A stretch of DNA of 63,649 nt, the filler included, from Trichosphaerium sp. ATCC 40318 (taxonomy: Eukaryota > Protista > Tubulinea): NCBI GenBank assembly GCA_038496445.1. It is 3 parts of 3 records of this genome, joined end to end, with 100 filler letters (N's around TTAATTAATTAA, not from the genome) between each part and the next. Parts side by side here need not be neighbours in the genome. Positions count along the whole stretch, not along the records: positions 1 to 17,192 come from JALMLS010000274.1; 2 more parts are not named here. One strand, 5' to 3'. The position numbers and the translations under genes were made by a program. A model generated the notes under the pieces. It worked only from the letters and a program-made list of their open reading frames with translations. It was not told where the DNA came from and did not search any database. This document shows, piece after piece, positions 1 to 63,649 of this stretch. Each line of letters begins with the position of its first letter. The stretch's first letter is position 1.

Positions 1-257
1 CTTTGTGGTATTATACTGTGTTTTATACCATGTTTATGGTAGAATTATATATATTGCATTTTTCAGGTGAAAAAATATGGTATAAATTCGCACTTCTACT
101 GCATATTTATGGTATAATTTGGCTGTTTTATGGTATAAATCCTTTGATTTATGGTATATTATACTGGAATTTGTGGTATAAAATTGTAATCAATGGTATA
201 ATTATACCACAAATCCATGGTATCTACCATAAAAACAGCTCGAAAATTTTAGACCTG
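1..257. mobile_element. Right end of a non-autonomous CAGGTCT-TIR DNA transposon (left part outside the window)
   Basis: Near-identical (few small indels) to 9955-10217. Ends in TTTTAGACCTG, the reverse complement of the CAGGTCT(A/G)AAA terminus at 7216 and 54638. Rich in GGTATA/TATACC subterminal motifs. Confidence 0.85.
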
Positions 258-357
258 AAGTCACATGATAGTACTGTTTATCTGTTGGTCTATGGTTTTT
301 GTTGAACGTTAATTCCAACACTTAACAAATAACTTAATAGTACTACTTTCGACTGCA

Positions 358-3300
358 ATGACCTCAAGGAAGAAAAAACCACTCTATCGCCGTTTCAATG
401 CTTTGGAAGGTGCGTACTAGTACTATATGTTTCTTTTACTAGTATTTGTTGTTTTTTATTTCAAAACGCCTCTTCAATCCATGGGCGTACTACGTATGCT
501 ATGCGCTTTGGTTAAAACAACACCATATTTGAATTGGTGTGTAATTTGCGTTTGCAAAGTAGATTCTTCTTGTGCAACGCTTTAAACCATTTTTTGCTAT
601 AAAACGATATCGTTTATCCTTTTTTAATGTCTTAAAACGATATCGTTTTATGAGGGATTCACACGAGAAAACGATATCGTTTTGTGAATGACTCACATGG
701 AAAAACGATATCGTTTTATCATTTTCGGATTTTCATAAAACGATATCGTTTTTTCATGTCATAGATCATATCGGATTCTGTAAAACGATATCGTTTTTTC
801 ACTTTAGACCCTGTAAAACGATATCGTTTTTCATGATGACTGAAAACAAACTATTGTATGTACTTATGCATACATTTTAGAAGTGTTTTCAGCCTATCCA
901 AGGCAGCTTGTGGAACGTTTGGAGATACTGTCTGACGATGCTCCTCCAGATATTGAAAAACACAAAGCAGATCGGTTAAAGTCTACTGCTGAACTGCGTT
1001 TTGAGTACGTATTGATATTGTTGCTGTTGTTAATGTGTTTAAGAGCATTGGTGAGTACACCTACAGCTGTGTATGGTGTACTACCAGGAACACACATCAT
1101 GACACGAGACATAAAGAAAAGTTTGTTGAGTTCAATAGCAGAATTGAAGGAAACGCTGGCTGTACAAAACTACAACTGTGAAAAGGTACAGATGTAGTAC
1201 ATGTTTTTTTGAATCTTAGTACTTTTGTTAGGAGATTGGTGTCAAGAATGTGGAATCTTTTTTACAAAATGCTTCTGACTTGCTCGATGCTGAGTGTTGG
1301 TTTAAACCATCCTTAACAGATGTAGATGAACCATCTGATGAGGAGAAAACGATGTTTATTTATAATTTAACCACGAAAGTGGTTGTTTACCAATTGTTGT
1401 ATCATTTTGATATGTTTGAAGCAGCTTTTTGCTTCAATGATGGCACTTCTCATTATGGTTTATATGTTGCAGCGCTGCTTTTTAGAAGTTCTATTCTGGT
1501 GTCTTGTGATGTGCAATTGGATGCACTGATAGAGTACGAGCGTGTAAGTTATTTTTTTAACTTAATGTAGAGGTGCCAAAAAAAAATCGTCTTATAAGGC
1601 TGAGTTCAAAGAGATGGAGATTGAGAAAGTGCCTACCAAATTACTCAATAACATCACCATAGATGGAGACTCAAAGGTTTCAGCACATTGTGAAACCAAC
1701 ATTGAACATGATATTGTCTTTGACCGTGACTGGAGATTTTCAGATATCTCATGTTTCATCGCTATACGTGAATTTTCTGCAAGTAACTTCAAAGACAAAA
1801 TGGCGTTTAGTGAGAGAAGTAGTACGTAACTACACGTATTAATTTTATTGACACATTCAGCTACCAAAAAAATACAAGACAGATGTATGACTGTTGCTTG
1901 GCTTCCAATGGGTGATTTAACCACCATTGCAGTGATTGATGGAACACACACGAGTTTAAGTTCGCTAATGTATGCGCATGTCATATCCTGTGTAGTAATT
2001 ATGCTTAGGTCTAAAAAAACGCGTTTGGTGCAAAAGATCTCAAACATCGTATTCTCAACAGTAAACTTTTTTAACATACAGGCTGGGTTCTTTGGTCTGG
2101 TGCGAGTTGGTTCCCAAATAAACTTGTTGCAAATGCAAGTTGGTATGTGCAGTGTTGTTTTCCTGCGACTAAGTTGTTGTTAGGAAACCCAACATATTAC
2201 GATAAATTAAAAACCTTCAAGATAGAGCTAAGATGCTACATGATAACTTGGTCGCAAATACTGAAGGTTTTTCTGAGTACAAACAAGTGTGGGTTAGATT
2301 TAGTCTCAAAAATTACTTGCCTTCAGATGTTTGTATAGCGGTTCGTTATTGTTTATTTGTTTATTGTTGAGCGCAATAGGAGCTTCAAAATATTGATGAC
2401 CATTATTCTATTGGAAAAATATTGAGTGTGTTAAATTATGGGTTGATTTTAAAAGCTTCTCTCTTTCCGATTGGCATAGAACAAGAATTTAAAGAACATT
2501 GCCGAGTAGTGGAAGCGGTACAATAGCTCCTATAAACTGTCTACTAATTCATTATCCTAGAAAGAAAAAATGACTAAGAAATATGTGTATGGACATGATT
2601 ATCATTTCTATTCGCGAAATTGCTTTGCTAAAAACATAACAGCAAGACTACAGGCACGTTTAATTATCAACGTTGCGTTCACTTACTTGGAGTAGTTGAT
2701 GAAAGCGATTACTGGTGAGTATTTTACTAGCAATCCAAATAAAGGACAAGCAAAAAACTTTATGAATGCTGTAAAAGCACTTACTACAGTACGTTGAATG
2801 CACTTTAGCACCAACTGATAAGTGATAGATACAAGAATTATGCAAAAAAAACAACTTGACTGATCCACTCAAAAAGACAAACTGTGCCTTGTTCCGTGAC
2901 TTGAAAAGCTTCAATTTGAATCTGTTGTTTGGAAAGAAAAACTATTCTAATTCGCTTTTTCCAAAAATACTACTCTTTTGGAAACCTCAAGCAGTTGCTT
3001 GCAGTCCATTAATAACAAAGTGTTTAGAAAGACTGTATTCTGCAAACAAGGTTCTCAAAATAGGCATGTAATTGTGATCAATCACATACTTATAGTTTTT
3101 TAGTGGCAACTTTGCATGTCAAGTATGAACGTCTTCCAGACTCTATCAAACCTTGTGAGAACCATACGTTGACTCCTAGCGCAGTTAAGGAAAAAAAACA
3201 GGAAGCTGAAGAACTTAAAAGACAAAGAGAAGCGGACGAACAAGAATCACTAATTCGTAAAGAAGCTGAAAGCACGATGAAAAATGCAAGTAAGCAAGAA

Positions 3301-4690
3301 AAAGATGAAGATAGCAGTGAAAGTATGCCAAAAGTAGATAATACAACAAATACTTAACTGTTTAGGTTTCGGTCTCCGTCCTGGTGATATTACGCCTATG
3401 AGTATTTCCAGTGATTCCGATGAAGATGTGGATGCAGTCAAAAACAAGAACGTTGGCAAGAAAAATAGCAATGACGAAGACGCTGCAAACAATAACGAAG
3501 TCAAAGGCAAAGCAGGCGCCAGTAACGAAACAAGTGTCAATGACAAAACAGGCGCCGATAACGAAACGATTGCGGATAACAAAACAGCTGTTGGCAACAA
3601 AACAAAAGCCGATGACGAAGCAGGTGCTGATAACAAAAGTGCCGATAATGAAACAGGTGTCGGCAATAAAGCAAAAGCCGATGACGAAGCAGGTACCGAG
3701 GACAAAGCGGGTGCGAGTAATGAAGCAGGTACCGAGGACAAGGCGGGTGCGAATAATGAAGCAGGTACCAAGGACAAAGCAAGTGCGGATAATGAAACAG
3801 CTGCTGCCAACAAAACAAAAGCTGATGACAAAACAAGCGCTGGTAATGAAGGTGTTGGTAGCAAAACCCACGTCAGACGTCATGATAATGTCACAACTGT
3901 TGATGAAAACGCAGGTGCTGGAAAAGGCGACAGCACAGGTGTTGGTAATGGAACAGAAGTTACACATGTTCATGAAGGTGATGATGCTATGAGTGTTGAC
4001 TTGTTTGATGAGAATGTAAATGGTACAATTATTACTTACAGGAAAAATGCTAATGAATACAATACAGATGGCGATAACACAGTAATTGAAGGAGTTTCTA
4101 CCCCGCGTACTGTCAAATTCAGCGGCTTAGAGATTCAAAAACTTACAGAAGGTACCTCTGCTTTATTTTATTGATCACTAATGAATACTAGGAGACCTTG
4201 ATTCCATAACTGTGGGCTCAAATAGTGATTTTGATTACTTTCTTTTTAAAGTTCCAAAAGACACATTTGTTGACGGTGAAAATTACATTGATTTGACACA
4301 AACAATTGAACCACTGAAACTTGATTTGGACTCTCAAACTGGATTAGGCTTTCCTACTGACAGTGGTTAGTTGAATAGTCAATATCATAACACATTGACT
4401 TATATTAGAGCCTTTGGATTCATTGATGACCAGCTCTCCAGCAATCAGTCCAGTGCAACCAAAAAGAGTGTGATAAGATTTTTCAGAAATTCAATTTTAT
4501 TTAACAAAAGTATTAGGGAACAGATACACGTGGTAAAAGAGCAAGTCCAAATCAAAGATCTAATGACAACCAATTAACACCTAGAAAACGTGGCTTATCT
4601 CCATCAGCTAAAAAACCTAAGGCTAAAAAACCAAAGATTACAGTACCTAGACGTTCAGGTAGAGCACGTAAAAAAGCCAATAGAAATTAA
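358..4690 (+). CDS. Multi-exon hypothetical protein (transposon-associated partner gene) with an acidic repeat region and a basic C-terminus
   Basis: ATG at 358. Introns 410-442 and 494-880 join MTSRKKKPLYRRFNALE-VFVVFYFKTPLQSMGVL-QVFSAYPRQL in frame. ORF-track pieces 883, 1250, 1614, 1848, 2147, 2856, 3103 and 3398 are bounded by GT..AG. Last exon ends KRGLSPSAKKPKAKKPKITVPRRSGRARKKANRN* (TAA 4688-4690). Middle exons around 2270-2700 not fully resolved. Confidence 0.7.
601..830. repeat. Interspaced array of 7 palindromes AAAACGATATCGTTTT with non-identical spacers, inside intron 494-880
   Basis: Copies start at 601, 634, 668, 702, 737, 782 and 815 (periods 33, 34, 34, 35, 45, 33). The first copy has one T fewer. 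Confidence 0.95.
3470..3910 (+). repeat. Coding 18-bp (6-aa) degenerate tandem repeat
   Basis: ORF 3398-4174 shows units such as ADNETG, ADDEAG, TEDKAG and ASNEAG. This explains the overlapping shadow ORFs in other frames. Confidence 0.85.
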
Positions 4691-7600
4691 TATCTCGGAA
4701 TTCGATTCAAAACACTGCTTGTACTAATAAAAGCAGTCATATCTTCATTTGCTAATGTTTGCATTCTTTCTTGATTATCTTCAGACACTTGTTCTTGCAC
4801 TTCATAAGCTTCTATAGCTCTTGCATTTTCTAAAGACAATGTAGCCAATGGCTCTTGTATAAATTCTGACCACACCATTGCTTCTTTTGGTGGTGTATAT
4901 TCTGTTGAACCATCATAATCTTCAGGTTTAGGATACAAACTGTCTTCAGAAGTGTCCAAACCATATCTATTTGCTAACAAATAAATATCTATTGCTTTTT
5001 TGGGATTGATTTTCAAGCGAACTTCTTTGTAACTGCCATGAGACTTTTTACCATACAAATATGGCAAACTATTAAAAGACACAGATGGTGGTTCACGATC
5101 ATCCACATAATGCATATTAAATATTCTAGATCTTTCTTTACCAGCATGCATTTCATGCTCTGTAATCATGTGTACTCTGCCATGTGTGCTTTTAATTATT
5201 CTTTGAAAAATAAGTAAAAGTGATGGGAAAATTGGTTACCTAATAATTGCAGCATTTGTCATTGCTTTGCCTCTATTCACTTTATTTATGTCTTTGGAAG
5301 GTTTTCTGAAACCAGCAACAAACTCTTTAGTAGCTCTAAACCTATTTTGTTCCATTTTAACTCCCACAACACTAGGCCCAGAAGCAGTAAACAATTCTTG
5401 AACATCATTCATAGAAATTAAACATCTACACACATTACGATTGTTTAGCTATCCATAAGCAGCATACCTTTTTTTCAATTTGTTTCGTACTACTCCAAAA
5501 GCTCTATCATTAGGTAAAAATGTGTGGCCAATACGTAGATAGTTCAAGGTAACTTCTTGAAACACATTTTTATATACTAAGTGACAATAAAAAAATATCA
5601 ATTCCCAACATTTGTTTTGAGAGGTACAATTATCTGCCCAAACAATCAGAAAACGTTTTCTGTTTATACCAGCCAAATGTCTAACAAACATTAAAACTAT
5701 TATAAATAATTGATAGTGCCTGTACAACACTGCAATAGTGTCTTGAATAGTTCTTCTTGCTTCATATTCATTCCAATGATAGCAAAAAGTCTTTTTTTGA
5801 TCACAATCATAAATACCACAAGTTTGCACTGCCAAAGCTCTAACTTACATTAAACAAACCTCTAAATCTTGTGTACCTTAAGTAGTATTGAATTTGAGGT
5901 TGATCTGCCAATTTAGGCATGCTAAGCATTTGCATATAATCGATACTAATAACTGATGAATTATGTCTTTTCCACATGTTATATTGATGCCATGTAGGGT
6001 AATAAACATCCTTATTAAATAATGATAACTCATGAAATAAAGGAATTTGTTCAAGGCCCTTCCATGATACTAGTGCATTCATCTCTTTTGTAGCTTCATT
6101 CACAGTAGTCATCAAAATAGCATTTACTTCAAACTCTTCATTTGAATCTTCATCTTCTTCATATTCATAACTTAGTTGATTTTCATACCAATGATCTTCT
6201 TTTTGAGCACTCCAAAAACATTCTGTGTCAGCAATATCTCTCATGTTAACATCAAAATACAACCAATTTGGAAGTAAATAGACATTTTGCTCATTTTGCA
6301 ATCGCAATTTGGATTGCATATCATACCGCATAAACTCTGATCTTCTTTCAGCAATACGAATGTGAGTATCATGTTCTAAATGTAATTGATCTCTATCTGC
6401 TTTTCTTAAAGTCCTATCTCCAAAGCGGCACTTATACCAAAAGCAAATATTGCATACATCTTCTCTACTACAGCCAAACTTGTACTTTCCAGCAGTTTCT
6501 TTTTTGAAATATCTACAAAACCAGTCAATTTTTATTGTATGTAATTCTTATACTTGTGATGTACCTGCGAAAAGTGCTTTGGGAAACTACATTATCTTTA
6601 CTCACACCTTCAACCTTTTTTGCATACAAATCATCATTTGATGATATAAACTCATCATAAATTGTTTGCAACGTCAAACCTTGTTTGAAGAAGAACACCA
6701 ATTTATGTTTTGCTATGGCATAGTGTGATCTTTCTACCTTAGTACAAATTATAAACTTAATATTACTTATGTACATACTATGTAGTTTGAGATATGCTCA
6801 CTTATCTTGTTTTGAATGCTCACAGACTTTCTATAATGTATAAGAAATTTGAATAAAACCAATAATATTTGCATCGTAAAACGATGACGTTTTACAATGC
6901 AAGTACACTCTAAAACGATGACGTTTTACAATGCAAGTACACTCTAAAACGATGACGTTTTACAATGCAAGTACACTCTAAAACGATGACGTTTTACAAT
7001 GCAAGTACACTCTAAAACGATGACGTTTTACGATGCAAGTACATTCTAAAACGATGACGTTTTACGATGCAAGTACACTCTAAAACGATGACGTTTTACA
7101 GTATAAATACGTCCTAAAACGATATCGTTTTACAGTATAAATATGCTCTAAAACGATATCGTTTTATGACACACAATACCTCTAAAACGATATCGTTTTA
7201 CGGCATAACATCAATCAGGTCTGAAAATTATCATGGTATTATACCGTATTTTATGGTATAATCACCTTTTATGGTACAAGCTCAGTATAATCCATAATTA
7301 TACCATATAATTATACCATAAAATATGGTATAATACCATGTTTTTTGGACAAATGGTATAACAGCCATTATACCATGTTTATACCATATTTCAATTTATA
7401 GAATATAATTATACCATAAAACATGGTACTATACCATGGTATTATACTGCATTTTAAAGTATATTATACCATGCATTATACCATATAATTATACCATAAA
7501 ACACAGTATTATACCATGGTATTATACTGCATTTTACAGTATTGTATACCGTGCATTATACCATATAATTATACCATAAAACACGGTATTATACCATGGT

Positions 7601-10600
7601 ATTATACTGTATTTTACAGTATTGTATACCGTGCATTATACCATATAATTATACCATAAAATGTGGTATTATACCATGGTATTATACCATATAAGTATAA
7701 GTTAGTCCTCACTTGGTCTATACTTGATTTAATAGCCTTTGGCCCTACGCAAACGCCATACCACACAATGCTTTGACAGTAGCCGTTATTGAACATAATT
7801 GGCATATAAATGTGTGAAAAACAGTTTTAAGAGAGAAATCTGGTAACGCGCCCCAATTGCGGGCGTTTTAGGGATAAATTGGCCAATTTTCTCCAATTGA
7901 CAGTATTTGAGGAAGAAACCACTCCACATACCCCATGTTAGAACGCTACAGTGGTAGACACACCAAAAACGCGTTTAGCACTTGAAAAATGCCCATTCGC
8001 AAAAAACCTCCAGTTGGAGGTTTTTTTCCCCGGCTCTCATTTTTTTCTCCCCTCCATAGGCATTTTTACACTCAATCAACGCCATACAGCCTCATTTACC
8101 AAATCAGGAGCAAAATTATTTATTTTTTTTTGACATTTTTGATATACACTCCAATGCATGTTAAAACGCGTGAATAGTGCTATAAGGCCAAGTTGTTTCA
8201 GAGCCTACCCATTTTTTGAGTTTTTTGGTTTTTTTTGGATTTTTTTGGATTTTTTTGAATTTTTCCCTACTAAACGCCCGCATTTGCCAGAACAGATAGC
8301 ATTTAGGCTTCACACCCATGCGTTGACCTTACGAGTGATATTGTAAACCAATTGGCTAAGTCAGAGCACAAAACTAAGTCTTGTCCAGTTTATTGCCCGC
8401 ACAACACAAGGTACGCTAACAGTAGTAAAATAGAAATGGGAATTTTTAAGTAATCCACCCTGTTTTCCTATGGGAAAAGTAGACGGAAAAACTCTTCCTT
8501 AATTCCCATTGAATTTATATGAAATTCCGTAAGTATTACTCATAGAATTCTTAGAGTATTACTTTTGGAATTGCGTATGTATTTTATATAGAATTCTCTA
8601 TGTATTCTTTATAGCATTTCTTAATGTATTTTTTGTAGATTTCAATAAAAAATACTTTATAACTTACACAAAATATTATTCGATACTTTGGTTCAGATTT
8701 AATGCAATGTCATTTTATTTATTGATCATTACAAAATACAAACATCCTAAATAATACGTACAAGTTAAATACATCGTGTCTTCATAAACAAAAGAAGTAA
8801 TTTGATCGCATTTGGTTTTGAGAGCCTGAACAATAATTAATGTGTTTGTAAACGCTAAATTAAGAACGCGTAGGGTTTTTTGATAAATTAAGTGGAAATA
8901 AGCTTTAAAAACAACATACTTGGAGTTAATGCTTTAAATACATTCTTTAATGGTGTAATAAGGCTGTTGCAATGCTTTAATCATCCTAAAACAGATAAGT
9001 AAGAGATATTTATGTTTAAGTGATTTTCCAAACCACCTAAAACGCGTTCTCCGTTACTTTTTGGATTAACACACTTTAACCTGTACCATTGGCTTTTTCA
9101 CCTTTAATAATAGCATGTGGATATTGTTCGCTAGAAAAACCTATGTACCTAAGGTGTCGATGGTTTTTTGCAAATATAAAACTAAACCCTAACCCTAACT
9201 TAATTTGTACTTTCAAAAACCTCAACCCTAGCCCTAACCCTAACCCTAACTAAATTAGTACATTATTTGGTGGATTTTGTACAATAATTCTGAAAATTCT
9301 GTATTTAAGGGAATATTATGGTAATTCTATCAAAAATCCTGCCATAAAAAAAAATAAAAATAAGAATTCTTCACAAATTACCTTAAAAATCCCTAAAACA
9401 AAGGAATTTAGTGGGATTTATATCCAAAATCCCGTTTTCATTTTACCACTGAAAAGTAGTTGTTTTGAAGCCGCTTGCCATAGGTTTTAACCAAGCTAAA
9501 TAGATGATAAAAAAAAAACCAAGATGTGTTAGCTAACAGGTACGATTCCGCTAGAACTTGTTTCCGATGAAGTTGGCAGTTATTTTCATTTCTTTGTTTT
9601 AATCTTGGTTTGGCTCCACCACACAGGTCATTTGTTACTCCCAGTGCTGCCACCACAACAAAACAGCAATTTTTGTACGACTATTTATTTTGTGCATCAA
9701 GCCTTCACTAATTCTTCTTCTAGTTTTCATGCTATGTCCATTCGATGCACTTACAGCAAGTACAATATTTTTTTTGAAGGTTATTTGATGTGTCAACTAC
9801 CACAAAAGAGGATATGGACAAAACCAAAGGTCACGGATGTAAACAAAAAAATGTATTAATAAATGTGGTTTTATTATTAGAACAGTTTTTACACGGTATA
9901 ATACACTTGGTTTTGTGGTATAATCTACCAAGTTTTAAGGTATAATATACCAGACTTTGTGGTATTATACTGTGTTTTATACCATGTTTTATGGTAGAAT
10001 TATACCATATATTGCATTTTTTCAGGTGAAAAAATATGGTATAAATTCGCACTTTCTACTGCATATTTATGGTATAATTTGGCTGTTTTATGGTATAAAT
10101 CCTTTGATTTATGGTATATTATACTGGAATTTGTGGTATAAAATTGTAATCAATGGTATAATTATACCACAAATCCATGGTATCTACCATAAAAACAGCT
10201 CGAGAATTTTAGACCTGATTAAACGTTTAATGGTACCTATGTGGTCGATTGTTGTGTTTGCCTCTGTTATCAAAAGGTATAGAACAGTTGGTTTCTTTGA
10301 AACAGTGCATTGTTTTCATACTTTGTGTAGTCAAATGATGCACGTTCATGAAAAACTGTTTACACACTTGTTGTCGTAAATCTCCATAATAGTGTATGTA
10401 GTAATTCCATTTTGACACGTTTGGATTGAGGCTAGATGCTTTTTTGGAAAAAAACAACATTAGATATTTGCGTTTTTCAAGGTGGTTCATTGAAAACACC
10501 AAAAATTGCAAAAAATACAAATAATTTCGGTTGTATTTTTTGTAGCACTCTTTTTTGCAATTGCATCGTTCGATTGTAAATGATTTTGCAATGAAAGCTG

Positions 10601-10748
10601 CAAATTGCAAATCATGAGGGTAATGGGGCAACAGTGCGTTTATGAATACAGTTGCATCATCTGCACCTGTTTTTGCAATAATCAGCTTGGTAGCATTAAT
10701 GCTACCCCATTCCTTCACAACAGCTTTTACAGCATCAGATAGCTTCAT
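4687..10748 (-). CDS. Sola1-like DDE transposase, 8 exons, 799 aa when spliced
   Basis: Exons 10748-10237, 6830-6779, 6737-6565, 6512-5877, 5839-5726, 5680-5468, 5425-5240 and 5200-4687 all have GT-AG introns and total 2400 nt with no internal stop. Motifs: CNCKKEC, VCKQFF, DNRGKHNNRPHR..EHI..ERSHY, DVCNIC, SIDYMQ..P..YYLR, WADNCTSQNK, GHTFLPNDRAFG, LY..INPKKAIDI. These match Sola1-type transposases as I recall them. Confidence 0.85.
6877..7200. repeat. Ten-unit 34-bp array: TAAAACGAT(GA/AT)CGTTTTA palindrome plus 16-bp spacer, inside transposase intron 1
   Basis: AAAACG starts at 6878, 6912, 6946, 6980, 7014, 7048, 7082, 7116, 7150 and 7184. The first 7 have an ATGA core, and the first six spacers are near-identical. 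The last 3 have the perfect ATAT core, and spacers at that end diverge. Confidence 0.95.
7404..7690. repeat. 80-bp subterminal tandem repeat (~3.5 copies)
   Basis: ATACCATAAA recurs at 7411, 7491, 7571 and 7651 with conserved intervening sequence. Confidence 0.9.
7856..8290. repeat. Imperfect inverted repeat pair, possible nested MITE
   Basis: ATTGCGGGCGTTTTAGGGATAAATT (~7856-7880) versus the reverse complement of AATTTTTCCCTACTAAACGCCCGCATTT (~8258-8285). TSD not identified. Confidence 0.45.
8420..9451. mobile_element. Nested non-autonomous TIR element, CAG...CTG ends, 2-bp TSD AA
   Basis: Left end CAGTAGTAAAATAGAAATGGGAATTTT versus right-end reverse complement CAGTGGTAAAATGAAAACGGGATTTT. 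Flanks ctAA|CAG and CTG|AAaag. Confidence 0.75.
9184..9250 (+). repeat. Two short clusters of telomere-like TAACCC repeats
   Basis: AAACCCTAACCCTAAC at ~9184-9199 and AACCCTAGCCCTAACCCTAACCCTAAC at ~9224-9250. Confidence 0.8.
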
Positions 10749-10896
10749 TTTTCTTATTCTGTGCTGTTTCCTACATACTATATTTCATTTCTATTAAGCA
10801 TGTACTGTGACCATAACTTAACAAAGCATGTGGTTGATTTCAGTAATATATTTTTATTTTTTTTGACATATTTATGTTATGTTCTTTCTGAACAAG

Positions 10897-11222
10897 ACTC
10901 AGGGATAAGATCACTTGCTGGAGTTCATAGTATTAGCCTTATTGATACTTCAGTAACTAATGAAGGCATTAAAGCACTTGCAGGTGTACATACTATTGAG
11001 CTTGTTAATTGTAATCATATCTCATATGCGGGTGTTAAAGCACTCAAAGGTGTACACACAATTTCTGTTAATCAAGCTGCCGTAACAGATGAAATTTTAG
11101 AAACACTACATCAAGGAGGAGTTTGTTACATTGAAATCTGGCAAGACTATGATGATGAATTTGTTGTATTTGAATCTATAAAGAGGCTAGAAGGAGTAAA
11201 AGTTAAACGGGAGTGTTTGTGA
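10897..11222 (+). pseudogene. 3' part of a 22-aa LRR gene, 5'-truncated at the transposon boundary
   Basis: GIRSLAGVHSISL/TNEGIKALAGVHTIEL repeats, paralogous to 38986-40053. Upstream codons of the ORF look non-coding. Confidence 0.75.
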
Positions 11223-12128
11223 TAAGATAAACTTCCATTGACAATTAAAGACAATCAGTGCTTTGTCTTTGCTATCCGTAATTGTAAAAATAAAGAAAGA
11301 AAAAAACACTCTGTTGTCCCCAGAAAAGTTGCAACAATATATTTCGGCTGTATTAGCTTTGTACACTCAACAATACAATGTATTCATTTGTAAAAGTTTG
11401 ACACGTGACTTATATGGATGGATCTTGATACACAAAAAAGATTGTCAACAAGGTTTTTTGTGTACTAGTATTTGCTTTAGCGGTGACTTGCTTGGAAATC
11501 TACAGATTTTCTACTTTACTTTCTTTTTTATTGCTTTACTGTGGCCAAAGGTGTAATAACATGATTTTCAGAACATTGTAACAATTTTGAATAAATAATC
11601 ACTAAAAACACATGGTCAAGAAAATCAGAATGAGCCAAAGAGGAATTTACTATTCTTGTATGTTCGTTGAGACTTTAAAGGCTAATATGAGCGTATCAGT
11701 TACTCACTAGAAGATAGAAATGCTTGTAAAAAAAGTAGACTTCTCAAAGTAGTTGTAAAGGGGTTGTGGAAGTCTTTTGTAGAGTTCAGAGCAATATATA
11801 CAGAGAAATCAAGTTTAACAGTTCTCACCTTTTTTTCCTCGTTTACTGTTATTCGCTTTGCTGCTTTTACCACCCATATGGTAGTTTTTTGTTTCAGGGG
11901 CCCTTAACCTGTTTTCTTTTAGTTTCAAAGAACAAAACATGCCTTAACAGAGTTCGGAGACTCTGACTTATGACACTAATACCAAGGCGATTAACCTATC
12001 ACGTGATAATCTTAGAAGCTTTAAAACCATGTTACAAGTTAAACCACATGTTTATTACAATACAACTAAACCTGAAAAAGATTTATCAATCCTTTACTTT
12101 CTACTGATCGCCGAATAGTTTCGTGATG

Positions 12129-14404
12129 TCATTTTTCACTGCTTTTCTTTGTATGTTTACTTGATGATTTCTTCCTTGACTTCTTTTTCTTAAGAGTTGA
12201 TTCTGGTTCTGATCTTTCATCTTTGTTGATTGTAGTATTCTTTGTTATTGAAGATATCGGGACCCTCTCGGACGTTGTCAAGGAAACTAGAGGGATAGCG
12301 TTTGACTCAGGTTGTATTGGCTTTTCTTCTGATGACCGTTTATCTGTCAAGATTATCGCTCTTGAGGTTGCCAATGTACTTCGATGAGTACGATTAGCAT
12401 CAACAACAATAGCCTCCAGGCCTGCGGTCATGTCTGTAGGCATAGATCCATCAGAAGATGCTAATGGACCTGGCGGTATAGGTTTTTTATTTTGTCGTCT
12501 TCGGTATCCTCTTTTCTTCCCAATCGATCTCTCAGAATCGATCTCTTTTTTCTTCCTATGCTTTTTTTTTCTTGTTTTTTTCTTTCTTCTTTTACTGCCT
12601 TCACTTGAACTTTGTCGTTTTATTTTACTATCAGTATGATGTATTGGCTTCTCTTCACTATCTTCAGATCTTGATTTTGTGCTTTCGGATTGCTCTGATG
12701 ATGATATCATTGAATAGTTCTCATACGATGAAAGGATACTTGAGTTTACTGATATGTCTTCAACAGCATTATTGAAGCTTGCATGTCTTTTCTTTTTTTT
12801 AATAAACCTTGCTACATCTTCAACAAGCTTGTTTGCAACTTCTATACCTTGTTCATCTTGTTTATCTCTACGACCAATAACAATACCCATTGCACTACCA
12901 ATAGCAAATATATTAAATAAACCTGCAACAGTAACACTTATTGATGTCACCATCTATAACAATTATTAGTCGATTGAGCTTATAGTATAAATTATCGCGC
13001 TGTTGCTTCACCACAAGGCTTTTAAAACCTTTGAATATGAAGGCTACCAATCGACAATTCCAAAAAGTAAAAAAGAAATTAAATGTGGAGACTTTGAACA
13101 AAAATTGTAAGGATAGTAAACGACTGTAGTGGTAAGCGAAAAGTAAGCTTCTGATAAATATTTACACATAAGTACCTCACTAATCCAATGATCTGGTCCG
13201 TATATTCCATATCCAACACCAGCATTCACAAGAACAGTATAGTAGTAAAAAATAACACCTTTAAAAAAAGTAAATGAGTTTGGTTTTTCTTTGTACAAAA
13301 AAGACCTAAACCGTACCTTTCCTCCAGGGTGAGTCAAAAGAACTCACACTTGTGAATTGTGATGGATCAAAAAAATAAAGACCAAGGTATAAACTCGAAA
13401 AAGCAATATCAATCTCTTTAGATCAGTGTAAGCATAAAAAAACAGTTTTTGATTTTGAATTTTGTTTCGGGTACCCAAGTAAGTATCAATGAGTATTACA
13501 ATATCTAGTTGACCTTGGCGTCTCATCCTGTTTAGGACTATATCAAGGCATACCTCTTTAAAAGTAGCATAGCGTCTACGACAAACAAACTGTCAAAAGT
13601 GGAATTTACAACAAATGAAAAAACACATCTTGTAGACTTGTACTTGATACTCTGAATCCACGTGCATTTTAACTATTACTATTCTAATTACGTACCCACT
13701 TCTGTTATATGCGCTGAGATAAAATACAACAGCAACAAGTTGAAAGAGCCAGTTCAAGATATGTATGACACTTACGATGCCAAGGACCAATGATATATAT
13801 TTAGCAGCTAAACTGTCTTCCGCATAGAGCAATGCAATCTGTACAAGGTAAACTATCAAAGCGCCCACCGTTCCAAGGGGTAAATGGAGCTAACACTGGG
13901 ATGAGTTTAACTCGCCAACAGAACATAGAGGTGGTAGTTATAAACCAAACAGTTTCATTGAAAACCGAGAAGAGTTTTCACGTGCAAAGCCCGAAAAACA
14001 AACCCGTTTTAGAATTTTTATTGTAAAACATTTGAACGATATGTTCCGTACGTTAATTATCTTCCAATGCCATAGTTTGAATTTACTTCGACACCATGAG
14101 AGAAATCTTGAATGTATTGGCTTTGTGGCTCTTTTAAAATTTGCTGCATTCGCCAGTACGTCGTCATCTGAGATATCTCTTGGAATTGGAGGCTTTCGCC
14201 TTGTCTAATACGTTTAACGTTAATGCAAAATACAAAAAACGCATAATATTAGCGTAGGCACATTTTAGATCAACAAACATATGACTCCTAACAGTAATCA
14301 CGTGGTCTAAGCTTGTTGATGTTTGGAGGGTAATGAAAAATTACCGTAATGCGTACATTTGTCTTGTTAGGCGTTAATACTGACTCGAGCTGTATTTTTT
14401 CCAT
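12129..14404 (-). CDS. Multi-exon predicted multi-pass membrane protein with a Lys/Ser-rich C-terminal tail
   Basis: Hydrophobic exons (13593-13868, ~13130-13300, start of 12129-12953) followed by a long charged tail. Candidate ATG at 14404; 5' structure approximate. Confidence 0.55.
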
Positions 14405-14811
14405 CAAGCATAAACGAAATGAATGAATGCGTTTCTAAGTCCTGTTTTCGGTTAAGTTATCAGTGAATAGTATTGTAGGTCTGGCAGCTGAATTACAAGT
14501 TGTCAGTGCTGATAAACCACTTGTTATAGCCGTTTACTAAAATAGAAGCAAAAGTTTAAATAATTCTTGTCACGTGCAATTAACCGACACATAAAGAATA
14601 CATAGTTGAAAAAAAGGTGATTATTACACAAGTTGATTAAAGGCTTACAAAAGGGTCCCAAGAGCGCTAATTACTGTACAATAAGCACACGTATGAGGGT
14701 ATTGGTGGTGGGTATAGTATTGCTTTATAACACTTCAAGTACGAAAGCCAGTCGCTAAAGAAAGAGTTGTATCTTCCTTTTTTTTTTTTTTTTGATAAGT
14801 CCGTTAACATG

Positions 14812-14976
14812 CTATTCATCGTATTCTGAAGTACTTTCTTTGTCTTGTAGCTTAAGAGCTTCTAACTCGCTGTTTTGCTTCTGTTTTTGTATGTACACGT
14901 AGTTTTCGTATCCTATATACCCTATAACGCCTAAAAACGCTGTTGTACCTGTTTTACGGTTAGTCTCATTTGACAT
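14812..14976 (-). CDS. Possible small single-TM protein
   Basis: MSNETNRKTGTTAFLGVIGYIGYENYVYIQKQKQ... Plausible composition only. Confidence 0.3.
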   Translation of the reverse strand: MSNETNRKTGTTAFLGVIGYIGYENYVYIQKQKQNSELEALKLQDKESTSEYDE

Positions 14977-15413
14977 TTTGTAAAAATGTCTTAAGACGTG
15001 CCTAGAATACTCATTACGCGCCAAAATGGCGATTGCCGTATAAAGAGCTCTGGGTTCATTATTCTAAAAATCGGTGAAGACCTCATTTGCCCTGTTTTTG
15101 GGTCACTAGGTCTTTATTTAGCTTGGAAATAGTAATAGAACGTACTAGAGTGGGTCAACCCAGTTTTTTTCCTTTTTACCTCCCTTGGACATATTTTATG
15201 TGATATTACGCCTTAAGCGTATGACACTCGTACGTTACGCCAGTTCTTTGTAGTTTTAGTGACTTTAATACAACCAGCAGTCAACGGCGGTTCACAAAAC
15301 GTTAAGTACTTCGTACGACACCTCAACGCTTGACGTAAAGTCGAACATTGATTTGTAGGCCATTAAAGCTCGTTTAGGCTCAAACCACCAAATAGTCAGC
15401 TGATTTACATCAA

Positions 15414-16395
15414 ATGTCACTTGTGCTACTCCCTCTTGAGCTACAGCTTACCATATGCGAGTTTAGCCCTGATATTTATAAAAATTGGCCACTGCTCTCT
15501 CGTGATGCTGTTAGCATTAGATTTAATGATTCCTTTCAAAAACACGGTCGCTGGCTAGCTTTCAAAGGTCAAAAATGTTTAAAGAAGCAAGTTTGGGAGA
15601 ACGGAAAAAGGCATGGAGTGTTTAAAGAGTGGCACGAAAATGGCCATTTACAAAGGTAAGTAGAATGTCAATAATCACACGTGGTAAAATTAAAATAACT
15701 TTGGACATCGTCACGTGTTCAAAAATATGAAAACAATTTTATCAAAAAATTCTGGGCACAGAAAACGTGTTTCAGACTCTATGCTTCTTGAAGAAGCATA
15801 AAAACGTCACGACTTTTTGTGTTGGACACAATGATAATATTCAGTTGCAACACGTCAAAATTGCATTTTAAAAAAGTTCGTGGCTAAACACCATGAACTA
15901 TTGTGTTGAACCAAAGTAGCCTTCTTAACTTTGATAACATGATAAGTTTCCTTTTGCTACAGCGCTCTCAAGAGTTTTGAATAATGAAAAGCCCCTGACG
16001 GCTGTTGTAGAAAGTATCGAAAGTAGTGGAAACTATCATGTTATCAAAGTTATTTGTGTACTTTGTTGTAACACACAATAATCTCCTTGTGAAACTTGTT
16101 TTTTTGAAAAACAGGTTTTTTTTTTGATTGTTTTTTTTGCAGGTGTGATCATTATGAGAATGATTGTAAACATGGAGAAAGTACTACATGGTTCAGTGGA
16201 GGTCAAATAAAATATCTTTGTTTTTTCAAAGAAGGTTCACTTGAAGGAGAGTATACTTGTTATTACGGTACAGGGCAACCCAAATATAAGTGTTTTTACA
16301 AAGATGGTAAAAGACATGGTGATTACATTTGTTGGTTTGCTGATGGTAAGATATGTGTCAGTCATAAATACAACCAAGGAACTATTGTAGAGTAA
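15414..16395 (+). CDS. F-box-like plus MORN-variant repeat protein, 2 exons
   Basis: Exon 1 15414-15655 (LLPLELQLTICEF; WENGKRHGVFKEWHENG). Intron 15656-16142 is GT-AG. Exon 2 reads CDHYENDCKHGESTTWFSGGQ..FKEGSLEGEYTCYYGTGQ..YKDGKRHGDYICWFADG..*. Confidence 0.85.
15899..16080. repeat. Intronic long inverted repeat (MITE-like relic)
   Basis: TAACTTTGATAACATGATAAGTTTCC (15926-15951) pairs with GGAAACTATCATGTTATCAAAGTTA (16028-16052). Outer arms TATTGTGTT..CAAAGTA / TACTTTG..ACACAATA. Confidence 0.75.
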
Positions 16396-17192
16396 CTGCA
16401 GCATGAAAAATGCAAAAAATGAAAAACTGTAAAATAAATAGAAGGACCCTAGGCCACACGATCATAATTCTAGCTTACAAGATTTTCCACTTATCTTAAT
16501 CTAAAATGTCAGCAAAACTAACTTGTACAATAACAACAAAACATCTCTTTAATCCACAACAATTAACATCATGATCAGAAGTCTGTTTACTATAAACTAC
16601 CACATATTTATTTGTCAAGGTGCAGTTAAGCCTGTATTTTGGGCTTACTTCGATTGAGGAGCCGTTTAACAGGCCGTTTAGGTACATGCTACAATTAATG
16701 TACAATGCTGTATAACTGTGTGATATACATGTATTTTCTAGAGTTCCTGTTATCGGATCTAGATAATCCTACGGATTTGACACTTTTTACAAACTAGCAA
16801 TGCAACTCAACAACAATGCAAAACAAAATGGTACGTTTTTATCAAATACAAATCAAGCTGGCGTAAAACAACCTTGGCCACCACATAGCCTAGATAAAGT
16901 GGTCTTTAGAAAAGGGATCAATTGTAACCAATTAGGTTGTGTCTTTGTCCGTTGACCACCTAACTCCTTAGTAAGAAGAAAAAAAAAACTAACAAAATGC
17001 CACTTACTTTGTAATGTTCCAAAATTTCCCCGTTTCTCTCGCGCACGACTTCTTCGGTTTTGACGCCATTTTTTGTTTCGACTGTTGTTGTTATTTTCTC
17101 CCCTAAAACAAAAAAAGTCAACAAAGGCAAACATAGCACGCTGAGGTAAACTAAAAACCAAAGATCAAAAGTATTTTTCATCGAAAAAAAAA

Positions 17193-17292
17193 NNNNNNNN
17201 NNNNNNNNNNNNNNNNNNNNNNNNNNNNNNNNNNNNTTAATTAATTAANNNNNNNNNNNNNNNNNNNNNNNNNNNNNNNNNNNNNNNNNNNN
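17193..17292. other. Assembly gap/linker (N-run with TTAATTAATTAA)
   Basis: 100-nt N block with a central six-frame stop linker; identical at 44383. Confidence 0.98.
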
Positions 17293-17777
17293 TTGGCGGG
17301 TAAGTTTTTTTTGAAACGTACGAACAGTAGTGATGATGCCAGGGCATTGTAAAACCCTGCTTGTCTTTTTTTATCTGAATTTCAAGTTTTTTTTTTAGTT
17401 TTTCTACCATCTACGGAGTCAGTGTTTTCGTATGTTGTAAAGCGTACTTTAAATTCCCCATCTTCTTGGCTTTTCGCTACAGCATTATCACCCACTTGAT
17501 AGGAAAGAACTGACCGGAAAAGGAAAGTTCGATACTGCAAAGACGCACGTGTTTCCAAAAAAAACAAAATAAGAGAAAACGTAATAACAATAAAACTATA
17601 GTACTGTATTTATAATAATGATCTAGAACAATGTTGTTTATGTCACTAATCATTGATGTATACAAAGCAGGTATTATTTACAATTTTTTTTTGTTTTTGA
17701 ATAAAAAGTCACTCAATTGGCCCTTGTTTGTCTGCACTCGTATTTGACAGACACTTTTATGAAACGGCGTACTTCCT

Positions 17778-18569
17778 TTAGTAGAAACTCGTTTGAGTTC
17801 TGTCGTTCCTCATTTCAGAATCGTCAATCTCACTTTTCGTGTTTTGTTCATCAAAATTTTCGCGAAAGAATTTTAAGCTTTCTAAGCCTGTTTCTTCTTT
17901 TTTAGCAGGTGCAAGGCTGAATACATTATCCCAACCACGACGAGCGACATCTGTGTACTAAAAATATAGAAATCAGAAAAGGGAGTAAAGAGCAACCCTG
18001 AAAACGAAAAAACATTGTTTTTTTTCGGAATTTTCGGGAAAGCTAAAAAATTTCTTTGATTGGTTTCTGTAATGAAGAAAACCCGCTTGAAAATTACGTG
18101 ATATCAATCATGCGCGTGCGATGGCGTAAAGTCAGAAAAAAAATAAAAAAGGCCTAGTTGTTTGCCCGTTGTCCGGATACGTACCACGCCTGTGGCGACA
18201 AGTGCTACAGCGCCAAGGAATTGTATGCGAGGACGCCAGCTCAATACGTAGTTACTTCTAGCTTCGTTATGGCCAATTGAGGCTATCATACCCCATAAAA
18301 TAGTGCCAGCTAACGCAGGTACAACTAGGATGAATTTAGTTTTATATTGCGCCATTTCTTGCGTACGGATAAACCCAATGGTCGTTGTTTGAAATACCTT
18401 GTTGAATGCTTTTTGTAGACGGGTTTCACTTGTTTTTTCATGCCTGATTGTGTTAGTGACATTCTTATCGCTTATTACGTTACCTATCTTGCTCCCAGTT
18501 CATCCTACGAAAAGCCATGCGCTCTTCCTCTGAAAAACCATCACTTCCTTCTGTATTACCGTTTTGCAT
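17778..18569 (-). CDS. HIG1/Rcf1-like small mitochondrial membrane protein (multi-exon)
   Basis: FILVVPALAGTILWGMIASIGHNEARSNYVLSWRPRIQFLGAVALVATG resembles the HIG1 two-TM pattern (S-x-x-x-M/L-x-x-R-x-x-x-Q). Flanking exons are bounded by GT-AG. Confidence 0.55.
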
Positions 18570-20563
18570 GATTTCTGTATCCTTGTAGTGCGTTGTAGGC
18601 AGTATTTATAAGATTATGACGAGTTTAAGCAGTGTAATCATTCATTTTAAGCGAAAGCTTTCTTACACGCCTCCCAATAATAAAATCATTAATTAGGCAA
18701 TTCTTCCGCGGATAGCCAGTGGTAATCCACTACATGAGCACCCTATTTTTGTAATGTGGCGGATAACATGTTATGACACGCGCTTCGAAAGTCACGAATT
18801 CGTTATACGAGGTGTAATACAGTTGGTGATCAGTAGTCAGACGAACCAGATGTCGTATTTATGGTGTAGTTCAGAAAATGATGAGTTCAACTTAGCTATT
18901 TACAAAAAGTTTGCACCTCTTATAAAGGTACAGTAAACATCCGAATACTTTCGTATTAACATCTTGTATCAAACTCAGCGAATTATGTTATCAGTGTACA
19001 TGATTGTCGCGGTACAAGCGTGAATTACGTTTTTTTGATGCAGTTGCTCTTGTTCTGTAGCAAGTGCTCCTGTGTCACAGGGCCGTTGTACCTGCCTTCA
19101 ATATACCCTTGCGTGGAATTCCTGTAGGTATGAGCGTTTAACTTTGTAACGGCGGACTACAAATGACTGATTGTTAAGTTTTTACTAAACAAAGGGACAA
19201 AATGTTCCCCACTTAAGTCAACGCTCAAACTTTTTAACGGACTATTTAGCGACGTAAAGTATTCATGTATTGGGGTGCGTCGCCCGAAATTAGACGAAAC
19301 AATAGAAATGATTGGGTGTTTGCCCCAAAACGTGTTCTTTTTCTGTGTACAAACAAGTAATTTAAAATACTGCTATCGTGTTTCACAGGCACCTGTACTT
19401 CTAACTTTAAAGGTTTTTTTCATCTTTATTTTCAGTTTTTAAGCCAAAAATCTTTTTCAGCCTGTCATTAAATTTCCTCGTACGCGTTAAAAGCCCCAAC
19501 TTAGTATGATTTAAACGACATTCGTGTGCACATTTTTATAAAGTAAGAGCAACGGAGGTTAGACTTGGGTCGAGAATGAAGGTTAAATAATAAAAAACTA
19601 CAAAGTATCGTAAAAAAAACCGTCCCTACTTCAGGAGTTTGCTTGCCGGTTTTTGCAGCGTTAAAATTATTGAGGCGATAAAAACGAAAAACCAGCATCT
19701 CGTACTCTGTTATGAGTTTTTCTTGCGCAACCGACGGACACCTTTAAGTCAAGGTTAGCCACAAGCCTAGCACTTGCCGGAGCAGAGAATCATCTCGACT
19801 GAAAAACGTACGTAACCAAATCTGCCACCTACTATCCTGGATAGCTTTATAAATTGCTCCAACGTTGTTTTATGCTGCTTTCAACAGTAATAAGGCAATT
19901 GTTTGCGTGTTGTGTTGAGTTATGCTTAAAAACCGCGTTTCACATTTGAGGGTAGGGCTGTAATGCTCAACTACGGTTAGTTGCACCCTTACTAACCCCC
20001 ACCTGTAGGCATTGGAATTAGATCAAAGCTTAAACCAACCACGAACGTGCAAGTACTAGTAAGCACCTTTGAACCGAAATATCGTCGTTTAGAAAAAAAT
20101 TATGTACATCACTTCTTGTGTTGCCCCATATTTTACGCATCGTCGAGATATATCTCTTAGTTGCTCTACGAGGCCATCGCAAACGTTTTTTGACTATTTC
20201 TGCTTCTTCGTTTAGAACACGAAAGTAATACTTCCTATTAGGTACAATTACAGAGTAATAGAAGCACCTCTAAAGCATAGTAACCCAAGCACTAAAGTAA
20301 GCAATCATACTACTAAACATGAGACTCTGAAAAAACAAATCACTTTTTATTGCTTTTTCCCGAATTTATCACCAAACGATTACTTGTTTTTGTTATTTTT
20401 CTTCGCGACTTTCTCCAAGAAATTCATTTGTGAAGTTTGCTTATTGTTCACCTGAAGCACACCTTTTTTTTTGCAAAAAATCCGAACGGAAGTAAAAGAT
20501 TCAAAGATTGTCTAATTGAAAAAGTCTAGAGTAAGAAGATTATTTTCCAAAAACAAAAAAAAA

Positions 20564-23500
20564 ATGTCGAGTGAAATAAAACCAAAAGACGAAATTGATG
20601 ACACCTTACCCAAGAGTACTCCTGAAACAATGGAAACGGAGAAGAACGTTGATACAATCATAGAGAATAAGAAAGTACGGTTAATTTTTTTGTGTACACG
20701 TGTTAGATAACACAAACAATCAGTCTGCATTTTTCTTTTTAGCAAGTATCGAAAACAGCGTTTTCCAAAAACTCTTTTCATTCCAACAACGCCTTTTTTA
20801 TTTTTGGACGGAGACAGTGTTTGCATTTTCTCGTTCCACATTCTATTCAATTTTGGGTTGTTGCAAAACACGTGTTAATAAGAATTATGTTGACTTGCTG
20901 TTTTGGCCGTTTTTTTGATTTTTTTTTCGGTTCCCTACAAAAACCCACAAAGTGCAAAACAGCTGTTTGGTATCATCTACAATTACTTTATCCCTCAATG
21001 ATTATAACCAATACTATAGAGCGTCGAAAACGAGCCTGAAGCGTCTTTACCAAACAATAACGCTCAAATCGAGGAAATTGATGCAATGCAAGTCGATTCA
21101 GCTATGGAGAGTAAGCAATCAGACGTACAAGCCGAAACAGGCAGTGAAGACAAGACTTCAACTGAGAACGATGGTAAAAAAGCGAATAAGCCTAAATCTC
21201 CCAAAGACGTTGCTGAACCTGATAAAGATGTAGCGGAGGTACTAAAACCTTGTTTTATTGAAAACGTGCTAATACGAACACATTTACCAAAAAGGTTTTG
21301 GTTTTTGTTTTATCCTTTTTTTGTATCTTTGGATCTTTTTCTGAAAGTACTGGTTTAGGAGGAAAGTGCGAACACGGAGAGCTCTCAAAAGAAGACAACA
21401 CCTCAAGAAACTAATGATAATGAAATGGACACAAGTAAAGGTGTTGGTGATGCTGATGTATCAATGGCGGAAGCCAAGGATAAAGAAACAGCTTCGGATC
21501 TTGGTACTTTTTTATTGGACAACAAACGCGTTTCTTTGTACTGACTGTTTTTTTTTCAGAGAGTCAAGACGATGATAAAAAGGAAACCACAGATGAATCT
21601 TCATCAACTACGTTAGGTAAGAGAAAAAGAGATGGCGAAGAAGAGCCAAAAAAGAAGCGACATAAGAGAGCACCAAAACCTTATATTGCTACCACGAATA
21701 TGAATCCGGAAGAGCTTGAGTCTACACAAAAGGTACTTCTTTAGTATCATTACCTTATCTATCTGTTATTCTAACATAATTGGAAGGACGCTGAGAGAAG
21801 AGAGATTGCTGAAGACGATATCTCTAAAACGCTAATCATTAAAGGTAAATTTTATCCCAAAAGTTTTTGTGATATAAGTTTGACTTCGAAGATCATCATG
21901 CTTATCTTCCTCACTGCTTAATCGTTTTGAATTACCTTCAATCCGTTAATTTCGATTCAAGGATTGTACAGAGAGCTCGGAGAAACAAGACCAAATCGTG
22001 AGCTTATGAAGTTGCTAAACGACAAATTTCATATTTTACCAGCTATTTTACAACGTTTCCATAAACGGTGCGTATCTCTGATTATGCTTCACTAAACTCA
22101 CATAATTTTAAGTGATGATTTATGGAGAATCACTCTAAGGTCGGATGATGACTTGGCGAAACTTGTTGGAAAAACCGTTGACCTTAACTTGAAGGCTAAA
22201 AAGAAGAATTCTACAGACAAGAGCGTTGTAATAGACTTTGATGTTCCACTTACACAAAGAAAAGCACATGCTAAGATCTACAAACGAAGTACTTCAATAA
22301 CACGCAATTTATTGCTTCTTCTTACGTGCTTCTGTAGACTTAAGTACTGGTGGTAACAATTCAATGGATGATGCAGAACCGCCATCTAATTATGCTTGTT
22401 ATTGTAACTCAACTGAAGAAACACCTTTAACGAGTCCATCGGATCTACGATCTGTAGATTTACGTTGTGGTGGTTGCAAAAAGTTCTTTCATCAGAAGTA
22501 CGTGTACCTATTAATATTAATTTATTTTTTGCACGTGGATTTTTTTTTAATCACGTGTTTTAGATGCTTGAAAATAAAAATCAAAAATCCGCCATTACCT
22601 GGTGATTGGAACTACTTGTTCTATTGTAGAAGATGTCATAAGGTAGGGTCTACAGAGGAGAGCTTCCAATTTCAAGGAAAAGATAACTCAGATGTGTACA
22701 TTATTGTGCTATATAACCTATACCTCTTGTCAAAGATGCAAGGTACCTGTCATAGTAAACGTGCTGCGAATTCATATTAAACTTCTCTGACAGGTTGTCA
22801 AAAGACTCTCTTTCATATCTGTGCAATGAACCAGTTTATTGATAAGTATTGGAATCAATTACACTCATGGAAAGTGAGCCAAAAAGATATGCATAAAGTG
22901 AGTCTTACAGATTTACGACGATTCCCAGAAGTACGTTTTATTTTTATCGATAAAACCGAAAAAAGTGAGCTCACAGATCAACTAAAGGTCTTTACAAACG
23001 GACACTCACGAGATGACTGTGATGATTGGTGGGGACTTCGTGATTACTCAAATCCTCTGATTGATAACTTTCCAATCATTAGAAGTCGAAGAAGGTAACT
23101 AACTTACTATGTCCAATCACATCTTTCTTGTTTTGATTTTTGCTCTTTTGGTTGAAGAAGAATCATCCTATAATTTGTTCCTCAAAAACACAAGCTAATC
23201 TCGGTTGTGGAGGACTTTTTATTTCATAATTTACAAACATGATAAAAAACGTTGACGGCTTTGAATTTTTGCGAGATTTCCAGGGTTTTATTTCATTTCT
23301 AATCAACCTTGTTGTAATGGAAGACCCTTTTTATTTATCATTTTCGTATTCGAACGTACCTGACTATGTTCGTAGCCGTCGTAAGCGTAAACCAAGTACA
23401 GATACATATACAAATAGTCCAGCGCTTCAACGTAAGAAGAAACTATCCAAGTCAGACTTAGCAGCGCAGTACGTTAAGAATTCACGTTTTTGATGCGGTT

Positions 23501-25342
23501 TTACTTCAAAAACTGCTTTTTGTGCGTAATCGATTGTTATGCGGTTTTACAGTATACTTCGAATATTCTTTTTAGTATTATCGAAGAGTACATTTTTTAA
23601 CACATCAACCTTGATTGACGTCATTTGACCTTCCCTTTTTCGTTCGCTCCTTTTTTTTTGCTAAAGGTTTTTGTAGAGTACAAAGTGCGCCTATTATAAC
23701 AATACAAGACCCTCCTGAAGAGCTTAAAGCGAACGCGCCACTTTCTAAGCCAGTTGTAGTTGAACCGTCTTCAGAGTCCGAAAAGCGCTCGCAGAAAGCG
23801 CACTCCGATGACGAAGTAGCAATGGATATTGATGAAGACACTGATCACGGCCGTGATGATAGTTCAATAGTTGACGACGATGATGATTATGACGGTGTAG
23901 ATGGCACCTTTAGACCTCATGACGAAGATGGATGGGAATCTAGCTCAAAGAATGAAATTCCAACACGACGGAAGAACAAAAACAAAAACAGAGACGGTAT
24001 GTTTGCATGTTGGATTAAAACGATTCTAAAAGAGTAACTTTGCAAACACGTTTACGCGTGATTGATTTTGAACCAAAACGAGTGTTAATTATGTTCTAAG
24101 GTTCCTGGGAAGCAAACTACGGTACCAACGAGCTCGCAGAAATTGTTGGTACGCAATAGAGCGAGGAATAAAGCAAATCTATCAATTTTGTTGTTTAACT
24201 CAGTATTCCAGGCGCAAAACGCTCTGAAGGTCAACTCCTCATGTATATACGTTTCGAAGGTTTTCCGAACTACAGTTTTGGTAAGTAAACTCTAAACTTC
24301 AAAAAAGAAAAAAATGTTTGTTTCGAAAAAAAAAAAACGTGAAAATCACGTGTTGATGTTTTGACAAAATAATTTAAAGATCTTTCAAAAAAGAAAGTTA
24401 TTTAGATAGTTTAATTTGTTATCTTATTTGGTTTTTTTAGTACCTGCAGAAAAAGTTAAGGCCACATACCCGAGGAAAGTAATGGAGTTTTATGAGAGGT
24501 ACAGAATTCGCCTTTTTTCTTTTTTTGTGTTTTTTTTTTTGGTTATTCTTCTCACTATCATTAGTCGCTTAATATTCAGTAATACCACAAATAATCCACC
24601 GGAAAATGATGAAAAAGTGGAAAACAAGCCACCACAAAGCGATGCAATTAAAAATCTGCTTTCCGTATGACTTTTTTTCTTGTATCATAATTTGTTCTTT
24701 TTTTTTGATAAGAAAATTGGCTTACCTTATTCTAGTCCGAACAAATACTTCTTATTCAAGATAGACAAACAAAAGAGCTTCAAGAACACTTTAAAAACCT
24801 AGTAGAAACTGCTAAAGCAAGCACTAAAAAGAAGAAAACACCGTAAGTACATTTCGCTTTATTTTTTTTTTTTTTTTCCCAATTGTATGTGCACGGATTT
24901 TATTCCATAGCATTATTTCATTGTGTTGTAATTTTTTTCCGTAGGAGGAAAAAGAAGCGTGTTGTTTCACAACAAGAATTGAAACGAACACAACAGCAAC
25001 AAATTGCTCCTTTACAGCACATGATGCATCAAATGCCACAACAACTTGTACAACCACCTATGCAGCAACGTATACCTAGTATGAACCAATTACATGCGAT
25101 GCAACACCAACAGAATATCCCACAACAACACATAAACCCTGGCATGCAGGTACGAGCAAGAAATCTACAAAACATTTGTTTTATAAATCAATTCTCACTT
25201 TTTTCACGTTTAGAGGGCTAACAGTAACAACAACACAATTAAAACACAAAACTGTTCTCGATGTAATGTAATGCTTCAGTTTCCTGGTTCTGCAAGTCAG
25301 ATTCAGTGCCCAAAATGCCGACACGTGATGATCACAACGTAA
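20564..25342 (+). CDS. Multi-exon chromatin protein: ASH2L-type PHD plus winged helix, chromoshadow domain, Gln-rich tract, C-terminal LSD1-type zinc finger
   Basis: CYC..LRCGGCKKFFHQKC..PLPGDWNYLFYCRRC..VLYNL..FIDKYWNQL (22364-23098). Spliced ELAEIVGAKRSEGQLLMYIRFEGFPNYSFVPAEKVKATYPRKVMEFYESRLIF (24100-24580). Last exon CSRCNVMLQFPGSASQIQCPKC, TAA 25340-25342. Confidence 0.75.
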
Positions 25343-25699
25343 TCCATAAAAATGAAAAAAAAAAAACTGAAAAAAAAGATTTCGTAAATATTTTGGTAAA
25401 CAATCGATCTTAAACAAAAACCAGTGGTGGAATTCTCTATGTATCAGTATACGCTTTTTCAATAAACGTGGTTTGTATAAATCTTCGTCCAGTTCACATA
25501 ATACAAAACAAGTAAAGGTTAAACAAAAGTCAGTTTGCTTTTTTATTAAGACACGACTATCTGTTATGGTAAGTCCTAGTTGGTATTTTTTTTTCTAAAG
25601 TCAAGTTGATCCCACAGTTGCTAACATCTTCTCCAATGGAGGATCAGTTTACGTTTAGTTTTTTGATTGTGATGATGAGTACATTTGTTTCAAGTTTAT

Positions 25700-26512
25700 T
25701 GATTGCGACACTCAAACATGTACTCAACCATTAGAGTATCCCAATTAATTTTAGAAGTTCTGTATCTTCAGGTGTATATTCATCAACTACCTAAAACATG
25801 TCTTCACCAAATTCTTCATGAGACACATGATAAAATGTGTCCCTTGCTGCAGTAAAATCTTTAAAAAACTCTACCCACTGCTGGTTTATTGTTCTTGAGT
25901 GTATTTCCTCTAAATACTACCCTGCCATTGTACGTATAACATCAGACTCAGGGTGATCCATGCGAGACTCACAATAAAACGCATAATCTTCCATGAATGT
26001 CGCTTTTTTATCCTATGTATCGTACAAAACCAAGAATGCATCATGGTACTTTTTATCAAGAAGTACTTTCTCCAAGAAAGTATGAACAGCATCAACATGA
26101 GTAGAAACAAGTGCGTTGAACTCCTCGATAGTTTCTTGCTGGTAGGCTGCTAAGCTTTTACTTGATGCAGAACAGAGATATTCCATGGTGTAGTACATCA
26201 AGAAACCACAATGGCGCAATCTGTCAATAAAATCCTGTGAGAAATTTTTGTTTCCACGGGAGTGACAAGTCCGTGGATTTTGGTCGAAAAATGGAGGATA
26301 GAAACGTCCGGTTGGGTATTTATTTTCCAGGTTGAAAATAATAAATCATCTTTAGCAAACTTGTACCATTGTTTGCATACTGTGCGTAGGCTTTGTAGAG
26401 CGACTTCTACAGTTGCTACCTCTTTAAAAATAGCAAAAATGATCTCAACAGGTACGTTCGCAATTGTAGTGCTCTTTAGAAGTGAAATGTTTAAAGGACA
26501 TGTTTGTGCCAT
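25700..26512 (-). pseudogene. F-box protein pseudogene
   Basis: NVPVEIIFAIF..LRTVCKQW F-box, followed by a frameshift near 26210 and several in-frame TAG stops downstream. Confidence 0.7.
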
Positions 26513-26719
26513 GACTTGCTTTCTTTGTTACGTGTCGTGTTTTCTTTGTACACCAGTATGTGAAGTGGAATTAAGTTAAACAGTGAAAATTGGTTAAGTT
26601 AAAGAGCACAGTAAAACAGTCAGCGAAAATGCATGTACAAAACTCGACTTTTTTTAACAAGAAATTCGACTTCTATTCAGCTTTACAGTACAATAAATCG
26701 TGATCATGTAACACCAGCA

Positions 26720-27560
26720 TATGCGTGGTAGATTGTAAATCAAAAGGAGATATCAGCAGTTGAGATCAAATAAAACTGTTTTTTAATTTTCTACCCACAT
26801 GTATGGATTGACATTAGTCACCAAGATGGTTCTGGAAGTGTTGACCATAATGGCCCTGTCAAGCACTGATATTATTTTCAGTGTTGGGGCGATGTGAACA
26901 GTATGCAAATATATTTTAAGCGTTGTGGTGTTTATTTGTGGTACATAAGGAAGGTGACTCTGTACTGTGGAAGGTGCAAGGAAATTCCAGTTAATACAAA
27001 AGTTGAAAAGGTATCAAACAAGTGGTAAATACTTTACGCTATGCACACAAACACAAAATAGTACATCGGTGAGTCTTTTTTTTTTTTGACAGTTTGACAC
27101 ATTACAATGTGTCAAAAATGAAAAAGTCATCTGTTTACTTTGACTGACACGTGATTTGTAGAGATATCTCATACACAAACCTTATGTCGACCCTTGGCAA
27201 TGATGCTCTTGTTATTGATTGGGGTTGTGCTGTTACTCTAGGTGAGCCAACAACTTCTGGTTACGTTCTAGAATTATGACAAAGATGCAGGAATTTGTTA
27301 TACAGCCTCTCATGATCTATTCTCCTTTGTTCGAGTTATGATGTACATGAGGCTCAATGTTAATCACCAGTTTGAGATAGATGCGGCGTACGGAAACTGG
27401 CTAGCGGCTAAAGACAGCGGTAAGAAAAAAGAAGAACTAGTCACTAGAAATCAGTTTATTCTAAAATGGCATTCCTTTAGTTGGTTGGGATTCTTGTCAA
27501 GCTTGCGCTTTTAAAGAATACTATGATGATTTGATAGAATCGCTATGTTTGATGTTTTAT
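26720..27560 (+). pseudogene. Degraded protein kinase (FunK1/CRN-kinase-like motifs)
   Basis: Spliced AHKHKIVHR|DISYTNLM..ALVIDWGCA (intron ~27069-27160) and HDLFSF. Surrounding frames are broken by stops. Confidence 0.6.
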
Positions 27561-27681
27561 AGAAAGAACAGTAGTCCATGTAGCCAATGTGGCTCCTTAT
27601 GCTACTGTTGTAAAAAATAAAAAAATTGTATTCTACTCGTCCTTAAATGTAAAGCACATCTAAATTCAATGGCAATAGCAT

Positions 27682-27978
27682 TTAGTACTCTACTGTAATG
27701 CCAGATGAATTCAGATATAGGATAGCTTCGTAGCTTATTTGTTCGCATCCAAAAAGTATGATAGAAAGAGCTCCTTTGTGCGATTTAATGCCTGTGTAGT
27801 GGCCAATGCTAATATATTTAACACCTTTTAGTGCTTTTATACCATTGTCCGACACTGAGGTACTTCCTAGGCGGATATGATGAACACCCTTTAGCGCCTT
27901 AATACCCTCATCTGTAATTTGGATAGTACTTGTAATATGTATACAGCCCCTATGATAAATACTGTGAATACCGCTCAA
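27682..27978 (-). pseudogene. LRR gene relic (22-aa repeat family)
   Basis: ITDEGIKALKGVHHIRL and VSDNGIKALKGVKYISI; no intact 5' end. Confidence 0.7.
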
Positions 27979-28157
27979 TGGCCAACAACATCATGAATAA
28001 TATCAGCCATAAACCGACACGACGTTGAACTATAGAAAATCTGAGATTTTGTTGAGTTTGTGTGGTTATCTGTTTATGTCAATAAGGATCAACTTGTCTC
28101 GGTAGTAGAATATTTTATTAAAGGCATTTTTCTAAAGTACATAGGCGCCTTAATCTT

Positions 28158-30124
28158 TTATTGATTAGCCTTATCGTGATATGCAGCTTTTCTGGAGATA
28201 GCATAACCACCTCTTCCATGTTTATCACCGCATCCACGTTCTCTACTATGCTTCATACCCTTCATTAGCATCTTTTTAGTTGCTTTATCTCTATAAGTTG
28301 CTTTGTCTTTCATGTCACCACGAATCTCTTCAAGATCTTCTATCATTTCAACACATAATGCATCAGAAGCAGAAATCGATTCTTTGACATCTATAAATAA
28401 ACTAGTAAGTACAAGATTTTCAGCTAAAGGAAACTAGTTTTTTCAATTTTTCTTAGAAGTGATGAAGATGATACTTACGTTTGATTGCTGCATCTACTAT
28501 ACCCTGTGCTTTCTTTAGGTCGGATTTACCAACGACTTGAGCTTCTGCCATGGCATTAGATGATACGATTCTAAAAGGGTAAGCGAGAGTTAAACACAAG
28601 AGAAAAAAAAAGCGAACCTGTTGATTTGAACATCCATGAAGTAATCTCTTGTTTGTTCCTTTGGTAACTCAGATTTACGCTTGACAACAACTTTCTTTTC
28701 AATAACAGCATTTACACAAGACATAACGTTAAAGAACTCGGTTTTGTATGTGGCTACAACAAACTCCTCTACAAAAACTGTCAGTTGATGAATTGAAAAA
28801 AAGATCTAATTGATTGATTAAATTGTGTTTTCGTACCTGATTCACCACAAGCAGGAAGCTCAAATTGAGCTACTATGTTCCTTCGCTCTTCACTGTACAT
28901 ATCTCCCAAGTCGAGAATGTGTACACCGTCTTTGACTTCAGTCTAAAAGACGAACGTAAGAACAAACAAAAACATGTTGTTTCAGCGAAATAACTTTGAC
29001 TTCCTGGCCACTCACAGCACAAAAAAATATCATTTCATACCTTGATTTTACCCATTATTTTCTTGACTTTACAGCCATTCTCAGGTACGATAGACATTTT
29101 AATATTCTGTGCGCAGACAGATAATAAACCGCCCAAACAGTCAGCAAAACTTGATGCGATATCATCTGGATTCTCTACATAGTAGTACATTCCATTTGCA
29201 GCTTGTGCGAGTTCCCTATTTTGACAGAAAAGTCAGAAATCAAGAAGATATTTTCAGTGAAACTACTTTCATACCTCAACATTTTTTCGTCGTGGTCATC
29301 ACCGTAACCAAACGTGAATACTTAAGCATTCATTTGCTCTTCGAGCTTTGTTTTAAGTGCTTTTACAAGTGCAGGTGATTTAGAGATACCGTGGTTTGCA
29401 AGACCGTCAGTTAGAAGCCAAACACTTTGTACTTTGTTTTGAACTTTTGTTGCTAAAAAAAGACGAAATAAATAAACCGTTGGGGCGTCAAGATCTTTTT
29501 TTATGGCTTGTAGGAGTTTAAAATACGTACCTTTTAGTTCTTCTAAGCCTTTAAAAAGGCCACCGCTTAAATTTGTACTAGATCCTGCCTTTATTTGGCT
29601 GACTTTACGTTTGAGCGTTGTCTAAAGGAACGAGTTGGTTGTGATGTATTTTGGTGTTTATTTGAAAGTTAACTCTAGCGTTAACGGCTGGGGCGATAGC
29701 TATAGCTGTGATAACGCGTACCTTGTTGCTTGGAGTCATTTTCGTAAGCTCCATGTCTGTTCTGACGCCAGTGTCGAAACTAACGACGCCAAACGAATCA
29801 GCCTTCGTTAGTTGCGTAGAAACGAAGTTTAACGTTTCTTTAACAAGCTTCATTTTCTTTGTGCCCATAGAACCGCTTCTATCTACTACAGCGCAGATAT
29901 CCACGTCAGCTCTGGTGTCTTCGGCAAATGTTGGAGCATGTAGAGAGGAGCAAAAATGAGCAGTTGGCACTTCCGCTGTTGGGAATACATCGTATTCTTT
30001 GTGTGTGGCAAGTAAAAAGTCTTTTAGCTCTTCTATTATGATTTTAGATTAAAACAGCTCGTACTTGATTAAACGTACCAGTAGGTGTCTGATCTTGTTG
30101 TTGGATTGATTGTGGTTCAGCCAT
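28158..30124 (-). CDS. von Willebrand factor A domain protein (multi-exon)
   Basis: VDICAVVDRSGSM MIDAS motif, FGVVSFD, GSSTNLSGGL, VWLLTDGLANHG and FGYGDDHDE across exons. ATG at 30124. Confidence 0.85.
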
Positions 30125-30841
30125 GGTTGTGTTTTGTGTTGTTAGTTACGTTTTATGGTTAGTGTCAGCTTATTTTTTCGGTTTTACTTTCTTTGAAAAA
30201 AAAAAGACAGTGCAAACAATTTTCATGTTTTTCTTTTTTTTTGTGCAAGGGTTACAACCGCTATTAGGGAGGGCCGCCAATCAGAACTTGTGTATTTCGA
30301 GAATTTAGTTTTTGATGGCTTACAGCAGTGGACTCTATTGTTAACAATCTTTCTCTGAAACAACTTTAACGATTTGAAGATGTTCAAACCCCTAATACAC
30401 AATGATGTTCAAATCCTTAATACCAAGTTGAATCTCAACCGAGAGGTATAATAGTTGGCAATCATTGTTAGTAGATGGTTCATTTCATGAGTCATAGAGG
30501 ATACCATTGTGTTTTGTGAGCATCTGAATAAGCAGAACAGCTCATGCTAATAACTTTCCATGTGGCTTACCAATATACTTTTCATTTGTTTCTTGTCCTA
30601 ATACAAATGACATAGAAGTCTTTAAGTACAAGATCAAACGAACAAACACCTTTACAATAATAGCACGTGATCAAGTTGCAAACACCGTTGCCTGGCAACT
30701 ACTGCTCGTCCGTACTGCTAAAGCTCCTTCAGCACTTTGGCGTGCGAGGTCGACCTATGATTGCTACTGTTGGCACTTATCTTTGCGTAGCTTAGCCTAG
30801 TTTAAGTGAATAACCGTCAAGCCACCTGTCGTTCCACAGCA

Positions 30842-33184
30842 ATGGACTTACAAGCTTCCTACGACTTTGGTAATACTGAAGCTAGTAAACTACAGTGTTT
30901 TCAACGCCTTGTGGATCTGTTTACTAATCTACAATATGATTCCTACGAGACAAAGTATAAATACTCTTTTAAGATAAAACTAACGTAGAATAGTGCATCA
31001 GAAGAACAAAAGGAGTATTGGATTAACGAAGCCACCAATTTGGCTTTAAAGCACCACAAGGAAGTAATATTGGTATCTAATGAACTACTGGAACGCAGGA
31101 AAACACTACTGGTCGCTTACTTGCACTGTACGGATAACTGTCAATTTTTCTAAGCTTAACAGCATTAATACCATTTATAGTTAGCGTAAGTTACCTCCTA
31201 TGTAAACCGTTAATGGAGGACACTACACTAGACAACTCTATTTTTAAAACCTACGTCGTCAGGTATGTTTCTTTTCAACGAAAAACACAGAACACATATG
31301 GTGGATTTACTACTTTCACTTGTATTTGTGACAAACTCATGTGTTTTTACCCGTTTTTGTACAACGGTTTTACATAGATTACGTTCAGTTGTAGTCTGTG
31401 GTTTCCATTTTTTGCGATAAGAAGTGCAAACCATTTTCAACTTGTTAACTTCTTCGTTTTGTTGATCTGGTTAGGACTCTCCCGTTATTGGAACTGGCAC
31501 TTGAGATCGAAGGCTCTTCTATGATAGTAGATGAATACTCTAGTGGTGGAAAAGCGATATCAGTTATAATGAGTTGGATTCACAGTATCACGTGGGGTAA
31601 AGATGTGGCGAATATTATAGCAGAGACAACAATAATGAAGGGTATTTACCCCTATTTATCGTGTCCGTCTGAGACAATAAGGCAGTCAGCTTTGAGTGTT
31701 TGTGTATGGCTTTTAGACGGCGATGGGAACGCTGTTATATTCCAAGAGCTAGGAGGAATGGACTTGATTCTTTCATGTGTATCAAACAACACAATAGCAA
31801 AAACGAATGCCACTGTACGTTGTATATACGAATCTAATGCTTTCCCGTCATGTGGAGTTAATAATCATGTTCTTAGAGTATAGCGTGGAAGCTTGCAATG
31901 GTAGAATTATCGTCTCTAAAGTTGATAAAACACGAGTTATTCTCTAAAACCATCGAATGGATACCTTCAGCTGATACAACCAATGATATTTCCTTTAAAA
32001 TAATCTGTTGTTGCTATCTGTCTTGTTTATTGGCGCATGGTGAGACAGATCCAGCCTGTAATGATATACTAAAGAGCAAGGGCGTGGAGGAAAAGTGTTT
32101 TGCACTTGCAAAGAACATTAAGCCTTACTTGAGTCAAAACCATAATATTCTTATTGATTTTTGGGATTTTGCAATTCCTTCTTTGAGGAGCAAGTCTTCA
32201 GAAGCTAATTGTGGTATGTTATCAGTTGTATATTATTGCCTTCAAGATTCATCGCATTCGCATGTTGACTACCCCAAGGTATGTAGCAATACTGTTGAAA
32301 ACTGATTTGGTTTTCGGAATTGTTTTTTTTTATTGAAAGGAAAATTATCCTCAGTATCACGTGCTGTTGGTTGTTTACGGTTTCTTGACTCATTATTATT
32401 AAATTGATTTGGGTTTTTTCCTCCTAGGCGCATTGTGAATTAATATCACTAACGCTTACCAATCTATAGATGCTTGAAAGAGATGGAGCTACAGTTCATA
32501 TAATTAATATTTTGAACAAAAAACTTCCTTTGAATGATGCAGACGTTTTTGCTGTAGATATGGTTCTTGACATACTACTACTGTATTCAAAATCTAAAAA
32601 TGTGAGGCATTTTTTGGTTCAACATGGCATCTTACGGTATGTAATGATAAAATCCTTTATTTGGAAACAGGTTTTTTCTTACACGTGTCTGTCTGTTTAC
32701 CTCAACTGCTTCTTTATTGTAGGGCTTTAAGTAATTGTACTAGGAAGATTAATATACGTGATTCTATTTTGTGTAATATTATGGAAGATCCTAGTATCTA
32801 CATACATAGTATGTTTTCTCACGTGTTCTTTTTCTTTTTCGTTTGTAATGCTGTTTTTTGGCTTCCAAATCAAATTACTGCCTACGGCTGGTTTTTGGTT
32901 TCCTTGGTTGTTGTTTTGATTGTGTTCGTTTAGAGGCACCTAAAGGATCCGTTTTAACATTGCTACATACTTGTCAGAACTTTCTAATGAAGAACGCTGA
33001 TGATGTTCTTGACCTTGCAACTTTTAGTCATCATCATAATATGGATATTATGGAAGCTTTCTTTACTGCATCCGCACTTAAGGATGGTTTATCTTCGGAT
33101 TCAGATGTGCTTAATCAGTCTATTGAATTTAAAAATAGGTTCAAACTTCTCAAAGAGATAACGACTAAATCAAACAGTAATTGA
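30842..33184 (+). CDS. ARM/HEAT-like helical repeat protein (multi-exon)
   Basis: Exon ORFs 31488, 31898, 32470 and 32858 carry ARM-like motifs (IFQELGGMDLIL, LERDGATVHIINIL, FLVQHGIL). Confidence 0.65.
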
Positions 33185-33927
33185 TTTATTGTTTTTTATG
33201 TACAAGTTACAATACAAAATATTAATTCATTGTCTCTATTTTATATATAAGAGTGTGTTTTACCCTCTAGTACATACCAATCATCTATTGCCTGTGACAA
33301 TCACACCTCAGGTTACAAACTTGTGAGGTGTGTTCTCCAAAATGAGTGATAGGTGTTTTTTTTCTTGTATTCGTATCTTGTGGTGAAGACAACACAATGG
33401 GTTGTTTGGGACATAGCTTCCGCAATGAAGAGGTTTACTTATTCCAATGCGGATAGCAGATGCAGGTGGGTTTCGTACAATAGCTCTAAGAACATGATTG
33501 CAGCATCACATGATAAGGGTCTTGTACTTTCATCCTCAAAACTCTAAAAAAACACCCCAACAAGTTTCTTCATTTCCACAATTTGTTTCTTTTTTTGTAG
33601 GGTATGGCTGACCATTTGTGCGTAAACATTACACAAAATTAGTAATACAACCAAAAGGTTAATAGCCTACTCATTGGCATCCATTTACAACGCATGCCAA
33701 GAACTTGAGTCACCTGAAACTCGCAAACGCTTTGTACAAATTCAAGATGTGTGACTTGTCGAAGTAACAAAACAGCGTCGCCTTATTAACAGCAACTTAA
33801 GATATGTATTACTTGTAATCAATGCGATCTTCAACGCATTATGCTGACACCATGCATGTGCCACCATTGACGACAGTTTACTCCTCAACAATAGTATAAG
33901 TAATTGCTTACTAGCAGCAACATCAAA

Positions 33928-34001
33928 GCCTATGTAGCTCAGTTAGGTAGAGCGTTAGCCTTTTAAGCTAATGGCCGCGGGTTCGAGCCCCGTCATAGGC
34001 T
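33928..34001 (+). tRNA. tRNA-Lys (anticodon UUU)
   Basis: Acceptor stem GCCTATG/CATAGGC, D arm GCTC/GAGC, anticodon stem TTAGC-CTTTTAA-GCTAA, T arm GCGGG-TTCGAGC-CCCGT. Confidence 0.95.
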
Positions 34002-34799
34002 TCAACTTTATTATTACACCCGTCTTAGCAAGAGTTCCGAATAAAATTCATAAATATGCTAAGAATGCATTCTCAGAATATCAGAATGCAGAACTTATTT
34101 GATACCTCAATTGCTCACACAATAAAGTTATCTAGTAAGATGTACTAGAAACATATGGGCGGCAATACTACTTGAGTAATGTTCACGTGATTATGGCGTA
34201 CACAAAAGTTTCCGCGAGAGGAAATGATTTGCAATTGTACCTTGAATTTGTTGAAATGTACCAGTCGTTCTCATAGTGAGTTTTAGCGACCATAGCATGT
34301 AGAGGTTCCAGACGTGCTATTAAACATTTAAATGTTCAAAAACGTGATCAAGAATAAACGTTAACGTATCTGATTTACTGCATCAACTAGCAAATCGTGC
34401 CTTTGAGGAGAAACAACATTTAAGAGATCTCCACTTAACAGCACAAGTACGCTTATTTTTAATTAAACAGTTTTTTCATAACCAGAATATCACCAGCGCT
34501 TTTGGTCATCCCTGGGTCCCTCAAGGCACAAACTTTTGGGCACGTGGCTCTTAAAGCAATAAAGGTGACCTCATGGGTTAATACGTCGGTTTGCAACTTG
34601 TCAAAATGTTAAATGAGCTCCACTTTACTAATGTTAAGTACAAGCCCAATTTAGTATCAAAAAACAATTTTGTCACTGATTTATTACAATGAAATCACCT
34701 GAGTATAAATTCAGTGTCTAACTTTGGTGCTTTAGAATCCATATAATTGGCCTCTTGTTATATTGAGTTTATGGGAAAGAGAAATAAGTTATTTGTTTA

Positions 34800-35629
34800 C
34801 AGCTATCTTGGTATGGAAAGATGCAGAATGGACAAAAGAATGTTTGAATAGAGATGTGAAACATAAAAAGAAACTCTGTGATAAGACAACAAAGTATTTT
34901 CAAAGCAGTACAAAAAGCTGTAGCAAAACATAACGCAGATAAAACCGAATGTGGTGAACTTCTTGATATACTACAAAAAGTAAGAGTCTTGTATTATGTT
35001 GGGTCTGTCTTAAAATACCTGTAGGCAACACGTGGAAAGTATACACTAAGCAAAGAATTCAATGTGAGTTCAAATGCTGTTGATTTGACAATGTATGACT
35101 TTTCAATCCCAGAGTTACACATGATGTCTAATTCACTACGGTACACCTTAACACCTACTTATTTGCTCCTTATATTAATCATATTAAAATGTACCAGACA
35201 ATACTGCTTTATTCCATTTAAGTGGTTCGCTGTTAGTTCATTAAGTTATAACTTTAGAGAAGTTCACGAAATTGACAATGTACTTTTTGCTTTACACTTT
35301 TTCTTACCTGATTTGTTTTCTGATGTCTTTTTGAGTACTTGTATAAAGATCTGTTCATGTCTGCAGCAAATAAAGAAGATTTTCCTCTTCCTGATGATGA
35401 ATTAAAAGGAATGGCAGCTGAAAGAATGTTATATCATGACATTCCGATTGAAGAATTAAGGAAGAATCTACGAGAGTATTTACACTTTTTTACAAGAAGT
35501 GACACATCAGAAAATGCAATAGTTTACTTTGGACTAATACAAAATATTGCTGCAGTACACAAGCACCGTTGTAAACATACTTCGAATAGAAACTCAGACA
35601 AAAGTCATACTGATGTTGAGTCATTGTGA
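34800..35629 (+). CDS. 3' exons of a hypothetical protein, possibly decayed
   Basis: Exon-like segments with GT-AG junctions ending in ORF 35339-35629. No recognisable domain. Confidence 0.35.
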
Positions 35630-36084
35630 AACAAAGTAAAGTAATAACATTGTAATTCTCAGACTACTCGACCATAAAGTGTAGAGAGATACACCTCTGT
35701 TTGAAGGGTGGTAGTTACACTTGCATTATTCATTTTGTTACCGTGGTATCTTGTTTTAAACTCTTCTAACTTGTGCTACATACTCACATCTTAATCATAA
35801 CCTTTTTACAATGATTCTTTTGATAGTGATTTGTGGCACAATAAATACTTGGCAAGTTGAGTACTTGATCGGTGCAGCAGTTGTAGCAATATGTACACAA
35901 CACAAGTCTATTGACACCATGTTCTTATCATCTTAACTTTCACCAGCAAGCTTCATGGTCCGTGTAACCATTGTATTTAGTATTCTATCCTACTCAATTA
36001 CATTCGAGAGTTTGGACTTGCATCATTCCTTGTCGAGGAATAACTAAGCGAGGGTGAGTTGAAATAGTCCAAAAAAAAAACCAA

Positions 36085-38635
36085 CTAGGCACCTCCATCC
36101 TGATGATTTTCAGGCGGATTTATCAATGGTTTTGCTCCAGGCTTGACTTTAATAGGTGTGTCTGGATGATAAAAACTTATTGTGGCTGCTAAACTATCAA
36201 GATCGCCTTCCCACCAATATGGTACATGTACCAAATAAACACCTGAAAGTAATAACAATAAGTCATGGCTCAAAAAATGTTTTTACCATATTGCTTGCAT
36301 CTTCGTGACTTCTCTACATCTCTCCATGCAAACACGTTAGTTGGTTGTTCGTGTTTGAATAGATCGTAGTAATGGTGTTCACCTAAAGTGAGGTTAAGGA
36401 GAATGATAAAGTTGAGGAAAACTTGAACACATTTAAAAAAAAAGTTTACCTTGGTACTCAATCGCCAGGTTGTATTTAGGTACAAATATATCAAAGCTTA
36501 ACAAAATACCAGAGTTTCTATACCCTAACATATGTTCCTCTTCAATGCGTTCTCCAGGGAACAACATTTTTACACTGTAGACTAGAAGTCTAATAGTAAA
36601 GAATTAACAACAAGAGAAACGAAGAAACAAAGTAAACCAAAAAAACAAAGCACCTCTGAGCAGCTTTTTTAGAACGATAAGAAAAGTTCCTCCATTTCCA
36701 ATTAACACCAGGATATATTGTTTGAAGAACTTGAGGGAAGTAAGGTAAAATACCTTTACCGTTCAAGCTGGAAAATTGCTTAGCAGAGATACGATACCTT
36801 AAAGGGAAATCAGGCGTTGCAAAGAAAGAAGTTTTTCGGACCATTTACTAGGCTCGCTAATGTTATACACACGCTCCATATTTGTCAGGAAGCCTTTGAC
36901 ATTTATTCCATCCTGCCAATAACCCCTTGGTACTGTAAGACGACGTCTAGAGAAAGAATTAAAAAGACATTTTATAAAAGAAGTTTCGATGTTTGATGTT
37001 TAACATACTTAAACATGGATTCTCGCCAGTTATACGATGGATACAATGTCTTCAAGGTATCGAAGTAGGAGTTCTTATATCTAAAGGATCCTTAGACCAA
37101 TACTTGTTACGATAAAGCAAAAATAAAGAACATACTTTGATTTAACCAGATAAGAAATACCAAGAGAGACACTCTGTTCTGCACTTATATCACACCAAGC
37201 ATCGAATGTTTTAATACCAATATTCTGACCAACTTCATCAAGCATATCACGTTGATTTAATTGATTATCCCAATGATGAGAAGGTGCACGTCTGTTTTGT
37301 TGCCAAAAAATTAGCCAAAACAGCCGAGCCAAAAAAAACTCAAACAACGCACAAGAAATTACCTGGCACCCAAGCATGCTCAGGATATAGCGCATTTAGC
37401 ATCTCTACAACACCTCCTCTATATCTATAGACAATATATTTTTAAAAATACACTTAAAGATTGCTATAATGCCGTACTTGCGAAGAATACTTGCTAGACC
37501 TGCTTTCTGAAAATGTGGTACACCAGTACCATGCCAATCATCAAGAGTTTTAATATTCAGCTTCCACGCTGCCTTGTTCAGGAGTTTCCGTTGAGCTTGT
37601 ATAAAATAATCGGGAGCACTCTTAAGCTTAAATGATTGCCATCGTACTGAAGGGTATACAGCATTAAACAGAGATACCATCGAACGATTATGCCTAACGA
37701 TCGTTGAAGTGTTAGTTTTCGCGTTATTTTCTCACTTAGAAAACACGTGGTAGAACAATAAAATATTAAGAATATATACTTACTTTGCTAGTATTGCTGT
37801 ACCATTTGGTTGCTGCAAAATATCCTTTTTATCAACGAGATACCAATCACTAAGAATCTTAATATTCAAAGTCATACCAATTTCATCTAATCTCATTCTT
37901 AAATTATCAACTGACTCCCAATGACCCATCGGTGCACACCTATCAATACTTAAGCTCAAGAGCTTCTAAACTCATTAGTGTACCTAAATCGCCATACTTC
38001 CCATGGATAATCAGGAAAGAGCGAAGAGAGCATACGAGAGAGCGAATTATCATATCTAATTCGAACAATTAGTTGCATGAAAAAATCATCTTTTGACAAA
38101 GAACTCTTTCCTGTACACTAAAATCGAACCAAACCCGAACTCATGGACATCACTAGATACATGTGAATACCATCCATCAAGAGTTTTGATCCCAAGTTTC
38201 TTAGAAACACGCTGACACATCGCTTTTGATTCGTTCTGAGTTACACTAGAAAAATTTGGTTTGTCGTCTCTAGTGTAGCGTTAAAACATTCTATTGATCA
38301 CAGCAGGCTTCGACATACGCAAACCTGTATTGAAGCCAAAATGTGGATGGGTATAATTGCTGTAAAGTCGCTGAAAGCCCACCGTAGCTTAAAAGCTTGT
38401 CAGAGGATATAAGAGCGTACAGCGTTGATTTTACATTAACCATCGCAGATTTGGTGTACCTGTTAACAATACCAGCCATTTCTGGTTCTGAAGCCATACG
38501 CCTTTGATTTAGGGCGTACCAATCGTCTTTTACGAACACACGAAGAGCTGGCGCGAATGTCACATTAAAAAGTTTTCTATGTACTCTAATACGCGATGGT
38601 GGGTGGGCAGAACCCCTTATAGTAGCTGAACGCAT
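36085..38635 (-). CDS. Trp-rich helical-repeat protein with a C-terminal PD-(D/E)xK (DUF559/RAP-like) nuclease-fold domain
   Basis: Repeats of LxIKTLDDW..IL.KY..L..VYP..W..F..P..HW. Terminal spliced DIFVPKYNLAIEYQG|EHHY..RDVEKSRRCKQYG|VYLVHVPYWW. Confidence 0.75.
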
Positions 38636-38985
38636 AATGGTTTTTAAAACTGTTGATTGGCATGTTACAGTAGTACACACGTACTACAACACGCGTCGCA
38701 AGTGTAATGCGCAGTTTATTTACAATAATTAATGAGCTGCATGTCAAAACAGTCAAACGTAGTACTGAGGCGTCCTAAATTCACTTTAAAGCCGTAATAA
38801 AGCATATTCGATGTAGTGTTGATATGTCACGTTACAGTATGCCTGGTGACTCAAAAAGGCTATTACTGTGGTTGTAAAAATAACAACAAGGGAAAGCTGG
38901 AAATTCGCACGATTTTTCGCGTGTCAAAAAGTGGAGTACTATGCAAGCATAACTTCGAATAGGTTAAAGGACAAGGAATCAGTGA

Positions 38986-40053
38986 ATGAAAGACAACTAC
39001 TTAACACACAAAAAGTCAACATCGGACATTAGCAGATCATCAAAGCTACAACTCTCACGAATGGACGTACAACAACGTATCTCCGAGGGTTATACAGCAA
39101 ACGACGCTGGAATTACAGCAGAGCATCACGAATCTATTCTTGCTCTACCAGTCGAAAGCATAGTTCATATTCTCAAATGCGAGAGATTTACGCGTGCAGC
39201 CCAAACCTGTCGCTTATTACGAGATATCTATTATAAGCATGTAGGATACAGCCTTCTACGATTTTACAACGAAAACGAGATATTAGCACTATCAGGAAGC
39301 CCTTTGCTACAAAACACAAAGATGGATTTCTTTTACATGCATAATAGTGCTACCGACAGTCATATGGACTTACTTAAAGGTGTACATACTATAGATATCT
39401 CATGGTGTAAGGGAATTACAGATAACGGCATAGCAGCATTAAAAGGAGTTCATGAAATAAACTTGATGAGAACAAATGTCACAGATAAAGGTTTAGAGTC
39501 ATTGACTGGTGTTCATACCATTAACCTTTGTAAGTGTACTAGAATAACAGATAAAGGTATTAAAACGTTGGCTGGAGCGCGTACCATTAATTTATCGCAT
39601 ACAGCTGTTACAGATGAAGGTATAAAGTCATTACTTGGTGTACATAAACTAATATTGTACAATACAAAAGTCACTGACGAGGGTATCAAATCTTTAGCTG
39701 GTATACACACTATTTATTTATCAAAAACCGCTGTCACAGATGAAGGTATAAAGGCGTTAGCTGGTGTACATGAAATAAATTTATCAATCACAGAAGTTAC
39801 AGATGAAGGAATAAAGGCTTTGGCTGGTGTACACACAATTTATTTAGCAGATACAGCTGTTACGGATGAGGGTGTCAAGGCATTAGTTGGTGTACACAGT
39901 ATTGAAATAACTAATACAGAAGTTACAGATGAGGGTATCAAGGCGTTGGTTGGTTTACACACTCTCGATGTAGATTATTGTAGTGAGCTCAGTGACACAT
40001 ACATAGAAGTATTGAGATCACAAGGTGTTAAAGTCAATTATGTACACAACTGA
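38986..40053 (+). CDS. F-box-like plus 22-aa leucine-rich repeat protein (intronless)
   Basis: ILALPVESIVHIL..AAQTCRLL followed by about 10 repeats of VTDEGIKALAGVHTIxLxxTx. Confidence 0.9.
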   Translation: MKDNYLTHKKSTSDISRSSKLQLSRMDVQQRISEGYTANDAGITAEHHESILALPVESIVHILKCERFTRAAQTCRLLRDIYYKHVGYSLLRFYNENEILALSGSPLLQNTKMDFFYMHNSATDSHMDLLKGVHTIDISWCKGITDNGIAALKGVHEINLMRTNVTDKGLESLTGVHTINLCKCTRITDKGIKTLAGARTINLSHTAVTDEGIKSLLGVHKLILYNTKVTDEGIKSLAGIHTIYLSKTAVTDEGIKALAGVHEINLSITEVTDEGIKALAGVHTIYLADTAVTDEGVKALVGVHSIEITNTEVTDEGIKALVGLHTLDVDYCSELSDTYIEVLRSQGVKVNYVHN

Positions 40054-40288
40054 ATGAGATGTTTTCTTAACATCACACTAAGTATCAAGCGCATAATAAA
40101 CGAAGGTTGTTAGTGACAACAAAACATGTTATACAATTAAACTAAAATAATTTCTGTCTTTTTTTCTTTATTGTTGTTTTTTGATTACATGAGTTTGTTA
40201 TGGTGGCACGTGTGTCTACTGTTATTTGCATAACCTATGCTACACACTTTACGTTATATTTAGATTGATAAGGTTATTTTACAACAGT

Positions 40289-42151
40289 CTATGCAGTAAC
40301 CTTAAAAATATGATACTCCCAAGCATGCATATCAAGGTACAATCCATCATTTTCCAACTTTCCAACATTCCTAACATACTTTACATCGCTTGCCATATCA
40401 GAAAGAGTAAGATCAATCTCTGCTGTATCAAGAATAGTTTCATTCCTTAAATTGACATAACACTGTCCTTGAGTAGAACCATAATTAACACAAACAAGTA
40501 TAAAGATATTATCTAATGTCCACTGATAACAAATAAAATTATTCCAAGTATTATTACCGTCCCATGCTTGGCGACAATTAATAAGTTTCCATTGTCCGTT
40601 ATAAATAGCTTCCTCTTTTAAAATAGATAAAAGTTTATCATAAAAGTTTTCTACATGAAGCTCCGTACTCTCATCAACTCTTCTACCCACGTGCATGCTA
40701 ACAAAAGACTTTCTACCTTGAAACTGTCCTTCATGAAAGAATCTAAGGCCAGGTACTGTAAAAGCTAAAACAGCTGCAGCAGCGTGTTGTTTGACATCTG
40801 TAATCGTAGAAGCAACACGTGGTTCATCATGATTTTCTGAAGAAAAAAAATTAACAAAGCCGTTTTAACTCAAAGGGAGATGTTTGAATGTTAGGTTTTC
40901 TTTGATGGAGCTATATGACGTACCCAAAAATCTTATTGAATGCTTCATAAAATTTGGCGTTGCTGTTAAGTGACCTTTGAGACCTGATACTTCCCTCTCA
41001 ATAAGACGGTCATAGTACTTCTTATCGTAAGTGTAATCAAACCCTTGTTGTTGAAGGTCCCATTCCAAGTTCCAGTATACCTCCGCCATCATAGTAAATC
41101 CGTCTCTAATACCACAGTGTTGTATTACCCATACCCAAAATGAGCTATCGTTTGGCGTTGAACCATCAACAGGAACAGATTTATCACCCTAAGCAAAAAA
41201 AAGTGTTAGCAAAAGAAATCCACGGAGCGCGATTGGTATGTACCCATGTTCGTTGTATAATTCGAGGAAGAAGTAGCATAGCCATATCACATCGTAGACC
41301 ATCACACACTTTTGCAATATCCTTCAAAATGGCAAACATTTCATCACGCAGACCTTTGAAAAAAAAACAATGTCAGAAAAGTGTAAGTGGCTTTTAAGAT
41401 CGTCTCTGGGCGAAATCAATTTCCTTAACCTCACCTTGATGCCTGTAGTTAAGTTGTATGGTATCAGACCAACCATCAAAGTATGGATCACGACCATACG
41501 CGAATATCTTATCGTTTATTTTTGTGTAATTCTGTGGTTGCTCTTTGAGATCTTTCTCCGTGCCTTGAATCAAATATTCTGGGTGTTCTACTGTCCAAGG
41601 ATGATCCAAAGCAACGTGATTCTATCAACATATTAGTGCGATTCAAATTCATTGCAATTCTTTAGCAAAAGAAAAATATCACCACGTGTAGCAATGCATC
41701 ATTTAAAAAAACAGTAACATATTCTGAAAATATGGAGAAATTTTGCTCCAACCATTTTAAGATGACGTACAGGCACGAAATCGAGTATTAGACGGACACC
41801 TATTGTTTGTAGTCGCGCGTAAAGTCTTCCGAGAGCACCTTCATCGCCATAGCGCGAATCGAGTTTATATGACCAAATTGCAAACGGAGAACCAATAATA
41901 TCGCACTCCGTTACGTCTGGTAGTTCTTTTTTGTATTTTGACGGTTCTTTGCGGCTAATTGCTACGCTTTGTTTTCCTTTTTGCCAAACACCCAAAAACC
42001 ATACGTAATGGAAACCACGATGCTTTAGATCGTCAAAGAAGGAGTCTGGAATGTCATCAAGCGTTGATTTTTTATTTAGTTTCTTTGATAGCTCTTGCAA
42101 TAGAATTGCAGTATTTACTTGATACAACGAAGGGTTCTTAGGCGTAGCCAT
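40289..42151 (-). CDS. Glycoside hydrolase family 13 (alpha-amylase-like), multi-exon
   Basis: GSPFAIWSY, LILDFVP, DGLRCDMAM (nucleophile), MAEVYW (acid/base) and ENHDEPR (stabiliser). Confidence 0.9.
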
Positions 42152-42399
42152 TACGTTCAGAACAAAAATAAAAAAAAATCAGTAACTTAATCGTCGTCTA
42201 AGTCATCGTTGATAGTCCAGTTAGTCCGCTTGTTCGGATTTTTTGTTCTCCTTTGAATCGCTCTTTGAAGCCTAGTGAATTTCGTAAGCGCATGCACTAC
42301 AGTATAATGAAGTGAAAGCGATGTGTTTTGAGAGTCCTCAGCTGTTTAACCACAAAGTGGTTTTATCAGCAATAAACTTAAGTTGGGGTGACAGATATA

Positions 42400-44382
42400 T
42401 CTCATCATATAGACTATTGAAGGAGCTTTTGAGAGGTGAAAAATACGTACCGAGAATATATTCTCGTTTGTTTCGATCGCGTTGACTATGTTTCGCGTCA
42501 ATAGCGCCTGTGATAAGCGTGACGGCGTCACTTGGTATCGCAGTGGCCTGTAGAGGCTCTGTTCGTCATTATTTCCTGAAAATGAGTCAGACGAAGAAAA
42601 CTTTTGTTTAAATAACAGTTTTTATCGATTTAAAAGCTCAGGCTTATCGCATAAGTTGTCAACATAGAAAATTGAGTGTCCAAACAAACTCATCAAAGCA
42701 AAGAAAAGAATAATAGCGCTTTCTTGCTTGTTTCGTACATTGTAACGTGGTTTTTAAGCATTATTGCTTTACGTATTGTGGTTTTTGTGGCTTTGGACGC
42801 ATTGTGTTGCTTGTGACAGATATTTTTTATGGTTGCTTTAAGGCAGAACTCATTTAAGTGCACTTCAAAAAAAAAATCATACAAGGCGCAATGTACTTAC
42901 AAGACAAAATATATGGTATTGGTATAGTTTCATGCACTTGAAAGTACCACAAATAACACAACATAATAAATTCTTCTTTTAATAATTCGGCGTTATTGCT
43001 TCTGTACTTGCTTGCAATCGAGTAAGTAATGACCTCAATGACTTCAGGTGGAGTGTTTTTTGAAAAATTCAGCCCAATCCTATTGTACACGTGCATTAGC
43101 GCCAACAATAATGCACAGAGGTAATGCGTACTTTAAACTTAGCAGCCATTGCATTGTCTTTGCGCATATTAAGCAAGAAATTTATGTACGAATAAACAGC
43201 ACTATCATGAGCTGGATCTGCTTTGATTGATTGCAAGAAGTAATCCTAATAAATTTGGTGAGCACACAAAAGAAAGTGACAGGTATCTTTTTATGTACTT
43301 CTGCTGCATCGTAATCCTTAACATAGTCTAAGAGCAAGTTGGCGTACTACAAAAGAAAGTCAATACGTGACAGAAAACTAAAGCAAAGAGTCTAAAACGT
43401 ACTTGGTAGAGCGTATGAGTATCACTAGGATCAACAGCAATAGCTTTTTTAAGAAGATCTATTGCATTCAACACAACAGGATGTGTTGCATGATTCTCCT
43501 TCTGGCGATTTCCAAGCTTATATTGCTTCAAGAGTACATCAGCGTAATTACGTAGTGTAACTATAAACCAAGTTAGCAAACAATGACACAAAAAAGAAGA
43601 AAAAAACGAGAAATGAAAGCGTTGTTTCTTGTACGTTTGCTTGTAGGGTTAGCATTAAGTACTTCCTCCATTTGCTCCTGCGCTTTTTTGTAAAGCTCAA
43701 TAACAGCATTTGTGTTCTTATTATTCCCAGAACGTCTCAACAAAGCGTTTGCATGTAATTTTAAAATATATCCCTTTGCATGTGCAACAGAGTTCATGTG
43801 CTTTTCGACACCTCCAAGCTGCAAGAAATCTAAAAGCAGAAACAATCAATGGTAGATAAACAAAGAAATATGTAGAGAATGTAGTAACGGCATGTAGAAG
43901 TGTATGAGGTCCAAAAAAATTAGAGAAAAGCAGTCATCTTTTACAACTATTTGTAATATTTCACTTTTTTTTTCTTGTACCTGTTTGTTCGAAAGTATGA
44001 TATGCCAGATCACTTCCTTCTTCAAAACAAGTCCATACACCCTTTTTAAACTGCAACGAAACATGGTCAGTGTTTGTAAAAAATAAGGTAGACAAAAGAT
44101 AAAAAAAATAGTTTTTTCTGTGGATTTCTTTTAGTCTTCACTATTCTTCCACGTACAATTGCAAGCTTCCTTGGATCAATAGCAAATCCCATCAATTTTA
44201 TAACACGTTTCAACACGTGATGTTGCGCTCTTGAATAACCGCATATACGTGCATATAGCTTAGTTTTCTTCTTTAATACAGAACCACCAAAATAGCTTGA
44301 TAATTTTTCACTTATTATTGTGTTCCATTGACTGCATCTCCTTTTATCGAATGTACCAAATAATTTATTCATCTCATTAACC
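42400..44382 (-). CDS. 3' part of a multi-exon TPR-containing protein (possibly Clu-domain family), cut by the gap
   Basis: TPR-like exons AIDLLKKAIAVDPSDTHTLY and VIELYKKAQEQMEEVLNANP. Boundaries approximate. Confidence 0.5.
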
Positions 44383-44482
44383 NNNNNNNNNNNNNNNNNN
44401 NNNNNNNNNNNNNNNNNNNNNNNNNNTTAATTAATTAANNNNNNNNNNNNNNNNNNNNNNNNNNNNNNNNNNNNNNNNNNNN
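44383..44482. other. Assembly gap/linker
   Basis: N-run with TTAATTAATTAA. Confidence 0.98.
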
Positions 44483-47057
44483 AAAAGGTATTTGATCTTG
44501 TATGACTACTGTTTTTACCAAGTCCTCATTCAGTTAGCTAGTCCATCATATGTACTCAAGTATACATGACAATATCATTCACATTGTTTACAATGCTTAT
44601 TGATTAGTACCGCAGACGCTTTGGTGGATGACACAAAATATAGCAAAGCAACAGATCAAAAAAAAAAGATGAGAACAGAAGGCGTAATATAAGCCGTGGT
44701 AGATGAGGAGGTTTGTTGCTGTACCGGTCACACGGGGTATTCGAAAAGAACTCTAAGGCTTTTTGAACTGGCCAAAATAGATTCAAAAAATAGCATGTAG
44801 CTATTTTTAACTTTCCAAACCCTACGGAGTATGGCAAAACTACATATTTTTAAAGTAGTTATTTCACAAGTCAAACGTAGTTAGTACACAATCCTTCACG
44901 GACTGAAAAAAAACATAAACAAATCAAACTCCTCGGATGACGCAATTCTACTTTCCCTCATTGTCTTCATTGTATCCGTATCAACGAATGGTAAACCAAA
45001 CCCATAAAAAAACTCGTGTCACGTCGTTGTGTACAAATAAAATAAGCCTTTAGATTTAAAAAATTGTTTCTCTCAAGTGTTGTGACTATATGATCGTTAT
45101 AAATCATACTGAAGAACCGTTTTGTAGTTGGCAACGAGAATATTTCGAAACGGATGATGCCAAGCCACTACATACGTTTCTATCAGGGCATTCGATGTTG
45201 CAAAAAAAGTGTAACTGTGAACAAAGCAAGCTGTACTCAAGTTTGTGCTGAAGATATCAATGAAAAATCTCAATAGACTCCTTTCAACCTATAAGATTGC
45301 CTCAGTACACCTAGCAAGGACGAGTTGCAACTTCGACATCTAGTAAAGTTTGCAGTGCTGCCAAAAGCACATCACGTTCAGAACAAGATAGGCAGTTCAT
45401 CTGCAAAAAACTACAGCACTAACCCAATGGCAAGTTGCTCAAAGAACACGTGATGTCAACCTACCAACGCGACGCAATTATTGAAATACAATTTGGGCTA
45501 TGCCACACCCTACAGTTGCAGTGACGGCATTGTTGACCGTACTAATGTACTACAAAGTACAAGCCTGACTCTGTTCCATTCATTTCTCTGTAGCACCGTT
45601 TGGCTTATGCTTCCATTGCAGTTTATCCTTCTAATATTCTGATCACTTTGCCTGTTCACGTAACCTATTATTTACTTACGTTTTAGTTCTGCCAAGCCTG
45701 GCAGGCTACACGACAATCGTTGCTTTCTGCCTGAGTGTATCAAGTACTTGGTACACTATTTGCTATTATTTCTACTTGTTGGTATTTCGGTACTATGCCT
45801 AATAGGCGGAGTACTACTGCTCAGCCTAAAGTAGAATTTCTCCGTCTGTTTATCGCTCTTGTTAGCCTACAGCTGCATTCGAAAGGAGTATGTAGGCCAT
45901 CGAGTACACGTGCAAGTTACGAAAGTACGAGCGTTCATTCTATACCACGCACTGTTAGTACCTCATACTCCTCGCGAAGACAATACATTTGTGCGAGTAC
46001 AAAACTAAAAAATACACAAACACTTTTCTGCAAAAAGCATTTATTTTGCACCTAACTGCAAAATAGAAACAACACGAAACCTTCTTTGGTATTTCCTGAC
46101 ATTATAGACTGAAAACAAGTCGGTTTTTTGAAAACACAATTTGTTGAGTTGAGCTTTTTACCGTCACAATACTTACCATTGAACATTCTCCTGTCGTCAG
46201 GAGTTATATAACTTGTACAGAATTTCTACTTTCTTCAAGAACTTGCAAATATCGAAATGCGTGCAGCTTTGTTTACCCTGAGCGTAGGGCTAATAGGAAA
46301 TCGAGTATTTTCTGTATTAGTAATACAGAATAAACGAATAAAAGTCTGTTTGTTACGAAAAACACATTATCTCGTCATCAACGAACAAAAAAAAAGGTAA
46401 AGGCTAATTTTGATATTCTCTACGCGTAGCGAAATAAAATCTTCAACGACGGGATTCAATTGTGAATTGTCGCCACGTGGGAGGGTTAAAAGGAGTGTAA
46501 CTCCTATAAGTAGTACTTTTGATGATGTCGCTATAATGTAGAACGGTTTTTGACAGACGATATCGGTTTTTTTTAAACCGCCCCACATTTTGCGTGTAGC
46601 GATACGCCGTGAAGCATTATAGTATCATTCTAGTTCGGGTTCACTTGCTCCACAGCAGATTGTTTTGTCGTTAGTTCAAGTTTTCTGTTTTGTACCGTGC
46701 TGGAAACATACCAGCTAGCGCTAGTGTGAACCATAGCGGCAAGCCTAAACCCAACAGCACTTTTGGACAGGAATGTGTATTAAAATTTGTGCGGCCTACA
46801 AGGGCATACGCGTTGGGTGTGGGTGTTCCTCCACGCTATAACAGGCAAGTGATCGTGTCACAAACGGGATTTTGGGCGTACGAAGATTTTGGCCGCAAAT
46901 ATCTTTTTTTCGTTGGTTGGTTCGGAAAGGTTAGTAGGCCCCTAACTTTCAAATATGCAGGTGTGTATATGTCATATTAGAGTTCTACTTATCGTTTAAG
47001 GTAAACGAGAGACTCAGTATTGAATCGAGACTACCCGTTGATTCTATGTCCTTTAAA

Positions 47058-49114
47058 ATGGATCCTTACAATACCGTACAAACGCTACAACATGTTAACA
47101 GTACGAATTGACGTTCTAAATAGGTTTACGGAGACCCTTATGGTCATGTTGAGCCATCTTTTGAAGATTGTTTTTCATTGCCAGCGTACTCTCAAGTATC
47201 GCAACCTGAGATGATCCCAAATACCTATACTCCTCAGTATGAAACGTACGTCCCTTTTAGTTTGTAAAAGTTTGGTTTAATGGACAAATTAACCATACAA
47301 CTTTAAATTTCTTACGAGTTTGTTTTCTTACCCGTACGACACCATACGAAAGTATAACGTCATACAAAACGTATTATTTTTGTACTAATTTGTAAATTCA
47401 GCCCTTATGATCCTTATTACGAGCAACAACTCGCAAGAGCAAAGTATTACGAGCAATCTGTTGCACCTCCTACGTTCCTTACAAACTTCCCAAATTACTA
47501 TGACCACGGTGCAAGGCACCAGTCTATAATGTTCCCTCGTGTCAGCCCTTATCAGCACGCTCACATGTCTGGTTATCACAGAGCCCCTCAACAAACAGAC
47601 TTTGTGCAGTACCCTCCACAATACGTAAGAATTCAAACAATTTTTTTTTCTGTTTCTTTTTTTTCTCTCTTCGAAATTACCGTTTTTTTTTTGACCTTTT
47701 TCTGTACCTTAACAGAGTACTTCTCCATAAAAGTAAAGACTCGTTAAACGTTCAATTTGAGGCTTTCTACTTTAATGTTTTTGGTGCACAAATGCGTTAC
47801 CTTTTTGCCTTTTTTCGAAATGTTCGTCATTTTACCAAAAAACTTTCTCGTCACTTTTCTAATCTTGTGTTTATAGGCTTCTCGCGCTTATGTTACATTG
47901 CCCCCAGCGCCTTGTTCAATCTCTACGCACCCAGTAGCTTCACCTCCTGCTATTTGTCCTTCTTCGCCTTCTGAGCACTCACAAACTTCGCCTATGGTAT
48001 CGCCTAGGTCTTCTCCTCTGCGAGAGTCACCACCTAGCCCTAAAAAGCGCTCTGGTCCGATTCGTCGTGCCAAGAGCAGCAAAGTGCGCTCTACTCCTTA
48101 TACACGTAGACCACGTAAAACTAGAGCCAAGGTAGTGCTTTCCAAAGGCGCTGTGCAGTGCAAGGGTCGCAACAAGAAAAAGAACGAACGTTGCAGAAAC
48201 GCAGCTCTAATGGAGTTCATTGGTACGTTTTTTTTTCATTACAAACCAACTCGCAGTTTTTCTGTAGTAATATAGTAATACAATCTTTTTTTGTCTCTCT
48301 CTGGGGATTTTTTTTTTACGAGATTTACCTGACGGTTTTTGTCGCTCTTTTTGGATTTTTATTTTCGGTTTTAATTTTTTTTTTTTTCGTTTTTTCGAAA
48401 CTCTTTGTTATTGTTTTAGTTTACTTACTTGAAACTCTTTAGGACCTCGCCCACATTACTGTGCTGAACATATCGAACAAGATCCAGCGTGCTTATACAA
48501 AAAATGCTGCGCGTCATACCAAAAGATCAAAGGAGACGGCAAACGATGCAAAGAAGTCGTTTTGAAAGAGTTTGGCTTTTGTCATAAACACTTTCACGAA
48601 ATCTTCACCGCCAAATCTCCACAGGAGGAGTCCAAAGACTGTGCTACCATGCTTGGTCGTGTTACTGAACTCCGTACGTATTTTTTAAAAGAAGTCTATT
48701 TTTGCTTCAGCATCACGCCTTTTTTGTCTTAATTGCCGACTTACCTTTATGCTAGTAACTGATTTGGAAAATGAAGCAGCTGCTGCCAAGAAGTTTGACG
48801 CCGATTTATACCAGCGTAAACACAAGCTCATACCAAAGTTCCAGTCCATGAAGGAAACTTTACTCGAACGTACCAAGTGCTTGCAGGTCTCTAGCCCAAA
48901 CAGCTCTTGCACTGAACCACACTCGTCGGAGTCTGAATCCTGTACTGAAGAAGACAACTTCCTATTGTACAAATGCCAACAAGTACGTCACGCGCTTCCA
49001 AAAAAAAAACACCAATTCAATAGTTTTTTTATTATTTGAAAAAGTGTTTACGCCTTTCTTCATTGGCAAACATCTAATCCATTTCTTTAGAACATCATCA
49101 ACATGGGCGCATAA
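47058..49114 (+). CDS. Putative nuclear regulator: Pro/Tyr/Ser-rich N-terminus, basic NLS, two C-C-C-H zinc modules
   Basis: Spliced QCKGRNKKKNERCRNAALMEFIG|PRPHYCAEH..KKCCASYQKIKGDGKRCKEVVLKEFGFCHKH. Exons are bounded by GT-AG. Confidence 0.65.
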
Positions 49115-50624
49115 AGCGAGTCCTTTAGAGACCCGTAACCCATGTATATAGCGGTGGCTCCGTTGCGCACAAAGTCGTGCACTAAGGACTTTAGGCCAAA
49201 GTCCGCCGACGGCGCTGGCGGAGTACGCCAACCACTTTTTTTTTGTTTTGGCTATGAACCAATCGCCTACGCCCCATTCAAACACCATGCACGAGCCACG
49301 ACATTTCGATATCACCACCCCTTTTTGTATAAAGAGGAAGCCCTACCCTTGCTTTTTGTCCCACGTGACGAATTACTTCGGTTTTTTTCAGATCACGACC
49401 CAGGTTTTGGTATAAAGAGCCTTAGACCCTGTCCGCTTGCACGGCTTCTCTAGCTGTATATATCCAACCAACCAACCGAAAATCGGCTGGGAGAATTTAC
49501 TGTGTATAGCGGCAGACTTTGGACATACCGCCTGGTGGACCTTGGGCGGCTTCCACCCTCTTGGGTTTCGGCAGAGGCTGAACCCAATACCCCCCGATTT
49601 TCGAACATCTCGTGTGCTTGCGTGGTGCCAATTTAAATTACTTATTTTTGATTGCGGCTTGTGGCTTGGTTTCCTCTAGTCAACTTGAAAAACAAAAAAA
49701 AAAACCTTTTTTTCTTATGTGTCCTTGACTTATTGGTGATGCATAAAATTGGTTTCCTTGTACAAAAAAGAAGAGTTCCCCTCCCTTATATAACAATCAA
49801 CCTTTCCGAACTGATCCCTATGATATTACAAAAAAAAAACAAAACAAAAAAATGAAGACCTCTCTTTTTTTGCTGAAGAAAGCATTCCATAGAATAAATA
49901 ACAAATAAATTCGCTTTAGCAACCTTTGTCTCTTTATTATGCGAAGTCGAACCTGGGTTCTGTCTGACTTCTTTGACATTAGTTTCGGTGTTATCCAATC
50001 CTGAACGAGATTTATTTCGTTTATTGATACTAGTTAGTGGTTCAAGGAAACGAGGATAGAAAACAAGAAATGGAACTGCTACGAAGAAGCAAAAGCCTAG
50101 TAATGATGCGCCACTGTATGCAGATGTATCAGCTGACAAAGAGGACCCAAAGCTATTGCGAGGTCATTACAGATTATAAACAAGAAACTGGAAAAGAAGG
50201 TGACAATGACACATGTCAATCGAGATTTACTTTACATCCACCTCAAGTAACAAGATATTGTAGGTTACTCACATAAGCTGCATGTAGTTTCATCTACCGC
50301 TAACCTTGTATTAGCGGACTACGAAGGAAAGACAAATGTACGTAATGCGCGTTATATCACGTGTATTTGATTAACACATAGGAATTTGGGTTCAAGATTT
50401 TCCACGAATACGAGAAGGAGTACCACGGCTGAGGTTCCCATTGTGACCAAGCTGCACTTCCGTGTTCAAGATGGCTGTCATATATATGAAGTAGTACTAA
50501 AAATGATGTTGTAAACTGTCTGGCAGACTTTCAGCATCAGTGATTTTTTGTAGAAAATCTTAGGATTGCTTAGTCGTTACAGTTTTAAGTTAGACTATTT
50601 TCAACGGCGACATTAGAAATCGCA

Positions 50625-51383
50625 ATGGCTACACGAGGGCGCGAATTGGCGTCTGCAGAGCGCAAACCTTCGGCAGCATTAGCAGTCTGGAGACCAGATA
50701 GTGTCTATTTACGAATTCTTAACTACTGCATTGAGCTAGGCTCTGATTCCAACCATTTCAACCCGCTAAAGCAAAAATCATCATACTCCCACCTTTTTCC
50801 AGTTTCGTGCTCTTGGACAATATGGTACAACAGCCTTCCACCAACTATAACCAGTTTTGAAGACTATAAGCGAAATACTCTTCTTCCTCCAAACGATGGG
50901 ATCTGTTTGCTCCTACAATTACCTATTGAATTAAAATACATGATTTATGAATCATGCGTTGATGTTTTTACTGTTTGGCCTCTTTTATGTTGGCACACAG
51001 CAACTTCAACACGATTTGACTCCAACCTTAAAAAAAATGGAACTTGGAGAAACTTCTTACTTTGTTATGAGATTGTAAGAGTATTTGAGAATGGATTGGA
51101 GGTATACAGCAGTGGTGAAACAATACATGAAGTAATGGAACGATCTACACTTTGTTTGTTCAAGGCTGGAGTTACAAACACTAGACAAAGTGTTCTTGAT
51201 GCAGAGTCTGGAAAAGGATTTAAGATGACTAGAACAATATTTGCAGGAAAATCAGGGAAAGTTAAGGAGTTAATGTATAGCCCTTTGGATTGTGATATTA
51301 TAATTGATGTACCTTCTCACCTTATTATTGAGATTGATGAGTTTGATGTTTATCCTGAAGAACTAGACTTTAATGAGTTGTAG
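50625..51383 (+). CDS. Hypothetical protein with an internal F-box-like motif paralogous to 15414
   Basis: LLQLPIELKYMIYE..DVFTVWPLL..RFDSNLKKNGTWRNF aligns with LLPLELQLTICE..DIYKNWPLL..RFNDSFQKHGRWLAF. Confidence 0.65.
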   Translation: MATRGRELASAERKPSAALAVWRPDSVYLRILNYCIELGSDSNHFNPLKQKSSYSHLFPVSCSWTIWYNSLPPTITSFEDYKRNTLLPPNDGICLLLQLPIELKYMIYESCVDVFTVWPLLCWHTATSTRFDSNLKKNGTWRNFLLCYEIVRVFENGLEVYSSGETIHEVMERSTLCLFKAGVTNTRQSVLDAESGKGFKMTRTIFAGKSGKVKELMYSPLDCDIIIDVPSHLIIEIDEFDVYPEELDFNEL

Positions 51384-52612
51384 ATTAAGCCAAAACAAAA
51401 AAACTTCAAGTTTTTTTTCAAAAAGTCTATTGAACGCCCTGTCACCATTCTATAACTATTCAATATATATATAAAGTTGCAATAACTATATTAAAGAGTA
51501 AGTCAATCGATATCTTTATTCATTAGAACAACAAAGTATTAAGTTTACAACAATCCGAAAAACATAAGTCAATAAGGTTTATGCTAGCCACTCAACCTCG
51601 TGATGTGTATACATAATCACTTTTTTGCGGCTTTTGCACGTTTATCGTTCATGCGTTTTTGATATTCCTTCTTAAATTTACTGGAACTGTAACCTGCTGC
51701 ATACCCAGTATATCTATTATAAACAATAAGTCAATCGTTTTCTATGCGATTCAAAATTCGTATGGTACACTGTAATCAGGTACTCCTTCCTCTCTATTAA
51801 GTGTTCCCAGTCTTCTGGTTGAGTCTCTAAACTCTCTTTTACTCTATCAGCTGATGAAATCTGGAGAAGTTTAGGTGAGCATGATAAACAAAAGGACTAA
51901 AATGCGAAAGGGAAAAAAATCAAGTCAGATTGTTTTTACCTTGAAAGATTGACGTTGTTTCACAGTTTCACCCCATTTTAACAGTGTGGTTAGATCCTCT
52001 GGGGTGTTAAATTTCTTATAGTGAGGTAATAAAATCTCAGCACGCTCAAAGAATGGAATGAAAGCCTAGTCAGAAAAAAGGAGTTAACAAGAAGAAAACT
52101 GACAAAAAACTCACGTACAACATCAACAATCGTAAAATCTTTACCCATAAAGTACGGACCAACAATGTCTTCATTCATAGCCTTAAGGCCTCGACAAAAG
52201 CGTCCCTCTTAGCAGGAATATCGTCACCCTAAATCAAAACAAGACCGTGTCAACACGAACAAAGCAAGGAACAAGATAATCATCACATCTTACCTGAGCC
52301 ATCAAGAATTGATAAAATGTTGACATATTTACTATGTTTTTCAATTAGAGCACGTGCTTTAAAAGCCTCATATGGGTCTTGAGGGAAGAGCTTTACGTCT
52401 CCTTCAAATGCGTTTTGAAGGTATTCTATCATGTTCAAAGAGTCGTACACTTTATTGCCCTTGTACACACCAGCTGGCACCTAACGCCTCATCAGAATAC
52501 ATGACATACGTGTTTTGCGTTTAGGCTTCCGTAATGGGAATAAAATACAAGTTTTTTTCATAGTGTTGAAAATGAGTCTACTATTCGTACAGTGCCATTT
52601 GGTGATACTTCT

Positions 52613-52707
52613 TGTAATAGTCACATTTGGTCTTGAACCGATGTTGACTTTTAACCGAATAAACATCTTTACTTACTTACACACGTTGCACCTTTTCTTA
52701 TATTATA
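52613..52707 (+). repeat. 5' LTR (95 bp)
   Basis: TGTAATAG...TATTATA, identical to 56675-56769. Confidence 0.85.
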
Positions 52708-52725
52708 TTCTAAGAACTCTTTTGT

Positions 52726-55700
52726 TATTATTGAGGAAACTTTAAATCATTTGCAGGCCACCAAGTTCTTCTCAGCACTGGATGCACCTAATGGATTCTG
52801 GCATGTTCCAATTGCAGAGCGAGATAAACACAAAACTGCTTTTGCGACTAGAGATGGCTTGTATGAGTGGAATCGGATGCCTTTTGGGTTAACAGGTGCT
52901 CCTGCTACCTTTCAGAGGACTATGAACACTCTTCTCTCTGGTCTTACATGGCACGTCTGTTTAGTTTACATGGACGACATTATCATCTATTTTGAAAATT
53001 TCTTTGACCATCTTTTGGCTTTAATTCTCGTTTTTGACCGCATTATTTCCACAGGTTTCACTCTCAGGGCTAGTAAATGCCAATTTTTTAAAACTGAGAT
53101 TCAATATCTTGGACATCTTATCTCTTCTGAAGGTGTTCGACCAAATCCTGACAAGGTTAAATGTATTGTTCAATGTCGACCTCCCGAATCTCCCTCAGAA
53201 CTCACCACCTTTATTGCTATGGCTGGCTACTATAAAAAGTTCATCAAAGACTTTGCCACTATTGTCAAACCCATGCAAAAGCTACTACGCAAAGGTGTTG
53301 ATTGGCAATGGGATAAAGAACAAAGGATGTCTTTTGAACTTCTTAAGAGAAAACTTTCGTCCTCACCGGTATTAGCGCTTCCAAGATTCAACAGACCATT
53401 TCATCTTTATACAGATGGTTCTGGCTATGCCTCTGGTGCTGCTTTGGAGCAAGACAATGACCTAGGTGAACGTCATGCGATCGCTTACTTCTCAAAAGCT
53501 CACAGTAAACATAATGTGTTTATAAAAACACAACAGAATGGGAGATGCTCACTATGATCCGTGCTTTAGATAAATTCCGTCCATATTTATTGTACAGTCC
53601 AGTACATATCTACACAGACCATGAAGCTTTAAAATGGATGCTCAACAACAAAACTCTCAAACCGAAGTTTGCACGCTGGATCATGAAGCTTGAAGACTTT
53701 GATTACACCATACATCACTGACCTGGGAAACTTCATGCAAATGCAGATGGACCCAGTCGTACTCCCATTGCTTGTGTCAATAACCTCTCTTCCGATAATG
53801 CTGCTAAACTTTCTATTACAGTTGAAGATCAGCTTAAGGATGATGTTTTAGGACCTCTCCACCGATTTTTATCGGTTGGCGTTCTACCTAACAGTTGTGC
53901 TCTTCAAAGACGTATCTGTTCCATGGCTAAGAACTATTTTGTGGATGATACATCTGGCTTATTGTTACGTAATTGGATTGCATCTGATGACAACAATTAC
54001 ATACAATTATGCGTTCCAAAGTCTCACGTTGATACTGTGTTGGCCACCTTCCACGATGATGCAGGCCACCAGATGTATATGAAGATGCTTAACACAATCC
54101 ACAGACACTATTGGTGGCCCACCTGCAACATTGACTGCAAGAATTGGTGCATCAACTGCCATTCCTGTACTCAACGTAAAGGTCCTCGATTTAATTCCAA
54201 GTCACCTCTTGGAAGCACCACCTCCTGGGAAGTGTGGCATACTATTTCAATTGACACACTCAAGTTGCCTAGGACTCTTCGAGGAAACTGCAAAGTATTA
54301 GTAGTCACTGATTTGTTTACAAAATATGTTGAAGCTCTAGCCGTACCTGACGAAGAATCTGACCGTGTTGCGGCTTGGCTGGTAGATGTTGTATTTAACA
54401 GATGGGGTTATCCGAAACGTTTTCTTTCAGACCATGGTTCCAATTTTTTAGGAAAGATCATTTTTTCTATTAACAATTTGTTTGCGGTTAAGAAACTTAA
54501 CACTACCTCTTATCATCCTCAAACAAACGGTCAGGTGGAAAGATTCAATTGTACCATCATTGAGATGTTGTCCATGTATTCACAAGAGAACACAGACACC
54601 TGGGACTTGATTCTACCTCAATGTGTTCAAGCTTACACAGGTCTAAAAATCAAAGTGGTATATACCAGTTTTTTTATGGTATATACCACTTTTTTCAACA
54701 AAATGGTATATGGACTGGTATATACCATTTTGAAATACCACTTTTTTTAGAAATTAAGTGAATAAAAAAGTGGTATATGGAAGTGGTATATACCACTTTT
54801 CATTCACATAATGAGACCTTCTAAAAATGGTGTATAAGGTGGTATATACCACTTTTTTATGGTATGTGGTATATACCACCTTTTTATTGGTATATACCAC
54901 TTTTATGGTATGCTTCAAGAAGGTCATTAAGGAGCTTTTTGGTAATGGGTTTTCTTGTTGAATGATCATAGATGTCACATGTTAAATGGTGCGTAGCGAC
55001 CTTAGTATATCATAGAATCTAACCAAACCAAGTTCATTCGAACCGCAGGACCTGTTTCCAGTACAAGCATTAAGGAAACTATATTGCAGGTATTATACAG
55101 ACGTTCGTGGGACCAGACAAAGTTTTATTTTATTTTCGTTTCATATACATTAACCAGCCTCCGTAGGCCTTAGTAATTGATGGATTCAGGTAGAACCACT
55201 TTCATTAGGTGCGCAGCATGTTTTTACAGTAGTTACAGCAAGATCATGAGGATGGACAAAATTTCCAGACGCCCATAGTAATGTAACTGTAGTGGACATT
55301 GTCCACAACTTGTAACTCACAAACTGTGTATTAAATAAAGTGTATTTTCTGGAATTGCAGGTGTACCATAAGCAAGCATAAAGTGGTATATAAGAGTGGT
55401 ATATACCATGAAAAACTGGTATATAAAAGTGGTATATGACTGGTATATACCTAAAAAAAGTGGTACAAAAAAGTGGTATATTTTTTTTTTTCTGGTGAAA
55501 AAAAGTGGTATATTTTCTGCTTTTATACCTGTTTTTTTTGGTATATTGTTGGTATATTTGGTCAATATACCACTTTTTTTGGTATATTTTGGTCAAAATA
55601 TACCTCTTTTTTTGGTATATACCATAAAAAACTGGTATAAAAAAGTGGTATAAAAGTGGTATATACTAAAAAAACTGGTATATTTTTTTAGACCTGCAAT

Positions 55701-56576
55701 TTCTCTCCTCATTCATCCACTAAGGTTGCTCCATTCATGCTCATGACAGGCAGAGAAGCTATTATTCCTTTACAAGCTGCGATGCCTTCGTTCAATGCTC
55801 CTTTAAACCTTACTGATTTTGTCCACCGCACTCGTTCCCGGATTATCAAAGCTCATGATTTGGCAGTTAAAGTTTCGAAACAAATACGTGAATACAACAA
55901 AACTTATCATGACAAAACCAATCGAGTCAAATTGCGTTCCTTTGATGTTGGCGATTGGGTAATGGTTTACTTACCACGTCCTCAAGGAAACGATACTACT
56001 AAACTATCTCATCATTGGGATGGTCCATATCGTATTGCTCAGCGTAAGTCCAATCTTACATATCTTATTGAAAAAGATTCTGCTGCTGGCAATTGGCATC
56101 CTGTGATCAACATCAACCGGCTAAAGCCGTACCACGGATTTAAGCAAAACAAGATTCCTTCTATCAGGCGCGCACTCGTTTTCGACACTGTCACTTCACA
56201 CTCTCACTCTTTTAGAAACACAGCACAGATTCCTATTGCTCCAGCTATTCCTTTCAGAGATGTCCGCCTGTCCCGTCGCTCTCGTTCCACCGATCTGATG
56301 GCTGATCTAAAAAACACTCTCGAACTTCAACTCTCTCGCGCCAAGAAATTCTCAAAACCAAAAAGTTACACTTCCACTATCACAGCACTCAAATCAGTAC
56401 TCTGCGATGGTTCCCCTTATGTCACCAGCTTCCGTAGACAAAAACATTTTCTCACCAAACTCAAGGCAGTCAAATCTAACGATGCCCTGGTTTCTTTACT
56501 CAACTCTCTCACTACAGATTTCTCGAATTCTTTCTCTTATGAATTCCAAAGGTTGCAACGTATCTCAGCACATTAA
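52726..56576 (+). pseudogene. pol: pol (RT, RNase H, integrase) with a frameshift, a premature stop and a TIR insertion
   Basis: MPFGL..YMDD; YTDGS; frameshift ~53510-53530 before TTEWEML; TGA at 53719-53721; HHCC zinc finger; D-D-E (SIDT, SDHG, VERF); GPY module WDGPYRI after the insertion. Confidence 0.92.
54638..55696. mobile_element. Non-autonomous CAGGTCT-TIR element, 1059 bp, 2-bp TSD CA, inside the integrase
   Basis: gcttaCA|CAGGTCTAAAAA...TTTTTAGACCTG|CAatttc. Excising the element plus one CA restores QAYNFSPHSSTKVAPF. Subterminal GTGGTATATACCAC palindromes. Confidence 0.93.
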
Positions 56577-56674
56577 ACTGAGATAAAGCGTAAGATTTTA
56601 GTTAGACTGGCAACACGTCCTAAGGAAACTAATTCTTATGTTTTTCGATGTACTCCAAACATTGTGGGGGAGAA

Positions 56675-56769
56675 TGTAATAGTCACATTTGGTCTTGAAC
56701 CGATGTTGACTTTTAACCGAATAAACATCTTTACTTACTTACACACGTTGCACCTTTTCTTATATTATA
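56675..56769 (+). repeat. 3' LTR (95 bp)
   Basis: Directly follows the polypurine tract; GST coding sequence resumes at 56770. Confidence 0.85.
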
Positions 56770-57348
56770 TTCTAAGAACTCTTTTGTATCTGGACGCTCT
56801 TTATCAAAAAAGTTAACGTGCTGAGTTTTAAAAGGTATGCCAAGCTCAATGGCGGCTATCCAAGCCTGAATTAGGTCAATTTAACGAAGCAGTACAAAAG
56901 ACGGCGTTAGTACCCGCTGCGCGAAAGGACAATGGTCGGCGTTGTATAGTTTCAATGTATCTGTGCTCATTTGTTGCTTAGAGAGTTTGTGTACTAATGC
57001 TGAAAACCCGCTAATTTGCCCGCTATTAAGTGAATCTATAACATGAATTCATAGTGAACCACAAAACACTGGTAGGGAATTGACAATGTCGGCGATATTC
57101 CCTAATTGAAGTTACTGGTTCGCAGATATTCACTGGTTTACTGCTTAACTCCATTTTGAAATTAATGTGCAACGAAGGTAAATAATCGTTTTCTCATTTC
57201 TTGGATATGAAATCGAATCTGAGTGTACCAAGCAATTCTGTAAGAGGTCCTCAAAGTTGTTATAAACGTATTACTATGTACAAACGAGTCGTTGTTGCAC
57301 CTGATGCGAGCAAAAAGAATACAAAATCTACAGTAAGTGTTGTCGAAT

Positions 57349-58311
57349 TTATTGCCAATATGATGGCTCACAGATCATTTTAATTACATTTTTAAACGAT
57401 GAACCAGAATCCATAACAAACTCCCAAACGACCACATGAACAATTTCGCCTTTATCAAATTTATCAGCAATGGTTTGTTGTATGTCATCGTCAGTATCAA
57501 AAACAGCATCTAATTGAACAATTTGAACATCATGTTCTTCTCCTTTGATGTCTAAGCCAACATATTGAGTTGTAGATAGTTGATCATATAGTTCAACAAC
57601 ACGAGAATTAAGAGACCATCTTTGTCCATGTTCTGGTTCACAGTCTGCGCGACCATTTGGGAACATTTTCCTTGCATAAAAACCACCACAATGACATGTT
57701 AAGTCACCACATGTTGATTGTGTTATAACGCAATATGCATCAACACCTTCTTCTTCATCAACTCCCACACAATATATTGATCCATCTGTATAATTTTGAG
57801 AGCAATCTTTTAAATGTAACTCTCCAAAATGAGGAGAGAGATCGATGAGTTCTTCAACACTTGGATCTGTACATAATGTCAAACTTGCTGTTTTGATATT
57901 CTTAAGTGATGAGCAATCTTCTGGGATAGTACACAAAGTCACAGATTGTAGTTGAGTACAACAAGAAAGAACGTCAACAATGTCATTTATAGTGTTTGCT
58001 TTACCAATACTAGCATCGATAACAACATTTCTTAGTGTCTCGGAGCAACTTTTTATAGCGTCAATAAGAGTTTCAGCGTCTACCGTCCAGTTTATAATTA
58101 AGTCTCGTAACGGAGCTTTTTTTAGAATTTGTAGTACGTCTGTTGGCTTGCTGTACACTTTACTTTCGTATTTTACTTGTCCTGACATGTCTTTTACAGT
58201 GTAGGGGAGACTTCTTGTATTTTTCGTCACAGAACGTAAAGCTACGATTGAGGGTAGTGGGAGATACTGAGATACCTCAAATACTATATCGTCTTGTAAT
58301 ATTAGAGCCAT
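57349..58311 (-). CDS. F-box-like protein with degenerate LRR-like middle region (intronless)
   Basis: 320-aa ORF starting LQDDIVFEVSQYLPLPSIVALRSVTK. Confidence 0.75.
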   Translation of the reverse strand: MALILQDDIVFEVSQYLPLPSIVALRSVTKNTRSLPYTVKDMSGQVKYESKVYSKPTDVLQILKKAPLRDLIINWTVDAETLIDAIKSCSETLRNVVIDASIGKANTINDIVDVLSCCTQLQSVTLCTIPEDCSSLKNIKTASLTLCTDPSVEELIDLSPHFGELHLKDCSQNYTDGSIYCVGVDEEEGVDAYCVITQSTCGDLTCHCGGFYARKMFPNGRADCEPEHGQRWSLNSRVVELYDQLSTTQYVGLDIKGEEHDVQIVQLDAVFDTDDDIQQTIADKFDKGEIVHVVVWEFVMDSGSSFKNVIKMICEPSYWQ

Positions 58312-58796
58312 TGCGTATGTAGTTGTTTCTGAAAATAGTATGATGCGTCACAAGTGAGAGAGAATTGTCTTATTCATTGAACAACACAACTTGTTGCGTG
58401 GCAGTTTGTTGAACTACAACGTGTCAATATCATATTGTAAAATCTTAGAGTACGGCGATTCCTTAAGGCTTCCGAACCCATTTGATGACTCTGTTTTTGA
58501 CCGAACATACCGGCTGATAGACTAGCTAAAAACAGGGAAATTTGCTCAAACACTAAACGAAATTTCATACTTTTAATAATTTTTTGAAGACTAATTATAC
58601 GTGATATGTGACAAGACGACTTTCCTGGAGAAATACCTTTGGGGTTTTTTGACAACAAATGAAGTAGCTGTTTATTGAAAAAGTACAATTATTCTTTGAC
58701 AGAAGTAACTTTTAGTGTGTTTTTACGTAATGGGTGTGGTACAATCGCACGTCTCAAGTTTGGAACAAAGAAGATGACAAGAAGGCCAACAATTAC

Positions 58797-61021
58797 CTAA
58801 CACCAAGTCAGAGTTGCTACCAGGCTAGCCAAAATACAACATACCAATACAAGAACACCAAAAGTAATACCAAGCACCATGCCAACGTTCGCTGTTTCTG
58901 TTATGTCACACCTGTCAGGTCTTGATGCAATTACAAATATCCTAAAATCAAAATCAGGGTCATTTAGATGACTCAAAAGTAGACATAGACATACGATGAA
59001 AGAGTCCTGTCAAGTGATGCACTTAAACACGTCTTTTGTGGGGGCGGAGCAAGTGTAACATTACCGGTTATTGTGCCATTGTTACTTCTCATTACTTCTA
59101 TTCTTGTTTCATCAACAAGTATATCATTATAACTAGTGAAATCAATGATGAATGTCGTGTTTGGTGGTATCACAATAGATCCTACACTTAATGAGATCAA
59201 GGGTGACTCAATGAGAAAAAAACATCAAAACTTGAATCACGTGATACCTTGAACTTCAAGAAAGCCTCCTGGAGTAATTGTAGCTGTTCCTGAGAGGACC
59301 AAATCACCACCTATTATCAAAGGACCAGATAACACAATTTCATTTGGTAGAGTTCCAGCTGTAGGTGTGATTGTTGGTGGCACCGTTGGCTCAACTGTTG
59401 GAATTACTAGAAATTAAAATGTAAGAGAACAAAGGATCCTTTAGTTGCTCTTTGTAAACGTCTTACCACAGTACTGTTCGTTATTGCATGTAACTAATAA
59501 ATATTGTCAGAAAATGGAGTTGAGTATGAATACTGTTACCGGTTGTGTTGCACTCTTCAAAGAATGTAGTACTGTAACATTTGCAAGTGAAGTTATTTAG
59601 TATCGCGCCAGAGGAAATTGAGGTACAAGAAAATAGTAATATTGTATTTGGTTCTACTTGGGATTAAAACTATTTGGTGCTAAAACTATTTAATAGATAT
59701 GATTACCGTTATTGTCATGATTAAATCTCGTATTTCTACACAAAGATAAGCACTTCACCAGTTAATAGAATATCGTTGACCTTATTGTAATGTTGCTTTT
59801 AAACCCAACAAATGAAGGAGAGCTTAGAGTTGCTGAAGTATTTGTTCTTCTAAACGAGTATTGTAAGTGGCAAGATACTTTTACAAAGAACTGACGAGTG
59901 AGAGTATGTGCAAGTATTATCCTCAAACACACAAGAATCTACAAGCAACCTACTATCGCGGTTCACATTCACATACTCTATTCCAAAGAGTGTTATTACT
60001 CATAATTGAATGGAAAGTATAAATAGTACCTCTGCATCTGCCAAATAACAATGTGTTCCTGTTTCTCACAAAATGAGAGTTTGATATTTCTGTTTCATTT
60101 GTATGTAATAAGTATACGATACGAGCATTGATCAAATTATTGTCCTCAACCAAACAAGACTTGATTACAGCCTACTCATAAAAATGAGACTAAAAATAAA
60201 AAAACTCGCGTACAGTTGTCACTCTTACAATCTCAATCAAAGCTTTGTGACATTATGAAAAAAAAGTTTAATTACGACTATTCTTTGGTACCTCGTGCAA
60301 ACGTGTAGGTGTAAGTAATCTGTGAAAAAATACAATCTTGCAAATAAGCTGTTTCTGTTTCAGCAATAACCAGCACTTCCGAAAATGAGTCCCGAACAAT
60401 AATATCTCTAAATATCACTTGTTTTAGAGTCGCCACAGCACTGTACAGTTGTAAGGAATCACTTAAATAATATTGTACCTGCAGCTAACAAATAAGCGCG
60501 CTTTATGTCCAGTAAACGTCATGTTTCTAAAGTGAATATTAACATTGATTTTAGGGTTGCCTTGCTCCAAGTACGTAATGGTAACATTCGTATAAACGTC
60601 TAGTGAGATAAAGCAATCTCGAATTGTAAATCCAGACATCGAGATACTCACATTATCGAATACTGAGTACACTCGCTGTGTTCCATTGCAAGAGACATTT
60701 ACATTATACAATCCTAAGCACACTTAGTTACAACTTTACTGAGAACCACCAACTTACCATAAATGTCAACGCTTTTTGTAACTTCAAAGCCACTAAAGTT
60801 ACCCAAAATCAAGTTTGTTGAATTGAGAATAAGCTCTGTAGGTTCTTCTAGCAGATAACAACTAATATCATTGCCACAAACATGTTCACTTGAAGTTATC
60901 ACTAAAACAAGATTACTGTTAATCATAAAGCGCTTGTACTACTCTTCGTACCTGTTTTACCATGATCCATAGCGACAAATGCGAAAATCAACAATATAGC
61001 GCAGAAGTAGAGCGAATTCAT
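58797..61021 (-). CDS. Multi-exon type I membrane/surface protein (signal peptide, beta-helix-like repeats, Pro/Thr stalk, C-terminal TM); intactness unverified
   Basis: MNSLYFCAILLIFAFVA; ISNSHFVRN-type repeats; PTVEPTVPPTITPT; VGMVLGITFGVLVLVCCILASLV. Confidence 0.6.
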
Positions 61022-61559
61022 TTTCTAAAGCAAATTGTTACAATAACGACATTCACTCGGCTCTTCACGCACGTGATTGCTGACCTAAAACAGTTTTAAA
61101 AAAATAATTCCAAATCAAGTGTGATCTGTTCTCAATAGTTTGTTGCGAATGTAATGAAACAACGCCACTAATGACACTAATCATATCACGTTATTATTTG
61201 GTTTTGGCATTGTCAAATCACAACTAACGGAAAATAGGTTTGGTACATAGTTTGTATCAATATTATATCCATGGGCACTTGTAAATCCTGTTAAAAGCGA
61301 AATAAAGTTTTGCAGTACTTGTGCGCTATGTATTCATCTAAAAACTACCTAATTGAGGACTACCACAAGTATAGCTATTAATAAAAACGAACAATGTTTC
61401 ACGTTTTATTTTGGAAATCACAGTGTAGAGAATCACTCCGACAAAACTCTCAAGAATTCCTTACTGATCCATATAGGCAAAATGTTTGAATAGTTCTTGA
61501 GATGTCAAGAGCTTTCAAACTTTCATTTGTGGTTTTCATACTGGTCATTTGTGGTGTAC

Positions 61560-61670
61560 AAAGTGATGGATATTGCAAGACTTACTGTAAAGGCACTTGC
61601 TAGAGTACATACAGGAATTCTTTATGAGACATACAAAACAGATAAGGGTATTATAGCATACCTGGTTTCA
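61560..61670 (+). pseudogene. Highly decayed LRR relic
   Basis: VKALARVHTGILYETYKTDKGIIA resembles one 22-aa repeat unit. Confidence 0.4.
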
Positions 61671-62039
61671 AGTAGCAACCTGAAGGAATCGTTGTTTGTA
61701 CTATAGTTCTTCCTTCGTTTGGTTCGAATTGAATATTGCTTCTTTTATAGCGGTTTAACTAAATGCTACTCTAGTACCTTTTTTTATCAAAAGTTTTTTG
61801 CCTAATACTAAACAACTCACGGTAATTTACTGCGCTTCCTTTTCAAGCTTGCAGTTGTAACAACTTTCTCATTACTCAACATTGGCCACACGCTACAATC
61901 GCGTACTCATCAGTTAAGTATGAACGCAACTCAACTGGTACATTTACAGCACGTGCAATTTCAAGGTAAGACTTGGGGAAATTTTGCGTTATTATAATAA
62001 CTTTATTGAGCAAGCAGTTAATAAACAACACTAGTTTAT

Positions 62040-62899
62040 TCAAGTATCGTATGATGTAACACCACTCACTGGTTTATTCTTACTTGCGTCTAAGAAACCT
62101 TCAACCCATATTGTCATTATTTTCTGTTCGCTCAAGAATCTCAATGAAACCTATCACGTGATGAGTCCCAAAAATATACGATAAAAGACCCAAAAGGTAG
62201 AAAACGCACTCTCAAAACTTCAACGTTTGTGCCTCCAAGATAAAAGACAAGATCATTAGGGGTTGGTGCTTGTATTTGAGAGTAGCCCAAGACTTGCTTG
62301 AATCCAAGGGATTTATGAAAATACGATCCTTTGTATGCGATATCGAGGGAACTGCAATCTGGGCACAGATTCACAACGCGAACTGCACCATAATGCTATT
62401 TCGCCAAAATAAGTTACAACGACTTTTCTAAATAAAAAGGCTAACCCTATTGGGTACGAAGTAAGGATCGTTTATCAGTGATAAAGCTGCAGAAGGGTAT
62501 GTATTGTATGCATAAAGCGAATAATAGGTGTTATCTTCCATAATAAACCTTCAAATCCATTAGCACGTGTAACAATGTTTCCCTTTGTATACGTACTTTC
62601 CAGTTGTGAGGTTTTGGTTTGTTGCTGAATCCCTGATTTCAAAATCATACTCTCCTTCTAGTACACGGCCATAGAAGGTCACATCTCCATATGGCACGCT
62701 TTTAAATTGCTATACAGTTGAGTATTAGTTAAAAATGATCTACACTTTGCCACACGGTTTTTATTTTACGTACCAACTCTCCACGACCGTAAACGTCAAT
62801 TGCCGACGATGAAGGTATGGCATTTACTATTCGTAAATGTTGCGCATAACAGGTGGAATAAAAGCAAATACCAAGCAAGAGGAAATTAAACCGCAGCAT
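62040..62899 (-). CDS. Secreted DUF4397-like protein (multi-exon)
   Basis: Signal peptide MLRFNFLLLGICFYSTCYA; two repeats LRIVNAIPSSSAIDVY..VPYG and VRVVNLCPDCSSLDI..LGFKQ. Confidence 0.7.
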
Positions 62900-63649
62900 G
62901 CCGCTCTCTGTATCTTTCTGAAACAACAATTTTCGTAGGCACGTGACTGTAAACGACTTTTTTCGGTTTTCATTGTCGTTGATTTCGTTCAAACTTTTGA
63001 GAACTTTCTAGGAGCCACAATTCCCTTTGGGTGACCGACGCTTCCAATGTAGGCGCCAACAATATCTCACTGTGTGAGTACACTGCCTACTGGACACAAG
63101 CAAGGAGACAAAAGCAAGTAAAGTAATGCAACACGCCTAGATTTGTGTGGCTAAACGCACTTGTCGGCTGAAAGGAAATGTGACACCTAGCCCGGTATAA
63201 ACCAAATCATCAACGGAACCACATACGACAACATGAAGCGATAATATATCATGATCCATTGATAAACAGACCAAAACAATGAGAAGGAAACGAGCATTTT
63301 TTTTTGATGATTCTTGTTCAAGTTTTGACCATTGGAATAAACCTCACAAGAAAGTGTTGGACTTGCCTTCACAGTGAGTAGTCAAGTTTGAGGCTTTAGG
63401 CAAATGATCTGCCACCATACACCTAAATCTATTGTAGAGTTATTGTAGTAGTCTTATGGCAGAACACCCCGCAAACGGATCTAATGGAACTGGAAGAATG
63501 TGCGCAAAGCGGTTAATGCGTTTTTGAAAAAATAAAAACGTGATTTTTATCAAGACTCCAACAATTTATCCTAACCCCGTTCACACAGGCCGCGAAACTC
63601 TGCTACTAAAATAGTTGAGCATAAATTACAGGTAATTAACTCATATTTT

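Follow-up and report, generated by a model that had tools for sequence, protein, structure and literature searches.

At one end of the window, a stretch of 63,649 nucleotides (filler included) from Trichosphaerium sp. ATCC 40318, two convergent genes each carry an array of the same 16-bp palindrome in a long intron close to their start. We consider it an evenly balanced call that the two genes form one mobile unit, with arrays bound by an element-encoded protein, most likely the product of gene A, as self-recognition sites. Under this reading gene B would be the transposase of a Sola-type DNA transposon and gene A its accessory gene, both read inwards (Table 1).

Table 1. Features of the two-gene locus and its surroundings; positions count along the window.
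Feature	Position	Strand	Remarks
Nested element, second copy, right end	1..257		97 % identity; lies 100 nt ahead of gene A
Gene A, putative accessory gene	358..4690	+	~1100 aa, at least 16 exons; from splice model and codon preference only
Gene A long second intron	494..880	+	387 nt; GT..AG, open frames on both sides; modelled
Array A	601..830		7 palindromes; inside gene A intron 494-880
SAM-binding-like stretch	1421..1510	+	degenerate strand-helix-strand, by eye; without profile support
ParB/Srx-core-like stretch	1893..1949	+	VIDGxH (T in place of the usual R) following a hydrophobic strand; by eye, split by an intron
18-nt coding tandem repeat	3499..3868	+	in the acidic tail of gene A
Overlapping stop codons of genes A and B	4687..4690		TTAA
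Gene B, Sola-type DDD transposase	4687..10748	-	799 aa, 8 exons, 0 internal stops; 5′ end may reach further upstream
Chromodomain-like segment	6044..6145	-	just ahead of the first catalytic D of gene B; common to both relatives
Gene B first intron	6831..10236	-	3406 nt, 402 nt without insert; same codon as the 63-nt intron of L002
Array B	6878..7199		10 cores; inside gene B first intron
Nested non-coding TIR element	7216..10217		ends CAGGTCT..AGACCTG, flanked AT/AT
LRR gene	10761..11222	+	head-to-head with gene B; frame open throughout, ATG at 10799

The consensus of the arrays is AAAACGAT(AT/GA)CGTTTT with a period of about 34 bp. With up to two mismatches allowed, the 16-mer matched 17 times in the 17 kb around the locus, against 0.04 matches expected by chance, and all matches fall inside the arrays, seven in array A and ten in array B. 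No copy lies beyond the two introns in these 17 kb, including the genes of the other 6 kb. The preliminary description, which placed one palindrome at about 34-bp spacing in both long introns and had not seen it elsewhere, is borne out in these 17 kb. The spacings in array A are 33, 34, 34, 35, 45 and 33, the odd value (a single case) corresponding to 34 plus about one helical turn, and its cores are nearly invariant (98 % alike), while its spacers have diverged (41 %). Array B has a period of exactly 34 bp, and seven of its ten copies are the imperfect variant AAAACGATGACGTTTT. Its spacers are tandem copies of each other with no close match elsewhere in the 17 kb, homogenised along a gradient which, judging by the sequence, is the trace of recent tandem growth. 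Core identity within the arrays reaches 95-98 %, but the spacers of array A match those of array B at chance level (0.37 vs 0.31). Because the cores are common to both arrays and the spacers unrelated, selection on a predicted protein-binding site is suggested, in support of the earlier proposal that the arrays are bound by a protein. Every core also retains two CpG within a transposase gene family depleted in this dinucleotide. The array pattern was not found in viral, metagenome and prokaryote collections. A CRISPR-like repeat-spacer array was rejected, as the spacers of array B are mutual tandem copies and no cas family matched; mirror symmetry among the spacers of array A was likewise rejected (p 0.09-0.7).

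Gene B matches DUF7869 (E 8.6e-15) and carries a CxxC motif at residue 266 together with the pattern D..DNC..GHT-x-x-x-D, a combination which we take to be the mark of the Sola superfamily. Similarity searches returned two relatives only, L001 and L002, both from one other sample, ERR13858334, and both contigs stop inside the last transposase exon. The candidate catalytic residues D437, D512 and D554 are conserved in both and, with the DUF7869 match, support the previous assignment to a Sola-type transposase. Seven of the eight exons align individually with the relatives, at 38-60 % identity (the remaining one, of 17 aa, is too short for scoring), and the introns of the relatives sit at the same positions, so that the splicing proposed for the minus-strand gene holds. 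Searches of viral, JGI metagenome and prokaryote contigs yielded no relative of gene B, and none of eight ORFs of the stretch was present in the protein collection searched. The short introns, as modelled, measure 28-52 nt; the long ones are similar to each other in length (387 nt in gene A vs 402 nt in gene B without the insert). The description of both as unusually long 5′ introns stands for gene B, where the position is matched in L002, and for gene A it is modelled from splice signals and open frames. As the same first intron in L002 is only 63 nt long and array-free, as is the rest of the 2.5 kb of L002, the array of gene B can be taken as a later addition to an old short intron.

A chromodomain-like segment in gene B is suggested by profile matches. 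A profile built from the three sequences matched the CDY1 chromodomain (E 0.005) and, weakly, HP1, CDYL, Swi6 and cpSRP43, and the piece from L001 matched Pfam Chromo (E 0.008), with the similarity confined to the first half of the segment. AlphaFold models reached pLDDT of 39 and 43, too low for use. Our literature search turned up no such segment in a Sola transposase; if true, it would hint that chromatin guides the insertion of a cut-and-paste element.

For gene A, the model comprises about 700 aa of globular N-terminal sequence, an acidic tail of 6-aa repeats and a basic C-terminus which, in this model, looks like a nuclear signal. According to codon preference the frame appears to switch near 2208-2212 without an intron, and the gene may carry a frameshift. 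Searches with pieces of gene A against Pfam, PHROGs, NCBIfam, PDB, Atlas, a 1.8-billion representative set, a 5.8-billion set and viral contigs recovered no relative; the sole match, P0003, is a repetitive ORF with 22 residues matched and was judged spurious. No recognised DNA-binding domain was found in profile searches. A ParB-like domain gave 0 matches exon by exon with Pfam, PHROGs, NCBIfam and a five-sequence profile, the VIDGxH-like motif being split by an intron. As for an N4/N6 methylase, a domain marked by DPPY and FxGxG motifs, the gene A model has no DPPY-type motif, and an 11-sequence methylase profile had no match when run over the open segments of all six frames. The profile tests do not support gene A as a ParB or a methylase.

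Whether the two genes belong to one element was evaluated from their junction and flanks. Since the stop codons overlap, there is no room for a TIR or an element end between them. This overlap and the shared private motif favour the earlier view of a single element with an accessory gene. We saw no TIR, TSD or second copy of the unit in the piece, and the left end is behind the nested element, outside the piece. Comparison of 250-360 with 10745-10960 gave a best TIR score of 8, within the null, and the element end formerly placed near 10860-10900 has no inverted-repeat partner above chance. A link of 258-357 to an inverted repeat near 16030 did not exceed that of other segments. For Sola1 the target duplication is 4 bp, AWWT (PMC3845634). 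The nested insert in the gene B intron was confirmed as a separate TIR element of about 3 kb with its own TATACC-rich subterminal repeats. Its ends are not those of the two-gene unit, as gene B runs across it, which L002 shows. The LRR gene had been regarded as truncated; its frame is open throughout and it may be intact, and it may represent a host gene or further cargo.

One alternative, which we consider unlikely, is a fixed host locus in a very compact genome, where a tamed or stranded Sola transposase lies beside an unrelated host gene. The arrays would be sites for a host factor, or a repeat dispersed in the host genome, and would lie in both introns by coincidence. The locus would then be of little interest. 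The missing element ends would agree with it, as would the scarce room for a terminus between the start of gene B and the LRR gene, which lies within about 50-150 bp of that start, and the array missing from L002. CpG content adds to this. NCG codons number 2/140 in gene B, 0/60 in L002 and 0/34 in L001, a deficit suggesting that this family was once exposed to CpG methylation or a similar pressure, and gene A, with 15/111, is less depleted (p 0.0002 vs gene B). Because the depletion is unequal, the two genes seem to differ in their histories, which also fits gene A being a host gene. The overlapping stop codons and the absence of the motif from the genes of the other 6 kb count against such a locus. 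The unrelated spacers of the two arrays speak against two recent insertions of one repeat, and two different relatives of gene B in one other sample are what a transposon family would give.

Less probable again is a single element in which the transposase itself binds the arrays as sites of the subterminal type, to pair the ends or to regulate itself, gene A being unrelated cargo. Repeated subterminal motifs are bound by many transposases, and once the nested insert is taken out the arrays would mirror each other, neither being more than about 1 kb from the presumed end. Against this, a transposase 38-60 % identical to gene B lacks such an array, both in the corresponding intron and in the rest of 2.5 kb, and no element ends were located. 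From the earlier proposal of transposase or partner-protein sites, the protein-site part gains from conserved cores among unconserved spacers, and synapsis by the transposase is weakened by the array-free relative. Very improbable is that the arrays act as RNA, with hairpins of the spliced-out introns giving rise to small RNAs that control the element: compared with shuffled sequences both fold much more strongly (z -9.7 and -12.2), but any palindrome array would, and the earlier suggestion of intron-derived small RNAs gains nothing beyond this, as the fold is not clearly weaker when cores are kept and spacers shuffled (p 0.09), Rfam matches are all far under threshold, and a protein lattice on DNA more readily explains the fixed 34-bp period.

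With the nested insert taken out, each array sits 240-870 bp past the start of its gene. In the reading we prefer, one mobile unit with self-recognition, the palindromes would be bound by a dimeric protein encoded by the element, most likely protein A, whose molecules would line up along the two arrays and keep the promoter-proximal regions open or otherwise regulated. This occupancy may serve as self-recognition against host silencing. Introns would be the only non-coding room within so compact an element, and tandem duplication would lengthen the arrays under selection for core and period, as in VANC target arrays. Gene A and the arrays probably entered the lineage after the split from the L002 family. 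The idea lends itself to direct tests, since the 16-bp site is sharply defined, the 34-bp period is fixed, the arrays are two in number and an array-free relative can serve as a natural control. A bolder version, which we hold doubtful, is a Sola lineage with a chromatin toolkit of its own, in which a chromodomain-like reader by the active site is joined by a new DNA-binding accessory family, possibly a very diverged ParB-like clamp, loading on parS-like intronic arrays of both genes and protecting the element against silencing. VANC-like self-recognition would then have arisen independently here, in a eukaryote whose introns are very short.

A few transposons of plants and algae are known or proposed to make a protein that docks on its own element (PMC5735166; PMC12477816; 10.1101/2025.02.11.637652). 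The preliminary description had announced a candidate new system, which we do not uphold, as two-gene Sola elements, accessory genes by inverted-repeat arrays and intronic motif arrays are all published. By analogy, the locus is rather a presumed variant on the logic of Ectocarpus Sola1-1, Plavaka PAG3 and VANDAL/VANC. In VANDAL/VANC of Arabidopsis, both binding of the accessory protein to intronic motif arrays and demethylation were shown experimentally (PMC5735166), whereas here they are inferred from sequence. In both, short motifs that are family-specific and fast-evolving form arrays within introns of genes belonging to the element itself, these arrays grow through tandem repetition, and the accessory protein, putative here, contains tandem peptide repeats. 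VANDAL is, however, a Mutator-like element with 9-bp motifs in one orientation, instead of a Sola-type element with 16-bp palindromes, and the locus has no Pfam match to a Mutator-like transposase or VANC-family protein and no sequence similarity was found. Plavaka PAG3 of red algae is an accessory gene with tandem inverted-repeat arrays, which have been interpreted as parS-like sites of a ParB-like protein that the element encodes (10.1101/2025.02.11.637652), and such arrays occur at the accessory gene here too. They adjoin PAG3 there, whereas here one lies in an intron of each gene, and the Plavaka transposase is of the EnSpm/Plavaka lineage with a PAG1-3 cassette of three accessory genes, not DUF7869/Sola-type. 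Profile searches detected no SET or methylase gene and no 2OG-oxygenase domain in the two-gene unit. The dictyostelid Sola2-Fanzor1 also combines a Sola transposase with a second gene, a Fanzor (PMC3627910), and the scanned exons of gene A gave no match to the TnpB/Fanzor family. The large Sola1-1_Ec32 element of Ectocarpus carries on the opposite strand a 1104-aa ParB-methylase gene, whose product has been proposed to attach to the element that encodes it and to modify it (PMC12477816). The size and orientation resemble those of gene A, known from a model only, but in that partner ParB-like and N4/N6 methylase domains can be recognised, neither of which was detected in gene A, and the available part of the source mentions neither intronic palindrome arrays nor a transposase chromodomain. 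Nested insertions are common in giant elements of this kind.

The palindrome AAAACGAT(AT/GA)CGTTTT occurs 17 times in the 17,192-base piece, to which all counts refer, against 0.04 expected. All copies fall in two arrays, with none elsewhere in the piece, and each array lies in the long intron (only predicted for gene A) of one of two convergent genes, a putative accessory gene (gene A) and a transposase gene (gene B), as the preliminary description had stated. The cores of array A are 98 % identical and its spacers only 41 %, while array B has an exact period of 34 and its spacers are graded along the array, as in recent tandem growth. Between the two arrays, spacer similarity is no higher than chance on either strand (0.37 vs 0.31), so the arrays have in common just the palindrome and the period. 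The spacing of about 34 bp noticed earlier holds; the spacers of one array are unrelated to those of the other. The shared palindrome and period may be a trace of selection on a putative site of protein binding and on the distance between sites; a repeat inserted twice would leave a different pattern. A search of viral, metagenome and prokaryote contigs did not turn up the array pattern. Array A lies 243-472 bp downstream of the start of gene A, and array B 545-866 bp downstream of the start of gene B once the insert in its intron is removed.

Coordinates of the annotated features
Feature	Position	Strand	Description
Gene A	358-4690	plus	putative accessory gene
Gene B	4687-10748	minus	transposase gene
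Array A	601-830		7 palindrome copies
Array B	6878-7199		10 palindrome copies
Nested element	7216-10217		ends CAGGTCT..AGACCTG, AT flank on either side
274-aa ORF	12129-12953	minus	hydrophobic start, serine/lysine-rich basic tail
Spliced gene	15414-16395		MORN_2 repeats, E 0.0006; N-terminus F-box-like by eye

The piece has about 33 % GC, uses the standard code and contains introns of 28-52 nt. Database searches of the spliced genes were run one exon at a time, and exon models joined from coordinates were used for frames and codon use. None of 8 ORFs of the piece checked against the protein collection was present there.

The identification of gene B as a Sola-like transposase was supported. Its model is stop-free over 799 residues, matches DUF7869 (E 8.6e-15) and contains a CxxC motif and three aspartates, whose pattern we take to be that of Sola transposases. 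Two loci with relatives, L001 and L002, come from one public run, ERR13858334, in which two or more separate families of such transposases are present; L001 and L002 are about 66 % alike in DNA and both strongly CpG-depleted. Our homology claims are based on exon-by-exon comparison with these loci, in which 7 of the 8 gene B exons align at 38-60 % identity. Intron positions coincide, which confirms the splicing. The first intron of L002 interrupts the same codon as that of gene B but has 63 nt and no array, so the long intron of gene B consists of an old short intron, the array and a 3-kb insert. The donor site of this L002 intron (630-692) is GC rather than GT. L002 also carries an upstream exon. 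In gene B, a further upstream exon is possible at 10772-10869 on the minus strand (intron 10806-10772); a start at 10869 is in frame only with one extra base in the 8-base run 10857-10864.

A segment directly N-terminal of the first aspartate, common to gene B, L001 and L002, aligns with chromodomains over their first half (CDY1 at E 0.005, weaker matches to four others; Pfam Chromo with the L001 segment, E 0.008). As CutA and designed repeat proteins occur in the same match list, and fold prediction gave no confirmation, we call it chromodomain-like with moderate confidence.

The model of gene A has about 1100 residues, in which a globular part is accompanied by an acidic repeat with a unit of 6 residues and by a basic tail; its exons at 2200-3100 are uncertain. 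A frame switch is probable at the A-run at about 2208-2212; the two copies of the nested element differ mostly in run lengths, so sequencing error is a possible cause. Exon-by-exon searches of Pfam, PHROGs, NCBIfam, PDB, and protein and viral-contig sets gave no relatives or domains. Two stretches are leads only, noted on visual inspection: 1893-1949 looks like a ParB core, and 1421-1510 like a degenerate motif for SAM binding. Profiles from plasmid and phage proteins gave no match, the ParB profile in the individual gene A exons and the methylase profile in the open segments of all six frames, and the gene A model has no DPPY motif.

The two genes may form one element, as proposed. Their stop codons overlap (gene A 4688-4690, gene B 4687-4689). 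A one-gene transposon requires a terminus beyond its transposase, for which there is no room here, so either gene A lies inside the element or gene B is no longer in a mobile element. The motif private to both genes favours the former. Three observations count against it. No TIR pair for the unit was found in the piece. The neighbouring LRR frame, previously described as truncated, is open from 10761, very close to the gene B start, and may be a whole gene; the right end is therefore not located and possibly lies further right. Finally, gene A is much less CpG-depleted (NCG codons 15/111 vs 2/140 in gene B, p 0.0002), so its history with the element is different, and probably shorter. We consider it rather unlikely that this is a host locus bearing a host repeat. 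The apparent Sola membership of the unit is owed to its transposase alone.

The nested element is a separate non-coding TIR element; a duplication of 2 bp is unlike Sola. Its TATACC-rich repeats are confined to the two ends. Its right end recurs, 97 % identical, at positions 1-257, which is where one would look for the left end of the unit. Each copy occupies 5′ non-coding sequence of the unit, one 100 nt before the gene A start and the other at a distance of 16 nt from the final palindrome in array B; the element may favour open or protein-bound sites. Two short telomere-like (AACCCT)n runs are present at 9185-9250 within it.

CpG has been lost at silent sites in the transposase family, as would be expected under methylation-linked decay, but is kept in the palindromes, which have two each. 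The most economical reading of the arrays is a row of putative sites for a dimeric element-encoded protein, which would regulate or protect the 5′ regions of both genes. The favoured candidate is the predicted protein A, to which we give an even chance, as the array is absent from the related transposase gene; with the same absence in mind, binding by the transposase seems improbable. A small-RNA source is very unlikely, since the strong computed RNA folds of both arrays are largely accounted for by the palindromes alone.

A row of protein-binding sites would not make the locus an entirely new system, as had been suggested. Two-gene Sola elements are known from dictyostelids (Sola2-Fanzor, PMC3627910) and Ectocarpus, whose 21.5-kb Sola1-1 has an opposite-strand gene for a 1104-aa ParB-methylase; this protein has been proposed to bind the very element that encodes it (PMC12477816). 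Inverted-repeat arrays adjoin a ParB-like gene in red-algal Plavaka (10.1101/2025.02.11.637652), and VANC proteins bind motif arrays in VANB21 and VANC21 introns, which grow through tandem repeats (PMC5735166). Our locus probably works like these systems, but its partner gave no match to any of their families in the exon-wise searches. What is new is that three traits occur together: a partner without recognised family, arrays of the palindrome within an early intron of each gene and, in the transposase, a chromo-like segment.

Further right, an AT-rich 17-nt inverted repeat at 11429-11468 is directly followed by CTAG and loosely resembles a Helitron 3′ end, yet is not G+C-rich. The 274-aa ORF had no match in Pfam. 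Genes such as the MORN-repeat gene and the LRR gene are reminiscent of amoeba and giant-virus gene families. A long intron of the former contains a perfect 19-nt inverted repeat (15926-15944 / 16034-16052, 89 nt between), possibly a small foldback element.
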